Shown: piece after piece, positions 1-64,000 of the stretch | How positions within the stretch are numbered: position 1 is the stretch's first letter | Layout: every line of letters begins with the position of its first letter | Assembly: GCA_963815455.1 (NCBI GenBank) | Contig: CAWFGO010000001.1 | Span: forward strand, 1,056,001-1,120,000 | DNA: 64,000 bases | From: an uncultured Verrucomicrobiae bacterium | GTDB taxonomy: Bacteria; Verrucomicrobiota; Verrucomicrobiia; Chthoniobacterales; UBA10450 | Reading direction: 5' to 3' | Position numbers and translations under genes: made by a program | The notes under the pieces: generated by a model | Database searches by the model: none | Seen by the model: only the letters and a program-made list of their open reading frames with translations | What the model was told of the DNA's origin: nothing

Positions 1-271
1 CGATCAATTGTTCGGTGAGTGTGGCCAGATCGACAGCCTGATCATTGAACTTGATCGTCTCGGTCCGGTCGATCGAGATCGTTTGCACCTGCGGCGAATT
101 CACCGGCGGATTTTTCTCGCTGCTCGATGGAATCACGAGGTTCATGCTGCTCTCCATCAGCGGGGTTGTGATCATGAAAATGATCAACAGAACAAACGCC
201 AGATCGAGCAAGGGCGTGATGTTGATCTCGCTCAGCGAGGAGAGGCCCTGGCGCTGAGAATAGCGTCTCAT
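1..271 (-). CDS. exbD: Biopolymer transport protein ExbD/TolR (runs off the window edge)
   Basis: Manual translation from ATG at 271 gives MRRYSQRQGLSSLSEINITPLLDLAFVLLIIFMITTP, the ExbD/TolR TM motif. ATGA overlap with the upstream exbB stop. Confidence 0.9.
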   Translation of the reverse strand, partial: MRRYSQRQGLSSLSEINITPLLDLAFVLLIIFMITTPLMESSMNLVIPSSSEKNPPVNSPQVQTISIDRTETIKFNDQAVDLATLTEQLI

Positions 272-1023
272 CTCCGAAAACTCCCTTCGCGCGCGCTGTG
301 ATCGACGTATTTATGCTCGAACTCTGACGCCAGCTCGGCGGCGAAATTGTCCATCTCGACGATGATGGCGCGAATGCTGGTGACGAGAAAATTGTAACCG
401 AACATCGCCGGGATCGCGACGCAGAGCGCGGTCACAGTGGTGATGAGCGCACCGGAAACGCCGGGCGCCATAGCGGCGAGATTAGGCGAACCGGCCACCG
501 CCACGCCGGTGAACGCATCCATCACGCCCCAGACGGTGCCAAGCAATCCGAGAAACGGCGAGCCGCTGACCGCGGTTGCGAGCAAAATCATTTGCGATTC
601 CAGCTCGAGCGCGGTCTCGCCCACGGCGCGTTCCATCGCCGCGTTCACGGCGCCCATTTGCGCCGGCGAAATCTTGTCCGCGATCTCGAGCCGGGCCCGA
701 AAAGTTTCGTCCACCTCGGCCGAGCCTAGCAAATGAAACGTCATTTCCTGGCAACCTGCACGATAAACACTGAAATCGGGCGCGCCGGGGAAACGCGCAT
801 TTTTCTGGAACAGACGAAGCGGTTGTCGATCCTGCCGGAAGGCCGCTCGAAACCGGGCATTCTGGTTTCGAGCGAACTGGACCACCCGCAGTTTGGTGAT
901 CATAATCGACCAGCTAAAAATCGACGCCACCGCGAGAAGCAGCAGGACAAGTTTTCCCGCCACCGTCGCGTGATCGAATGCGAATAGCAGACCCCCTGCT
1001 GCTAGCAAATCTGGAAGGAACAT
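268..1023 (-). CDS. exbB: MotA/TolQ/ExbB proton channel protein
   Basis: SPFLGLLGTVWGVMDAF and APGVSGALITT motifs; adjacent to exbD. Confidence 0.9.
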   Translation of the reverse strand: MFLPDLLAAGGLLFAFDHATVAGKLVLLLLAVASIFSWSIMITKLRVVQFARNQNARFRAAFRQDRQPLRLFQKNARFPGAPDFSVYRAGCQEMTFHLLGSAEVDETFRARLEIADKISPAQMGAVNAAMERAVGETALELESQMILLATAVSGSPFLGLLGTVWGVMDAFTGVAVAGSPNLAAMAPGVSGALITTVTALCVAIPAMFGYNFLVTSIRAIIVEMDNFAAELASEFEHKYVDHSAREGSFRR

Positions 1024-1094
1024 ATTTGCTTCACCTGGAGTAAGTAATAACGCACTACGGTGAAAGTGCTACTGAAAGAATGCACCACAACGCG

Positions 1095-1176
1095 GTCATC
1101 CTGAGCGAAGTCGAAGGATCCCGTAGAGTTGCCGACAGCTTGGACAACGGGATGTCTCGACTTCGCTCGACATGAC
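1095..1176. repeat. REP-like long palindrome, family A
   Basis: GTCATCCTGAGCGAAGTCGAAGGATCCCG...CGGGATGTCTCGACTTCGCTCGACATGAC inverted arms. Confidence 0.85.
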
Positions 1177-1177
1177 A

Positions 1178-2107
1178 CTAACGCTTCTTCGGATACGTCG
1201 GCCGCATTCTGGCCGCGATCACGAACGCGATGCCGATCGCGATCAAGAAGAATGAGAAAAACTGGCCGCGGGTGAATCCTGCGATCATCGACGAATCCGG
1301 CTCGCGAAAATATTCGATCACGATCCGGAAAATTGCGTAACAGATAAAGAAGAGGCCGATTAAGACACCGTTCGGTTGCCGCATGCGGGTGCGCACGAAC
1401 CAGAGGATCGCGAATAGAACGATCCCTTCGAAGAACGCTTCGTAGAGTTGGGACGGATGCCGGGGAGTGAGAATCGAGCCCAAGACCTGTTTCACCTGCG
1501 GTTGTCGATGCACCGCGGCAACAATTGCTTCCGGCGTGGTCAGCGCGGGATCGGCCTGGGCACAGGCAGTCACCGCTCGCTCGGCCTCGGCCGGATGATC
1601 GAACAACTCCTTGGGAAACTGTATCGCCCACTTCACGTTTGTGGCGCGTCCGTACAGTTCGCCATTAATAAAATTAGCGCATCGTCCAAAAAACAAGCCC
1701 AGAGGCGCGGTCACGACCAGATTGTCCCCCAGATTCAGCCATGAAGTCTGGTGGCGGCGCGCAAAATACAAGCTGAACAACAAAATGCCCATCATCCCGC
1801 CGTGGCTCGACATTCCGCCTTCCCACACCCGCAAGATCGACATCGGCTCGCGCAGCATCTCGGGTTTATAGAAAAAAACGTAACCGAGCCGGCCACCGAG
1901 AATTACCCCGAACAGGGCGCAGCCGGTGATATAATCGGCGACCTTCTCCACCGGTAGATCGGCATACCCCATCCTCGAGAGCGCTCGCAAAAGGACGTAA
2001 CCGCAAATGAATGCCAGCACATAGGCGAGTCCGTACCAACGCGGCCCGACATTGTCGTAAATCCGGAAAATGATCGGGTCGAGATCGTGGATGTAGTAGG
2101 CGAACAC
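1178..2107 (-). CDS. lgt: Prolipoprotein diacylglyceryl transferase
   Basis: RWYGLAY, GGRLGYV, GGMSSHGG, GRCANFINGELYGR and HPSQLYE motifs; start estimated at GTG 2107. Confidence 0.95.
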   Translation of the reverse strand: MFAYYIHDLDPIIFRIYDNVGPRWYGLAYVLAFICGYVLLRALSRMGYADLPVEKVADYITGCALFGVILGGRLGYVFFYKPEMLREPMSILRVWEGGMSSHGGMMGILLFSLYFARRHQTSWLNLGDNLVVTAPLGLFFGRCANFINGELYGRATNVKWAIQFPKELFDHPAEAERAVTACAQADPALTTPEAIVAAVHRQPQVKQVLGSILTPRHPSQLYEAFFEGIVLFAILWFVRTRMRQPNGVLIGLFFICYAIFRIVIEYFREPDSSMIAGFTRGQFFSFFLIAIGIAFVIAARMRPTYPKKR

Positions 2108-2157
2108 GCTGGTGATTGTCACTGATCTTCCGAATTCGAGCAATACAATCGCGCATC

Positions 2158-2310
2158 GTCATCCCGAGCGCAGTCGAGGGATCCCGTTGCGAAAGCTTTA
2201 AGGTTTCATCACGGGATCCTTCGACCCCGAAAGCGTTCGGGGCTCAGGATGACAACTGTAGCCGTCGCCCTGCGGGCGACGCGCACGCTTCGCACAGCGA
2301 AGCGGCTACA
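2158..2310. repeat. Family A palindrome (2158-2253) followed by a GTAG-ended palindrome (2257-2310)
   Basis: GTCATCCCGAGC...GCTCAGGATGAC, then TGTAGCCG...CGGCTACA. The second element contains the uvrA stop codon. Confidence 0.8.
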
Positions 2311-5300
2311 GAGCGGACGACGTCTCTAGAACTTCCCGCAAAAACGGCGCGGTGCGGCTGAGGCGATTCTTCGCGACCTCCTCCGGCGTTCCGGTTGCCA
2401 CGATCTGCCCACCATCGGCGCCGGCTTCCGGGCCAAGATCGACAACGTAATCGGCTTCGGCGATCACGCTGAGATTATGCTCGATCACGATCACGGTGTT
2501 CCCTTCATCGACGAGTCGATGCAGCACATTGAGCAGCAGTTCTACGTCGGCCATGTGCAGGCCAATGGTCGGCTCCTCCAGCAAATACAATGTCGATCCC
2601 GGTTTCCGCATTTTGCGAATCCGTTCGTTAGCCGCGCGGCTCACTCCTCGTTTGAGTTGGGTCACCAGTTTCAACCGTTGCGCTTCGCCGCCGCTCAAGG
2701 TCGGGCTCGGTTGGCCCAGTTTCAGATAGCCCAATCCGGTATCGACCAACAACGAAAGCGCGCGACCGATCTTCGGATGGGCCGAGAAAAAGTCGGCTGC
2801 TTCCTCGATCGTCATCTCCATCACGTCGCCGATCGATTTCTCGTTGTAGAGAACCTCCAGCGTTTGCGGATTATAACGCCGTCCCCGGCAATCCTCGCAC
2901 GGCACATAACTGCTGGGCAAAAAATTCATCTCCAGTTTGATCACGCCCTGGCCCTTGCAGGTCTCGCATCGGCCGCCCTCGGAATTGAACGAAAACCGGC
3001 TGGCCGAATAACCGCGGACCCGCGAGACCGGCAGTTGCGCGTACAAATTGCGGATCTCGTCAAACACTTTGATATAAGTGGCCGGCGTCGAGCGGGACGT
3101 CTTGCCGATGGGCGATTGATCGACTTCGTAAACGGCTTCGATTTTCTCCGCGCCGCTAACGAGATTGAACAACTCGCCGTTGCCGTCACGTTTTCGTTCT
3201 TCCAACTCGTCCCGCACGGCCGGCCAAAGCACGTCGTGCATTAATGTCGATTTTCCCGAGCCGGAGATCCCAGTAATGACCGAAAGTCTTCCGATCGGAA
3301 AGCGAACATCGACCTCTTTCAGGTTGTTCGCGCGCGCTTTGCGAATTTCGATCCAGTTCTTGACCTCGCGCAGGGAGCGCCGTGATTTGCGAATCGGGTG
3401 ACAAAGCGGCGCTTTTAGATAGCGCCCGGTCTCGGAATTTTTCGCGCCTTGAATATCGCGCAATGTTCCCGTGGCAACGACTTCGCCGCCGTGAACGCCC
3501 GCGCGCGGGCCGAGATCGATGATATGATCCGCGCGCCGCATCGTTTCCTCGTCGTGCTCGACGATCACGAGAGAGTTTCCTTTCTTCCGTAATGCGGTGA
3601 GCGTGTCGAGCAAGCGCAAATTATCTCGCGGATGCAAACCGATGGTCGGTTCGTCGAGCACATAAAGCACGCCGCGCAGATTGGAGCCAAGCTGCGCAGC
3701 CAGACGAATCCGCTGCGATTCGCCGCCGCTCAATGTTTTGGCCGAACGGCCCAGCGCCAGATAACCAAGCCCGACGTTCTCCATGAATAACAACCGCTGC
3801 CGAATTTCCGGCAACAACTCCGCCGCGATAGTTTTTTGCGTCCCGCGAAATTTCAGTCTGTCGATCTTGCTCGCGGCTTCGCTGGCCGACAGGCTGGTGA
3901 ACTGATCTACGCTGAAACCTTGCACGCGCACATGACGGGCGACCTCGTTCAAGCGCGAGCCGTGACAGCTCGGACATTCCCGAGCTTCCTCTTCATCGAT
4001 CCATTCCGACTCGCGCTCGGCGGCCAGCTCGTTTTCCAGAACCGATTCGCCATCGTCTTTTTCGCCGGTTTGCAAACGTTGATTCCAGATTTCGCCGAAC
4101 CCGCCGCACTCCGCGCACGCGCCATGCGGCGAATTGAACGAAAACAATCGCGGATCGAGTTCCTCGAAGGCCCGGCCACATCCCGGGCAACTCATCTCCG
4201 TGCTCATCACAGCTACCCGATTTTTTCCATCGAGAAGATGGGCCGTGCCCCGGCCAATCTCGATCGCGCGCTGGGTAAGATTGCGCGCCTTCAAAATTCG
4301 CCTGGCATCGATCACGCCGACGACCACGTCGATGGTGTGTTCTTTGAATCGCTCAAGCTTTCGAAACTGCGAGATCGGCATGAGCGCGCCATCGACATAA
4401 AGCGTGTCGAATCCCTGCCGCTCGGCCCAGCGCGCAACATCGGTGTGAAAACCCTTGCGAGCTTTAACCAGAGGCGCGAGCACCTTCAACGGCCCGCGTT
4501 TCGCCGCCGTCTCGACCTGTTTCACGATCGCGGCCAGACTCTGCTTTTCCACCGGCAAATCGCAGTCCGGGCAAAATTGGGTTCCGGTCTTGGCGAAAAG
4601 CAACCGGAGGAAATGATAAACCTCCGTTACCGTCGCGACAGTCGATTTGCCGCCGCCGCGGGTGACGCGTTGTTCGATCGCCACGCTAGGCGGCAAGCCT
4701 TCGACCAGATCGACATCCGGCTTTTCGAGTTGCTCGACAAACTGTCGCGCATAGGGCGACATGCTATCGAGGAATCGGCGTTGTCCTTCGGCAAAGAGAA
4801 TATCGAACGCCAGCGTGGATTTGCCGGAACCGCTAAGGCCGGTGATCACGACCATTTGATCGCGCGGAATCTGCACATCGATGTTCTTGAGATTGTGTTC
4901 GCGCGCGCCGTGAATCGAGATGGCCCCAGTGCTGCCGTATAGCGGTGAGTTTTCTGCGGCTCGGGCAAGCTCAACGCCGTCATCCCGAGCGAAGTCGAGG
5001 GATCCCGCGGAGCCACCATCCGAGTATCGCAACGGGATCTCTCGACTGCGCTGCGCTGCGCTCGAGATGACGGAGCGCAAGAATTGCCCCGTGTGCGACC
5101 TGTCGATCTTCGCAACTTGCTCGGGCGTTCCAATTGCAACTACCTGCCCGCCGTCATCGCCCGCTTCCGGTCCGAGATCGATGATCCAATCGGCGGACTT
5201 AATGACTTCAAGATTATGCTCGATCACTACGATCGAATGGCCGCGATCGACCAACCGCTGGAAGAGTCGGAGCAATATCGCCACATCATCGAAGTGTAAA

Positions 5301-8224
5301 CCAGTCGTCGGCTCGTCGAAAATGAACAAACCGCCCCTGGCTTCCTTTTGGCCGTTCGATTCCTCGCCTGAGCGAGTATCAGACAGGTGCCGAACCAGTC
5401 TGAGCCTTTGAGATTCGCCGCCGCTTAATGTATTCAGCGGTTGCCCCAATTTCAGATAACCGAGCCCGACTTCCTCCAGCACATCGAGAGGTTCGGAAAG
5501 AGTCTTCAGCTCGCCGATCTCGGCGAAGAATCGGGTCGCTTCGCTGACGGTCAGCTCAAGCAAATCGTGAATCGATTTACCTTCCAGCATTACTTTCAAC
5601 ACGTGCGGTTGAAAACGCCGGCCTTCACACTCGGCGCATCGCACATAAAGATCGCTCAGGAATTGCATCTCGATCTTTTCAAATCCTGTGCCCGAACAAC
5701 GCTCGCAACGACCGCTGCCGGAATTAAACGAAAATGCGCTGGCGGTCAGCCCCTGGGCCATCGCTTCCGGCTGCGCGGCGAACAATTCGCGGACCCGATC
5801 GTAAAGTCCGAGATACAAAATCGGCGTCGAGCGCGGTGTGCGGGCCAGCGACGATTGATCGACCATCACCACTTCACCGATCCGGTGCGCGCCGGTGACA
5901 GATTTGCACGCGCCCGGTTCTCCTGCCGAGCCGTAGCCCTGCGAAGGCTGGTGATCGGATGCCTGGCCTTTGGCTACGAGCAGGTTTCGATAAAGCACAT
6001 CGTGAATGAGCGTGGATTTCCCGGAGCCGGACACGCCCGTCACGCAGGTGAAAACGCCGAGCGGAAGATCGACATCGATGTTTTTCAGATTGTGTTCGCG
6101 AGCGCCGGCGATCTTGATCGACGATGTCGATCTTCGTCGCTTCTTTGGGATCGAAATCGATTTATGACCGGCGAGATAATCGCGCGTGAGCGACAGGTGG
6201 ATCGGCCGCTCCGCGGGCGATGCTAAATCCGAAGCCGCGAAGCGGCTCAAATTAGATCGCTGCGCGATCTTGTTTGGCATCGTGCGCGGAGCGCCCGATC
6301 CACCAAGGAACCTCGCGAGACTTCCATCCCACACCAATTCGCCCCCGTCCTCGCCGCGACCCGGACCGATGTCGATCAAGTGATCGGCCGCGCGAATAAT
6401 TTGCTCTTCGTGCTCGACGACAAGGAGCGTATTGCCCTTGTCGCGCAAATTGTGCATCACTCGGACGAGCCGGCCGATATCGCGCGGATGGAGCCCGATG
6501 CTGGGCTCGTCCATCACAAACAGCGTGTTGACCAGCGACGCGCCGAGGCAGGTGGTGAGATTGACCCGTTGAACTTCGCCGCCGCTCAAGGTGCGCGTGG
6601 AACGATCGAGCGTCAGATAACCGAGCCCGACCTGGCAAAGATAATTCAGCCGCGCGCAGATTTCGGTGCGCAACATTTCCGCGGTCGAATCGCTTCCGGC
6701 GAGGTCGATCTTCCCGAGAAAATTGCCCGCATCGGAAATGGAGAGAGTCGCGAATTCCGGAAGCGTGATTGAAGCCACCTTGTAATTCAGCGCTTCCGGT
6801 TGAAAACGGCCGCCGTTGCAACTTGGGCAGGTCGTGTAAGCACGATAACGGCTGAGCAGTACTCGCACGTGCATCTTATAAGTCTTGCTCTCGAGCCAGC
6901 GGAAAAATCCGCGCACACCGTACCAACGATCGTTCTCGTAATCGTCATCGATGTATTCGCCCGATCGCTTTTCCCCTTCGATCACGAAGGTTTGATCGCT
7001 CTTGGGCAATTCCTCGAACGGAACGCGAATGTCGATCTCCTCGCGAGCACAAGCCCGGAGCAAATCCTTTTGGGATTCGCCAAACTCCGTGCCGCGAAAA
7101 GCGCGGACCGCGCCCTGGGCAATGCTCAGGCTGCGATCGGGGATCGCTTTGTTGAGATCGATGGCGATGGTACGGCCGAACCCGCGACATTCCGGACACG
7201 CGCCGAGCGGATTATTAAAACTGAACAGACCCGGACTGGGCGCACGAATATCGAGGTCGCAATGCGCGCAATGCCAACCGGTGGAGAAGGGATGTTCGTG
7301 TTCCTGGAGGGACGAGCTTCCGCTCGTCCTAAGACGTGCAGAAGCACGTCCCTCCGAAGGAGTCTTGATGACGTTGACTTTGCCTTTGCCGAAACGAAGC
7401 GCGGTTTCGATCGCTTCGACCAGGCGCGCGCGATTCTCGCTGCTGATCGTGATCCGGTCCTGAATAACCTGGACCCGCGCGCCGAGGCGTAATTTTTTCT
7501 TAGGATCGACATCAACCCGCACAATTTCGTTGTCGATCCAGACGCGCAGATAACCCTGTTGCTGAAGAAACTCGAAGAACTTGCGCGGCTCTGTCTTTGC
7601 CGGAACGGAAATCCAGAAAGTGATCAGCGCGGTTCTCCTGTCATCCTGAGCCCCGAACGCTTTCGGGGTGGAAGGATCCCCTGGCGAAGCCTTTGCGCTT
7701 TTTCCACGGGATTTCTCGACTCCGTTCCGCTTCGCTTCATTCCGCTCGAAATGACAATAAATTTCATCCGCGATCGATTTCGCCGTTTCCGGTCGAATTT
7801 CGCGGCCGCAGCTTGGACAGAACGCATGGGCGATGCGGGGCCAGAGCAACTTCAGGTAATCATTGATCTCGGTCATCGTGCCGACAGTGGAGCGCGACGA
7901 TTTGACCGGGTTCGATTGTTCAATCGCGATGGCAGGCGGAATGCCGCGGATGTCGTCCACGCGCGGCTTGTCCATGCGATCGAGGAATTGCCGCATGTAG
8001 GGGCTGAACGTTTCGACGTATCGCCGCTGCCCTTCGGCGTAAATGGTTTCGAAGGCGAGGCTCGATTTCCCGCTGCCGCTCGGGCCGGTGACGACGGTCA
8101 GTTTCCCGAGCGGAAGATCGACATCGATCCCCTTCAGGTTGTTCTGACGCGCCCCGCGAATCTCGATGCAATCAACTTCAGCGACGTCCACCACGCGTTC
8201 TTTTTCGGCAGCCTTTGAACCCAC
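2306..8224 (-). CDS. uvrA: Excinuclease ABC subunit A, double-length form with four ABC ATPase domains
   Basis: Four GARxxNLK/GxSGSGKS Walker A units, four LSGGE signatures and CxxC zinc fingers in 1972 aa. Confidence 0.95.
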   Translation of the reverse strand: MGSKAAEKERVVDVAEVDCIEIRGARQNNLKGIDVDLPLGKLTVVTGPSGSGKSSLAFETIYAEGQRRYVETFSPYMRQFLDRMDKPRVDDIRGIPPAIAIEQSNPVKSSRSTVGTMTEINDYLKLLWPRIAHAFCPSCGREIRPETAKSIADEIYCHFERNEAKRNGVEKSRGKSAKASPGDPSTPKAFGAQDDRRTALITFWISVPAKTEPRKFFEFLQQQGYLRVWIDNEIVRVDVDPKKKLRLGARVQVIQDRITISSENRARLVEAIETALRFGKGKVNVIKTPSEGRASARLRTSGSSSLQEHEHPFSTGWHCAHCDLDIRAPSPGLFSFNNPLGACPECRGFGRTIAIDLNKAIPDRSLSIAQGAVRAFRGTEFGESQKDLLRACAREEIDIRVPFEELPKSDQTFVIEGEKRSGEYIDDDYENDRWYGVRGFFRWLESKTYKMHVRVLLSRYRAYTTCPSCNGGRFQPEALNYKVASITLPEFATLSISDAGNFLGKIDLAGSDSTAEMLRTEICARLNYLCQVGLGYLTLDRSTRTLSGGEVQRVNLTTCLGASLVNTLFVMDEPSIGLHPRDIGRLVRVMHNLRDKGNTLLVVEHEEQIIRAADHLIDIGPGRGEDGGELVWDGSLARFLGGSGAPRTMPNKIAQRSNLSRFAASDLASPAERPIHLSLTRDYLAGHKSISIPKKRRRSTSSIKIAGAREHNLKNIDVDLPLGVFTCVTGVSGSGKSTLIHDVLYRNLLVAKGQASDHQPSQGYGSAGEPGACKSVTGAHRIGEVVMVDQSSLARTPRSTPILYLGLYDRVRELFAAQPEAMAQGLTASAFSFNSGSGRCERCSGTGFEKIEMQFLSDLYVRCAECEGRRFQPHVLKVMLEGKSIHDLLELTVSEATRFFAEIGELKTLSEPLDVLEEVGLGYLKLGQPLNTLSGGESQRLRLVRHLSDTRSGEESNGQKEARGGLFIFDEPTTGLHFDDVAILLRLFQRLVDRGHSIVVIEHNLEVIKSADWIIDLGPEAGDDGGQVVAIGTPEQVAKIDRSHTGQFLRSVISSAAQRSREIPLRYSDGGSAGSLDFARDDGVELARAAENSPLYGSTGAISIHGAREHNLKNIDVQIPRDQMVVITGLSGSGKSTLAFDILFAEGQRRFLDSMSPYARQFVEQLEKPDVDLVEGLPPSVAIEQRVTRGGGKSTVATVTEVYHFLRLLFAKTGTQFCPDCDLPVEKQSLAAIVKQVETAAKRGPLKVLAPLVKARKGFHTDVARWAERQGFDTLYVDGALMPISQFRKLERFKEHTIDVVVGVIDARRILKARNLTQRAIEIGRGTAHLLDGKNRVAVMSTEMSCPGCGRAFEELDPRLFSFNSPHGACAECGGFGEIWNQRLQTGEKDDGESVLENELAAERESEWIDEEEARECPSCHGSRLNEVARHVRVQGFSVDQFTSLSASEAASKIDRLKFRGTQKTIAAELLPEIRQRLLFMENVGLGYLALGRSAKTLSGGESQRIRLAAQLGSNLRGVLYVLDEPTIGLHPRDNLRLLDTLTALRKKGNSLVIVEHDEETMRRADHIIDLGPRAGVHGGEVVATGTLRDIQGAKNSETGRYLKAPLCHPIRKSRRSLREVKNWIEIRKARANNLKEVDVRFPIGRLSVITGISGSGKSTLMHDVLWPAVRDELEERKRDGNGELFNLVSGAEKIEAVYEVDQSPIGKTSRSTPATYIKVFDEIRNLYAQLPVSRVRGYSASRFSFNSEGGRCETCKGQGVIKLEMNFLPSSYVPCEDCRGRRYNPQTLEVLYNEKSIGDVMEMTIEEAADFFSAHPKIGRALSLLVDTGLGYLKLGQPSPTLSGGEAQRLKLVTQLKRGVSRAANERIRKMRKPGSTLYLLEEPTIGLHMADVELLLNVLHRLVDEGNTVIVIEHNLSVIAEADYVVDLGPEAGADGGQIVATGTPEEVAKNRLSRTAPFLREVLETSSAL

Positions 8225-8280
8225 TGGAGATTATCCGGGCGCATCGGGGTATTGGCAAATTTCTCGCGCTAAAAACGCGC

Positions 8281-8445
8281 GTCGTCCTGATCCCGCCTCG
8301 GCGGGAGAAGGACCTCGCGATGAAGAGATAACGTTTTCGAGCAACCATGTCATCATGCCTTCAGGGCGATTCGGTCCGTGAAACACGACCGCGAGGTCCC
8401 TCGGTCCGAGCCGGACTGGCAGTGTCTGCGCGACTCGGGATGACG
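8281..8445. repeat. Family A palindrome with nested mini-elements
   Basis: GTCGTCCTGA...GGACCTCGCG...CGCGAGGTCC...CTCGGGATGAC, containing CCCGCCTCGGCGGG and GGTCCGAGCCGGACTGGCA. Confidence 0.75.
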
Positions 8446-8450
8446 GACGT

Positions 8451-10257
8451 TTATTGAGCGAACCGGGCGGCAAGTTGATCGCGCTGCTTTAGCAGTTCAT
8501 CCGGGACCACGCCGCCGAGGGAATCGAAGAATTTTTCGTGTTCGGCCAGTTCCTTTTGCCATTCCCCATGATCGACACCGAGCAATTCGGCCACGTATTT
8601 GTGATCGATGTCGAGCTCAGCCAGATCGAGATCGTGCGGACCGGGCAGCCAGCCGACGGGCGATTTGACCGCGCCGCCTTTGCCTTCGCATCGGTCGATC
8701 ATCCATTTTAGCACGCGCATGTTGTCGCCAAACCCGGGCCACAAAAACTTTCCGCCTTCGCCTTTGCGGAACCAGTTCACGTTGAAAATAAGCGGCGGAT
8801 TGGTGAGCCGCGCGCCAATGTCGATCCAGTGACGGAAATAATCGCCGATGTTATAGCCGCAGAATGGCAACATCGCCATCGGGTCGCGCCGGACCTGGCC
8901 GACTGCGCCGGTGGCCGCCGCCGTTGTTTCCGAGGCCATGGTGGCGCCGAGATAAACGCCATGGTTCCAATCAAATGATTGAAACACCAGCGGCATCGTC
9001 CTGCTGCGACGGCCGCCGAAAATGATTGCGCTGATCGGAACGCCTTCGCCTTTTTCGAAATCGGGATCGAGCACGGGATTGTTGCGCGCCGGGGTGGTAA
9101 ACCGGCTGTTCGGGTGGGCGGCTTTATCTTTTGACGCCGGCGTCCAATCGTTGCCGCGCCAATCGATCGCGTGCTTGGGCGGGGCGTCGTTCTTTGCCTT
9201 CCCACCAGACGTCGCCGTCATCGGTGAGCGCGACATTAGTGTAAAGCGTGTCGCGCTCGATCGATTTCATCGCATTCGAATTCGATTTGTAATTCGTCCC
9301 GGGAACGACCCCGAAGTAGCCGTTCTCCGGATTGACCGCATACAGTCTGCCGTCGCGAATCTGCATCCAGGCGATGTCGTCGCCCACCGTCGTGACCTTC
9401 CACCCGGCGAAATGTTTCGGCGGAATCAGCATGGCGAAATTGGTTTTACCACACGCGCTCGGGAACGCTGCGGCGACGTAATGTTTTTTTCCGTCAGGCG
9501 ATTCGACGCCGAGGATCAACATATGCTCGGCCAGCCAGCCTTGTTTGCGCGCCAGATAGGAACCGATGCGCAGGGCGAGGCATTTCTTGCTCAGTAAGAC
9601 ATTCCCGCCGTAACCCGAGCCGACCGAAATGATGGCATTGTCCTGCGGGAAATGACAAATGAACCGGCGGGCAGGATCGACATCTAATAATGAGTGCACC
9701 CCGCGGTTCCATTCCGCCTTGGGATCGTTCCCGAGACGTTTCACCGCGACCGAGCCCATCCGGGTCATGATCCGCATGTTGAGCACGACGTAGATCGAAT
9801 CGGTAATCTCGAAACCGACCTTGGTCAGCGGCGATTCGGGCGGTCCCATGATATAAGGGATAACAAACATGGTCCGGCCGCTCATCGCCCCCTTGAGCAG
9901 ACCGTTCAGTTTCGTGTAAGTCTCGCCCGGATCGGCCCAGTTATTGGTCGGCCCGGCTTCTTGCTTCGTGGGTGTGCAAATGAAAGTGAATTGCTCGACC
10001 CGGGCGACATCGTTCGGATTCGACCGATGCAAATACGAGCCGGGAACTTTTTTCTGGTTCAGCTCGACCAGCCCATTCTGCCGCATGGCTTGATCGATCA
10101 GAAACTTGTTCTCCCGCTCGGAACCGTCGCACCAAAAAATGTTGTCCGGCTTGGTGAGTGCCTCGACTTCCTGCACCCAATCGAGCACCGCTTGATTAGC
10201 CGGCTTGGCGTCGCCGATGCCGGCAGGCGGCGAAATGGCAGGTGCGATATTTTTCAT
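8451..10257 (-). CDS. pckG: Phosphoenolpyruvate carboxykinase (GTP), split by a +1 frameshift near 9194
   Basis: AFPSACGKTN and GDDIAW in ORF 9124-10350; HPNSRF, FGGRR and RRDPMAMLPFCGY in ORF 8451-9236. Removing one base from TTT at 9193-9195 restores WWEGKNDAPPKHAIDW. Confidence 0.9.
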
Positions 10258-10345
10258 GGATAAAGATGTCGATCCTACTGAATCGACCCGAAGAGAGGTA
10301 TGTTCGCCGGAGCGGGCGCGTTCTCCAAGAAATTTTTCGCCTCCC

Positions 10346-10472
10346 GTCATCCCGAGCGAAGTCGCCTGCCGAGCCGTAGCTTCATGCGAAGGCTGGAGGG
10401 ATCCCGCTGCGGGACTTTACGGTAACATCGCGGGATCCTTCGACCCCGAATGCGTTCGGGGCTCAGGATGAC
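10346..10472. repeat. Family A palindrome with a nested family B element (10365-10396)
   Basis: The arm GAGCGAAGTCG|AGGGATCCC is interrupted by CCTGCCGAGCCGTAGC...GCGAAGGCTGG. Confidence 0.8.
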
Positions 10473-10541
10473 AGAGCGAAGATGCCGCTCCGGTCGGGAT
10501 GTTCGCTTGCGCGAGCGTGCGCGCGGCCCTTTATTGAGATC

Positions 10542-11375
10542 ATGTTTGGGGTGACCACCTCCGACGATTATCGGCCGGTAACATGGATCGGACGCTACCC
10601 GGTCGGCATGATTACGATCATCGTGGCTGTTTATGTGGCCGGCATGTTCGCCACGGTCATCCTGGACACCGCGCACATTTCACTGATGCCATTCGCGTTT
10701 GACGCGCAGCGGTTTGTTCACGGCGCGTTGTGGCAACCGCTGACCTGCACGCTCATCCAAAGCGCTTCGTTCTTTTTTCTGATCAGCATGTTGTTCCTGC
10801 ACTGGTCCGGCGCCGAAGTCGAAAAACTTCTGGGGCGCACCCGGTTTCTGGCATTTTTCGGGCTGCTCCTGCTAATCCCGCCGTGCCTGATGCTGATTTG
10901 GAGCGCGCTGGGGCAACACTGGATATATGCCGGCTCCTACGAGCTAACGATCGGAATGTTTATCGCTTTTGCCACGCTCTACCCGAACATGGAGATGTTC
11001 GGTTGGGTGACATTGAAGTGGCTCGCCTTTGCCGGTCTCGTGCTGGCTTCGATGCAGTACCTGCCCAATCACCAATGGGGTCATCTCTCCATTCTCTGGG
11101 GAATGTGCCTGGCGTCGTTCGGTTACATCCGTTTTGTTCAGGACCGTTTTCACATCGATCTAAACCTTGCCCGTTTCCGCCCGTTCCGGCGGAAGCCGAA
11201 GTTTCAGGTCGTGCCGAAACCGCGACCGCGTCGCACGGTGGAACCGGACGATTTTTCCGAGTCGGTCGATGCTATCCTCGATAAGATCTCGAAATCGGGA
11301 ATGGCGAGCTTGACCGAGAGCGAGCGCAACCAACTGGAGCGCGCCCGAAATCGTCTGTTAAAAAACCCGGAGTAA
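10542..11375 (+). CDS. Rhomboid-like intramembrane protein with a C-terminal DUF6576-like domain
   Basis: LWQPLT motif, multiple TM segments, C-terminal VDAILDKISKSGMASLTESE. Confidence 0.75.
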   Translation: MFGVTTSDDYRPVTWIGRYPVGMITIIVAVYVAGMFATVILDTAHISLMPFAFDAQRFVHGALWQPLTCTLIQSASFFFLISMLFLHWSGAEVEKLLGRTRFLAFFGLLLLIPPCLMLIWSALGQHWIYAGSYELTIGMFIAFATLYPNMEMFGWVTLKWLAFAGLVLASMQYLPNHQWGHLSILWGMCLASFGYIRFVQDRFHIDLNLARFRPFRRKPKFQVVPKPRPRRTVEPDDFSESVDAILDKISKSGMASLTESERNQLERARNRLLKNPE

Positions 11376-11381
11376 CCGGAT

Positions 11382-11960
11382 CTACTTTCGAGCGAGGCGC
11401 GACTCGACGGTTTCGCAGAGAACGTGGAGAAGCAGTTTGTGCGCTTCCTGGATCCGGGCGGTTGAATCGACCGGCACCAGAAGATCGACATCGGCCTGGC
11501 CAACGGTCGAGCCGCCGTCGCGGCCGAGTAAAGCGATCGTTTTCAGTTTGCGCGTCTTGGCTTCTTCCAACGCGCGCTTGACGTTTTTCGAATTGCCCGA
11601 GGTCGTGAGACAAATGAGCAGATCGTTTTCGACTCCGAAGGCGGCGACCTGACGGGCAAAGATCTGGTCAAACCCGTAGTCGTTCCCGGCCGCGGTTAGA
11701 AGTCCGCCGTCGCCGGTGAGACAAATTGCCGGATAGGCGGGACGATCCTTGATGAAACGGACGACGAACTCGGTGGCAAAATGGGCGGCATCCGCTGCAC
11801 TCCCGCCGTTGCCGCATACGAGCAATTTATTTCCGGCGCGCAAACATCGCTCGATCAGATCGGCGGCTTCGGCAAGCTGGGGATCGAGATCGACAAGCGA
11901 TTGCAGCGTCTTTGTCGCCGCGGCGATCGCGTTTCTCAGATTTTCAGAAGAATCAGACAT
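11382..11960 (-). CDS. gmhA: Phosphoheptose isomerase (SIS domain)
   Basis: CGNGGSAADAAHF, NDYG, TSGNSKNV and RIQEAH motifs. Confidence 0.9.
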   Translation of the reverse strand: MSDSSENLRNAIAAATKTLQSLVDLDPQLAEAADLIERCLRAGNKLLVCGNGGSAADAAHFATEFVVRFIKDRPAYPAICLTGDGGLLTAAGNDYGFDQIFARQVAAFGVENDLLICLTTSGNSKNVKRALEEAKTRKLKTIALLGRDGGSTVGQADVDLLVPVDSTARIQEAHKLLLHVLCETVESRLARK

Positions 11961-12081
11961 GGCCGTGAGCGTTGATACAGCTTTTCCGGCAAGGAGGCAA
12001 AAAGTTTACCTTGTGGCCGATCTTAGGGCTGGATAACAATTCCGCCAAGCCGCGCGAATCCAGATCGAGAGGCTTTCCACA

Positions 12082-13659
12082 ATGAAAACCCAGGAAGCCA
12101 TTCAATGGTTTAAAACCACGTTTATTAAGGAATTGGAAGCGGCCGTGGCCGGGACGCCTTTCAGCGTGGATCTATTGTCGGCCATTGCCAATCAGGAGAC
12201 CGGTTACATCTGGTCGGTCTTGGTTGAGCACAAGCTGCCGGTTCCGAAAATTCTCGAACTCTGTGTCGGCGACACAATCGACAAAGGGCGCAGCGCATTT
12301 CCGACCAACAAGTCGGCACTGATGGCCGCGCCCGGTGGCGCGAAGATGTTCGACGTTGCGCGAAAAGCGCTGGTGGACATGGCTAAATATGTCCACGGAT
12401 ATGATGGCGCCGTGGCAAATCCGGACAAGTTTTGTCACGGGTTCGGCATTTTTCAGTACGACCTGCAATTTTTCGAGGATGATCCGGATTATTTTCTTAA
12501 AAAGAAATGGCGCAACTTCCGGCTGTGCGCGGCCAAATGCATCGGCGAGCTGAACGCGGCGATGGAACGGCAGGGTTGGGCGGGCAAGAAAACGCTAAGC
12601 GATGAAGAAAAGGTCTACGTGGCGATTGCTTATAATAAAGGGCGGGCAAACCCGGCCCTCGGTTTCAAGCAGGGATATCAGTCCGATGACGGCAAATACT
12701 ACGGCGAAAACATCGCCGCATTTCTGGCGGTGGCGCAGACCATTTCACCCGGCGCTGCCAAGCCGAGAACGAGGCGGGGCGCCGTTGTCAGACCCGGGCC
12801 GTCGATTTCGGCGATGCCGGAGCAGCCCCATTCGTTACTGAAATTTGGCGATGAAGGCGATGAAGTGAAGGTGCTGCAAGCTCTTCTGCAATCGCAGGGC
12901 TATTTCGCCGCGGCGGTGCTCGGTCATTATCAGGAGAAGACGCGACAGGCCGTGATTTATTTTCAGCAAACCCATCTCGGCCCGGACGGAAAACCATTGG
13001 AATCGGACGGCGAGGTCGGCGACGACACCTGGTGGGCGCTTTATCATCCCAGCGGTGCGCCGCAGAAATCGAATATTCCAGCGGTGTTGCCGGCGGGGTT
13101 GACTCCGATACGCACGAAAGTGCTCGAGATCGCGGCGGCGGAACATGAAGCCGGTGTTCACGAAATCCCGGATGGAAGCAATTGGGGCGACGGGGTGATG
13201 AAATACCTCGAGGAAGGCGGCTCCGCGGCCAATCCGTGGTGTTGTTTTTTCTGGAGCTGGTGTGTTCATCATGCCACCGGCAAGTATCCTTTTGGCGAGC
13301 CGATGGGACACGTGTTAACGACGTGGCGGGAAGCAAAGAAGAAAGGCTGGGCCATGGACAAGGCGGGTTACGCGCCGGTCCCGGGGGACGCGTTTGTGCT
13401 GCTCTTCACGGACGATTCCGGAAGACTGAAAGGCACGGGTCACATCGGTCTCGTACTTCGGGTGGACAAATCGAAAAATGCAACCGCGTTCAATACCGTC
13501 GAAGGCAACTGCGGGAATCGGGTGAAGGTCGGGCGTCGCGGGATGGATCAATCGACCCTGGTGGGATTCATCAATCAATACCCGACCGGGGAACAACCGA
13601 GCGGCTGGGAGACCGGCCTGGTCAGCGCCGACGACGTCGGCGGCGAAGGGACGCGCTAA
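12082..13659 (+). CDS. Modular peptidoglycan hydrolase: lysozyme-like domain, PG-binding domain and CHAP-like domain
   Basis: AIANQETG...GFGIFQYD...AYNKG; LKFGDEGDEVKVLQ...DGEVGDDTW; PWCCFF...GHIGLV...VEGN. Confidence 0.75.
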   Translation: MKTQEAIQWFKTTFIKELEAAVAGTPFSVDLLSAIANQETGYIWSVLVEHKLPVPKILELCVGDTIDKGRSAFPTNKSALMAAPGGAKMFDVARKALVDMAKYVHGYDGAVANPDKFCHGFGIFQYDLQFFEDDPDYFLKKKWRNFRLCAAKCIGELNAAMERQGWAGKKTLSDEEKVYVAIAYNKGRANPALGFKQGYQSDDGKYYGENIAAFLAVAQTISPGAAKPRTRRGAVVRPGPSISAMPEQPHSLLKFGDEGDEVKVLQALLQSQGYFAAAVLGHYQEKTRQAVIYFQQTHLGPDGKPLESDGEVGDDTWWALYHPSGAPQKSNIPAVLPAGLTPIRTKVLEIAAAEHEAGVHEIPDGSNWGDGVMKYLEEGGSAANPWCCFFWSWCVHHATGKYPFGEPMGHVLTTWREAKKKGWAMDKAGYAPVPGDAFVLLFTDDSGRLKGTGHIGLVLRVDKSKNATAFNTVEGNCGNRVKVGRRGMDQSTLVGFINQYPTGEQPSGWETGLVSADDVGGEGTR

Positions 13660-13663
13660 AGAA

Positions 13664-13738
<75 letters not shown>

Positions 13739-13930
13739 TTTTGCAGGGAGTGAACAGTGATCAGTGAACGGCGATCAGTCAAGCAGACCATCTGTCGCGT
13801 CGCAGAAAGCGCGCTACGGAAAATCATTCGTCAGCGCGCACCGGAACTGGTCCGCCTTTCCATCGGAAAAAGCTTCGGCTCCAATTGCGCTTCCGCTAAG
13901 CGCAAAGTGTGTGATACAGGTTGAGTCTTA

Positions 13931-14215
13931 ATGCCGCTCACCTTCGAATGGGATTCGCGCAAAGCGCGATCCAATCTCGCTAAACACGGTGTTACGTTCG
14001 AAGAAGCGGCCACAATTTTCGGCGATGTACGGTCGCTCACTATTCCCGATCCGGAACATTCACGGACGGAATTACGGTTCGTCACTATGGGTAAGGCGTT
14101 CGGCGACAAATTGGTCGTTGTCGTGCATACAGAACGCAGTGATAATATTCGAATAATTAGCGCCCGACGAGCCAGCCGGCGAGAACGGACATATTATGAA
14201 AAAGAAATCTCGTAA
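13931..14215 (+). CDS. brnT: BrnT family toxin
   Basis: FEWDSRKARSNLAKHGVTFEEA...RIISAR. Confidence 0.92.
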   Translation: MPLTFEWDSRKARSNLAKHGVTFEEAATIFGDVRSLTIPDPEHSRTELRFVTMGKAFGDKLVVVVHTERSDNIRIISARRASRRERTYYEKEIS

Positions 14216-14411
14216 ATCTGAAGAGCAATTGATGCAGAACGATTACGATTTCTCGCGAGCAGTGCGCGGAAAATACGCCCGTCGTTATTCTCAGGGAACA
14301 AATGTTGTGATTTTGGAGCCTGACGTCGCCAAAGTGTTTCCAAATTCGAAGGCGGTGAATACCTCGCTACGGAAAATCATTCGTCAGCGCGCACCGGAAC
14401 TGACGAAATAA
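14196..14411 (+). CDS. BrnA-like antitoxin
   Basis: YDFSRAVRGKY...LEPDVAKVF...VNTSLR; overlaps brnT. Confidence 0.85.
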   Translation: MKKKSRKSEEQLMQNDYDFSRAVRGKYARRYSQGTNVVILEPDVAKVFPNSKAVNTSLRKIIRQRAPELTK

Positions 14412-14538
14412 TCCGCGCCGACTTCTGACGTGCGACATCTTCGCCAAGGGACGAAGCTCGCGAAAGCTTTCGGAGCTTACACTTGACCGATCCGGCCGCT
14501 AAATGGCGTTCCGGCTTGACCAATAACTTGACTTACGC

Positions 14539-15552
14539 TTGACTAACCGCGTGAGCTATTCGCCGGCCTATACCATCACACCGCTCCTCCTCTCGCGAGT
14601 GGAAAAGGTCGCGGCCCTGCGTGAGCGGATTCTGGCCGCGGCTGTGCAGGTGCCCTGGATTCCGGCATTGCAAAAAGATACCCGGATTCGCAACGCTCAC
14701 TCGTCCACCGCTATCGAGGGCAATCCGCTCACTCTGGAACAGGTCCGCGCGATCGAAGAAGGCCGCGAGATCCCTGCGACCGCGCAGCGCGCCCGCCGCG
14801 AAGTTGCTAATTATTTTGCCGGCCTGCGCCTCGTGGAGAAGAACGCGAAGGCAGACACCATCACTCAAGCGCACGTCTTGAAATTGCATCGCATCATGGC
14901 CGGCGACGTCATGGACCAGGGAAAAGCGGGCGAATACCGGGACATCCGGGTAAAGGTGGGCCATTACATTGCGCCGCGCCCTGAAAAGGTGAAGCCGATG
15001 ATGTCCGACTTGCTCGAGTGGTGGAACAAAGAGGAGAAAGTTTCTCCCATCCTCAGTTCAGCCATCGTTCATCATCAGTTTGAAATCATTCACCCGTTTG
15101 CCGATGGCAACGGACGGGCTGGTCGCATGCTGAGTCTATGGGAGCTTTACCGGCGCGGCTTCGACAACCACCACATTTTTTCGATCGACGAATTTTATTG
15201 GGAGGACCGGCCGCGGTATTATGCCGCTTTGGAAAACGTGCGGCAGGAAGAAGGCGATCTCACCAGTTGGCTCGAGTACAGCGCGGAAGGATTGCGGGTC
15301 ACACTGGAAAAAGTCTGGAGCCGGATCCAAAAGCTTGCCGCGCGCGGCGGGAAAGCGAAACTGGTCCTTCGCCCGAAACAGGAGCAGCTCCTCCATCTCT
15401 TGCGCGAACACAAAGCGCTCACGCCGCGGGAACTCTGGGACGCCATCGGCGTATCGAAACAAGGCGCGCTCGATTTGTTACGGCCGTTGATCAAAGCTGG
15501 TCTGGTCCGCCGGATTGGAACAAAGAAATCCGGCCGCTACGTCTTAAAATGA
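14539..15552 (+). CDS. Fic family protein with a C-terminal winged HTH
   Basis: HPFADGNGRAGR and SSTAIEGN motifs; true start may be GTG at 14551. Confidence 0.92.
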   Translation: MTNRVSYSPAYTITPLLLSRVEKVAALRERILAAAVQVPWIPALQKDTRIRNAHSSTAIEGNPLTLEQVRAIEEGREIPATAQRARREVANYFAGLRLVEKNAKADTITQAHVLKLHRIMAGDVMDQGKAGEYRDIRVKVGHYIAPRPEKVKPMMSDLLEWWNKEEKVSPILSSAIVHHQFEIIHPFADGNGRAGRMLSLWELYRRGFDNHHIFSIDEFYWEDRPRYYAALENVRQEEGDLTSWLEYSAEGLRVTLEKVWSRIQKLAARGGKAKLVLRPKQEQLLHLLREHKALTPRELWDAIGVSKQGALDLLRPLIKAGLVRRIGTKKSGRYVLK

Positions 15553-15559
15553 AAGCCGA

Positions 15560-15679
15560 CAAGGAACGAAGCTCGCGAAAGCTTTCGGAGCTGCCCTCTT
15601 CGCCAAGGGACGAAGCTCGCGAAAGCTTTCGGAGCTGACCTCTTCGCCAAGGGACGAAGCTCGCGAAAGCTTTCGGAGC
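15560..15679. repeat. Tandem 44-bp repeat (two full copies and one partial); another copy at 14438-14477
   Basis: TCTTCGCCAAGGGACGAAGCTCGCGAAAGCTTTCGGAGC starting at 14438, 15597 and 15641, partial at 15560. Confidence 0.9.
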
Positions 15680-15683
15680 GACC

Positions 15684-15760
15684 TCTGTTTTCTGTTCTCT
15701 GTCCTCTGTTCTTTGTCCTCTGTCCTCTGTCCTCTGTCCTCTGACTTCTGTCTTCTGACT
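15684..15760. repeat. Heptamer tandem repeat (TCTGTCC/TCTGACT)n
   Basis: About 11 degenerate 7-mer units read directly from the sequence. Confidence 0.85.
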
Positions 15761-15931
15761 TCCTTGTCGCGCCGACTTGCCTGCCTCGCCGTAGTCCCAG
15801 ACGCAGGCGGGTTACGCCGAAGCGCACGGAGGAGGAAGCCTCGCGCATAGGCGGATCACCGACTCAACATCTTCCGCGCGGCATTTCGCTTTTGTGCGGA
15901 AGCGATCTCGGTTAGGATTCCGCTCCGATAA

Positions 15932-16997
15932 ATGGCCAGAGCAAGATCGACAAAATCATCCAACAACTCGTCGGCCAGCCTCGGCTTCGAAGCAAAGCTT
16001 TGGCTCGCCGCCGACAAGCTTCGTTCCAACATGGACGCGGCCGAATACAAGCACGTCGTTCTCGGCCTCATTTTCCTCAAGTACATCTCCGATGCCTTTG
16101 AGGAGAAGCACACTCAGCTCCTGAGCGAGCCCGGCGCTGATCCCGAAGATCCCGACGAATATAAAGCCGAGAACGTCTTCTGGGTTCCGCCCGGTGCGCG
16201 TTGGACCTACCTTCAGAACAGCGCCAAGCAGCCCGAGATTGGCAAGATCGTCGACGATGCCATGGTCGCGATCGAGCGCGACAACCCGCGCCTCAAAGGC
16301 GTCTTGCCGAAGGAATACGCCCGCCCGGCGCTCGACAAACATCGGTTAGGCGAACTCATCGACCTCATCGGCACCATCGGCATGGGTGACAAAGCCAGCC
16401 GATCCAAAGACATCCTCGGTCGCGTTTACGAATATTTCTTAGGTCAATTCGCCAGCGCCGAAGGAAAGAAGGGTGGCCAGTTCTACACCCCGCAGAGCGT
16501 CGTCCGCCTCCTCGTCGAGATGCTCGCCCCGTACAAAGGCCGCATCTACGATCCCTGCTGCGGCTCCGGCGGCATGTTCGTGCAATCGGAAAAATTCGTC
16601 GAAGCCCACGGCGGCCGGCTCGGCGACATCAGCATCTACGGCCAGGAAAGCAACGCCACCACCCGGCGCCTCGCCGTCATGAACCTCGCTCTGCGCGGCA
16701 TCGAGGCCGACTTCGGCCCCGAGCACGCCGACACCTTCCGGCGCGACCTCCATCCCGACCTCCGCGCCGACTACTTCCTCGCCAACCCGCCCTTCAACGA
16801 CTCCGACTGGTTCCGCAAAGACGACGACGTGCGCTGGCAATGGAGAGAAGCGACATGGACGACCAACGGGAGCCCGAAGGGTGAGCACAATCAGGCTCAT
16901 CAATATCCTTCTCCCCAGCGGGGCAACGCCAACTTCGCCTGGGTGCAGCACTTCATCCACCACCTCGCGCTCCACGGCATGGCCGGCTTCGTCCTCG
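15932..16997 (+). pseudogene. hsdM: Type I R-M methyltransferase HsdM, 3'-truncated
   Basis: [29 protein letters not shown] and NANFAWVQH motifs. Similarity stops after GMAGFVL, so roughly the last third is missing. Confidence 0.88.
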
Positions 16998-17109
16998 TCC
17001 GATTCTGGTTTTGGGTAAAACACAGATTCCACAGGGCCGGATCACGCCAGGAGACAGGCAACGCGTTGTGCGCGTTCAACGAAGCATGTCATCGATCTGG
17101 GCTAATTTG

Positions 17110-17874
17110 ATGTCGGCTGATTCCTACTTACAAAATATCTTGAATCGCGAGGCGGTGGACACTGGTCCCTATTCGCCGGTTCGTAGCGTCCAAGCGACCG
17201 TGCAGCCGGTAATCTCAGAATGGGCGGGTAATCTACTAAATGGCATCGGAGTGAGCGGCTCGTTCATGAAAGGAACTGCCAACCGCAGCGGTACCGATAT
17301 TGATCTGTTCATCTCACTTTCGGCGAACACACCCGAAAGCCTGAAAGAGATTTACGAATCACTCTTCGCGCGCATGAGCCAGAAAGGCTACGGCCCGAAG
17401 CGCCAAAACGTTTCAATCAACGTGAAGGTCAACGGCTACAGCGTAGACCTTGTGCCGGGGAAGCAACAGAACGTCTATACGACTGATCACAGCATTTACA
17501 AACGTCGGGCGGATACGTGGACAAAGACAAACGTGGCAACTCACATCACACATGTGAGGCAGTACAATCGCCTTAACGAGAGCAGAATTCTCAAACTGTG
17601 GCGCAACCAGAAAAGCCTGGAGTTTCCATCCTTCTATCTCGAGCTAACCGTCATTGACGCCCTGCCATGGCAACTCGCGCCGGAAGCGTTATCGGGCAAT
17701 GTGTGGCGCGTTTTCCAATATCTGCGGGACCGTTTCGCGAATGCTCGCGTTGTCGATCCGGCGAACACTAACAATATCATCTCAGACGACCTAACGGTCG
17801 CTGAGAAAGGCAAGGTTCAGGCCGCTGCTGAACTGGCGCTCAGCGCAGCAAATTGGAACGAGATTGTGCAATGA
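17110..17874 (+). CDS. cGAS/DncV-like (SMODS) nucleotidyltransferase, putative CBASS cyclase
   Basis: SGSFMKGTANRSGTDIDL and VDLVP catalytic motifs, LKLW...PSFYLEL...DPANTNNII C-lobe; directly upstream of nucC. Confidence 0.88.
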   Translation: MSADSYLQNILNREAVDTGPYSPVRSVQATVQPVISEWAGNLLNGIGVSGSFMKGTANRSGTDIDLFISLSANTPESLKEIYESLFARMSQKGYGPKRQNVSINVKVNGYSVDLVPGKQQNVYTTDHSIYKRRADTWTKTNVATHITHVRQYNRLNESRILKLWRNQKSLEFPSFYLELTVIDALPWQLAPEALSGNVWRVFQYLRDRFANARVVDPANTNNIISDDLTVAEKGKVQAAAELALSAANWNEIVQ

Positions 17875-18584
17875 GCTGGTCGCTTTCGCAGATTTTAGCA
17901 GGATTGCATGATGACATTGAGCGCCGGTTAAAGACGACTCGGGAGACTTTAGCCTTCTCCGTAGCGAAGGGCGATGCTTCCGAAAATGTGTGGCGGGACC
18001 TCCTCGAAACTTATTTGCCTCGGCGTTACCAAGTCGAGACAGCACATGTCGTGGACAGTAACAATGTCTTCAGCGACCAAATCGATGTGGTCGTGTTCGA
18101 CCGTCAGTATTCGCCCCTAATGTTTCATTTCCAGGGACAGAAGGTCATCCCTGCCGAAAGCGTCTATGCCGTCTTCGAGGCAAAGCAAAGCATCAATGCC
18201 GATCTGGTCGCATACGCACAGAAGAAAGTAGCAAGCGTTCGCGCCCTTTATCGAACGAGTCTGCCAATTCCTTCTGCCTCAGGGCTGCAGCCCCCGAAGG
18301 TGATACCGCATATCATTGGTGGGCTGTTGGCTTTTGAGAGTGATTGGAATCCGCCGCTCGGCCAAGCACTAAGTGACGCTCTTAGTCGTGGCGAGATGGG
18401 CGGTCGTCTTGACCTTGGTTGTATCGCCGCGCATGGAACGTTCGGCTGTGATGAAAACGGCTGTTACAACTTCACGCCGGCCGGCAAGCCCGCTGCGGCA
18501 TTTCTACTGGAGTTCATAGCTCGACTACAGGCGAGCGCAACCGTGCCAATGATCGATATTCGCGCGTACACAAAATGGCTGTAG
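17871..18584 (+). CDS. nucC: CBASS effector endonuclease NucC
   Basis: KGDASENVW, YLPRRY, SDQIDVVVFDRQYSP, PAESVYAVFEAKQ and ATVPMIDIRAY motifs; ATGA overlap with the cyclase stop. Confidence 0.93.
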   Translation: MSWSLSQILAGLHDDIERRLKTTRETLAFSVAKGDASENVWRDLLETYLPRRYQVETAHVVDSNNVFSDQIDVVVFDRQYSPLMFHFQGQKVIPAESVYAVFEAKQSINADLVAYAQKKVASVRALYRTSLPIPSASGLQPPKVIPHIIGGLLAFESDWNPPLGQALSDALSRGEMGGRLDLGCIAAHGTFGCDENGCYNFTPAGKPAAAFLLEFIARLQASATVPMIDIRAYTKWL

Positions 18585-21500
18585 TAAGAGACTCACGCGC
18601 CAATTTGGGAGGGTCGCTTGCGAAAACCCATCCGCAGATAGCTGCGCAGTGGCATCCGACAAAGAATGCGCCTCTTACGCCCGACATAATCAAAGAAAAC
18701 AGCTACAAGCTGATTTGGTGGATATGTTCTAAGGGACACGAATTTCCCTGCCGCGTAAACAAACGCACCCGCCAGGGACATGGCTGCTCGTTTTGCGCCG
18801 GCCAACGAACTGCCGTCGAGGATTCCATAGCTGTCCTCTTCCCCAAGCTTGCCGCAGAATGGCATCCGACGAAAAACGATTTGCGGCCGATCGATGTTCG
18901 TCCGGGCAGCAATCGCATGGTTTGGTGGCTTTGTTCGAAAGGTCATGACTGGGAGGCAACAGTTTGTCGACGTGCGCGCGGTAGCGGTTGTCCGAAGTGC
19001 TCTGGCCGATTATTGTCTCGCGAAAATTCGTTTGGTGGAAGATATCCACAGCTCGCCGCGCAGTGGCATCCGCTGAAAAACGGTTCGGCGACACCCTTCG
19101 ACTATACATCAAGTAGCCAAGAGAACGTTTGGTGGCAGTGCAATGCAAGGCCACCACATGAATGGCAGAGTAAGATAAGGTCCCGTGCAGCTCATCCTTC
19201 GTTGGGATGCCGAAAGTGCGCACGTGCTAAGCAAGGAAAAACACACCTAGGCGCGCTCGACCGATCTCACCCGATCCTATGTGCCGAGTGGGATTATGAG
19301 GGAAACGCGCCGCTTGTGCCATCGGACTTCAAAGCAAACAGCCACCAGATAGTCGCCTGGAAATGCTCCAAATACCCTGAGCACATTTGGTCCGCTTCGA
19401 TTCGCAATCGCGCGGTTCTTGGAAACGGCTGTCGGTTCTGTGCGGGGCAAGCAGCATGTCCGCAAAATTCGCTAGAAGCCCTGCGGCCAGATCTCGCTGC
19501 ACAGTGGCATCCGATGCTGAACGGCAGTCTGACACCTAGCATGGTCACTGTTGGCAGCGACAAGGTTGTTTGGTGGCAGTGTCCCGTCGATTCGGAGCAC
19601 ATCTGGCGGGCAAAGATTCAGCCTCGTGTAAAGCGCGACATCGGCTGTCCTGACTGTCGACAAAAAGCACGTCCTGAAAGATCGCTCGCAAAGGTGTTGC
19701 CCGCCCTTGCTAACGAGTGGGACACGAAGAAAAACAAAAGGGGGCCGGAAACCCTCACGATTGGTTCCCAGGTTTCCGGATGGTGGCGATGTTCGAAAGA
19801 CCCGTCCCATGTTTGGCGGGCGACGGTAAAGAACCGAGCGGCGTACGATCGTGGCTGTCCTCGTTGCCGCGTCGGCTGGACTGTTCCCGCCATCCGCGCG
19901 TTTGTTGATGGGCTGAAGCATCACCTAAAGGCATTCACGCCAGCGGAGTTGTATGTGCTTTTTCAGCAGAATGGCTTGCTTAGCGGTGATCGGAAATCGC
20001 AAACGTTCATCGATGCTTTGGGAACTGGAAGATTTCCGTTTGGAGAGATAGAGAAGTTTTGTCGTGGTGAGAAGTCGCTCGTGGACAAGTTTCTCGCCGA
20101 TCAAGCGACAACTCTCGAAAGCCTAACAAGTGAAAAGGCGAATGCTGCGGAGAAGCAGGGCGAGTTAGGGCTGGTCGATGAGGCACAGGCGGACGAAACC
20201 GCGCTCCCGGCCGTCCAGACAGTGGATGTGCTGCGGTCACTGCAATCTACTGTTGTGATTTCGGCAGATCAGGAAGCCGTGGAGTTTCTTGTCGCATCGG
20301 CTTTAGCGAAGATTTGGAAGCACGCCTTTCGCGACGAAGCAGCAGCGCTGGAACAGGCGCGCGGGTTTGAAGGCGATGCTTATGCCGATCGCGTGCGCAC
20401 AGATTTCCTTGCCGAGCACGAGCGCGCCGCAAAGCTTCCGATTCCGGCGGGCTATGCCTTTACTGTGGATGGAAAGATCGCGCTGCCGAATCTGATGCAG
20501 CGGCTCACGGCGGCGCGCGTTCTGCAACGGCGGCGTGTCGGCAACTGGTCGGGGACCGGCGCGGGTAAGACGCTTTCCGCCGTACTCGCTAGTCGCGCGT
20601 CAGGCGCGGGGCTGACGCTGGTGTGTTGTCCGAACAGTGTCGTCGAGGGTTGGCGCACCGCGATTCTCGCGAGCTTTCCCAACAGCGTAGTCGGCACAAA
20701 ATCATTCGTGCCGGATTGGTCCGCGCTCGCGGGCGACGCGACGGGGTTCGGCGCCGCGCCGAGGCACCGCTACCTGGTGTTGAACTACGAGATGTTTCAG
20801 CAGGAGGACTCGGAGGCAAAGGTGCGGCGCTTCGCCGAGGCGGAGACGGCGGACTTCATCGTCGTGGACGAGATTCATTTCACCAAGCAGCGCACGGCAG
20901 AGAATCTTTCGCGGCGCAAGCGGATCATCGCCGCGCTCATCGCGCTTGCCGCGGTGAAGCAGCCGCGGCTTTGCGTGCTGGGCATGTCGGCGACGCCGGT
21001 GATCAATAATCTTCAGGAAGGCCGGAGTCTTGTGGAGATGGTCAGCGGTCTGGAGCACCCGGACATCGAAACGCGACCGACCGTCGCGAATTGCATGAAG
21101 CTGCATCAGCGGCTCGTCTCTCTCGGCACGCGCTGGGTGCCGAAATACGACGCCGAACTGGAGCAGTGCGAGGTTCCGATCGACTGCTGCGACGCGATCG
21201 AGGAAATCCGCGCGCTCGGCCGCGCCGGTTCGCCGCTGGCATTGGAGCAAATCCTCACGCGTGTTCGGCTGCCGATCATCAGACGCGAAGTGCGGCGGAA
21301 GACGCTGCTATATACCCACTACCTCCAAGGCATCGAAGGTCCGCTGCGCGACGCACTCACGGAAGATGGATGGCGTGTCGGCTTTTTTACCGGCGACGAC
21401 AAGACTGGGCTCGATGGTTTTCTGCATGGCGACGTGGATGTCCTTATTGGCTCAAGTGCGATCGGTACAGGCGTAGACGGTCTCCAAGATGTTTGCGAAC

Positions 21501-22465
21501 GGCTCATCGTAAACGTGCTGCCGTGGACAAACGCGGAGTTTGAGCAGCTCAAAGGACGAATCTACCGGCAAGGCCAGCGCGCAGAAAAAGTAACGGTGGT
21601 GCTGCCGCTCACGTTTGCTGCCGTCAATGGCGAACGCTGGTCATGGTGCGAGTCCAAGATGCGGCGGCTGAAGTTCAAGAAGTCCATTGCCGACGCCGCC
21701 GTCGATGGCGTCGTGCCCGAGGGACATCTGCGTTCGCCCGCACAAGCATATCAGGATGTGATTGGCTGGCTGGGTCGCCTAACGAGCGGCGAAGTGGAAA
21801 TCGTGAGCCGCACGCCGATCGCGGCTGCGCTTTCACCCGACGCCGCCGAGAGCGAGCGACGCTCGTGTAGTTACGGCGACTTCTCGACGATGAACCGCAA
21901 CTGGAATCAAACCGGCAGCGCGAAGATAGCGGAGCGGCTTCGCGCAGACCCAGACGAGTGGGCGCACTACCACACGCTTTATCGCGAGGCGCGAAAGACG
22001 TGGGCAGTTGTGCCTTTCGAGGAAGTGATCCGCTGGGCAGAGAAGCGCAGCGGCTACGTAATTGGTGACTTTGGTTGCGGTGAAGCAAAGCTCGCGACGG
22101 CGCTCGGGGACCGGCACACAGTTCACAGCTTCGACTATGTCCCGGCAAATGAGGACGTGATCGCTTGCGACATCGCGCACATCCCGATGGAAGACGAATC
22201 GCTCGATGTCGCCGTGTTCTCTCTATCTCTGATGGGCGCCAACTTCACGGACTACCTTCGCGAAGCGTGGCGCTTACTAAAGCTCGATGGGCAGCTGCAC
22301 ATCTATGAAGCGACATCCCGTTTCACAGAGCGAAACGCGTTTGTCGACGGCTTGAAAAAAATGGGGTTTGCGGTGGCCGAGGTGCGCGACGTTTGGAAGT
22401 TCAGCTACATCCACGCATTGCGAACCGACCGCGCGCCCGCCACGGAGTATCAGTTGAAGTTCTAA
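18575..22465 (+). CDS. Fusion of six Zn-ribbons (DUF4379-like), an SF2 helicase and an Rrp8/Methyltransf_8-like SAM methyltransferase
   Basis: Six W[HD]xxxN...WxC...H...GCxxC repeats; GTGAGKT, DEIH, SAT and QLKGRIYR; YHTLYRE...DFGCGEAKLA...LDVAVFSLSLMG. Confidence 0.85.
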   Translation: MAVVRDSRANLGGSLAKTHPQIAAQWHPTKNAPLTPDIIKENSYKLIWWICSKGHEFPCRVNKRTRQGHGCSFCAGQRTAVEDSIAVLFPKLAAEWHPTKNDLRPIDVRPGSNRMVWWLCSKGHDWEATVCRRARGSGCPKCSGRLLSRENSFGGRYPQLAAQWHPLKNGSATPFDYTSSSQENVWWQCNARPPHEWQSKIRSRAAHPSLGCRKCARAKQGKTHLGALDRSHPILCAEWDYEGNAPLVPSDFKANSHQIVAWKCSKYPEHIWSASIRNRAVLGNGCRFCAGQAACPQNSLEALRPDLAAQWHPMLNGSLTPSMVTVGSDKVVWWQCPVDSEHIWRAKIQPRVKRDIGCPDCRQKARPERSLAKVLPALANEWDTKKNKRGPETLTIGSQVSGWWRCSKDPSHVWRATVKNRAAYDRGCPRCRVGWTVPAIRAFVDGLKHHLKAFTPAELYVLFQQNGLLSGDRKSQTFIDALGTGRFPFGEIEKFCRGEKSLVDKFLADQATTLESLTSEKANAAEKQGELGLVDEAQADETALPAVQTVDVLRSLQSTVVISADQEAVEFLVASALAKIWKHAFRDEAAALEQARGFEGDAYADRVRTDFLAEHERAAKLPIPAGYAFTVDGKIALPNLMQRLTAARVLQRRRVGNWSGTGAGKTLSAVLASRASGAGLTLVCCPNSVVEGWRTAILASFPNSVVGTKSFVPDWSALAGDATGFGAAPRHRYLVLNYEMFQQEDSEAKVRRFAEAETADFIVVDEIHFTKQRTAENLSRRKRIIAALIALAAVKQPRLCVLGMSATPVINNLQEGRSLVEMVSGLEHPDIETRPTVANCMKLHQRLVSLGTRWVPKYDAELEQCEVPIDCCDAIEEIRALGRAGSPLALEQILTRVRLPIIRREVRRKTLLYTHYLQGIEGPLRDALTEDGWRVGFFTGDDKTGLDGFLHGDVDVLIGSSAIGTGVDGLQDVCERLIVNVLPWTNAEFEQLKGRIYRQGQRAEKVTVVLPLTFAAVNGERWSWCESKMRRLKFKKSIADAAVDGVVPEGHLRSPAQAYQDVIGWLGRLTSGEVEIVSRTPIAAALSPDAAESERRSCSYGDFSTMNRNWNQTGSAKIAERLRADPDEWAHYHTLYREARKTWAVVPFEEVIRWAEKRSGYVIGDFGCGEAKLATALGDRHTVHSFDYVPANEDVIACDIAHIPMEDESLDVAVFSLSLMGANFTDYLREAWRLLKLDGQLHIYEATSRFTERNAFVDGLKKMGFAVAEVRDVWKFSYIHALRTDRAPATEYQLKF

Positions 22466-22466
22466 C

Positions 22467-24308
22467 TGCACCGGCACGCCGATCGAGAAGACCGACGCCA
22501 ATACGCGCGCGGTCTTCGGCGATTTGCCTTCCCAGGCTCTACGGAAGTGCCGCCCTTTGTTAGAATGCGCTATCGCGCGGTAGTCATCAGCATCTACGAC
22601 ATCCAGCGCGCCGTGGTCCCGCAGTCGCGGGATGCCGATCTATTACGAGAGCCGCGTGGCCAAGCTGGGGTTGAACCAAAGCGAGCTGCCGAAGATCGAC
22701 GAGGAATTCGAAGCGATCACCGAGGGCGAAGAGTTGACGCGCAAGGAGAAGCTCAAGACGAAGTGGGCCGCACTCGAAGCGCTGGTCGGAAATCCGAGGC
22801 GGATCGATCTTGTCGCCGCCGATCTCGTGCAGCACTACGAGCGCCGGCTCGAAGCGATGGAAGGCAAGGCGATGATTGTGTGCATGAGTCGCCGCATCTG
22901 CGTGGAGATGTATAACGCGATCATCAAGCTGCGGCCGGAATGGGCGAGCGGACCTAACGATGATGACACCGGAAAGTCATGCGTCGCGAAGATCGTCATG
23001 ACGGGCAGCGCGGAGGATGGGCCGGATTGGCAGCAGCACATCCGTAATAAAGATAAGCGGCGCGCACTCGCGGGACGGTTCAAGGATCCAAAGGACCCGT
23101 TCAAGATAGTGATCGTCCGCGACATGTGGCTAACCGGATTCGACGCTCCGGTCCTCAGCACAATGTACGTCGATAAGCCGATGCGCGGGCATGGGCTCAT
23201 GCAAGCGATCGCGCGCGTCAACCGCGTCTTCCGCGACAAGCCGGGTGGCTTGGTCGTCGATTATCTCGGCCTCGCCGATCAACTGAAGCAAGCCCTTGCC
23301 ACGTACACCGACAGTGGAGGCAGAGGAACTCCGAGCCTGGACACTGCCGCGGCTATCGCGGTGATGCTCGAGAAACACGAGATCGCCTGCGGAATGATGC
23401 ATCCGTTCGACTGGTCGAAATGGCACGACGGAACGCCCGCGCAGAAGATGGCGCTTCTTCCGCCTGCCCAGGAGCACATCCTTCAACAAGAGAACGGCAA
23501 GGAACGGTTCATCCAAATCGTGACTGAGCTATCGCAAGCGTTCGCTCTATGCGCCGGGAGCGAAGAAGCGTTAGCGATCCGCGACGACATTGGATTCTTC
23601 CAAGCCGTCAAAGCAGCGTTAGCTAAACCGCGCGGCGAACGAAAATCCTCCGAGGTTCTCGATCACGCAGTCCGCCAACTTGTCGCGAAAGCGATTGTGC
23701 CCGAAGGCGAGATCATTGATGTCTTCAGCGCCGCAGGCTTAAAGCAGCCAGACATCAGCATCCTGAGCGATCAGTTCCTCGCCGAAGTTCGCGGACTCAA
23801 ATACAAAAACGTCGCTGCAGAGCTGTTAGCGAAGCTGTTAGGCGACGAAATCAAAGTGCGTTCGAAGCGGAACCTTGTCCAAAGCCGCGAGTTTTCCGAG
23901 ATGCTGAAGAAGACTCTCAACGCCTATCACAACCGAGCAATCGCAACGCAGGAAGTCATTGAAGAGCTAATCAAGCTCGCCAAGCAACTAAGCGAAGCAG
24001 ACAAGCGCGGAGTCGACTTGGGATTGAACGATGACGAAGTCGCTTTCTATGATGCGCTAGCGGCAAATAATAGTGCTGTCGAGGTCATGGGAAAGGATTC
24101 GCTAAAGATCATTGCCACGGAACTCGTTACGCAGGTTCGCAAAAGCGTCACGATCGATTGGACTCTTCGCGAAAGCGCTCGCGCGAAGATCAAAGTCCTC
24201 GTGAAGCGCATCCTAAGAAAGCACGGCTATCCGCCCGACTTCCAAGACGAGGCGGTCAAGACCGTCCTAGCCCAAGCCGAGCTTCTCTGCGCCGAATGGG
24301 CGGCGTAA
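22467..24308 (+). pseudogene. hsdR: Type I R-M restriction subunit HsdR, C-terminal remnant (DUF3387-like tail)
   Basis: Begins at TGTPIEKTDANTRAVFGD; has [20 protein letters not shown] and [12 protein letters not shown]. The nuclease domain and Walker A/B are absent, and there are disruptions at 22524-22632. Confidence 0.88.
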
Positions 24309-24334
24309 AAAATTGCTAAGCGACTACGAACAAT

Positions 24335-25324
24335 ATGAACCCGATAGGCAAATTGGAATCCGTTGAACTAAGGGTTGCTTGGCAAAACGAAGCGACCGGT
24401 TTTACGCCTTGGCTCGCGATGGAAGAGAACATCGCTTTGCTGAGCGAAACACTCGACCTGCAGCTGGAACTGGAGAAGGCAGAAAAAGATGTTGGTCCAT
24501 ATAGCGCGGATATCGTCTGTCGGGATGTTCAGACGGATAGGATCGTTCTGATCGAAAATCAGCTAGAAAAAACCGACCACGGGCACCTCGGCCAACTCTT
24601 CACCTACGCCGCCGGCGTCGACGCGGTTATCCTTATATGGATTGCAAAGAAGTTTACAGAAGAACACCGCGCTGCCGTTGACTGGTTGAATAAAATTTCT
24701 GGACCGGACTTTCATTTCTTCGCTCTAGAAGTTCAGCTTTGGCGAATTGGGGATTCCCCACCTGCTCCGAAATTCAACATCGTATGCAAGCCCAACGACT
24801 GGAGTAAAACGCTGAAGACTCGATTGGACGACGAAGGCCAAACAGAGCATCAACTCTTGCGTCTCCGTTTCTGGACCGCCTTCAAGGAATGGGCAGAAGG
24901 ACATACGTCGCTACATTTGCACAGTCCTAGCGACTGCCACTGGTTAAATATGTCAGCGGGGCGCAGCGGGATGCATTTCGCCGCTATAATTTCCAAATGG
25001 AACACTTTTCAAAACAAGTATTCACCTGAGATTCGAGCCGAGTTGGTCTTAACGTCAGATAAAGCGAAGAAGCAATTTGCGTCGCTTCAAGCACGTAAGG
25101 ATGAGGTATCCCTAAACCCGGATCGAATCGGCCGTTTGAATATTACATTATTCCATCTGAGGTCATGGCCGAGAATGTTTCGAAGGCGCACAAACTTTGG
25201 CTATCGACTCCCGGAAAGAAAGGTCAAGCACACAAGGACAACACTGTGCGCACAGTTCATCTTCCCCCTCACAAGTCTTTCAGCGGTTGGGATATTTCCC
25301 CTTATCGCGATCGCTGGGATCTGA
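24335..25324 (+). CDS. DUF4268-associated PD-(D/E)XK-like protein; C-terminus probably truncated near 25108
   Basis: FTPWLA, ADIVC...LIENQLEKTDHGHLGQ and LRFWTAF motifs; the tail after RKDEV looks non-homologous. Confidence 0.7.
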   Translation: MNPIGKLESVELRVAWQNEATGFTPWLAMEENIALLSETLDLQLELEKAEKDVGPYSADIVCRDVQTDRIVLIENQLEKTDHGHLGQLFTYAAGVDAVILIWIAKKFTEEHRAAVDWLNKISGPDFHFFALEVQLWRIGDSPPAPKFNIVCKPNDWSKTLKTRLDDEGQTEHQLLRLRFWTAFKEWAEGHTSLHLHSPSDCHWLNMSAGRSGMHFAAIISKWNTFQNKYSPEIRAELVLTSDKAKKQFASLQARKDEVSLNPDRIGRLNITLFHLRSWPRMFRRRTNFGYRLPERKVKHTRTTLCAQFIFPLTSLSAVGIFPLIAIAGI

Positions 25325-25495
25325 TTGAGAAAGTGCTTAAGGCGGCTGCCACGTGAGGGCGGGAACTATGGCGTTTTGCCGCAGGTCGCAACATTTCTCC
25401 GCAAATTGCGAGATGAAGATTGGCATCACATCGGTGAATAATCGCTCGCGAATACGTTGACACAGGTAAGCGATCCCCAGTAATTTTGACGCTCG

Positions 25496-25900
25496 ATGGC
25501 TTCAGCGGATAAACCGATCGGAATCGCATTGATCATCTGCGATCGCGTCATCACCGATGTGGTCACGCATGAGAAAACCCTCGTTAGCACATTCAATCAG
25601 CTCCTGGCAAGTCGCTTCCCATGCGTCCACCCGCGCCTGACGATTTTTGTTGCAGTAACCAACGGCCGCGGAACCGCGGAAGCGGAGATCAGGTGCGTGA
25701 ATGAATCAGACCAAGATACTGCGATTTTTGGCATGAAAGGCGCGATACCTTTCTCCGATCCGAACCACGTCGTAGAGATGAGCTTTCAATTTAACAATCT
25801 CACATTCCCAAAGCCCGGCCCGCACAGCGTGGAGTTTCTCTGTGACGGGGAGCTGATCTTGCAGAGCCGGTTCCAAGTTGGTATCCTCAAGAAAGCCTGA
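25496..25900 (+). CDS. DUF6941-like hypothetical protein
   Basis: ALIICDRVITD...KTLVSTFNQ...FPKPGPHSVEFLCDG beta-rich pattern. Confidence 0.6.
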   Translation: MASADKPIGIALIICDRVITDVVTHEKTLVSTFNQLLASRFPCVHPRLTIFVAVTNGRGTAEAEIRCVNESDQDTAIFGMKGAIPFSDPNHVVEMSFQFNNLTFPKPGPHSVEFLCDGELILQSRFQVGILKKA

Positions 25901-25907
25901 ACCCAAT

Positions 25908-26168
25908 ATGCCGACCGTTACACAAGAAACGCCTCACTTTTATCGGCTCAACGACGCGCCGCCGGCTGATCTGACGAAGGGCGAAGGGAGCAAGCTTCAT
26001 TCGACATATTTCGAATTTCGACTCACTCTTCCGGTGATCGTAGCGGTGGCAGCGACCGAATTGTCGGACTCTGAACTGCTGGTTGCTGCTGAAAAGGCGG
26101 GCACATTCGAGTTTCTTAACGCTGCGGAGGAAGATGGCTATAACGACCTGCTCAAAAAGAATGAATGA
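25908..26168 (+). CDS. Small putative antitoxin
   Basis: Acidic C-terminus FEFLNAAEEDGYNDL; ATGA overlap with the toxin gene. Confidence 0.55.
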   Translation: MPTVTQETPHFYRLNDAPPADLTKGEGSKLHSTYFEFRLTLPVIVAVAATELSDSELLVAAEKAGTFEFLNAAEEDGYNDLLKKNE

Positions 26169-26536
26169 ACAAATGGGACGTGGTCGTTCTCAGCTATCCC
26201 TTCACCGATCTTTCGGCGACTAAAGTCCGCCCGGCGGTCATTATCTCGCCGGATTCCTACAATCGAACCAGTCAAGATGCGGTGTTCATTTTGATCACAA
26301 CGAACACTTCGCGACGAAGTCCATTCGATTTCGTTGTGCAAAACTCTCACCCGGAGTTTATGGCAACGGGATTACGATTCGATTCCGCCGTGAGAATCGA
26401 CAAAATCTTTACCCTCAACAAGAAGCTTGTCGTTCGTACCATTGGTCGGTTCGGCTCGCAGTTAATTAAAGAGATAGAAAAACAGTTGCGACTGTTTCTC
26501 GAATTGCCGGGAGAGCAGCTGGCGCTTAAGATCTGA
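26165..26536 (+). CDS. PemK/MazF family toxin
   Basis: DVVVLSYPFTDLSATKVRPAVIIS...TGL..DSAVRIDKI. Confidence 0.9.
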   Translation: MNKWDVVVLSYPFTDLSATKVRPAVIISPDSYNRTSQDAVFILITTNTSRRSPFDFVVQNSHPEFMATGLRFDSAVRIDKIFTLNKKLVVRTIGRFGSQLIKEIEKQLRLFLELPGEQLALKI

Positions 26537-26652
26537 CAGAACTCGGCTGGGGGGGCAAAGCCAGGGTCGGGGGCAAAGCCAGGGTCAAATCTTCGAATCT
26601 TGACCGCGCTGGAATGGCAGCGCGAATCATCAAAGAGCCAAAGGGGTCAGTC

Positions 26653-26745
26653 TGGGCTTGCCCTGATTTCTCGGACAGTTAGGTAAGGGTAATTTGGTTT
26701 AGTGTGAATTCAAAGTTGATAGGGCTTTGGTAGTCAAGACTGGAG
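26653..26745 (-). mobile_element. IS3-family right-end remnant
   Basis: Minus strand reads SSLDYQSPINFEFTLNQITLT* followed by CTGTCCGAGAAATCAGGGCAAGCCCA. This resembles an OrfB C-terminus plus a terminal IR ending in CA. Confidence 0.65.
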
Positions 26746-26833
26746 AAAAGACAGAAGGGCTCATGTCTTTATTCTTGCACCTGGGGGGCCGGGGGCAGCG
26801 CTAACTATCGACGCGGAGCGCGCGCTGCGCGCG

Positions 26834-27790
26834 TTATCGGTTAACTGGGAGCTGGGGAGTTGGGGTTGGTTTTGCTTTCCGTTCAGCACCCGCGTCGCCC
26901 TGCTCCCGTTGCCTGGATTCCATCTGCCTGTCGTGGCGGTGTTGATGACGGCCTCGCCCAGCGTCTCCTTGTTCATCGGCTTCGGACATTTGGCCCTCCC
27001 TGGCATGGTGCAGTTTTCTTCCGTGATCGCCGCCAGCGGTTGCGGGGTCGCTCGGTTGTCCGTGACCTTTTCGTTTCGTTTTTGGATGTTGATTGATCTT
27101 CGCGTTCCCTGCATCGCCGGCGTTGATTGTGTTACCCGGCGCGGCCGTGGCCGTCGGGTTGTTGTCGTTGAATTGACTGTTCTGGATGATGATGTTCTTG
27201 CTCGGCGTGATCGTTCCCGTTCCGGTTCCCGTAGCGTGTGACGCGTCATTTATTTGGGATCCCTGAATGGGAACATTCTTGGTGGGCGTTATCGTTGCCG
27301 TTTCCGTACCTGCGTCTTGGGTGGCCTGATTCACCTGCGATCCCTGAATTTGGATATTAGTCGGTGCCGGGGTCGCCGATGCAGCGGGCGAGCCGCCCGC
27401 TTTGGCCGGGTTAGTATTGACGATTCCTTCGCCGACCTGCTGGTTTTGTGAAAACCTCACTTGGGGGCCCATGAGCGAGAGACCCGGATTAGCTGAAGCA
27501 GCTGGTGAAATCGACGTTGCCGGGCTCGGCGAAGTGGCAGCAGACGCCCCGGAGTTTTGAGGCGGAAGCGTGATAAGCGAAGACAAACCGGCTCCGGAAG
27601 TTTGGGGAGGAGGAGTATCTACAGGAGTCGAAACCGCGGACAAATTCGGCAGATTCGGTTGCGGAGGGCCGGACGGTGTACCGACAACCTGGACATTCTG
27701 GACATTGGTTTGCGCGACCGCTGATAGCGCCAACGCCAAGGCGCCACTCGTTGTCACGAAACAAATGAAATTGCCGATGGTTCTCTTCAT
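26834..27790 (-). CDS. Secreted low-complexity hypothetical protein
   Basis: Signal peptide ending AVA-Q; P/S/T-rich; repeated IQGSQ[VI]N and TITP.KN units; charged C-terminus. Confidence 0.6.
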   Translation of the reverse strand: MKRTIGNFICFVTTSGALALALSAVAQTNVQNVQVVGTPSGPPQPNLPNLSAVSTPVDTPPPQTSGAGLSSLITLPPQNSGASAATSPSPATSISPAASANPGLSLMGPQVRFSQNQQVGEGIVNTNPAKAGGSPAASATPAPTNIQIQGSQVNQATQDAGTETATITPTKNVPIQGSQINDASHATGTGTGTITPSKNIIIQNSQFNDNNPTATAAPGNTINAGDAGNAKINQHPKTKRKGHGQPSDPATAGGDHGRKLHHAREGQMSEADEQGDAGRGRHQHRHDRQMESRQREQGDAGAERKAKPTPTPQLPVNR

Positions 27791-28160
27791 TTGTCGCCAT
27801 GTGTAAATGAATTGGTTCGCTAGGTCAATCCTGTTTGCGGGCCGTAGGCGGAGCGCGCGCGGGGCGCGCGCAAAGAGCCAAAGGGGTCAGTCCTCGGGTC
27901 AGGCATCAAATCTTGACAGCGCTGGAATGGCAGCGCGGATTATTGATTAATTGTTATCCGTTCCGTTGCTATACGTGACTCACGTATATCGTTTGGACGC
28001 AATAGAACAATAGGGTTCAGGCATCAAATCTTGACAGGATCGACAACTAAGAAGTCGAAAGCTGAGACACTGAAAAACTGATCGGCCGTTGCTGACTACG
28101 GCGGGGCCTGCCGCCGTAAAGGTCGCCGTAGCACCGCGGCTCGGGATGACAAGATCGGCC

Positions 28161-28712
28161 TCAGGCCGCGAGTTTGACGGCGTCCTTGTGACCGAGGATG
28201 CGCACGGTCTCTTTCAACTGCTCGACCTTGAGCGGTTTTTTCAACACCGTGATCGGACCTTTGGCCAGAATCCGGTCGAGCATCTCGCTGTCGGGATAAC
28301 CGGTGATGATGATGATCGGGCAATGCGGCTGCGATTTCTTGGCGCTGTCGTAAACGTCATCGGCCGGACCATCCGGCAATTTTAGATCGAGAAAGATGAG
28401 ATCGAACTTTTGCTTGTCGAGCGCGACCAGCGCTTCCTTGACCGTGCCAACCACGACCCGGCTGAATCCAATCTTCTTCAAAAAGAGCTTGAACAAGTTT
28501 TGCAAACTCTCGTCGTCGTCCACGACCAGGACGGTGGGCTGGCCCGATTTGTCCTCCTTAAGGATGTCCTTATCGAGCGAGCTCTTCTTAATCCGCCAAC
28601 GCCCGCCGATTTGAATGGCCGGCAATTGGCCGCGCTGAACGAGATAGTAAACGGTCGGCAACGGGATGCGAAGATACTTGGCCGTTTCCTTGACCGTGAG
28701 GAGGTTATGCAT
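28161..28712 (-). CDS. Response regulator with an N-terminal excisionase-type HTH and a C-terminal receiver domain
   Basis: LLTVKETAKYLRI...IGGRWRI; VLVVDDD, DLKLPD, ITGY and KP motifs. Confidence 0.88.
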   Translation of the reverse strand: MHNLLTVKETAKYLRIPLPTVYYLVQRGQLPAIQIGGRWRIKKSSLDKDILKEDKSGQPTVLVVDDDESLQNLFKLFLKKIGFSRVVVGTVKEALVALDKQKFDLIFLDLKLPDGPADDVYDSAKKSQPHCPIIIITGYPDSEMLDRILAKGPITVLKKPLKVEQLKETVRILGHKDAVKLAA

Positions 28713-28926
28713 GTGTGAAAATCATCAATTTGGCAGAAACTGGGCAAGACATTTCGCTACCCCAAGCATTATAAATTTTAGAATCAATGTCAATCCTTTG
28801 TTAGAAGTTCCCGGGAAAAGGTGAATTTCGGTCGATCTCGCCCTGGGGGGCTCCCGGGGTAGCCAGCGAGGCAAGCCACTTCGTGACTGGACAATGCGGG
28901 GACGGCGGTGGACTATTCGGCCTCGA

Positions 28927-29547
28927 ATGAGCGCGCTGTTCTTTAAACGGTTTTTGAAAAGACCGTTCCAGGTTGCCTCGATCATGCCCAGTTCAAAGGC
29001 CCTGGTCGAGCGCGTCGCGGGCAAGATGGATTTCACCCAGCCGCGGGTAATCGCCGAGTACGGCCCCGGGGAAGGCGTTCATTCCCGCGAGATCGCCCGA
29101 CGGATGGGGCCGGGGTCGCATTTGCTCCTGTTCGAGCTCGATGCCGCGTTATCGCGCGACCTCGAACGACAATTCGCGGGCGACCCGCGTGTTCACGTGA
29201 TTCACGGAAACGCCGCGACCTTGCCGCAGGAACTGGAACGGCTCGGGTTCGGGCACTGCGATTACGTCCTTTCCGGCATTCCGTTCAGCATCCTCCAGAT
29301 CGACAAGAAACGCGCCCTGCTCCAAAAAACCCACGACGCGCTCGCGCCCGGCGGCAGTTTTATCATTTATCAGGTGACCAATGAGCTGAAGCAGCACGCC
29401 ACGCTTTTCGAGCACGCCGAGTCGGAATACTGCCTGCAAAACATTCCGCCCATGTTCGTCACCGTGTTTCAAAGAGCGGTGTCGCTGAATGGCCACGAGC
29501 CTTCCACGCCGCGCCCGACGCGCCTGCACGCGAATCAATCGGCCTAA
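28927..29547 (+). CDS. SAM-dependent methyltransferase (phospholipid N-methyltransferase-like)
   Basis: SIMPSS, EYGPGEG, SGIPF and NIPP motifs. Confidence 0.8.
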   Translation: MSALFFKRFLKRPFQVASIMPSSKALVERVAGKMDFTQPRVIAEYGPGEGVHSREIARRMGPGSHLLLFELDAALSRDLERQFAGDPRVHVIHGNAATLPQELERLGFGHCDYVLSGIPFSILQIDKKRALLQKTHDALAPGGSFIIYQVTNELKQHATLFEHAESEYCLQNIPPMFVTVFQRAVSLNGHEPSTPRPTRLHANQSA

Positions 29548-30962
29548 TGGGCGGCACAACGCGGATGGAAAAGGATTCGATGGGCGAGATGTCCATCCCG
29601 GCCTCGGCCCTTTACGGCGCTTCCACCCAACGCGCGGTGCTAAACTTTCCGGTGAGCGGTTATCGGTTTGCCCGGCCGTTCATTCGCGCGCTCGGTTTAA
29701 TCAAATGGGCGGCCGCGCAGGCCAATCACGATCTCGGCCTGCTCGATGCGGAACGCTCGGCCTTGATCGTGCAAGCCGCCGAAGAAGTAGTCGATGGCAA
29801 GTTGGACGAGCATTTCCCGCTCGATATTTTCCAGACCGGCTCGGGCACGAGCACGAACACGAATGCAAACGAAGTGATCGCGAATCGCTGCGCCCAACTG
29901 GCGGGCAGACCGATCGGTTCCCGCGAGCTTGTGCACCCGAACGATCACGTCAACATGGGCCAATCCAGCAACGACGTGATCCCCTCGGCCATTCACATCA
30001 GCGCCGCCGAACAATTGAAGGACTGCCTGGTTCCGGCGCTGGCGAAATTGCACGGCGCACTTGAAGCGAAGGCGAAAGAATTTTGGGAGATCATTAAGAT
30101 TGGCCGAACCCATTTGATGGATGCAACCCCGGTGCGGCTGGGCCAGGAATTTTCCGGTTACGCGCAGCAGGTTGCTTATGCGAAGGCGCGTGCGGAAAGA
30201 GCCACGGATGTTTTGCGCGAGCTGGCTTTGGGCGGGACGGCCGTGGGCACGGGCCTGAACCGGCATGTCGATCTTCCCGGGAAAATCATGCGGCATCTCG
30301 AGCAGCGCACCGGGATCGCATTTTACGAAGCGCAAAATCATTTCGAAGCGCAGGGCAGCAAGGACGCAGTGGTGGAAGCGAGTGGCCAGCTCAAAACGAT
30401 CGCGGTCAGTTTATTCAAGATTGCCAATGATATTCGCTGGCTCGGGAGCGGCCCGCGATGCGGGATTGGCGAAATTCAGTTACCGGCCACGCAACCGGGC
30501 AGCTCGATTATGCCGGGGAAGGTCAATCCGGTCTTGTGCGAATCGCTGATGATGGTGTGCGCGGAAGTGATCGGGAACGACGCGACGATTACCTGGGCGG
30601 GCGCGAATGGAAATTTCGAGCTCAATGTCATGATGCCGGTCATGGCCCACGATCTCCTCGAATCGATCCGGCTCCTGGCCAACGTGTGTGATGCATTCCG
30701 CGAAAAATGCGTGACCGGCATCGTGGCTAACAAGAAGCGGTGCGAAGAACTGGTGGAACTGTCGATGGCCATGGTCACGAGTCTCGCCCCAAAAATCGGC
30801 TACGATCGCGCGGCAGAAATCGCCAAGGAAAGCGCGAGGACCGGCAAGACGGTACGGCAAATTTGCCGGGAGAAGAAAGTGTTGCCCGAAGCGGAGCTCG
30901 ATCGCGCGCTCGATCCGGTCGCCATGACCGAACCGGGCGGCGAAGGCGCCGCCGGGGGATGA
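29547..30962 (+). CDS. fumC: Class II fumarate hydratase
   Basis: QTGSGTSTN, HPNDHVN, GRTHLMDATP and GSSIMPGKVNP motifs. Confidence 0.97.
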   Translation: MGGTTRMEKDSMGEMSIPASALYGASTQRAVLNFPVSGYRFARPFIRALGLIKWAAAQANHDLGLLDAERSALIVQAAEEVVDGKLDEHFPLDIFQTGSGTSTNTNANEVIANRCAQLAGRPIGSRELVHPNDHVNMGQSSNDVIPSAIHISAAEQLKDCLVPALAKLHGALEAKAKEFWEIIKIGRTHLMDATPVRLGQEFSGYAQQVAYAKARAERATDVLRELALGGTAVGTGLNRHVDLPGKIMRHLEQRTGIAFYEAQNHFEAQGSKDAVVEASGQLKTIAVSLFKIANDIRWLGSGPRCGIGEIQLPATQPGSSIMPGKVNPVLCESLMMVCAEVIGNDATITWAGANGNFELNVMMPVMAHDLLESIRLLANVCDAFREKCVTGIVANKKRCEELVELSMAMVTSLAPKIGYDRAAEIAKESARTGKTVRQICREKKVLPEAELDRALDPVAMTEPGGEGAAGG

Positions 30963-31008
30963 AGCAATTTTCGCCTTGGCATCCTGAGCGAAGCGAAGGA
31001 CCTCGCTA

Positions 31009-31503
31009 ATGCAAAAGCTTGTCGTTAGTCTGAGCGGTCTAATCGTCGCGGCGAGCTGGCTTTTCGCGGCCGACAAGCAAATCGATGTTTCGCAAATCAT
31101 CGACCAAGCCACGGCCGAATCAGTCCTGGATACAAAAGTAAAAACGGCGACACCGCGAAATTTCCGGGGCAGCGATGGTTATTATTCAAAGTGCAATTAT
31201 TACGGCCTGACTCCCGGAAAAACGCTCGTCCTTCGTCTCTATCAGGCGGCAGACGGTTACGATCCGCTGGAACAACTCAACGTGATCACAAAGAGTACTC
31301 CGGCCCTGATCGAGATTCTGGGACTCGGTGACAAAGCCTTTGCCACAGATGGAACGGCCAGCGGTTTATCGAACAGCGCGGTAATGCTTTACATCCTCAA
31401 AGGCAATTCGCTCATCACAATCGGTCTAAGCGGTGTCGAGGATAAGACCGCGGCCTTGGAAAAAGCAAAAGGCGTCGCTGCAAGAATCGTGGGCCAACTT
31501 TAG
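31009..31503 (+). CDS. Hypothetical exported protein
   Basis: N-terminal signal-like segment; GLGDKAF motif. Confidence 0.55.
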   Translation: MQKLVVSLSGLIVAASWLFAADKQIDVSQIIDQATAESVLDTKVKTATPRNFRGSDGYYSKCNYYGLTPGKTLVLRLYQAADGYDPLEQLNVITKSTPALIEILGLGDKAFATDGTASGLSNSAVMLYILKGNSLITIGLSGVEDKTAALEKAKGVAARIVGQL

Positions 31504-31531
31504 CGCGCCCGGCGTTCCGCTCCGCGTAACT

Positions 31532-31663
31532 TGTCATCCTGAGCGAAGCGAAGGATCCCGCGGGAAGAGATAACATTCGCAAACGACGAAGCGCGCGCGG
31601 ATTCAAGGTTGCTCGGCGCGTTGCCCCGCGATTGTGAGATCCCTCGCTTCGCTCGGGATGACA
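31532..31663. repeat. Family A palindrome
   Basis: TGTCATCCTGAGCGAAGCGAAGGATC...GATCCCTCGCTTCGCTCGGGATGACA. Confidence 0.85.
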
Positions 31664-31727
31664 GTGCAAGCGAGGAAGCATCAACTGCCAGTTAGCGAAT
31701 CCCGCCTCACGCTGCTAAGATCGACAA

Positions 31728-32105
31728 ATGGTTGCCAAACTCGAAGGTCCGCAATTTTCCGGTGGCGCGAATATCGCCATCAAATGTCCCAGCCACACTT
31801 ACGAGCAAACGATCGCGTTTTATCGCGACACGCTTGGACTGCCCTTGGTCGAGGAAGAAGCGGATGGCTGCATATTTCAGTTCGGCCCGAACCGGCTTTG
31901 GATCGACAAAGTGCCGTATCTGAGCCACCCGGACATCTGGCTGGAACTGGAAACGAACGATACCGAAGCCGCGGCCTCGTTTTTGAAAGTGCACGGCGTC
32001 ACCCGGCGCGACGAAGTCGAGCAATTGCGCGAAGATTTCAACGGCTTCTTCATTGCCGATCCATCCGGCGTGGTCCATCTCGTCGTCGGCCCCGAGGAAG
32101 CCTGA
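31728..32105 (+). CDS. VOC/glyoxalase-fold protein
   Basis: TIAFYRDTLGL...FFIADPSG. Confidence 0.8.
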   Translation: MVAKLEGPQFSGGANIAIKCPSHTYEQTIAFYRDTLGLPLVEEEADGCIFQFGPNRLWIDKVPYLSHPDIWLELETNDTEAAASFLKVHGVTRRDEVEQLREDFNGFFIADPSGVVHLVVGPEEA

Positions 32106-32124
32106 CAAACTTGGATTTTCGATC

Positions 32125-32652
32125 CTAAACCCGGCGACCCATGATGGTGAGGTCGCGCTCGACCCCGTCGAGGCGAGCCACTCCCGGCAACAAGCCCCAG
32201 CGCTCGAACCCGAGGCGCTCGAACAATCGCAAGCTCGGTTCGTTGTGGGCGAAGATGAGGCCGACCATCGCGGAGATTTCCAGAGAAGGCGCGCGGCCAA
32301 TGGCCTCCTCCAATAATGCCCGGGCAATCCCGCGCCGCTGAAATTTTTCATCGACATAGACGCTCAACTCCACCGTGCCTGCATAGGCGCACCGGGGCAG
32401 AAAACTCTTGAAATTCAGCCAGCCGGCAACCCGACCATCGACCTCGGCGACCCAAAACGGATGGCAATCCGGCGTATGTTCGCCCAACCAGTCGCGCCGG
32501 CTTTCCACCGTAATCCGATCGAGCTGGGCCGTAGCCGTCCGGGTGGCAATGCCCGCGTTGTAGATCTCGATAATTGCCGGCAAATCCGCGTCGGTCGCAT
32601 CGCGAATCGTCGTTGTAGCCGCGGGCGCTGACCGCGGCCTCTCACTCGTCAT
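32125..32652 (-). CDS. GNAT acetyltransferase (phosphinothricin acetyltransferase-like)
   Basis: IRDATDADLPAIIEIYN, ELSVYV, RRGIARAL and NEPSLRLF motifs. Confidence 0.88.
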   Translation of the reverse strand: MTSERPRSAPAATTTIRDATDADLPAIIEIYNAGIATRTATAQLDRITVESRRDWLGEHTPDCHPFWVAEVDGRVAGWLNFKSFLPRCAYAGTVELSVYVDEKFQRRGIARALLEEAIGRAPSLEISAMVGLIFAHNEPSLRLFERLGFERWGLLPGVARLDGVERDLTIMGRRV

Positions 32653-32657
32653 AGAAT

Positions 32658-33512
32658 TCACCCTGTCTGCAGAAGCGCGTTCTCGAACGTCGGCTGGAAC
32701 GCGCCGCGGATGGTGTCGCCGATCCGAAATCGCGGGCTGAGCACCGACTGGGTGGCGCAATAAATCTCGATGTCGATCTTGCCGGCTTTTTCCAATTGTC
32801 CCCGCACCGCCTCAAAAGCGAGCGCGGGCGTGTTGCAATCGCGGCTAAGGTGGCCCAGCACGACCCGCTCGATCTTTCCCGGAAGCAATTGCTCGATCAC
32901 GCTCGCGGCCGCGGTATTGGAAAGATGACCGTGCCGCGATTGAATCCGCTGCTTCACCGGCCAGGGCCGATGTTTGTCGTTCTGCAAAAGTTTTTCGTCG
33001 TGATTGGTTTCGATCACAATCGTGCCCACCTCGCGCAATCGTTCCACGATCATCTTGGTGGCATAACCAAGATCGGTAATGAACCCGAGGCTGCCCGAGC
33101 CGGCATGGAATGCGAATCCCACCGGATCGACCGCGTCGTGAGGAACAGGAAAACTTTGCACCGCGATATCGCAAATCGAGAAATCCGAGCCGGTGCGAAA
33201 AATCCGCCAGTTCCGATGTCGATCCAGACCCGCGGAAGCCGGGCTGTTCCGGACCGCTTCCGCGGTTAGCGCGTTGCAATAGATCGGCACGGAAAACTTC
33301 CGGCCAAGCACTTCGAGCCCGCAGACGTGGTCCCCGTGCTCGTGGGTGAGAAGGACACCATCGAGCTGCTCCGGAGCGACGCCGCATTGATCGAGGCGCA
33401 ACACGATCTGACGCGCGCTCAGCCCGCCATCGATCAAGATCTTGCAGTGCTCGGTTGCGACCAGGGCGCTGTTTCCCGCGCTGCCGCTGCCGAGCATGGT
33501 CAAGCTGAACAC
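32658..33512 (-). CDS. MBL-fold metallo-hydrolase (YycJ/WalJ-like)
   Basis: GSGSAGN, THEHGDH, PHDA, TDLG, GHLSN and HLSRDCN motifs. Confidence 0.9.
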   Translation of the reverse strand: MFSLTMLGSGSAGNSALVATEHCKILIDGGLSARQIVLRLDQCGVAPEQLDGVLLTHEHGDHVCGLEVLGRKFSVPIYCNALTAEAVRNSPASAGLDRHRNWRIFRTGSDFSICDIAVQSFPVPHDAVDPVGFAFHAGSGSLGFITDLGYATKMIVERLREVGTIVIETNHDEKLLQNDKHRPWPVKQRIQSRHGHLSNTAAASVIEQLLPGKIERVVLGHLSRDCNTPALAFEAVRGQLEKAGKIDIEIYCATQSVLSPRFRIGDTIRGAFQPTFENALLQTG

Positions 33513-33742
33513 TGTTCTAATTAGAGAAGGCGCGCGTTTTTAAGCAAATGGAATTTGAATCAGGAACGCAGGAATCAGATTGGGAAAAGGATTTCTTGGA
33601 CGGTCTCTCGATCCTCGGAGTCTTTTTCCTCTTTTCCTGCTTTCCTGATTAGTTTTCCTTCCTGGCTTCCCGATTGTTTCTTCCAATATTGGGAGATTTT
33701 TTCGCCCGTTCGATCTTGGCTCAGGACGAGTTTTTGCTCAGA

Positions 33743-34456
33743 ATGACAAATGTCGTGAGCCCGCTCGAGGAACGAATTGGTTACAAATTTCGCAACCCGT
33801 TGTTGCTGGCGGAGGCGCTTACTCATCCCAGTCTCGGGCATGAGACCCAGCGGTATCATTTTGATAATCAGCGCCTGGAGTTTCTGGGGGATGCCGTTCT
33901 GCAACTGGTGATAACCGAATATCTCTACGGCCATTTCAGCGGCGAAGCCGAAGGCCGGCTAACCAAATTACGGTCGCGTTTGGTTTCGCGCGACACATTG
34001 AAGACGCATGCCGCCGCGCTCGATTTAGGAAGTTTTCTCTTGATGGGGCGCGGGGAAGAATCGAGCGGTGGCCGGGAGCGGGCCTCGACATTGGCCGATG
34101 GGTTCGAAGCGTTGATTGGCGCGATCTATCTCGACAGCGACCTGGACACGGCGAAGAAGTTTATTCTCGATCAAGCCCGGGCCGATCTCGACCAGATCGC
34201 GGAGGAGCCGGTCGACATTAATCCCAAGGGACATTTGCAGGAATTATTGCAAAGCATTTCGCCGCAAAGTCCGGTTTACGAATTGATCTCGCAAACCGGC
34301 CCGGAGCACGAAAAGACATTTATCTCACGCGTGACCTGGGAGGGAATAGTCCTTGGCCAGGGCAGCGGCCGGAGCAAGAAACAGGCGGAAACGGCCGCGG
34401 CGGTCGAAGCGATGGAGTTAAAGCGTTGGGAAAAAACCGGCCGGCCGGATCAGTAA
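33743..34456 (+). CDS. rnc: Ribonuclease III
   Basis: NQRLEFLGDAVL signature and a C-terminal dsRBD. Confidence 0.96.
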   Translation: MTNVVSPLEERIGYKFRNPLLLAEALTHPSLGHETQRYHFDNQRLEFLGDAVLQLVITEYLYGHFSGEAEGRLTKLRSRLVSRDTLKTHAAALDLGSFLLMGRGEESSGGRERASTLADGFEALIGAIYLDSDLDTAKKFILDQARADLDQIAEEPVDINPKGHLQELLQSISPQSPVYELISQTGPEHEKTFISRVTWEGIVLGQGSGRSKKQAETAAAVEAMELKRWEKTGRPDQ

Positions 34457-34638
34457 ATCTGGAGAGACATCACGACCGGGCAGGGCGCGAGTTTGTAACG
34501 CGCGCGGCAGGGATCTGGTGACCGAATGCCAGTTCTGTCATCCCGAGCGGAGCGAGGGACCTCACAGTCGCACGTCACCGATCCAAGCCTTTCTGAAAGC
34601 TGGGTCGCATGGTTGCTTGCGCCACAATCAGCTGATTT

Positions 34639-35463
34639 TTATTCGGCGCGCGATAAATGGTTGAGGGCGTCGAGCGTCTTCCCGGCGGACGATGTCCACC
34701 GGAAATGCCGTTGTATGGACGATGTGACAAATTTCTTGGCACGACCGACGGCGTCTTCGAGAGTCAACCCGGAAGCCAGCCCGGCCGTAATCGCCGCGGA
34801 ATAAGTGCAGCCGGTGCCGTGGGTCGCCACGCCGGGAACAAACGGCTCGGTGAATTCGGTCAGCTTACCATTCGCAAAAAGCAGATCGGTCGCGTCGTTA
34901 CCCGCCAGATGTCCGCCCTTGAGCAGGATCGACACACGATATTTCCGCGCCAAATCGCGGGCGGCTTTCTCCATCGATTGTCGATCATTGATTTTCCGGC
35001 GGAGAAGTTTGCCGGCTTCATCGAGGTTTGGTGTGATCAGCGTGGCTAACGGAAACAATTTTGATTCGTAAATCTTGATCGCGGCTGGCTTCAAAAGAAC
35101 GTCGCCGCTGGTTGCAATCATTACCGGATCGATCACCAGCGAAACGCCTTGCTTCGTCCGGGCAAGATCGACAATCGCCGCCGCAACCACTTTGACAATT
35201 TCAGCCGAGCAAAGTAGGCCGGTCTTGATCGCGGCGATCGGAAAATTCTTCGCGAGCACATCGATTTGCTCACGCACAATCTTCGCGCGGACCGGCTCGA
35301 TCCGGGCAACTTTTCCCGGTGTCTCCGCGACCACACAGGTCACGGCCGTCAATCCGTAAACGCCCAGCGCGCTGAATGTTTTCAAGTCCGCTTGCAGGCC
35401 CGCGCCGGCGCTGCTGTCCGATCCGGCGATCGTGAGTGCGACCGGGATTTCGGGATTCGGCAT
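34639..35463 (-). CDS. thiD: Hydroxymethylpyrimidine/phosphomethylpyrimidine kinase
   Basis: TIAGSDSSAGAGLQADLK, DPVM, TPNLDE and HGTGCT motifs. Confidence 0.95.
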   Translation of the reverse strand: MPNPEIPVALTIAGSDSSAGAGLQADLKTFSALGVYGLTAVTCVVAETPGKVARIEPVRAKIVREQIDVLAKNFPIAAIKTGLLCSAEIVKVVAAAIVDLARTKQGVSLVIDPVMIATSGDVLLKPAAIKIYESKLFPLATLITPNLDEAGKLLRRKINDRQSMEKAARDLARKYRVSILLKGGHLAGNDATDLLFANGKLTEFTEPFVPGVATHGTGCTYSAAITAGLASGLTLEDAVGRAKKFVTSSIQRHFRWTSSAGKTLDALNHLSRAE

Positions 35464-35501
35464 CGAAGGGGGCCCCGAAAGCATCCGGGGCTGCTACGAA
35501 A

Positions 35502-35735
35502 CTAAGCGCCGTCGCTGCCGATGGCTTCGACGGGGCAACCTTCCATCGCTTCTTTGCAGAGAGCTTCTTCCTCGGGGGTCTCCGCTTGCTTGTAAACGTA
35601 GGAATGGCCGCCATCGTCATTACGTTTAAAATTGGCCGGCGCGGTCTCGCGACAGAGATCACAATCGATGCATTGATCATCGACATAAAATTTTCCCGCT
35701 ACGTTTTCGGCGTATTTGTTTGCAGCATCAGCCAT
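35502..35735 (-). CDS. Ferredoxin
   Basis: CIDCDLC...CPVEAI. Confidence 0.92.
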   Translation of the reverse strand: MADAANKYAENVAGKFYVDDQCIDCDLCRETAPANFKRNDDGGHSYVYKQAETPEEEALCKEAMEGCPVEAIGSDGA

Positions 35736-35863
35736 GGTTTGCCCCGGTCAAAAGCGAAGTGGAACGTTAGGAAGAAATGCCTCCCAGGCAATAGAATTTG
35801 CACGTTGACGATTCCCAACGCAACCGGCAGAGAGAGGCTGAACGAATTGAACTCGAACGGTAG

Positions 35864-36109
35864 ATGAAAAAGGAAGCGCTCAAAACATTTCGAGCATTTG
35901 CGATTGAGCTGGTGGTCTACGCCGTTCTGGTAGTGGCTTATTTCTTTCTGGTGCTCCATTTGCTAGGCGGCTGGCTCCACCGCCTGCAAGGCGAACACCG
36001 GTATTTTTATGCCACTGTCGCGATCCTGCTGATCATTGGTCAGGCCGTGGTCTTGGAAAGCGTCACAACCTTTCTGATGCGTCTTCTACGGGGCGGCCGT
36101 TCGGAGTAA
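35864..36109 (+). CDS. Small two-TM hypothetical protein
   Basis: Two hydrophobic segments; first gene of a tightly spaced run. Confidence 0.6.
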   Translation: MKKEALKTFRAFAIELVVYAVLVVAYFFLVLHLLGGWLHRLQGEHRYFYATVAILLIIGQAVVLESVTTFLMRLLRGGRSE

Positions 36110-36113
36110 GCCG

Positions 36114-37016
36114 ATGTTTTTCCCAATCTCTCACTCCCATATCAGTCCAGTTTATCTGGTCATTGTCGGGTTTCTAATTGGGATAATGGGCGGGTTCTTC
36201 GGCGTGGGTGGCAGCTTCATTGCCGGTCCGGCTTTGCGCGCCGTCGGATTGGACTGGAATTTCGCGGTGGGGACCGATCTCGCCCATATCGTCGGCAAAT
36301 CGGTGGTGGCGGCGAAACGGCATCGGGCGCTTGGCAATGTCGATCTTAAACTCGGATTGATCATGGCCCTCGGAACGATCGGCGGGGCCGAAGCCGGCGC
36401 GCAGGTGATTCAAGCCCTGAAACGCGCCGGGAACGTCAATCTGGTCGTAAGCATCGTCTCGATTGTAGTCTACGTGAGTATTTCGTTCTTCATGTTTTGG
36501 GAGAGCAGGAAAACTTTGGCTTCACGAAAAGGGAAGAAAGCATCGACCAAGGATCATTCCGCGTTAAAGCCGATGACGCGGGCGATTCAACGCCTGAACA
36601 TCGGGCCCATGGTTTCGCTGCCCGTTTCGGGAATCAAAGGCATTTCCCTTTGGGTCATACTCGTAGTTTCCTTTGTCGGTGGATTGTTCAGCGGTTTCCT
36701 GGGGGGCGGCGCGGGATACATTCGGATGCCGTTGATGGTTTACGTGCTCGGGATTCCCACCCATCTGGCGGTCGGCACGGATCTGTTTGAAATCATTATC
36801 TCAGCCAGCTACGGAACCTTCAGCCACGCCGTCAAAGGCAACGTCGATATCCTGATTGCGCTGGTGATGAATACCGGCGCGGCCATAGGCGCGCAGATCG
36901 GCGCGATCTCGACCCAGTATTTTACCGGGCCGAAAATTCGGCTGGCTTTCGTCCCGCTGCCAATGATCGGGGCAGCCATTGTCATTTACACCCTGGTTTC
37001 CGGCCACAAACTGTAA
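36114..37016 (+). CDS. TauE/SafE family permease
   Basis: Duplicated GFFGVGG/GFLGGGAG and AVGTDL motifs. Confidence 0.9.
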   Translation: MFFPISHSHISPVYLVIVGFLIGIMGGFFGVGGSFIAGPALRAVGLDWNFAVGTDLAHIVGKSVVAAKRHRALGNVDLKLGLIMALGTIGGAEAGAQVIQALKRAGNVNLVVSIVSIVVYVSISFFMFWESRKTLASRKGKKASTKDHSALKPMTRAIQRLNIGPMVSLPVSGIKGISLWVILVVSFVGGLFSGFLGGGAGYIRMPLMVYVLGIPTHLAVGTDLFEIIISASYGTFSHAVKGNVDILIALVMNTGAAIGAQIGAISTQYFTGPKIRLAFVPLPMIGAAIVIYTLVSGHKL

Positions 37017-37024
37017 TTCATCCA

Positions 37025-37909
37025 ATGAAGATTCTGATCTGCAGCGATGGAACGTCCACCGCCGAAAGCGCTATCCGGCTCGGGGAATCGCTGGCTGCGC
37101 CGCTCCGGGCCGAAACCATGCTCCTGGGCATTGCTGAAACCGCAGATGATGAGGCCCAGCTGCGCGAGACCCTCGAAAAACAATCGGCATCTTTACGGGG
37201 AAGCGGCGTCGCATTCCAAACGGTTGTGCAGTCCGGCGAACCCGTTCGACAAATTGTCGATCAAACATCGAAAACGAATTTCGATCTCGTGGTCATCGGC
37301 GCGCGATGGACTGGCGCGAGCGGGCCCTACTGGCGCTCGGCTAAGACCTACGACGTAATCAAATCGATCGTGCCGCCGGTATTGGTCGCGATTGGCGAAC
37401 AGAAACAACTGAAACGTTTTCTCGTCTGCACCGGTGGAAAAGAATTTATCGGGCAGGCGGTGCAACTCACCGGAAGACTCGCGGCTGCGGTTGGCGCCTC
37501 GGTCACATTACTTCACGTCATGGCCGAGCCGCCGGCCATGTATGCAGATCTCGTGGACATGGAGGAAGATGTCGAGCAACTCCTCGGATCGACATCGGAG
37601 CTGGGAATGAATTTGAGCCAGCAAAAAAAGGAACTCGAACGCCTGGGCGTGAAGGCAGAGGTCCGTCTTCGGCACGGCATCGTGATCGACCAGGTTTTCG
37701 AAGAAGCACTCCAGGGCGACTACAGTTTGATCGTAACCGGCACATCGCACGCGCGCGGCTTGGTCGGACATTATATCATGGGCGATCTTACCCGCAGCAT
37801 CTTGAACCGGGCGCATTGCCCCGTTCTGGTGGCGCGCCCGGGGAAAGCGAAAAGCGGACGCACTCTTTTCGGCGCGTTCCGGCAACTATTCGGTCCACGG
37901 ACCACGTAG
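37025..37909 (+). CDS. Universal stress protein with tandem USP domains
   Basis: KILICSDG, DLVVIGA and HCPVLV motifs. Confidence 0.88.
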   Translation: MKILICSDGTSTAESAIRLGESLAAPLRAETMLLGIAETADDEAQLRETLEKQSASLRGSGVAFQTVVQSGEPVRQIVDQTSKTNFDLVVIGARWTGASGPYWRSAKTYDVIKSIVPPVLVAIGEQKQLKRFLVCTGGKEFIGQAVQLTGRLAAAVGASVTLLHVMAEPPAMYADLVDMEEDVEQLLGSTSELGMNLSQQKKELERLGVKAEVRLRHGIVIDQVFEEALQGDYSLIVTGTSHARGLVGHYIMGDLTRSILNRAHCPVLVARPGKAKSGRTLFGAFRQLFGPRTT

Positions 37910-37953
37910 AGCGGCGCTTGCGCGAGGGTTCGGAGGCGTTATTCTGCGAAACC

Positions 37954-38487
37954 ATGACGAACCAATCTTCCTCCCTCCATCGACATTTTCTCAACTCAAT
38001 CTGGCCGGTTGCGGCGCTTGTCCTGTTCCTCAGCGCAACCGGGTGCGCAAAAAAGGGAGGCGGCCAGGGGGCCGGTTCGACCGGTGACTACGTAAGCGGC
38101 ACGCCACTGCCCGAACGCCGGGAAGGCACCTCGTTTTTCGGCGGCAACGTCGAGCGCGGACAATTCCAGCCGATCTATTTCGATTTCGACAGCCAATCGA
38201 TTCGCGGCTCTGAAACTGGAAAAATTCAGGAAATCGCCGATTCCATTAAAAACGGCGGGACCGAAATTATCATCGCCGGGTTCACCGACGAGCGCGGAAC
38301 GGCCGAATACAATCGCGGCCTGGGCGATCGTCGCGCGGGCGCGGTTCGCGAAGCTTTGATTTCGCAGGGAGCAGACGCCGGCCGAATCCAGACGGTGAGT
38401 TTCGGTATGGAAATGCCCGCCGATTCAGGTCACAGCGAATCGGCCTGGGCAAAAAATCGCCGCGCCGAAGTCGGCGTGATAAAGTAG
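37954..38487 (+). CDS. OmpA/Pal family lipoprotein
   Basis: Lipobox ATGC; IYFDFD, TDERGTAEYNRGLGDRRA and NRRAE motifs. Confidence 0.9.
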   Translation: MTNQSSSLHRHFLNSIWPVAALVLFLSATGCAKKGGGQGAGSTGDYVSGTPLPERREGTSFFGGNVERGQFQPIYFDFDSQSIRGSETGKIQEIADSIKNGGTEIIIAGFTDERGTAEYNRGLGDRRAGAVREALISQGADAGRIQTVSFGMEMPADSGHSESAWAKNRRAEVGVIK

Positions 38488-38594
38488 CGCGATTGTAAAT
38501 CCGAGGGTTGTAGGGCGTCTGTGTCAGACGCCAGTCCAAGTGTCGAGGCGCTTGTGCCGGGGGCCCAGGAGTGCAATCTTTTGCCCGCTCAAAC

Positions 38595-38667
<73 letters not shown>

Positions 38668-38730
38668 CTCTCTTTGCATTCATTGGACGTTAAGCGTTGA
38701 GCGTTGGACGTTGGACGTTTAACGAACGCC

Positions 38731-39426
38731 ATGCCAACGGTCTCGATCATCGTTCCCACTTTCAACGAGGCGGAAAATATCGCGTCGCTGGTGTCGCAGA
38801 TTGTTGCTGCCGGCGTCCCGATTCGGGAGATTCTCTTTGTCGATGGTGGTTCGACCGATGGAACGCTTGATGCCATTCGAGCGGCCGCGACAAATCATCC
38901 GGTCCGGTTGATCGAACAGGATCCCAACGCGCCCGGCCTGGCCGAGGCGATCATGACCGGCGCACATGCTGCCGAAAGCGACATCCTGGTGGTGATGGAT
39001 GCGGATCTCAGCCATCCGCCGGAGCGGATCAAAGATTTGCTCGATCCACTGTTCGCGGACGCGGTCGATATGACCATCGGCAGTCGCTATGTGCCCGGCG
39101 GATCAACACCGGGCTGGCCGCTCTGGCGACGAATAATGTCGCGCGCTGCTTCGGCGCTGGCATATCCACTCACCGGTGTTCGCGATTCAATGTGCGGATT
39201 CTTTGCCATCTCGCGTTCACGATTACTGGCCATCGCGCCGCCCACCAGCGGTTTCAAAATCGTTTTCGAAACCATCGTCCGCGGTGGAAGCGAGTTGCGG
39301 GTGCGCGAAGTTCCAATCGCTTTTCGCGATCGCGCCCGAGGCAAATCGAAAATGTCTTTCGGGGTTGCCCTAAAATTCTTCTTCCGATGGTTGATCGCGA
39401 TATTGCGGCATCCGTTTCGCGGATAA
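38731..39426 (+). CDS. GT2 polyprenol-monophosphomannose synthase-like glycosyltransferase
   Basis: IVPTFNEAENI, MDADLSHPP, GSRY and GKSKM motifs. Confidence 0.9.
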   Translation: MPTVSIIVPTFNEAENIASLVSQIVAAGVPIREILFVDGGSTDGTLDAIRAAATNHPVRLIEQDPNAPGLAEAIMTGAHAAESDILVVMDADLSHPPERIKDLLDPLFADAVDMTIGSRYVPGGSTPGWPLWRRIMSRAASALAYPLTGVRDSMCGFFAISRSRLLAIAPPTSGFKIVFETIVRGGSELRVREVPIAFRDRARGKSKMSFGVALKFFFRWLIAILRHPFRG

Positions 39427-39436
39427 TCGACAACTC

Positions 39437-39529
39437 GTCATCCCGAGCGACGTCGAGGGGTCCCGTTTTGCTACCTTTAAGGTAGCATCGCGAGATCCTT
39501 CGACTTCGCTTCGCTCCGCTCAGGATGAC
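39437..39529. repeat. Family A palindrome
   Basis: GTCATCCCGAGC...GCTCAGGATGAC between convergent genes. Confidence 0.85.
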
Positions 39530-39556
39530 CGGTGGCGGAGACGTGTATTTGGTATT

Positions 39557-41014
39557 TCACAGCACCGGCCGCGCTTTGTGCCAATCGGTGCTCTGCTCGT
39601 AAGCGTGGGCGATTTGCAGGAGGCGCGCTTCATCGAGTGCCTGGCCGAGAAATTGCAGCCCGACCGGAAGCTGATGGCCGTTCACTTTGGCGAAGCCGCA
39701 GGGAACGCTGATACCGCAGATGCCGGCGAGATTGGCCGCGTTGGTGAAAATGTCGGCCAGATACATTTTCAGAGGATCGGCGGTGCGTTCGCCCAGCTTG
39801 AAAGCGGTCTCGGATGTGGTGGGTGAAACGAGCGCGTCCACTTTTTCAAATGCCCTGGCGAAATCCTGCCGAATAAGTTCTCTCACCTTTTGGGCGCGCA
39901 CGTAATAGGCGTCGTAATACCCGGAGCTGAGAACGTAAGTCCCAAGAATGATCCGGCGTTTCACTTCCGGGCCAAAACCTTCTTCGCGGGTGCGACCGTA
40001 AAAATCGACCAGGTCTTTCGGGTTTTCGGCGCGATGCCCGTAACGCACACCGTCAAATCGCGCCAGGTTCGCGGAGGCCTCGGCCGTGGCAATGATGTAA
40101 TACGTGGCCACCGCGTACTCGGTGTGCGGCATCGAAACAAAAACGATTTCCACGCCGAGCGATTGCAAATGAGCGATGGCGTCGTTCACCGCCCGTTTTA
40201 CCTGAGCATCAATTCCGTCGACCAGGTACTCTTTGGGCACGCCAAGCTTGATCCCGCGCAGATCGCGTCCAAGCGCGGCGGTGTAATCCGGGACTGGCCT
40301 ATCGAGTGCGGTGCTGTCGTTCGGATCGAGTCCGGCAATCGCCTTCAACAACAGCGCAGCGTCGCGCACCGTCTTGGTCAAAGGTCCAACTTGATCGAGC
40401 GACGAGGCGAATGCCGTCACGCCGAAGCGCGAGACGCGACCATAAGTTGGCTTGAGGCCGACCACTCCGGAAATGGCCGCCGGTTCGCGAACCGAGCCGC
40501 CGGTGTCGGTGCCGAGCGCACCAATCGCTTCGTCGGCTGCGACCGCGGCGGCGGAACCGCCGCTCGACCCGCCCGGCACGCGAGATAAATCCCACGGGTT
40601 ACGCGTCGGCCCGACACTCGAATTTTCCGTGGACGAGCCCATGGCGAACTCGTCCAGGTTGGTTTTGCCGAACGGGATCGCGCCGGCCGCGCGCAATTTG
40701 CGGATCACGGTCGCGTCGTAGGGCGCCCGGTAATTGGCCAGAATCTTTGAAGCGCACGTACACGGTTGCCCGGCCACGTTGATCATGTCCTTGATCGCGA
40801 TCGGTACACCGCCCAGTGGAAGATCGACATCGGCCTTGTCCGCCTCTTTCAATGCGGCCTCGAAATCGATTGATAAGTAGGCGCTGATCTTTGGATCGAC
40901 ATCGTCGATGCGGACGCGCATCGCTTCGATCACCTCGCGCGGCGCCACCTCGCGGCGGCGCAAAAGAGACTGAAGATCGGCGATGTTGAGCGCCGGCAGA
41001 TCTGGCCGGCTCAT
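39557..41014 (-). CDS. gatA: Asp/Glu-tRNA amidotransferase subunit A
   Basis: PGGSSGGS, DTGGS, RFDGVRYG and EVKRRIILGT motifs. Confidence 0.97.
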   Translation of the reverse strand: MSRPDLPALNIADLQSLLRRREVAPREVIEAMRVRIDDVDPKISAYLSIDFEAALKEADKADVDLPLGGVPIAIKDMINVAGQPCTCASKILANYRAPYDATVIRKLRAAGAIPFGKTNLDEFAMGSSTENSSVGPTRNPWDLSRVPGGSSGGSAAAVAADEAIGALGTDTGGSVREPAAISGVVGLKPTYGRVSRFGVTAFASSLDQVGPLTKTVRDAALLLKAIAGLDPNDSTALDRPVPDYTAALGRDLRGIKLGVPKEYLVDGIDAQVKRAVNDAIAHLQSLGVEIVFVSMPHTEYAVATYYIIATAEASANLARFDGVRYGHRAENPKDLVDFYGRTREEGFGPEVKRRIILGTYVLSSGYYDAYYVRAQKVRELIRQDFARAFEKVDALVSPTTSETAFKLGERTADPLKMYLADIFTNAANLAGICGISVPCGFAKVNGHQLPVGLQFLGQALDEARLLQIAHAYEQSTDWHKARPVL

Positions 41015-41340
41015 TCGACGACTTTGGGGACGATGAACAGGTTGTTCGGTCCGGGCTCTCCACGGCGAGTCTGCGACCGGACCGGCATATTACGGGGCGC
41101 GTTGCTCAATGCCTCCTCAGCCGTGAACCAATCGCGCGGTTCGTCTTCGCGAAACACATCGAAAATCGGAATTGCGTGTGCGGCCGGTTCCACCCCGGTT
41201 ACATCGACGCCGCGCAATTTGTCCGCGTATTTCAGAACGTGGTCGAGTTGTTTCTGGAAAAGCGTCGTTTCCGCTTCGGTCAAATTGAGTCGCGCCAGTC
41301 GCGCGACGTAGATCACATCGAGATCGGACGCTTGCGCCAT
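41011..41340 (-). CDS. gatC: Asp/Glu-tRNA amidotransferase subunit C
   Basis: YVARLARL...FRED...NAP...FIVPKV; overlaps gatA. Confidence 0.92.
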   Translation of the reverse strand: MAQASDLDVIYVARLARLNLTEAETTLFQKQLDHVLKYADKLRGVDVTGVEPAAHAIPIFDVFREDEPRDWFTAEEALSNAPRNMPVRSQTRRGEPGPNNLFIVPKVVE

Positions 41341-41342
41341 TA

Positions 41343-41708
41343 CTAAAACCGCAAATGAGTGATCAGCCAGATCACCGCCACGGCCAGGGCCAGCACGAGC
41401 ACCAGAAAAATGATCCGGCCTTCGCGCCGTTGTTTTCTTAGGGATCCTCGCCGCCTCGGCGCACTTCCAGCAAGGCCATAACGTCTATCCTGGAGGGCAA
41501 GGGACACATCGAGCCGGCTGCCGCCTTCGTTCGCGCGCATCAGCAATTCCTCGCGCTGACGCCGGGATAATTCCTCGGCCACACGGGGCGCATTCTCGAT
41601 CATGCGCTCGAGCTTTGCCATCTGATCGCGCAGCTCCGATTCGCGACGCGCCAGGTCTCCTTTGCTCTGATCGAGCGCAGTAGCCGATTTACTCCAGCGA
41701 CGAAGCAT
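41343..41708 (-). CDS. Hypothetical protein with a coiled coil and C-terminal TM
   Basis: ORF sits tightly between neighbouring same-strand genes; C-terminal hydrophobic helix. Confidence 0.6.
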   Translation of the reverse strand: MLRRWSKSATALDQSKGDLARRESELRDQMAKLERMIENAPRVAEELSRRQREELLMRANEGGSRLDVSLALQDRRYGLAGSAPRRRGSLRKQRREGRIIFLVLVLALAVAVIWLITHLRF

Positions 41709-41714
41709 GAAGGA

Positions 41715-42344
41715 TTACGGGGCTTTCGAGGCCATCCAGAAAAAAAGAAGAATCGCGAGGAACCCGAAAACGATCAGCGGCAGGCTGAATGCGAATCCGA
41801 TCCTCATCCAATCGCCAAAAGTGCGACCACCGCCACCGAGCAGATCGGAAACATCGGGCGCAACGTCCGGCAAGTCGACATCGGTTCCGGTTTCATCCGC
41901 CTGCAACCGGCTGCGTTGCGTGCTGAATTCGGCCCGGGCGTCGTCCACCGCGCTCAAGGCCTTGCTCAATTCCTTGTGCAGCTCCGCCGGATTCCAGTTT
42001 TTCGGATCGATCGCCTCGATCAATTCCAGATGTTGCCCAAAACTTTCCCGCATTGAGCGAATCTGTTCGAGCCGCTTTTGGGTGTCGTATCCCTCCCGCT
42101 CCAGCACCACCAGCGAGCGCGTGAGCTTATCGGTCATTTCCGCGCGGCCCCGTTCCAGCTCTTCCTGGCGCCGGCTCAGTTCCTCGAGCTCGCGTTTTTG
42201 TTTTTCAATTTGTTCCTGCTGGCGCTTGAGCTGGAGCAATTGCTCGTGCGCTCTTTGCACCTGTGAATCCAGATGCTCGGACGAAAGCCCTTCTTCTTCG
42301 CTCAGTTCCAGCATTTGTTCCATCGATCGGGCTTTTTCAGGCAT
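41715..42344 (-). CDS. Hypothetical coiled-coil protein with a C-terminal TM
   Basis: E/Q/R-rich heptads and a terminal TM segment; start uncertain. Confidence 0.65.
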   Translation of the reverse strand: MPEKARSMEQMLELSEEEGLSSEHLDSQVQRAHEQLLQLKRQQEQIEKQKRELEELSRRQEELERGRAEMTDKLTRSLVVLEREGYDTQKRLEQIRSMRESFGQHLELIEAIDPKNWNPAELHKELSKALSAVDDARAEFSTQRSRLQADETGTDVDLPDVAPDVSDLLGGGGRTFGDWMRIGFAFSLPLIVFGFLAILLFFWMASKAP

Positions 42345-42430
42345 GACGTTCTCGGATGCTCGTTGCTGTTGCCACATTAGTGAGAGCGGTGCGAATTTCC
42401 ACACTCTTTTTTAACCGCCGGGCTTTAAGG

Positions 42431-42825
42431 ACGCCTGCCTGTCATCCCGAGCCGCGAAGACGGCGAGGGATCCCGCAGTTGCATTTACGACCAGGCAAGC
42501 GTTCATGAAAGTTTCGCTGCTGTAACAGCTCTCGCTATAAGCAAGCCGTAAACTGCTTTCGCGAGATCCTTCGCTTCGCTCAGGATGACACGCTCCTTTA
42601 ACGTCCCGGCATCATTTCCAACAACACGCCTGCCTGTCATCCCGAGCCGCGAAGACGGCGAGGGATCCCGCAGTTGCATTTACGACCAGGCAAGCGTTCA
42701 TGAAAGTTTCGCTGCGGTAACAGCTCTCGCTATAAGCAAGCCGTAAACTGCTTTCGCGAGATCCTTCGCTTCGCTCAGGATGGCACGCTCCGTCAGCGTC
42801 CCGGCATCATTTCCAACAACACGCC
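42431..42825. repeat. 195-bp tandem duplication of a family A palindrome plus the 3' end of the downstream methyltransferase gene
   Basis: 42431-42630 is nearly identical to 42626-42825. Confidence 0.92.
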
Positions 42826-43965
42826 TTTGAAGTATTCCGTTTCGGGAATCGTTGGCAGCACCGGGTGATCCGGCGCTTGCTCGAATCGATGCAATCGCCT
42901 GGCGGAACGCCGCGCATCGACCAGCGCATCGCTAATCGTTTGTGAAAATACTTCTTCGCCGACGTGATGGGAGCACGAGAATGTCGCCAGCAACCCGTCC
43001 TTCGACAACAGCTTGAACGCGCGCGCGTGCAATTCCCGGTAACCCCGCAACGCGTCGCGCAATCCGCTTTTTGTTTTCGTGAACGACGGCGGATCGAGAA
43101 CGATCAAATCGTATTGCGCTTCCCGCTTTTCCGCCGTGCGCAGGAATTGAAACACATCCTGCTCGATCCATTGCACGCTCAATTGATTCCGGGTCGTATT
43201 CTGTTTCGCCGCCGCGATATTGTCTGCGCTCGCTTCCACGCCGGTCGTTTCCGCCGCGCCGGCGCGGGCACAGGCCAGGGTGAACGCTCCCTGATTAGTA
43301 AAACAATCAAGCACGCGCCGCCCTTTGGCATATTGGGCGACGATTTCGTAGTTGTGGCGTTGATCGAGGTAAAAACCGGTTTTCTGCCCCTGGAGAAGAT
43401 CGACATCGAATTTCAAATTACCGACATCGATCTCGATTCTTGAAGACGCAGCTCCGCGCAAAACTCCAGTTCGCAGTTCCAATCCTTCCGCGCGACGGAC
43501 CGGCGCATCGTTCCGTTCGATGATGGTGATTTTCTCCCCGAAAAGATCGACAATCGCGTTCGCAATCGAATCTTTTCGCAGGTCCATCGCCATCGTGAGC
43601 GTCTGGAGGACGAAACAGTCGCCGTAACGATCGATAATTACGCCGGGGAGCCCGTCGCTCTCGCTCCAGACGACTCGTCGCAGTTTCGGGTCGACCTCGC
43701 GCCGGTCGCGATACTCGGAAGCCTGGGCGATCCGGCGCTTGAAAAAATCCAGATCCAGATCCTGTTTCCGGCGCGAGAACCGCCGGGCGACGATTTGCGA
43801 TTTCGAATTATAAATCGCGCTGCCGATCAAATGATCGCGCCCATCCTTTAGCGAGATCACGTCGCCATCCGCCGGGTTCCCGAAAACTTTAAGGACTTCA
43901 CTGGAAAAAACCCAGTCGTGTCCATGCAAAATTCGCGCGCGCGGTTTGACTACCAATCCAGCCAT
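42793..43965 (-). CDS. RlmI-like SAM-dependent rRNA methyltransferase
   Basis: GHDWVF, ESDGLPG, GQKTGFYLDQR, LDPPSF and FSCS motifs. Confidence 0.9.
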   Translation of the reverse strand: MAGLVVKPRARILHGHDWVFSSEVLKVFGNPADGDVISLKDGRDHLIGSAIYNSKSQIVARRFSRRKQDLDLDFFKRRIAQASEYRDRREVDPKLRRVVWSESDGLPGVIIDRYGDCFVLQTLTMAMDLRKDSIANAIVDLFGEKITIIERNDAPVRRAEGLELRTGVLRGAASSRIEIDVGNLKFDVDLLQGQKTGFYLDQRHNYEIVAQYAKGRRVLDCFTNQGAFTLACARAGAAETTGVEASADNIAAAKQNTTRNQLSVQWIEQDVFQFLRTAEKREAQYDLIVLDPPSFTKTKSGLRDALRGYRELHARAFKLLSKDGLLATFSCSHHVGEEVFSQTISDALVDARRSARRLHRFEQAPDHPVLPTIPETEYFKGVLLEMMPGR

Positions 43966-43980
43966 AGGGAACAATCCTAG

Positions 43981-44871
43981 ATGCAAACCTTGCCACAATC
44001 GATTGTCGATCTTCCCGGTATCAAGAAACTGCGCAGCGGCAAAGTCCGCGAGGTTTTCGACCTTGGCGACACGCTCCTCTTCGTCGTGACCGATCGCTTG
44101 TCCGCTTTCGATGTCATTTTGTCCGATCCGATTCCGCAGAAGGGCGCGGTCTTGAACCAACTCTCAGCCTTTTGGTTCAGGCGCTTCGACAAGATCGACA
44201 ATCATTTTGTCACGGCCGATTTCGAAAAGTTTCCGAAAGAGCTTCAGGCATTTCGCGATCAACTGGCCGGGCGCTCGATGATCGTGAAAAAAACAAAGCC
44301 GCTCGCGGTAGAATGCGTGGTGCGCGGTTATCTGGCTGGCTCCGGCTGGAAAGAATATCAGGCGACGCAGAGTGTTTGCGGGATCAGGCTCCCGCCCGGA
44401 TTGAAACTCGCGTCCCAATTGCCGGAGCCAATCTTCACGCCTTCGACAAAAGCGAACGAAGGACACGACGAGAACATCGACATGAAACAGTGCGCCCAGA
44501 TTCTCGGCGACGAAATGGCCAATCGCGTGAAAGATCTGAGTCTGGAAATCTATTCGCGGGGCCGCGATCATGCGGCGCAGCGCGGGATCATCGTGGCCGA
44601 CACGAAATTCGAGTTTGGAACAGTCGATGGGAAATTGTTGCTGATCGACGAGTGTCTCACGCCGGATTCGTCACGTTTTTGGCCGCGGGATCAATACGTG
44701 GTCGGGAAGAGTCCGCCCAGTTTCGACAAACAATTCGTGCGCGATTATCTGGAGACGCTGGATTGGGACAAAACGCCGCCGGCACCGAAGCTGCCGGAGG
44801 AAGTGATCGAGAAAACGTCGGCGAAATACGTCGAGGCGTTTGAGAAATTGACTGGCGAGAAATTGAGATAG
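43981..44871 (+). CDS. purC: SAICAR synthase
   Basis: [27 protein letters not shown] and TPDSSRFW motifs. Confidence 0.97.
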
Positions 44872-44882
44872 GCACGGCAAAC

Positions 44883-45015
44883 TGTCATCCCGAGCCCAGC
44901 GAGGGACCTCGCGGTCGCACTCAAGCGATCGAGCCGCCCCGAAAGCATGACCGCATTGGTTGCTCGAGAACGTTCTCTCTTCTTCGCGAGATCCTTCGCT
45001 CCGCTCAGGATGACA
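44883..45015. repeat. Family A palindrome
   Basis: TGTCATCCCGAGC...GCTCAGGATGACA. Confidence 0.85.
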
Positions 45016-45093
45016 GAAGGAGATGGGACGACAGCGCGGCGCCTGGATTCGAGCGTTGTGGAACCGTCCGCTTAGCGATAAGTTGCGAAGACT

Positions 45094-46809
45094 TTGAAAA
45101 TTCGATTTTTCTGGCTTTGCGTATTGTCGATCCTCGTTGCCACGGGCGATCTTTCCCGCGCGCAACAAGCGATCGCCGATAGCTCGTCGCTCGATTTCAA
45201 GCAGTTCGGTTTGCTCGCTATTCAGGACGGCGGCCGCCGCAAACCGCTGGACACGTTTGCCAGAGAAACACTGATCCGAATCACCGGAAGATCGACATTC
45301 ACCGATAAAGCAGGCCGGACATGGCAGCCGAACGATTTCGTCTTGTCGGCAATGCTGGAGACGCACGACTGGAAAAACGAGCCGATGGTGCTGGTATCGT
45401 TGGGAAAATTGAAGGAGCAACTCGGGCTCGATCAAACCCAACGGCGATTTTCGTTTGCCCAATTGATCGCCGCGAGCGAGCTGCAACGAATCGCCAACGA
45501 AGCGCACGCGTTGAAACGGGCGGAAAAACCGCTCGATCGCGTCCAGCAGGAAGCGCTCAGCGTAAGCGATCGGCTGGCGCTTTTGGCCCATGTAATGGAT
45601 GGCAGCGCCCTCTTGATTGTGCCCGCGCCCACAAATGAGACCGATCCATGGGTCGATCCGCCGGGCTGGTCGAAATATTACAGCGAAGCGCAATTCGCTC
45701 CGCTCCAGGTTCAACTGCAAACCCTCGCGACGGGTTACGTGAACGGCGACGGCTTCAATTTCAGCCGCGCGGGAAATCAGCTCCGCGACAATCTGCGCGC
45801 GCTAAGTCCATCGATCTATCCGCAAGATCGACAATTGCGCCTCGAATATTTTTACAATCATTTCGAGGCGTTCTATCGCGCGATCTGGCTCTACGGGATC
45901 GCATTGGTCGTTTTGCTGATTGCACATCTGCGTGGACGCGGCAACGCGTTGCGGAACATCGGGGTGGGGATTGCCATTCTCGGGCTTCTCTCGCACGCGG
46001 CTGGCATCGCCATGCGTTGCATGATCGCCGGGCGACCGCCGGTGACGAACATGTACGAATCGATTATCTGGGTTTCATTCGCGGTTTCATTTTTCGGGAT
46101 GATCTTTTTCGCGAGATACCGGACGCCGGTCTATTTGCTGGCGGCGTTGCCGGTGACACTGCTGGCCCTGCTCCTGGTGCATCAGATGCCGATCGCGATG
46201 CCGGCGAGTATCGATCCGCTGGTGCCGGTGTTGCGCGATAATTTCTGGCTCACAATTCACGTTCTCACGATCACTCTGAGCTACGCCGCCTTCGCGCTGG
46301 CCATGGGTTTCGGTCATATCCTCCTTTATCGATATGCGCGAGACCCAGCCGCGGCCCGGGCCGATCAGCCGATGCATTTCTGGCTTTATCGGGTCCTCCA
46401 GCTCGGCGTGATCCTATTGGCGGCTGGAACAATTCTCGGCGGCGTGTGGGCGAATTATTCCTGGGGCCGATTCTGGGGCTGGGACCCGAAGGAGACCTGG
46501 GCGTTGATCGCGTTGCTCTGTTATATATTGACGCTGCACGGACGACTGGCCGGTTGGTGGACGCAATTCGGCCTGGTGGTAGCGAGCGTGGTTTGTTTTC
46601 TGGCGGTGTTAATGGCGTGGTACGGAGTGAATTTCGTTCTCGGCAAGGGATTGCACAGCTACGGATTCGGCATCGGCGGCGAAACCTACGTCGCGACATT
46701 TGTGATTCTCGATCTTCTGTTCGTCGGGTTCGCGATTTGGCGATATCGCACCAGCAAGAGCGAGCCGAGTCCGGCCGGCGAAATTGCTGACGAGCCAGTT
46801 GCGGTGTGA
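45094..46809 (+). CDS. ccsA: Cytochrome c biogenesis protein CcsA (system II)
   Basis: GRRKPLDT, PPVTNMYES, WANYSWGRFWGWDPKETW and GLHSY motifs. Confidence 0.93.
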   Translation: MKIRFFWLCVLSILVATGDLSRAQQAIADSSSLDFKQFGLLAIQDGGRRKPLDTFARETLIRITGRSTFTDKAGRTWQPNDFVLSAMLETHDWKNEPMVLVSLGKLKEQLGLDQTQRRFSFAQLIAASELQRIANEAHALKRAEKPLDRVQQEALSVSDRLALLAHVMDGSALLIVPAPTNETDPWVDPPGWSKYYSEAQFAPLQVQLQTLATGYVNGDGFNFSRAGNQLRDNLRALSPSIYPQDRQLRLEYFYNHFEAFYRAIWLYGIALVVLLIAHLRGRGNALRNIGVGIAILGLLSHAAGIAMRCMIAGRPPVTNMYESIIWVSFAVSFFGMIFFARYRTPVYLLAALPVTLLALLLVHQMPIAMPASIDPLVPVLRDNFWLTIHVLTITLSYAAFALAMGFGHILLYRYARDPAAARADQPMHFWLYRVLQLGVILLAAGTILGGVWANYSWGRFWGWDPKETWALIALLCYILTLHGRLAGWWTQFGLVVASVVCFLAVLMAWYGVNFVLGKGLHSYGFGIGGETYVATFVILDLLFVGFAIWRYRTSKSEPSPAGEIADEPVAV

Positions 46810-46816
46810 GCACAAC

Positions 46817-46865
46817 GGAGGGACGTGCTTCTGCACGTCCTGGACATGCAGAAGCATGTCCCTCC
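46817..46865. repeat. REP-like palindrome, family C
   Basis: GGAGGGACGTGCTTCTGCACGTCC-T-GGACATGCAGAAGCATGTCCCTCC; a homologous copy lies inside uvrA at 7306-7355. Confidence 0.85.
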
Positions 46866-46880
46866 CGTCACTGCCCGCGG

Positions 46881-47334
46881 CTACAACGACGCCGTTAACG
46901 CGTCGAGAAATTGTCGCGCCGTTGCGGCTTCGAACAGCGTGGCCCGGACGACATCGTCCCTGAGCAGCCGGGCCAGTGCGCCGACGCAAATCAAGTAATC
47001 GTTCACGAACTGTTGCGGCACACCGATGAGGAAAAGTAGCCGGGCGCGTTTTCCGTCGGCAAAGGGAATACCGGACCGGCTGCGCCCGATCCCGATCACG
47101 ATTTCCTTCACTAAATCGGTGCGCAGATGGGGAAAAACCACGCCGTTCTCGACCTCGCTGGGCTTGACCTGCTCGCGGGCGAGCAGTTGCTCGCAGAAAT
47201 TGCTCCGGATTGTCGATCTTCCCGCTGGCCGCCAGCAACCGGATAATCTTGCCCAAGGCCACCGGCGCCTGGCGGGTGCGCAATTCCAGCACTACATGCT
47301 TTTCATTAAGAAGATCGACAAGGGCGACGGCCAT
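46881..47334 (-). CDS. PTS IIA (Ntr/fructose-type) domain protein, +1 frameshift near 47193
   Basis: Removing one base gives EQLLAREQVKPSEVENGVVFPHLRTD...IGRSRSGI. Confidence 0.8.
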
Positions 47335-47390
47335 GGCTGAGATTTATTGGATTATCCCGTCAAACAAGTTATCCAGTTAAATAAAGAGAC

Positions 47391-48110
47391 GTGGCAACAG
47401 AAAACAATCCAGACCAGCCGACCAACGAAGCGACGATTTCGTTGCAGCCCAGTATTTACGACCAGGGCTACGTCAATGCCATGTCGCATTTTTATCGGGG
47501 CGAACTCGGCCGGATCATGGTCTGGCGGCAACGGCTCGATATTACGACCAACTGGGCCATCACCAGCAGCACCGCCATCATTACCATCGCATTTTCCAAT
47601 CGAGGCGTACCGCACATTATTTTCTTTTTCAATCTGGCCATTGTCTGGGTGATGCTCTGGATCGAAGCGCGACGCTACCGGTTCTACGACGCCTTTCGGG
47701 CGCGGGTCCGAATGCTGGAAGCGCATTTCCTTGTTCCGATGGTGATGGAAAACCGCGACCTGCTGCAGGGCGAATGGAAAAAACTTGTTTGTGAGGACCT
47801 GATCCTGCCCTCGTTTAAGATTAGCAGACTCGAAGCGGTCGGGCGCCGGTTGAAGCGCAATTACGTCTTCATCTTCATTCTCATCATGGTCGCGTGGGTG
47901 ACAAAGATTTTTCTGCACGCCGAGCACGCCATGGACAGCCTGGGTGGATTCTACGGCGCGCTGCGGATCGGTCAGATTCCCTCGTGGCTGGTCGCATTTA
48001 TCTTTGGCGGAACGCTGATCAGTGTGATCGCGATCACCATTTACGTGAGCAAGAAATCGTCCGGTGAAATCTCCGAGTTCGGCACGCACAGGTCGCTCTG
48101 GCGGATCTAA
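47391..48110 (+). CDS. DUF2270 membrane protein
   Basis: HFYRGELGR..WRQRLDITTNWA and IEARRYR motifs. Confidence 0.85.
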   Translation: MATENNPDQPTNEATISLQPSIYDQGYVNAMSHFYRGELGRIMVWRQRLDITTNWAITSSTAIITIAFSNRGVPHIIFFFNLAIVWVMLWIEARRYRFYDAFRARVRMLEAHFLVPMVMENRDLLQGEWKKLVCEDLILPSFKISRLEAVGRRLKRNYVFIFILIMVAWVTKIFLHAEHAMDSLGGFYGALRIGQIPSWLVAFIFGGTLISVIAITIYVSKKSSGEISEFGTHRSLWRI

Positions 48111-48204
48111 TGTCATTCCGAGCGAAGTCGAGGAATCCCGCCATGACACGCAAGAACGACGCAACGGGATTCTTCGACTCCGCTACCCTCCGCGCAGGAT
48201 GACA
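48111..48204. repeat. Family A palindrome overlapping the mazG start
   Basis: TGTCATTCCGAGC...CGCAGGATGACA; ATG at 48199. Confidence 0.8.
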
Positions 48205-49056
48205 GCGTTTGAAAAGCTCTGCGACATCGTGGCCAGGTTGCGCGGGCCGGACGGTTGCCCGTGGGATCGCGAGCAGACGAACGAATCGATTCTGCCGCAG
48301 TTAATCGAAGAAACCTATGAACTGGTCGAAGCAGTGCGGAAGAATGACACCGCAAATTTTCGCGAGGAACTGGGCGACCTCCTCTTGCATATCGTCATGC
48401 ATGCGGAGATCGCGCGAGAAACGGGGCGATTCGATATCGACGATGTTCTTCGGGAGATTTCGGAGAAGTTGGTCCGCCGACATCCTCACGTTTTTGGAAA
48501 CAGCGATGCCCGCGATACCGGCGCGGTGTTGAAACAATGGGAAGCGATCAAACGCGCCGAGAAATCGGGTGGGCATTACCTGGACGGTTTGCCCAAAGCG
48601 CTACCGGCTTTGATGCGGGCCCAAAAAGGGCAATCGAAAGTGGCCCGGGTCAATTTCGATTGGGCCGAATTGCGCGAGGTGATTGCAAAAGTGGACGAAG
48701 AACTCGCGGAAACGAAAGCGGCCATCGAGAAGTGGCATCGGCATCCTGCCGATGTCTCATGCGCTGGAAGCGCATGCCACGACGTCGAGGACGAGATCGG
48801 TGACCTGCTTTTTGCGGTGGTAAATCTGGCTCGAAAATGCAAGCTCGACGCGGAAAGCACATTGCAAGCGGCCACGGACAAATTTGTCGAGCGATTTAAC
48901 CGGTTAGAGGACGCGCTGCAAGGGCAGGGCAAACGGCTGGGGGACGTCGATCTCGCCGGGCTGGACAAGATTTGGAACCAGATCAAAACGGAAAACGTTC
49001 AACGCCCAACGCCCAACGCCCAACGTTCAACTTCTGACTTGGATATTGAGCGTTGA
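48199..49056 (+). CDS. mazG: Nucleoside triphosphate pyrophosphohydrolase
   Basis: GCPWDREQT, EELGDLL, RRHPHVF and EIGDLLF motifs. Confidence 0.95.
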   Translation: MTAFEKLCDIVARLRGPDGCPWDREQTNESILPQLIEETYELVEAVRKNDTANFREELGDLLLHIVMHAEIARETGRFDIDDVLREISEKLVRRHPHVFGNSDARDTGAVLKQWEAIKRAEKSGGHYLDGLPKALPALMRAQKGQSKVARVNFDWAELREVIAKVDEELAETKAAIEKWHRHPADVSCAGSACHDVEDEIGDLLFAVVNLARKCKLDAESTLQAATDKFVERFNRLEDALQGQGKRLGDVDLAGLDKIWNQIKTENVQRPTPNAQRSTSDLDIER

Positions 49057-49112
49057 GCGTTGGACGTTGAGCGTTTGCTTCTCCTCCGGCTTTGGCCATA
49101 TTCCCCGTCCCG

Positions 49113-49586
49113 ATGAACCTTCTCATCAACGTCTGTTTGGCGATTTTCGTGCTCGTCGCGCTCCTTTTGGTGCTGTTTATCCTGATGCAGCGACCGAAGA
49201 GCGAAGGATTGGGCGCTGCCTTCGGCGCGGCGGTTACGGAAAATATTTTCGGCGCGCAAACCACCAATGTGCTGACGAGAATTACGGCCTGGCTGGCCGG
49301 AATCTTTTTTGTACTGACATTCGCCTTGTCGATCCTCTATGCCCACAAAAGCATGGGCGACAGCAGTCTCCGGCGCGAGCTGCTGAAGACGCAAGGCGCC
49401 ACTTCTCCGTCGCCTGCTGCGCCGGTCTCTTCCCCGGCACCGAATGCGACCGCAAGCGTCTTGCCCGTTGCCGCAGGCACCCCAGTGATCTCGCCATCGC
49501 CAGCCGCGACGCAGGCGACCTCGGCGACCGTTGCACCAGTGGCAAGTCCCACCGCGACGGCGAAGCCAAAGCGGAAACGACCTTAG
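49113..49586 (+). CDS. secG: Preprotein translocase subunit SecG
   Basis: ILMQRPKSEGLGAAFG...FGAQTTNVLTRIT; P/A-rich tail. Confidence 0.88.
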   Translation: MNLLINVCLAIFVLVALLLVLFILMQRPKSEGLGAAFGAAVTENIFGAQTTNVLTRITAWLAGIFFVLTFALSILYAHKSMGDSSLRRELLKTQGATSPSPAAPVSSPAPNATASVLPVAAGTPVISPSPAATQATSATVAPVASPTATAKPKRKRP

Positions 49587-49632
49587 GCTGCGCGTTTCGC
49601 ACGGCGGCGGGCACCGGCAGAATTTGCCGAAT

Positions 49633-49660
49633 CGTCACACTGTCGCCACACGCTTGTAAC
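49633..49660 (+). promoter_or_regulatory. Pho-box-like direct repeats
   Basis: CGTCAC, CGCCAC and TGTAAC at 49633, 49644 and 49655 (11-bp period). Confidence 0.6.
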
Positions 49661-49683
49661 AATGGCCGCATAGCGTGCGGCGC

Positions 49684-51174
49684 ATGTCTATCAAATCATC
49701 CCTGGCCCTTGTCCTGGCAATGTCGTTCTTGTCCGCGCCGCTCTTGAAGGCGCAGGACGCGGGTGCATTGCTCGATCTTCTCGTCAGAAAAAAAATCATT
49801 ACCGATCAGGAAGCGGAAGAAGTCCGCGCGGAGTTGACGCAGGAAGCTTCCGCTACTTCCGCCGGAAAATGGAAACTCTCGGCGCCGATCACGGAACTGG
49901 AACTCTACGGCGATGCCCGGGTCCGATACGAATACCGCGGCGGCACCAGACCCGGCAATGTCAGCCAGCCGCACGATGCCTATGAACGGCAACGCGAGCG
50001 TTATCGCCTCCGAATCGGTTTGCGCGGAACACTGGCCGACGATTGGTTCTTCGGCGTTCGATTGGAGACCAGCACCAATCCGCGCTCGACCAATGTGACT
50101 TTCGGCGATGACTCCGGTCCGTTCGGAAAGTCGAGCGATGGGATGAACGTTGGCCAGGCGTACCTCGGCTATAAGGGATTCAAGGATATCACCTTGATCG
50201 CCGGGAAAATGCCGCAGCCGCTCGTGACCACGCTCATGACCTGGGACGGCGATCTCAACCCGGAAGGAATGGCCGAGCAGTGGAAACATACGTTTAATCT
50301 CGAGTTCGGCGGGGGCGCTCCCGCCGAACCGATCCAGAGTTATACCAAGGAAGGCGACCGGATGGCGTCGGCGGCAGCGCCTTCGTCCGAGCCGACCAAG
50401 ATCAAGATCGACATCTTCGCCAACTTCGGCCAGTTCGTTTACGACGATTCGAATCCGGAGAACCCGCTCGGACCGCGCTCGACCACGACGGCAAACGGCG
50501 GACATCAGCTCATTCCAAACACGGATGCGTTCATGCTGGCCTGGCAGGTCGGGACACGTTTTACATTTCCCAACGGTCTCTACGCGCAGGTCGCGCCGAC
50601 CATCTACAACTACACCGGCAACGGCGACACGTTTAACGTTCATTTCCGGGGCGGCGATCCGGCGTTGAGCAACAGCTCTTCGATGAGCACGAATCAAACT
50701 GGGATCAACAGCCTGCTCGTGTTCAATCTGCCCTGGGAAATCGGCTGGAAACTGGGCGAGTTGCCCATGAAGTTGTTCGGCGATTTTGCCGTCAATCTCG
50801 AGGGCGACGATCGGGCCCGGGCTGCTGGCCACCCGGACAAGGGAGACCAGCGTTACGCCTATCAAGTCGGCATCGGGATCGGCCAGCTAAAGGCAAAGAA
50901 AAACTGGCAGATCAACATTTTCTGGCAGCACACCGAGCAATTTTCGCTCGATCCCAACCTGGTTGATTCCGACATTTTCGACAGCCGGGTCAACATGGAA
51001 GGGGTTGCCATCCAGGCCGGCTACATGTTGAGCGATGCCGTGAGCTTCAACCTCACTTACGGCTACGGCTGGCGCTCGGATAACTGGTTAGGCACAGGCG
51101 GCGCCGGCGATATCGCGATCAACCCTCTGGATGAATATCAAATTTTCCAGGCCGATCTGAACGTGAAGTTTTAG
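49684..51174 (+). CDS. Putative outer-membrane porin
   Basis: Signal peptide, GDARVRYE, RYRLRIG, WDGDLNPEG and terminal F; lies upstream of pstS. Confidence 0.8.
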   Translation: MSIKSSLALVLAMSFLSAPLLKAQDAGALLDLLVRKKIITDQEAEEVRAELTQEASATSAGKWKLSAPITELELYGDARVRYEYRGGTRPGNVSQPHDAYERQRERYRLRIGLRGTLADDWFFGVRLETSTNPRSTNVTFGDDSGPFGKSSDGMNVGQAYLGYKGFKDITLIAGKMPQPLVTTLMTWDGDLNPEGMAEQWKHTFNLEFGGGAPAEPIQSYTKEGDRMASAAAPSSEPTKIKIDIFANFGQFVYDDSNPENPLGPRSTTTANGGHQLIPNTDAFMLAWQVGTRFTFPNGLYAQVAPTIYNYTGNGDTFNVHFRGGDPALSNSSSMSTNQTGINSLLVFNLPWEIGWKLGELPMKLFGDFAVNLEGDDRARAAGHPDKGDQRYAYQVGIGIGQLKAKKNWQINIFWQHTEQFSLDPNLVDSDIFDSRVNMEGVAIQAGYMLSDAVSFNLTYGYGWRSDNWLGTGGAGDIAINPLDEYQIFQADLNVKF

Positions 51175-51218
51175 ACGGTCCCTCACCATTTCGAAATCAA
51201 TCTTACCAAACCCACACT

Positions 51219-52031
51219 ATGAAACTTAAATACATCGTCACAATTCTTGCGTTTGCCCTTGGTTTGACTGGAGCCAGGGCCGATCGCCTCGTCATCAAAG
51301 GATCCGACACGCTCGGGGCCAAGCTCGTGCCGCAACTGGCCGAGCAGTTCAAGGCACAACATCCCGGCACCACCTTCGACATCGCGGCCGAAGGCTCGAC
51401 CACCGGCATTGCCGCCATCATTGACGGCACCGCGGGGATCGGCATGTCCAGCCGACGGGCCAAATCCAGCGAAGTTGGAACGGCTGCGAGCAAGGGTAAA
51501 CATTTGAAACCAACCATCGTGGCCTACGACGGGATTGCGGTGATTGTGAACTCGGCCAACCCGATCAAGGGTCTGACCAAGAAACAGGTCGAGCAAATCT
51601 TCACCGGCGAAGTCACCGATTGGAGCGCCGTCGGCGGATCGGGCGGCAAAATCTCGGTCTATACACGAAATACTTCGTCGGGCACGTATTCCGACTTTAA
51701 AGAGCTGGCAATGAAGAAACGCGATTACGCCAGCGGCTCGCAGAAAATGGCCGGCAACGAACAGATCGCCTCTGAAGTCGGGAAAAATCCGAACGGCGTC
51801 GGCTACGTGGGGCTCGCTTACACGAAAGCTGGCGGAATCAAAGTGATGCCGATTGACGGTACCACGCCTTCGGTGCAATCGGTCCTGAACAAGTCGTATC
51901 CCTATGCCCGGCCGACGTTCTACTACACGAACGGAGAGCCGAGCGGACTGGCCAAGGATTTTCTCGATTTCACCATCGGCCCGGCCGGACAAAAGATTGT
52001 GTCCCGCGTCGGATTCGTTCCGATCAAGTGA
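51219..52031 (+). CDS. pstS: Phosphate ABC transporter substrate-binding protein
   Basis: KGSDT, GSTTG, MSSR, RNTSSGT and YPYARP motifs. Confidence 0.93.
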   Translation: MKLKYIVTILAFALGLTGARADRLVIKGSDTLGAKLVPQLAEQFKAQHPGTTFDIAAEGSTTGIAAIIDGTAGIGMSSRRAKSSEVGTAASKGKHLKPTIVAYDGIAVIVNSANPIKGLTKKQVEQIFTGEVTDWSAVGGSGGKISVYTRNTSSGTYSDFKELAMKKRDYASGSQKMAGNEQIASEVGKNPNGVGYVGLAYTKAGGIKVMPIDGTTPSVQSVLNKSYPYARPTFYYTNGEPSGLAKDFLDFTIGPAGQKIVSRVGFVPIK

Positions 52032-52050
52032 ACGGCTTGGCCTGAAGGCT

Positions 52051-52067
52051 CGCCACACAATTGTAAC
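52051..52067 (+). promoter_or_regulatory. Pho-box-like direct repeats
   Basis: CGCCAC at 52051 and TGTAAC at 52062. Confidence 0.5.
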
Positions 52068-52121
52068 AATAGTCCTTTTGCCGGAGTCGCGCCCAGCCGT
52101 TAGGTTTGCGCGCAACCGGGA

Positions 52122-53004
52122 ATGCAGTCACTAATCCTCCCCCCAGGGAACGAACAGACGATCCTCGGCGCGCCGGAGCAGCCTTTGTTCGGCGGCGACG
52201 AGCCGCCATCGATCTCGCCCAAAAAATATCGCACGGGCTGGATCTCCGATGCGCACCTGGGGACGCGCGGCGCGAATGCGGCGGCGTTGCTCGATTTTCT
52301 GCGAGAGCACGATTTCGAGACGCTCTACGTGGTGGGCGATTTGATCGATATCTGGTCGATGCGACGTAGCCGATACTGGCCGCAGGAGCACAACGATGTG
52401 ATCCAAAAGATTCTGCGCAAAGCGCGCAAGGGAACGCGCATCGTTTACATTCCTGGAAATCACGATGAGATGGTGACGGATTTTTGCGGAACCTACGGCA
52501 ACATCGCGATCCGCCGGAGCGCGATTCACGTCACCGAGACCGGGCAACGCATTCTCGTTATTCACGGTCACGAGCTCGATACGGTGGTCCAAAACGTGAA
52601 GTGGCTGGCCTTTCTCGGCGACGTTGGTTACCAGTTTCTGCTTTCGCTCAATCCGCTTATCAACTTCGTTACGACGCCGATTCGGGCTCGGTTACTGGTC
52701 GCTTAGCGCTTACGCGAAAAAACGGGTGAAAGACGCGGTCAGTTTCATCGGCAAGTTTGAAGCGGCGGTGGCCCATTACGCCGAGCTCAACCATGTCGAT
52801 GCTGTTCTCTGTGGACACATTCACAGCGTCGCCATTCGGGAAATCGGAAATACCCTCTATTATAATAGCGGTGACTGGGTCGAGAGCTGCACCGCGCTGG
52901 TGGAAGATGACGCCGGTTGCATCTCGATCGTCGATTACCTGCCCCGCGTCCATGCCGTCGCGCCGGCGGCGCGGGATCTGAACGCGGTCACGGCGTCAGC
53001 GTAG
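52122..53004 (+). CDS. LpxH-like metallophosphoesterase, +1 frameshift near 52670
   Basis: SDAHLG, GDLID, GNHD and HG in ORF 52122-52706; CGHIH and NSGDWVES in ORF 52624-53004. Confidence 0.85.
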
Positions 53005-53026
53005 ATCGGCATTGTCGATCTTACCC

Positions 53027-53062
53027 AAAAAGGAAGCGCCCCAGGCTTTGAACCTGGGGCGC
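53027..53062 (-). terminator. Intrinsic terminator-like hairpin
   Basis: GCGCCCCAGG/CCTGGGGCGC 10-bp stem followed by TTCCTTTTT on the minus strand, downstream of the phoX-like gene. Confidence 0.7.
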
Positions 53063-53118
53063 CCAGCTCGACGCTATACCTCGCGAGCTTTTGTTTGCCC
53101 TAACCCGGTCGGAATTGA

Positions 53119-54708
53119 TCAGTCGCGAGGCAAGATCTGGAAGAGGTTGTTTTCGCCATGCTGCTGAGTGAAAAAGAGCGTGGCCTTGTCTTTGTTCAGT
53201 TGTTTTGTGCCGAGCAGCCCGTTGATCGAAGGATCTCCGTCGGACATGTGCAGCCCCGTCGGCTCGTTATCTTCGTCGGTTACGATCGGGGCCATCCGAT
53301 CCTCACCCAGTGCGACCAATCGAGCCGCGATAGTTTTGCGCGGTTCGTCTTTTTTGAGAAAATAGGCCCAGATCGAATCGAGCTTGTTTAACTGATCGTG
53401 CAACGTGTCGCCGCGATCTTCCGCCAGCAACAGCGTGTCCTTCTTGTCCGAGAACGCCATGTTATCAAAGGCCGCATGATCGGCGTCGCCCAAAACAACG
53501 AGCGTAATGTTTCCGGCGGTGCGGGTTTGATCGAGATCGACTCGGAAAACTCCGCCCCAGGCGCCACGGGCAGCCAGCGCAGGCTGAATCCCGGCCCGAT
53601 TATCGGTGTCGCCGGTGATGCAAAAGAAGAAGGTTTGAAAATGGGAATCCGGTTGGAACTGCGCGTTCTCCGGTCGCTTGAACGGAGTGGCACCGGCAGC
53701 CTTGGCGGCAGCGTTGGCATCGAACGGGGCGTTGCCGTTTACTGCGGTATCGTGAATCGTGATCCAGGTGACGGGCCACGAGGCGCCGATCGTATGCAAC
53801 AGGAGTTGATTATTCGACAGCGTGTCGCCATTCGGATGGCCCGCATCGACCGGCACGAACACCACCGGACTGCCGTTGATCGAGACTTGAAGCGCTTGCA
53901 ACTTACCCTGCGACAGGTCGGCGGGATTCATCGGCACGAATCGATAGACGAATGAGTTCGGATTTCTTCCGAAATTTACAGTAGTGCCGCCAACGTCTTC
54001 AATGATGAGAATATTGCCCAAATCATCAGGATGAATTCCTTCGAAACCACCGCGGCCCATGCTGCCGTAAAGAGTGCGCAAACCTGCGCCTCCACCGCTC
54101 ACAGGATCGAAATCGGCGCCCATCTCGATGACGCCTCCGGTCGTGCCCGCTTCCTCGGCAAAGAGCAGCGTTTGACTAAACGGGTCCCAGGTTGAGCCGT
54201 CGATGCTGTTGAACCCGGTCAGGCCTCCGCCGTCGACCGGTGTCAGCAACGTGATGCGATGATCGGGATGCGCAACGTCGAGATTGATCCGTGTAATGTA
54301 GGCGCGGTTGCCACTGTTCTCGTGGCCCTGGAAAAGGAAGCGCCGGCCGTAATCATATCCGGGCGTCGGACCGCCGGGATTATGATCGAGAATCAGATAG
54401 GTGTTCTCGTCCGGTTCCGTGCGCGTGTTGCTCCCGTCGTTCAGATTGCCGAACTTCGTGATCACGCCGGAAGGATTTTCCAGCAGATCGAGGCCCTCGG
54501 CGACCAGACCGGGAGTGAACTCCGGCGACAGGACGTTGTCTGCGATTACCTGGGTACTGGCCGCGGGCACGCCGCTGACTTTCTTGTCGAATATCTTGGG
54601 ATCGTCGGCGAGGACGTTGTTGGCGAGGGCAACGACTGCCATGATTGCCAGCGCAAAGATGGGTCGCCGCGTGCTCGCCAGCGGTGAAGATTGAATCGTT
54701 TTATTCAT
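53119..54708 (-). CDS. PhoX-like (DUF839) alkaline phosphatase
   Basis: Signal peptide; AEE, MGRGGFEG, FKRPEN, FDN, EDR, NEPTG and QH motifs. Confidence 0.8.
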   Translation of the reverse strand: MNKTIQSSPLASTRRPIFALAIMAVVALANNVLADDPKIFDKKVSGVPAASTQVIADNVLSPEFTPGLVAEGLDLLENPSGVITKFGNLNDGSNTRTEPDENTYLILDHNPGGPTPGYDYGRRFLFQGHENSGNRAYITRINLDVAHPDHRITLLTPVDGGGLTGFNSIDGSTWDPFSQTLLFAEEAGTTGGVIEMGADFDPVSGGGAGLRTLYGSMGRGGFEGIHPDDLGNILIIEDVGGTTVNFGRNPNSFVYRFVPMNPADLSQGKLQALQVSINGSPVVFVPVDAGHPNGDTLSNNQLLLHTIGASWPVTWITIHDTAVNGNAPFDANAAAKAAGATPFKRPENAQFQPDSHFQTFFFCITGDTDNRAGIQPALAARGAWGGVFRVDLDQTRTAGNITLVVLGDADHAAFDNMAFSDKKDTLLLAEDRGDTLHDQLNKLDSIWAYFLKKDEPRKTIAARLVALGEDRMAPIVTDEDNEPTGLHMSDGDPSINGLLGTKQLNKDKATLFFTQQHGENNLFQILPRD

Positions 54709-54923
54709 TTATTGTGGATTTGGATTAATTGAATGAGTTGATGTGTTTTGTTAATGGCGGCATTTCGCCGCGCACATGACTGCTACACAACGTGTGTCAC
54801 GGACCGGTGGAGAATGGGTAAAGAATGAGTTACTTCGAGATGAAGAATAATCGCCGAGGGAAAAGTCGCCCTGACCGGCTCTATCGCGAGGGACAGTGCG
54901 GTACCTCGGACAGCGTCAGGAAA

Positions 54924-54962
54924 CGCTACGAACTTGTAACGCGGCTGTCACTGGCCCGTTAC
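54924..54962 (+). promoter_or_regulatory. Pho-box-like direct repeats
   Basis: CGCTAC, TGTAAC, TGTCAC and CGTTAC at 54924, 54935, 54946 and 54957. Confidence 0.65.
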
Positions 54963-55120
54963 CGCCGAATTTCGATTCCAGTGTCGTTCTGCCCAGTGTC
55001 GTCCGAAAACCTCCGACCAAGCGAAATTTTCACGACCAGCAATTGCCAAGTTGCCGTCTTCCCGAATTAACCTGTTTGTCGCCTGCGTTTTCTCACCTCC
55101 AGGGCGATGGAAGAACAGGC

Positions 55121-55798
55121 ATGAAGCGAATTCTGATTATCGATGACGAGTCTGACGTTGCTGATCTCCTCGCCATCAATCTCTACAAGCACGGACAATT
55201 CACCATTTCCACTGCGGTGGACGGAGCCGTCGGTCTCCGGAAGGCTCGCGAAGAGGCCCCGACCTTGATTGTTCTTGATTTGATGCTGCCGGGCATGTCT
55301 GGATTCGAGGTTTGCCGGTCTCTCAAAGAGGATTCGATCACCGAGGGAATACCGGTCATCGTTCTCACCGCGAGGGCCGAAGCAGTCGACCGGGTTCGCG
55401 GTCTCGAGCTGGGAGCGGACGACTACGTAACCAAGCCCTTTAGCCCGCGCGAGGTTGTCTTGCGAATAAATGCCCTCGCCCGTCACAATAGAAGCACCGG
55501 AGGAGAACAGGAATGGGCGGTTGGGAATATTTCAGTGAATCCCACCCGTCACGAGGTTTGTGTTGGCGGCAGCGCGGTGCGCCTCACGGCGATTGAATTC
55601 AAACTATTGAGCCACTTGATTCAAACACGCGGGCGCATTCAATCGCGCGATCACCTTCTCAATCAGGTTTGGGAGTATTCGGACTTGATGACAACGCGAA
55701 CGGTTGATGCGCATATGCTTCGGTTACGAAAGAAGCTGGGTGAAGCTCGCGACGTGATCGAGACCGTACGCAGCTACGGATACCGCTTTCGGGAATAA
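55121..55798 (+). CDS. OmpR/PhoB family response regulator
   Basis: ILIIDDE, LDLMLP, GADDYVTKPFS and RTVDAHMLRLRKKL motifs. Confidence 0.92.
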   Translation: MKRILIIDDESDVADLLAINLYKHGQFTISTAVDGAVGLRKAREEAPTLIVLDLMLPGMSGFEVCRSLKEDSITEGIPVIVLTARAEAVDRVRGLELGADDYVTKPFSPREVVLRINALARHNRSTGGEQEWAVGNISVNPTRHEVCVGGSAVRLTAIEFKLLSHLIQTRGRIQSRDHLLNQVWEYSDLMTTRTVDAHMLRLRKKLGEARDVIETVRSYGYRFRE

Positions 55799-55858
55799 TC
55801 TGACTTGCGCCCTGGCCTTCCTTGAGTGGCCGCGCGCCGCGTGGAAAAGCTACCAATT

Positions 55859-55886
55859 TGTAACCCGGCTGTCACCCAACCGTCAC
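55859..55886 (+). promoter_or_regulatory. Pho-box-like direct repeats
   Basis: TGTAAC, TGTCAC and CGTCAC at 55859, 55870 and 55881. Confidence 0.7.
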
Positions 55887-55907
55887 GGCCGATTTCGATT
55901 CACGGAT

Positions 55908-57230
55908 ATGCAAAACTCCCTGTTCATTCGATCGCTCTGGGCCGTTGCCTGTCTGTTCGTTATCAATCTTGCAAGCGACGCGCGCGGGCAGGGTAATTCC
56001 CTTCCATCGCCCGAAACCGCCGGATTCGAGCATGTCGTGGTGGTAATGATGGAGAACAGATCGTTTGATCATTTCTTCGGCTGGCTGCCCGGCGCAAACG
56101 GACAACAAGCGGGTTTGAATTACCTAGACAGCCAGGGTAACTCGCATCCGACCCATTCACTGCCGCCGGATTATCAAGGGTGCGGCTTTCTTGATCCCGG
56201 CCATTCCTATTCGGACGGCCGGGTCCAATTTCACAGTGGCGCCTGCGACGGGTTTCTGCTGGACGGGTCGAACGCGATAACGGGAAATCCGAACCAGGCG
56301 AACGACATCTTCGCGATCGGATACTATGGCCAGAACGATCTCGCCTTTCTGGGAGCCGCCGGTCCGGCCTTCACTGTCTGCGACAATTATTTTTGCGGCA
56401 TCATGGCCGAGACCTACCCAAACCGCTTTTACATGCATGCAGCCCAAACCGATCGTCTCGAGAATAACTATGACATCTCGACGTTGCCGACGATCTGGAG
56501 CAGGCTCGAAGAAAAAGGGTTCAGCGGCCGATATTACTTCAGCGATCTGCCGTTTCTCGGCTTGTGGGCGACGCGTTACGTCAACATTTCCAAACCGTTT
56601 CCGCAATTTCTGGCTGATGCGGCAAATGGGACGCTACCCAACGTCGCTTTTATCGATCCGCGCTTTGAAGACGAGAGCAGCGGAACTTCAAACGACGATC
56701 ACCCGCACGCTGACATCCGGAACGGCGAAGTATTTCTAAATCAAATTTACGACGCGTTACGCAATAGTCCGAACTGGTCCAAAACAATTCTAATCATCAC
56801 CTACGATGAGTGGGGCGGATTTTTCGATCACGTGCCGCCACCGATTGCACCGATTCCGCCTGCTTCAGCGGCGGCTGGCGACGTGGATGGTCGTCTCGGG
56901 TTCCGTGTTCCATGCGTGGTGATCTCACCGTACGCGCGGCGAAATTTTATTGCCCACGGCCAGTATGATCACACATCGATTTTAAAGATGATCGAATGGC
57001 GATTCGGTCTGCCGTCGTTGACCGTGCGCGATGAGATCGCAAATAATTTGGCAGACGTGCTCGACTTCTCGACGGCGAACTTGAGCGCACCGGCATTCAG
57101 TGTTCCAACTGGGCCATTCGGCGCGCCTTGCCTGCCGGCGGGAAATAATTCCAAGGCAACTCGGCGGTCGCGCGATCTTCAACAGTTACGCGCCCTCGCG
57201 ATTCAATCCGGATTTCGAGGAGTTAAATAA
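55908..57230 (+). CDS. Phosphoesterase (phospholipase C/acid phosphatase family)
   Basis: MENRSFDH, TYPNR, DDHP, YDEWGGFFDHV and GFRVP motifs. Confidence 0.92.
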   Translation: MQNSLFIRSLWAVACLFVINLASDARGQGNSLPSPETAGFEHVVVVMMENRSFDHFFGWLPGANGQQAGLNYLDSQGNSHPTHSLPPDYQGCGFLDPGHSYSDGRVQFHSGACDGFLLDGSNAITGNPNQANDIFAIGYYGQNDLAFLGAAGPAFTVCDNYFCGIMAETYPNRFYMHAAQTDRLENNYDISTLPTIWSRLEEKGFSGRYYFSDLPFLGLWATRYVNISKPFPQFLADAANGTLPNVAFIDPRFEDESSGTSNDDHPHADIRNGEVFLNQIYDALRNSPNWSKTILIITYDEWGGFFDHVPPPIAPIPPASAAAGDVDGRLGFRVPCVVISPYARRNFIAHGQYDHTSILKMIEWRFGLPSLTVRDEIANNLADVLDFSTANLSAPAFSVPTGPFGAPCLPAGNNSKATRRSRDLQQLRALAIQSGFRGVK

Positions 57231-57231
57231 T

Positions 57232-59514
57232 ATGAAGCGTTATCTCATCGCATTTTCGATCTTCGCGGTATTGCTCGCAGCAGTTCATGCCGCCAAAAAC
57301 AAACCGCAGTTAATCAACACTTTCGCATCCGGACGTTGGTGGGGCGAGACTCCGTCGAGCCAGGCTTCACCGCAACAAATTGCCACCGCCCCTGTTCGGC
57401 CGGATCACATCGTCATCGTGATCATGGAAAACCATTCGTTTGGCCAGATCATTGGTTCGCCGGAAGCACCGCATATCAATGCTCTCGCTGCGGAAGGCGC
57501 AAGTATCGTCAATGGCCCAATGGACCCGGCCGGACTCCATAGCGGTTCGCACGCCGTTCGCCATCCGAGCCAGCCGAATTATCTCGAGCTGTTTTCCGGG
57601 AACAATCAAGGCACGATCCAGGATGGACATCCCGGCACGAGCAGCGAACCGTTTACTTCGCCGCCGCCGTTTGCGACACCAAATCTGGGAGCGGCCTTGC
57701 GACACGCCGGCTACACCTTCGCCACCTATTCGGAAGATCTGCCTTCGGTTGGATCCGATGACGACGGCGGCGGCGGCTCGTCCGGCTATCAACGAAAACA
57801 TAATCCGGCGGTGAACTGGCAGAGTGCCGACGCCGGCCCGGCTAACAATCATCTCCCGCCCGAGCTGAATCAGCCGTTCTTTCCGTTGCCCGGCCAACCG
57901 GCTACCGGTTTCCCAACGGATTTTAATCAGCTTCCAACGGTCGCAATCGTGGTGCCGAATCAGCAGCACGACATGCACGACGGCACGATTGCGGAAGGCG
58001 ACATCTGGATAAAACAGAACATCATCGACACCTATTATCGTTGGGCCAAAACGCACAACAGCCTGCTTATCGTTACTTTCGATGAAGACGGCGATGACAC
58101 GGCGTCGAACCAGATCACGACCATCTTCGCCGGCCCGATGATTCAACCGGGTAATTACACCGAGACCGACCTCAACATTGGTAATCCCTATGTTGGAGCG
58201 CCCGGCGATCCCGGCATTCAAACACCCACGGGCACAGCCATGAATCACTGGAACGTGCTTTCGACCATTCTCGATCTTTACGGGCTGGCTCATATTGACC
58301 GCTCGATCAATCGCCCCGCGCTCACTGATATTTTTCTGTCGCCCTTGATCGTTAGGCCACTGGTCGTGCCCAACGCGCTCACGGGAAGACAGGGCGATCT
58401 CGGAAACCTTTTCCCTCTCTTCTCCTCCCAGCCGATTCGTTACCAGCAGGTTTATCGCAGCTTGGAATTTTCGCGTTTTGCCGCCGGCGGGGAAATGATC
58501 ACCAGCATCGCTTTCCGCGCGCACTTGCCCGGCCTGCCTTTCACCGGCACGATCCCGCAACTACAAGTTAATCTTTCCACCACAAACCGATCTCCGGACA
58601 ATCTGAACACAACCTTTGCAGCGAACGTCGGAGCGGATGACGCGCAGGTTTTTTCCGGTCCCTTGAGCATCGTTGTCACCGATAGTGGTCCGCAGGATGG
58701 CCCAACGAACTTCGATGTGGTGATCAACTTCAGCACACCGTTCCATTACGATCCGAGCCAGGGAAATCTGCTAGTGGACATTCGGAATCTTCAAGGCGGA
58801 ACCCAGACGCCACCGCTCGATCAACAACTTGATGCCACCAGTACAACGGGCGATGCCGTTTCTCGCGTATTCAATTACGGCGATGCCAATGCAACTTCGG
58901 CGGGCCAGACCGGAGGCGTTGATGAACTCGACACGATAGGATTGGTCGCGCAGTTCGGCACGAACACCAGTCCGGGAGTCACCCCGGTCCATGTGATCAC
59001 CGTAGTTTCGAGGAAAATGCATGGCGGTGCTGGAACGTTCGATGTCGATCTTCCCATGTCGGGCCAGCCGGGAATCGAGTGCCGATCCGGCGGCGCGAAT
59101 GGCGAGCACACCATCGTCTTCACATTTGGTGATACCCTCACTCAAGTGGACGGCGCGACCGTTACTAGTGGCACGGGCAGTGTGAACAACAGCATGATCG
59201 ACAGCGCCGACTCCCATCGCTACATCGTCCATCTCACCGGCGTTGCGAACACGCAGACGATCACAGTTACCCTGACCAACGTGACCGACTCGGCCGGAGA
59301 CAGCAGTAGCGGCGTCTCAGCATCCATGAGCGTTCTGGCCGGCGATAGCACGGCCAACGGTTCGGTAAATTCCGGCGACATCGCCCAGATCAAGTCGGAG
59401 TCAGGACAGGCCGTCACGGCGACCAATTTCCGCGAAGACTTGAATGCCGACGGGGCGATCGACAGCAGCGATATCGCATTTGCCAAGTCGAAATCCGGCG
59501 CTGGATTGCCCTGA
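57232..59514 (+). CDS. Secreted acid-phosphatase-like phosphoesterase with a beta-rich domain and dockerin-like tail
   Basis: MENHS, HPSQPNY, RKHNP, DMHDG and TFDE motifs; C-terminal GDSTANGSVNSGD...DLNADGAIDSSD. Confidence 0.85.
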   Translation: MKRYLIAFSIFAVLLAAVHAAKNKPQLINTFASGRWWGETPSSQASPQQIATAPVRPDHIVIVIMENHSFGQIIGSPEAPHINALAAEGASIVNGPMDPAGLHSGSHAVRHPSQPNYLELFSGNNQGTIQDGHPGTSSEPFTSPPPFATPNLGAALRHAGYTFATYSEDLPSVGSDDDGGGGSSGYQRKHNPAVNWQSADAGPANNHLPPELNQPFFPLPGQPATGFPTDFNQLPTVAIVVPNQQHDMHDGTIAEGDIWIKQNIIDTYYRWAKTHNSLLIVTFDEDGDDTASNQITTIFAGPMIQPGNYTETDLNIGNPYVGAPGDPGIQTPTGTAMNHWNVLSTILDLYGLAHIDRSINRPALTDIFLSPLIVRPLVVPNALTGRQGDLGNLFPLFSSQPIRYQQVYRSLEFSRFAAGGEMITSIAFRAHLPGLPFTGTIPQLQVNLSTTNRSPDNLNTTFAANVGADDAQVFSGPLSIVVTDSGPQDGPTNFDVVINFSTPFHYDPSQGNLLVDIRNLQGGTQTPPLDQQLDATSTTGDAVSRVFNYGDANATSAGQTGGVDELDTIGLVAQFGTNTSPGVTPVHVITVVSRKMHGGAGTFDVDLPMSGQPGIECRSGGANGEHTIVFTFGDTLTQVDGATVTSGTGSVNNSMIDSADSHRYIVHLTGVANTQTITVTLTNVTDSAGDSSSGVSASMSVLAGDSTANGSVNSGDIAQIKSESGQAVTATNFREDLNADGAIDSSDIAFAKSKSGAGLP

Positions 59515-59577
59515 ACGACAATGATCGGTTCGCTCTTCGTGAGGGCGAAAGATCAGGCGCGGTTTCGGTGGAAATCG

Positions 59578-59616
59578 TGTCACACAATTGTCACACAACG
59601 CGCGCCGAATTGTTAC
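59578..59616 (+). promoter_or_regulatory. Pho-box-like direct repeats
   Basis: TGTCACACAAT-TGTCACACAAC at 59578 and 59589, plus TGTTAC at 59611. Confidence 0.7.
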
Positions 59617-59746
59617 CCTTCACTTCTCGACTAAAACGCGCGCGACGTTCTAGCGTTGAGTCAATCTGAAAGCGCGTTCCCGGAAGTCCCGCGGCCGCTT
59701 CGGTGGAACCCCAAAACGAACCCAAAAACAGCGAACCATCTATCTT

Positions 59747-60571
59747 ATGAGACTAAAAAAACTCGCAGCACTCACCGCTCTGGCACTCGCGGCCACGGCG
59801 CTCATCGCACCCTCGGCCAAAGCGCAGGTAGTTTACAATAACGCGAACGGCGATTTCCTACTCGGTTTCCGCAAGGAAGGAAACACCAATAGCGTCCTGG
59901 TAGACATCGGACCGATTCTCGATTTTAACGTCGGCCAGGTTTTCCAGCTCGGTAATTTGGGCACGGTGTTGTCCTCGACATTCGGCGCCGGCTGGAACAC
60001 CGATCCCACGGTCTGGTGGAGTCTCGCGGCAACCACTCGGCCCGGGGATCCAACCAGAACGAACTATGTCACATCCCCCACTGGTGTTCCTTGGAACCGG
60101 CTCACCAGCACGACCGCGCTCATTTTGCAAAACAAGATCATTGCCATGGGCAACCAGTATAACGCTTTCGTCGGCCAGCAAACAATGGGCAATCCCGCCG
60201 TGGTGGAAGCGCAAGCCAGCGCGCCGGACGGATACCGGGAATATCACCCGGGTGGCACGAACGACGCGGGACACGCTCAAGGCGACATCAGCTTCGGTTT
60301 CTTTAATCCAACCACCGAAACCAATTTTGGCGCAGGGGGCTCTGTAACCCACAGCCCACAGCAGATCGATTCGTTCACCCTATCTCTTGTCCAACTCGTT
60401 CCCGGTTCCGGCCCGGGAAGCATTCTGGGCACGTTTACGCTGAGCCCCGATGGCAGCAGCCTGGGATATCTGCCGATTCCTGAGCCGTCCACTTATGCGC
60501 TGTTGGCCTTCACCCTAACCGGTCTCGCAGTTTTCCGCCGCCGGTTCTTCAGGAAAAAAATTCAATCCTAA
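59747..60571 (+). CDS. PEP-CTERM sorting domain protein
   Basis: Signal peptide; IPEPSTYALL, TM segment and RRR tail. Confidence 0.92.
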   Translation: MRLKKLAALTALALAATALIAPSAKAQVVYNNANGDFLLGFRKEGNTNSVLVDIGPILDFNVGQVFQLGNLGTVLSSTFGAGWNTDPTVWWSLAATTRPGDPTRTNYVTSPTGVPWNRLTSTTALILQNKIIAMGNQYNAFVGQQTMGNPAVVEAQASAPDGYREYHPGGTNDAGHAQGDISFGFFNPTTETNFGAGGSVTHSPQQIDSFTLSLVQLVPGSGPGSILGTFTLSPDGSSLGYLPIPEPSTYALLAFTLTGLAVFRRRFFRKKIQS

Positions 60572-60620
60572 GCATCAACCCACAACAACTACTCAGAAGA
60601 ACATCAAATCCCATACTTGT

Positions 60621-61862
60621 ATGAAACTCTCTAAATATATAATGGCGGGGATACTCGCCCTCACAATTGTGTCGAGCACATTTGCTCAGACCAAAATTTA
60701 CATCACGGGATCGACCGCCTTTCGGGCGACCGTGACACCCGCGATCACCGCGGTCCTGGCAGGCAGCCTAAGCATCGCCTACGATGGAAACACCGCAGGC
60801 GTGACTTCCCAAAACAACGCCAACGCCGTCACCTGGACCGGTGGAAACATCGGCGGAACAGCCGTGACCATTAAAGCGTCGTGGTCGGGTTCGGCAGGCG
60901 GCATCCAGACCGTGGCCGGAGCACCGACGTTCAACGTACGTTTTCTCCCGGACGGCGCCGTAGGATCGGCCAACAGCGATCCGAGGAATCCGGCCAACCC
61001 GGCCGAGTCGGCCGTGCCAGACATGGACATGAGCGACGCCTTCCAGGCTGCAACGCCGTTCCGCGGGACCTTTCAGGGTGTGACCTATTCCAATCTCGTC
61101 GATAACAACGTCGGTGTAGTGACATTTGTTTGGGCGGCGAGCAAGAACTTCCCGCTGGGCACCGGCAGCGGCACTTCCTCGTCCTATTCGATGACGCCGC
61201 AGTTGGCTCAGGCGCTGTATCCGGGCGGACTGATTCCTTTGTCCATGGTCACTGGACTTCCCGCCGATCATAATACCGGCGTGATCGCCACCGGCCGCGA
61301 CTTTGATTCCGGCACGCGAATCACTCAGGTAACTGAAAATGGGATTGGCGTAAGCACGTTGCTTTCCCAATACAAACCGACCGTTTCTGCCGGGGTCATT
61401 ACCCACCTGGAACTTTATCCGGTTACCACAATCAACGGCGTGAGCACGCAGGTTCCGGGCAATGGCGGCGAATCGAGCGGCAGCACCCTGCGAGGTTACC
61501 TCGTGAATACGATGGCTGTAGCTGCTGCTCAGGAAGTTGATTCGAGTCTAACCGGCGGTTTCCTGATGGCGTTTCTCGGCGTCAGCGATTACAACAACGT
61601 CTCGGCCAACGCCGTGAAGGTGCTTCACAACGGCAACGATTTTTCGCAACAAGGCGTGATGGAAGGTAAGTACACACTCTGGGGCTATGAGCATTTGCAA
61701 TACAAGTCCACCCTCGCCGGTATCAAGCTCACCTTCGCTACGAACTTGAAGAATCGGATTCTGACGTCCACCTCCGCGGAGCTGAATCCCAGTGTCGCTC
61801 TCAGCGACATGCAGGTCCAACGCTTCGCCGACGGCGGAACGATCTTCTCGCTGCTGCACTAG
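60621..61862 (+). CDS. Secreted protein, divergent PstS-like binding fold
   Basis: Signal peptide; ITGSTAF, GSAGG, GRDFDSGTR and GKYTLW recall PstS motifs. Confidence 0.55.
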   Translation: MKLSKYIMAGILALTIVSSTFAQTKIYITGSTAFRATVTPAITAVLAGSLSIAYDGNTAGVTSQNNANAVTWTGGNIGGTAVTIKASWSGSAGGIQTVAGAPTFNVRFLPDGAVGSANSDPRNPANPAESAVPDMDMSDAFQAATPFRGTFQGVTYSNLVDNNVGVVTFVWAASKNFPLGTGSGTSSSYSMTPQLAQALYPGGLIPLSMVTGLPADHNTGVIATGRDFDSGTRITQVTENGIGVSTLLSQYKPTVSAGVITHLELYPVTTINGVSTQVPGNGGESSGSTLRGYLVNTMAVAAAQEVDSSLTGGFLMAFLGVSDYNNVSANAVKVLHNGNDFSQQGVMEGKYTLWGYEHLQYKSTLAGIKLTFATNLKNRILTSTSAELNPSVALSDMQVQRFADGGTIFSLLH

Positions 61863-61920
61863 GCTTTGTTAGGGAGGTAATTGATTCTTAATCCGACAAT
61901 AAGGGTTAGGGGCGTTAAGG

Positions 61921-61960
61921 GAAACGGCGCGGGCGGCAAGCCCGCGCCGTTTCTTCCTTT
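61921..61960 (+). terminator. Intrinsic terminator
   Basis: GAAACGGCGCGGGC/GCCCGCGCCGTTTC stem followed by TTCCTTT. Confidence 0.8.
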
Positions 61961-61982
61961 AAGAAAGCAGAAAGCGTAAATC

Positions 61983-62552
61983 ATGAATATCTCCCGCCAT
62001 TTCCTGGTTCCTTTTCTAGGCATCGTTTTTTTGGGCGGCGCCGCTTTTATTTTTAGCGCCAGATCGGGCTCGACCAATGTTGAACAAGTCACAAGGCAAC
62101 CGATGCAGCCGGCTCCGGGTAATCTGGCTCAGGACTCGCTTGAACCGTCGATGCCACCGGAAAAATCGCGCGCTTTCACAGGGACAGAGGATTCATCTCT
62201 CGCTACCGTCGCTTTTGATACAACGCCAAACGAGGCGACGAGTGGTCCGCAACGCAATGGAGCATCCGCGATTGTCGAGGTGCCTGCGCCCGAGGCAAAT
62301 TATTCGCTGGTGAACAGCCGTTCCCTTGCCGATTCGACGCAATCGCAATCGCTCGCAGCGTCCGCGACGGCCGCGGCTCAAACGGCGCAACCAGCAATCA
62401 ATCCTTCGCTTGATCCGCAATCATCGGGTGTTACTCCGGGCGGCGTTCCGCGTCGCCAGGGTTTCACAGTGGAAGAGCAATGGTATCGGGCCTGGCACGG
62501 GTGGGCTTCGATCGACGCCTATCGCGAGGCGCAATCGAACGGAAGCCATTAG
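61983..62552 (+). CDS. Hypothetical membrane-anchored protein
   Basis: N-terminal TM, low-complexity linker and C-terminal FTVEEQWYRAWHGW. Confidence 0.55.
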   Translation: MNISRHFLVPFLGIVFLGGAAFIFSARSGSTNVEQVTRQPMQPAPGNLAQDSLEPSMPPEKSRAFTGTEDSSLATVAFDTTPNEATSGPQRNGASAIVEVPAPEANYSLVNSRSLADSTQSQSLAASATAAAQTAQPAINPSLDPQSSGVTPGGVPRRQGFTVEEQWYRAWHGWASIDAYREAQSNGSH

Positions 62553-62592
62553 ATCCGTTCCGCGGCTGTCAAAGAAAACACCCGCGAGAAAT

Positions 62593-63474
62593 CTATCTTT
62601 CCCGCACCGGAGGAAACGACGTTGGTTGACGCATCTTGTTGCCGAGATCGCGAGCCAATCGTTCCGCTTCTTGAATCTGCGCCGGAGTCATTCCCTTTTT
62701 GATTTCCGGAAGCGGCACAGCGCCGGTGGCTTCGCCCTGGTCGGCGCTGAGTTTCAACCATGCGTAGGCCTGAACCAGATCTCGCGATTTGCCAGAGCCG
62801 CTGGCGTAAAGACGGCCGAGGTTCGCCTGGGCCTTGGCGTCGCCCTGCTCGGCTGCTTTTCGATACCAATCGATCGCCCGTTTCTCATCGCGCGCCACGC
62901 CGAACCCATGCTCAAACAAAAAGCCCAAACTGTTTTGGGCCGACGCGTTTCCAGCTGCCGCAGCTTTTCCCAGCCATTTCGCCGCTTCCGAGTAATTGCG
63001 GTCGCAGCTGTCCGCGCCAAAGAAATACAAGCGGCCCAAGTGAAGCTCCGCTTCGACGTAACCTTGCTCCGCCGCCTTTTGAAATAGCCGGACCGCCTCA
63101 CGACAATCCTTTTTCGTTCCGTTTCCCGATAGATACAGTTGCCCTGCCATATCCTGGGAAGCGGCGATTCCCTGATCGGCGGCTTTCTTGAACCAGGATA
63201 GAGCCGTCGTTGGATCCTTCTCCACCCCGAACCCTTGTAGATACATCATGCCGAGATTGTGCTGCGCCTTGGCATGTCCCTGGACAGCGGCGGCGCGAAA
63301 TAGTTCGACTGCCTTGGCCGCGTCCCGGGGCACTCCGCTGCCCTCGGCGTAAGCCAGCGCTTGCTCGAACTCAGCTTGGGCATCCTTGGTTGCGTTCTTC
63401 TCGATCTTGGATTCAGCAACCGTCCAGGCGATCGCGGCGGCGAGCAGGAGCAATGCAGTTCTGGTGTTGATCAT
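62593..63474 (-). CDS. Sel1-repeat protein
   Basis: Repeated AAxQG...AQxxLG.Y..G.G units; signal peptide. Confidence 0.92.
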   Translation of the reverse strand: MINTRTALLLLAAAIAWTVAESKIEKNATKDAQAEFEQALAYAEGSGVPRDAAKAVELFRAAAVQGHAKAQHNLGMMYLQGFGVEKDPTTALSWFKKAADQGIAASQDMAGQLYLSGNGTKKDCREAVRLFQKAAEQGYVEAELHLGRLYFFGADSCDRNYSEAAKWLGKAAAAGNASAQNSLGFLFEHGFGVARDEKRAIDWYRKAAEQGDAKAQANLGRLYASGSGKSRDLVQAYAWLKLSADQGEATGAVPLPEIKKGMTPAQIQEAERLARDLGNKMRQPTSFPPVRER

Positions 63475-64000
63475 GGCCGTTTGGCGCGAAGTGCGCCGTT
63501 AAGGTTTGCCCGGGCCTCGGCATAGTCCGGCTTCAACTTTAGGGCCTGCTGGTATTCGCCAATCGCGCGATCGATCTGACCCAACAGAAAGAGCGCGCCA
63601 GCCAGATTGTTGTGCGCCACCGGCGAACCCGGGTCGAGCTTTACCGCGCGCCCGAACTGGACCTTTGCTTCTTCAACGCGATTCAGCTTGAAGTAGAGCG
63701 CGCCGAGATTTTGATGTGCATCGAAGTAATTCGGATCGAGCCGTAGTGCCCTTGAATATTCCTCGATCGCCGGGTCGATCTGTCCCGTTTGTTCCAAGGC
63801 CACGCCGAGATTGCCATGGGCCGCGGCAAATTCGGGGTCACGTTGGATTGCCTTTCGAAAAAGATCGGCGGCTTCGGCAAAGTGATTCAAATTCTCGAAA
63901 ACGACGCCGGCTTCGAAATACGGTTTCCCGGCGCTCGGATTGAGTCGGATCGCCTCGTCGAGTTCGTCGATCGCGGCTTCATAGTTGCCGGTTTTTTCAA
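63471..64000 (-). CDS. TPR-repeat protein (5' end outside the window)
   Basis: TPR units such as AHGNLG, AHQNLG and AHNNLA; frame is open to the window edge. Confidence 0.88.
   Translation of the reverse strand, partial: EKTGNYEAAIDELDEAIRLNPSAGKPYFEAGVVFENLNHFAEAADLFRKAIQRDPEFAAAHGNLGVALEQTGQIDPAIEEYSRALRLDPNYFDAHQNLGALYFKLNRVEEAKVQFGRAVKLDPGSPVAHNNLAGALFLLGQIDRAIGEYQQALKLKPDYAEARANLNGALRAKRP

Follow-up and report, generated by a model that had tools for sequence, protein, structure and literature searches.

The window, a stretch of 64,000 nucleotides from an uncultured Verrucomicrobiae bacterium, carries on its forward strand an unbroken open reading frame (18575..22465) whose product has 1296 amino acids plus stop. 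A zinc-ribbon array, a helical linker, an SNF2-like motor, and an Rrp8-type methyltransferase follow one another in this protein in that order, with their motifs intact. The initial annotation had described an unusual fusion of zinc ribbons, a helicase, and an Rrp8-type domain, a description borne out by Pfam matches to PF14311 and PF05148 and by the helicase motifs, all within one reading frame. The public gene call for the same genome (P0002) is shorter (983 amino acids); alignments of relatives from 79 loci to the 1296-residue protein begin at residue 1-10, and we therefore favor the long start. The AlphaFold (AF2) model of the protein reached a pTM of 0.63, so the arrangement of its domains is uncertain. 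The genome holds a single copy of the fusion gene.

The N-terminal part (18650..19867, + strand) consists of six DUF4379 treble-clef zinc ribbons (Pfam PF14311, "probable treble clef zinc finger"), predicted to form an array that reads nucleic acid, probably DNA. Six stretches matched the family with an E-value of 1.6e-97 and a score of 320 bits (cut-off 24.5). A regular expression placed the units, of ~50 amino acids each, at residues 26-74, 96-142, 164-215, 239-289, 311-361, and 382-431, and the pattern W-x-C...H...C-x2-C, with four putative metal ligands per unit, recurs in all of them; the six C/H/CxxC repeats noted earlier were thus recovered. Sequence change in this segment far outpaces that in the core: relative to the closest relatives, the array shows a pN of 0.30-0.40 at a pS of about 0.8, versus a pN of 0.03-0.04 at a pS of 0.36-0.51 in the motor. 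Elsewhere in the family the N-terminus is built from 1-14 ribbons, from HTH-like repeats, or from integrase repeats (INT_rpt), and in a further variant from sigma70_r4 together with parts resembling the RNAP alpha-CTD. Judged from these sequences, the putative nucleic-acid-binding array at the N-terminus is swapped or fast-evolving. DUF4379-like arrays have been described as probable DNA-binding modules in phage homing endonucleases (PMC12350094), and a putative restriction endonuclease of marseilleviruses carries four fused DUF4379 domains (PMC5513546). The DUF4379 proteins with solved structures are trypanosome mitoribosome proteins and assembly factors, and on that account the family leans toward RNA.

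Between the ribbons and the motor lies a domain (residues 433-640; 19871..20494, +) that is all-helical in the AF2 model. It is the sole stretch of the protein without a family assignment, having no Pfam match, and it shows many invariant columns in the alignment of relatives, which retain it irrespective of the type of N-terminal array.

The motor (residues about 641-1046; 20495..21712, +) is an SNF2-like SF2 ATPase. The full set of helicase motifs asserted by the initial annotation was located, with Walker A GTGAGKT at residue 660, DEIH at 765, SATPVINNLQEG (SATPVIN at 805), and QLKGRIYRQGQ at 991. The model predicts two RecA lobes, matched best in structure by Ino80, ISWI, CSB, and Chd1, with Mot1 and RapA also among the matches; SNF2 folds scored above generic SF2 folds by only about 3-4 Z units. 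Together with the SNF2-like motifs III (TPVINNLQEG) and VI (QxxGRxxRxGQ), this fold, nearest to SNF2 ATPase cores, argues for placement in the SNF2 family. Of the Pfam models, SNF2-rel_dom remained below its gathering score (20.3 versus 24.9 bits) and ResIII exceeded its cut-off (26.8 versus 22.5). A feature search of a protein atlas with the motor returned generic SNF2/ResIII helicase clusters only, which we treat as leads.

The C-terminus (residues about 1092-1296; 21848..22462, +) is a class I SAM methyltransferase of the Rrp8/NML type with the motifs DFGCG, VHSFD, and DVAVFSLSLMG. Methyltransf_8 (PF05148) matched residues 1101-1272 with an E-value of 1.1e-47 and a score of 163.2 bits (cut-off 27), while the generic Methyltransf_11 reached an E-value of only 4e-6 and no generic methyltransferase model exceeded 28 bits. 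The Rossmann class I fold, with SAM-binding motif I (DFGCG) at residue 1165, superposes on the solved NML domain, and in an alignment with 2ZFU conservation reaches well past the SAM-binding motifs. The proposed kinship with Rrp8/nucleomethylin is upheld, the domain scoring far nearer to that family than to generic methyltransferase models. Two absences claimed earlier also held: the motif [DNS]PP[YFWH], which covers NPPY and DPPY, occurs nowhere in the 1296 residues, and searches of the protein against Pfam, NCBIfam, and PADLOC yielded no nuclease family, residues 433-640 being all-helical in the model. Rrp8/NML is usually treated as a eukaryotic nucleolar enzyme, and Peifer et al. reportedly connected Rrp8 with m1A645 of rRNA in 2013. 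The domain also occurs in a large bacterial family (2813 clusters at 50% identity match it), and in a quick tree the 11 presumed eukaryotic rows formed one long-branched clade (SH-aLRT 100) amid more diverse bacterial rows. Methyltransferases of this type also occur joined to a TIR domain (P0381) and, in P0332, P0360, P0389, and P0319, to another kind of ResIII helicase at the N-terminus.

The gene lies within a disrupted type I R-M locus, of which only remnants are left, in a tRNA-Val-adjacent defense island that also contains BrnT, SoFic, PDC-S11, MazF, and a CBASS. Upstream is a complete two-gene CBASS (17110..18584, +), comprising a CD-NTase cyclase (17110-17874; PADLOC PDLC00803, E 1e-93) and a NucC effector (17853-18584; PDLC00745, E 3.7e-98). 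A truncated hsdM (15932..17110, +; N6_Mtase positions 2-184 of 311, PADLOC MTase_I 3-325 of 932) precedes this pair, and the C-terminal half only of hsdR (22632..24308, +; PADLOC REase_I 481-1024 of 1029, T1R_D3-like 86-156 of 158 plus T1RH-like_C) follows the fusion gene. Locus L003 has the same hsdM breakpoint and the same hsdR fragment downstream of the gene, with DarT-DarG filling the CBASS slot; DarTG takes that position in L037 as well. The identical hsd breakpoints in the window and L003 indicate one ancestral event. These are the only two loci with hsd remnants beside the gene, and a role as replacement for the missing HsdR motor of a type I R-M system was rejected on this ground. Counts in a promoter and terminator scan of 15600-24500 were no higher than in shuffles, and no att-like direct repeats were seen to flank the island, the search turning up local repeat families only.

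The gene stands alone, with no conserved partner: among the ORFs of 79 loci, no cluster of neighbors recurred in more than 7. Of 75 loci, about 30 have a gene of the R-M, TA, Abi, integrase, transposase, or phage-tail kind no more than two ORFs away, a raw proportion uncorrected for background, and in about 45 the neighbors are only housekeeping or unassigned genes. Integrases, primases, or resolvases adjoin the gene in chlamydial and some other loci. In six myxobacterial loci a gene for an MmeI-like type IIG enzyme lies directly upstream, although in three of the six the protein match covers that ORF only in part; across the five loci compared, the pairing is kept down to 62% identity of the fusion protein and 53% of the partner, with differing outer flanks.

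The family is large, strongly conserved, and patchily distributed. It comprises at least 1576 clusters, with a core identity of 45-94% across many phyla, and is present in Verrucomicrobiota, Planctomycetota, Cyanobacteria, Chlamydiota, Dependentiae, Myxococcota, Chloroflexota, Actinomycetota, and an archaeal MAG. A survey of 400 further genomes from the phylum yielded no copy of the gene (E<=1e-20). Given this, its single copy, and its spread over many phyla, we regard it as an accessory rather than a housekeeping gene. The core dN/dS of 0.05-0.2 indicates strong purifying selection, which is unusual for immune effectors and speaks against such a role. A phage-borne gene was rejected, 50,697 phage records having given no match, and three copies were found in 72,556 plasmids; one carrier is a MOBP mobilizable cyanobacterial plasmid, and on a Rhodococcus plasmid the gene adjoins FtsK/SpoIIIE, SSB, and RES genes. 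No defense model of PADLOC or NCBIfam covers the protein, and full-text searches of the literature uncovered no article that describes an Rrp8-helicase fusion in bacteria.

The initial annotation's reading of a translocating modifier is supported in part. We tentatively propose that the protein serves a conflict system residing in defense islands or mobile elements, as a stand-alone, ATP-driven methyltransferase of DNA bases. The zinc-ribbon array would pick the nucleic-acid site, as suggested by the related arrays on homing and viral endonucleases and by the HTH-like and integrase-repeat arrays that relatives carry in its place. A base would become accessible as the SNF2-like motor moves along the DNA duplex or distorts it, and the Rrp8-like domain would then methylate the exposed base. 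By analogy with Rrp8, the mark may be at N1 of adenine, on the Watson-Crick face, and replication of DNA bearing it would then stall. The user of the protein might be the host, against invaders, or a mobile element, for itself. Our leaning toward DNA rests on the arrays of homing and viral endonucleases, the HTH-like, INT_rpt, and sigma70_r4 N-termini, and the MmeI-like partner. The most specific form of this proposal, a new class of nuclease-free single-protein conflict enzyme that writes an m1A-like lesion into array-targeted, SNF2-opened duplex DNA and whose bacterial family gave rise to eukaryotic Rrp8/nucleomethylin, is markedly unlikely to hold in every part. An N1-adenine mark on the host's own DNA would be toxic, yet no conserved antidote gene was found across the 79 loci.

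RNA could be the substrate instead, which we consider rather unlikely. The ribbons would then serve in RNA binding, the motor in the remodeling of an RNA or RNP, and the C-terminal domain, like Rrp8, in methylating RNA of the host (rRNA or tRNA) or of a phage, leading to translation shut-off (abortive infection) or to conditional ribosome modification. The only relatives of the methyltransferase that have been characterized modify rRNA, and the mitoribosomal context of the solved DUF4379 proteins agrees with this. However, both in its best fold matches and in motifs III and VI the motor resembles SNF2 ATPases, which move along duplex DNA; the alternative N-terminal arrays resemble HTH, integrase-repeat, or sigma-r4 modules, and R-M enzymes, including the conserved MmeI-like partner in Myxococcota, occur among the neighbors. 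A housekeeping rRNA methyltransferase is ruled out by the absence of the gene from all 400 other genomes sampled in the phylum. Large helicase-methyltransferase proteins are carried by some plasmids and phages, P1 DarB being an example, and the fusion protein might similarly serve a mobile element in self-protection or counter-defense, where methylation over the full length of the element's DNA would weaken restriction by the host. Such a role would suit the three plasmid copies, the integrases, primases, or resolvases beside some loci, and a core as strongly conserved across phyla as that of a horizontally spreading gene. It appears distinctly unlikely in view of the rarity of plasmid copies and the lack of phage ones, the many chromosomal loci with housekeeping flanks, and a methyltransferase without the amino-methyltransferase motif of protective N6-A/N4-C enzymes.

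Class I methyltransferase folds readily change substrate class, and the Rrp8-like domain might serve in regulation by modifying no nucleic acid but a small molecule or a protein, for instance a DNA-bound protein displaced by the SNF2-like motor. Mot1 and RapA, both among the fold matches, do act on DNA-bound proteins; with the 163 bits that the domain scores for Rrp8 far above its scores for generic models, and with the conservation shared with 2ZFU far beyond the SAM-binding motifs, we consider this quite improbable. The arrangement in the window itself would allow the gene to be the third of the upstream CBASS, acting as accessory sensor or second effector under a cyclic-oligonucleotide signal: it lies on the same strand, the NucC stop overlaps its ATG by 10 nt, and promoter-like sites between the two are not above chance. 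Cyclase or NucC homologues adjoin the gene in 0 of 79 other loci, however, the slot is occupied by DarT-DarG in L003 with the same hsdM/hsdR breakpoints, and cyclase and NucC already make up a complete known system. Membership in the CBASS operon was rejected for want of linkage in the other loci, and such a role is highly improbable.

The Rrp8/NML-type domain belongs to a large bacterial family, wired here to an SNF2-like motor and elsewhere to TIR or other helicases, which offers a concrete test for the origin of the eukaryotic rRNA- and chromatin-linked methyltransferase. Should DNA methylation prove true, a motor-coupled, non-amino methyltransferase would be added to the prokaryotic modification repertoire, along with a defense or counter-defense effector that needs no nuclease, and the swappable repeat arrays could serve as a programmable targeting module.

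Among known systems, Type ISP enzymes (LlaGI, LlaBIII type) likewise unite DNA recognition, an SF2 translocase, and a methyltransferase on one polypeptide. The fusion protein differs in being nuclease-free, in its Rrp8-type methyltransferase, and in its recognition part, which would be a repeat array and not a TRD; with no nuclease domain and no (D/N/S)PP(Y/F/W/H) motif IV, it falls outside Type ISP and type I-III R-M. In eukaryotes, DNMT5, a maintenance enzyme, couples ATP hydrolysis by an SNF2 motor to C5-cytosine methylation; the likeness drawn here is one of architecture, an SNF2 motor joined to a base methyltransferase. Eukaryotic Rrp8/NML (PF05148; PDB 2ZFU) stands alone in the nucleolus, measures about 300-460 amino acids, and lacks the motor and the zinc ribbons of the fusion protein, and its members cover profile positions 2-219 with 236-325 bits, versus positions 13-185 of 219 with 163 bits for the bacterial domain. 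The prokaryotic SNF2 defense motors DrmD (DISARM), BrxH, and ZorD share the two RecA lobes and SNF2-like motifs, and DrmD and BrxH gave weak matches to the C-lobe; the DrmD model (NCBIfam NF038317) scored only 34.8 bits over 59 residues against a cut-off of 610, and the locus lacks partner genes of DISARM (neither DrmA nor DrmB is a neighbor), of BREX, and of Zorya. The DUF4379/CapR-like arrays on homing and viral endonucleases (PMC12350094, PMC5513546) are alike in placing tandem ribbons at the front end of a DNA-acting enzyme; there the effector is a nuclease, whereas here it is a motor with a methyltransferase.

The ORF at 18575-22465 (+) is a single reading frame of 1296 aa in which a DUF4379 array is followed by a helical linker, an SNF2-like motor and an Rrp8-type methyltransferase. 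Pfam detected six DUF4379 treble-clef ribbons (E 1.6e-97), every one with the C/H/CxxC ligand set, and the Rrp8 family Methyltransf_8 (PF05148) at residues 1101-1272 (E 1.1e-47). Helicase models matched weakly: ResIII alone passed its cut-off, with DEAD, SNF2-rel_dom and Helicase_C each below theirs. The protein retains intact copies of helicase motifs I, II, III and VI and of the SAM motif, DFGCG, and it has no (D/N/S)PP(Y/F/W/H) motif. Thus, the initial annotation, which had described six Zn ribbons, complete helicase motifs and an Rrp8-type methyltransferase lacking NPPY/DPPY, was accurate, since the Pfam domains, ligand sets and motifs all agree with it. DrmD and BrxH profiles (NCBIfam, PADLOC) gave short C-lobe matches only, far under the family cut-offs.

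We modeled residues 431-1296 with AlphaFold2 from a 36-row alignment (mean pLDDT 78.6, pTM 0.63). In a Foldseek comparison, as suggested in the same annotation, the best 50 matches in the PDB were, with one exception, SNF2-family ATPases (Ino80, Sth1, Mot1, Chd1, ISWI, CSB, RapA, Sulfolobus Rad54 and Rad54). The exception, at rank 9, was the human nucleomethylin methyltransferase domain (2zfu_A), which the family profile also matched at the sequence level (E 2e-43); the same profile matched DUF4379 proteins from trypanosome mitoribosomes. Residues 433-640 are helical in the model and were assigned to no family.

Of 7994 candidates scored in a search with the core (residues 430-1296), 1576 proteins matched at E<=0.001. 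The best 120 were 55-100% identical, their fullest names being "zinc-ribbon domain-containing protein" or "DEAD/DEAH box helicase"; fragments bear the NCBI label "RRP8 family class I SAM-dependent methyltransferase". No publication describing this fusion turned up in a search of article full texts. With one genome taken per species, a pattern scan led to 97 places that were confirmed; the 79 loci retained come from Verrucomicrobiota, Planctomycetota, Cyanobacteria, Chlamydiota, Dependentiae, Myxococcota, Chloroflexota, Desulfuromonadales, Gemmatimonadota, Pseudomonadota and one archaeal MAG. The gene is present once in its own genome, three plasmids matched it and searched phage records did not. 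A housekeeping role was rejected given this patchy distribution, with a match at E<=1e-20 in 0 of 400 other sampled genomes of the phylum; the gene is a horizontally spread accessory gene.

The methyltransferase domain alone matched 2813 representative clusters at E<=0.001 (249 at E<=1e-30). Among the best 150, the majority were the same fusion or its fragments, four carried a different N-terminal ResIII helicase, and one 377-aa metagenomic protein (P0381) fuses TIR_2 (E 1.5e-15) to an Rrp8-type methyltransferase. Eleven others were short and matched PF05148 over its full length, four of them named as eukaryotic (haptophyte, nematode, Creolimax and an MMETSP transcript) and seven called so solely by profile coverage. 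In a quick unrooted tree of 57 rows hand-picked from these 150 plus the query, the eleven grouped together in a single clade (SH-aLRT 100), whose long branch is set among more diverse bacterial rows.

The island holding the gene begins beside tRNA-Val (13664-13738). Its BrnT toxin gene (13931-14215), with ~150 nt after it, is bracketed by two perfect 38-nt direct repeats (13812-13849, 14365-14402). A SoFic-like Fic gene lies between one copy (14438-14480) and three tandem copies (15553-15683) of a 43-44-nt repeat that contains a palindrome, these four being the genome total. A CT-rich 7-nt microsatellite of CCTCTGT-like units (15682-15765) separates the Fic gene from a truncated hsdM (15932-17110), part of a type I R-M remnant. 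A complete minimal CBASS (17110-18584; CD-NTase PDLC00803, E 1e-93; NucC endonuclease PDLC00745, E 3.7e-98) follows directly upstream of the fusion gene. Downstream come the C-terminal half of hsdR (22632-24308) and, two genes from the fusion, a PDC-S11/DUF4268 candidate-defence gene (24335-25324), a 48% identical homologue of which is directly upstream of the fusion gene in a Parachlamydiaceae MAG (L047:6604-7557). The island also holds DUF6941 and MazF genes, and at its right edge 60-70-nt direct repeats (26593-26652, 27871-27943) flank an unassigned 318-aa ORF (26834-27790, -). Elsewhere in the window, a GTP-dependent PEP carboxykinase (8451-10350, -) is divided between two ORFs that overlap, the first covering PEPCK_N and profile positions 1-121 and the second positions 115-356; the split is a frameshift or sequencing error.

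Clustering of every ORF of at least 80 aa from the 79 loci and the window yielded no neighbour family in more than 7 loci; the gene stands alone. At 75 loci, up to two flanking ORFs per side (253 in all) were compared with Pfam. A conflict context is frequent: restriction, toxin-antitoxin, Abi, integrase, resolvase, transposase or phage-tail genes were read manually in 30 of 75 loci (a raw count without background control), and neighbours at the remaining loci were housekeeping or unassigned. One sub-lineage departs from this picture: in six myxobacterial loci an MmeI-like type IIG enzyme gene is directly upstream on the same strand, the match spanning just part of the upstream ORF in three (L068, L070, L071). 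Across the five compared, the pairing is kept between copies of 62% (fusion) and 53-61% (partner) identity, and the outer flanks differ.

NucC overlaps the start of the fusion gene by 10 nt, as a three-gene CBASS operon might. The type I R-M locus of the window has two breakpoints that recur in L003, a Verrucomicrobiota MAG, where L003:1-150 and 5937-7698 are the counterparts of 15932-17110 and 22632-24308. In both, hsdM is cut after a "...GMAGFVL" motif, and of hsdR only profile positions 481-1024 are left; the hsdM breakpoint (16919-17020, 102 nt) is 97% identical, the flanking genes ~80-83%. Between the breakpoints the window carries CBASS and the fusion gene, whereas L003 carries DarTG (DarT-DarG) and the fusion gene. 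Because CBASS genes accompany the fusion gene in 0 of 79 loci and DarT-DarG fills the slot in L003, we rejected the operon despite the overlap; the same count makes a CBASS accessory role unlikely. Rival readings are that the protein may act on RNA, that it may methylate a substrate other than nucleic acid, or that it may be the protective methylase of a mobile element.

We infer a putative conflict-system methyltransferase that acts on nucleic acid and is coupled to a motor, its catalytic domain being of the Rrp8 type and its front end an array of repeats. The array would select a nucleic-acid site, the SNF2-like motor would track or distort duplex DNA, and the Rrp8-like domain would methylate an exposed base. 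Rrp8 reportedly methylates N1 of adenine (work of Peifer and colleagues, 2013), and the analogy suggests that the methylated atom may be the same.

The array is the variable part. Against the closest relatives (L001-L003), the window protein is 44-58% identical in the array versus 92-94% in the motor, with non-synonymous differences about ten-fold higher in the array. Because synonymous sites of the array are saturated (pS ~0.8 vs 0.36-0.51 in the motor), the comparison points to array exchange on top of faster change. Other members have 1 to 14 ribbons, HTH-like repeats of 68 aa, units of an integrase repeat, or a long region resembling sigma-r4/alpha-CTD together with a single ribbon. A 1916-aa cyanobacterial member (Symplocastrum MAG, L023:6521-12271) has ~14 tandem DUF4379 ribbons. 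DUF4379-like arrays of phage homing endonucleases have been described as likely DNA-binding front-ends (PMC12350094), and a putative marseillevirus restriction endonuclease is fused to four DUF4379 domains (PMC5513546).
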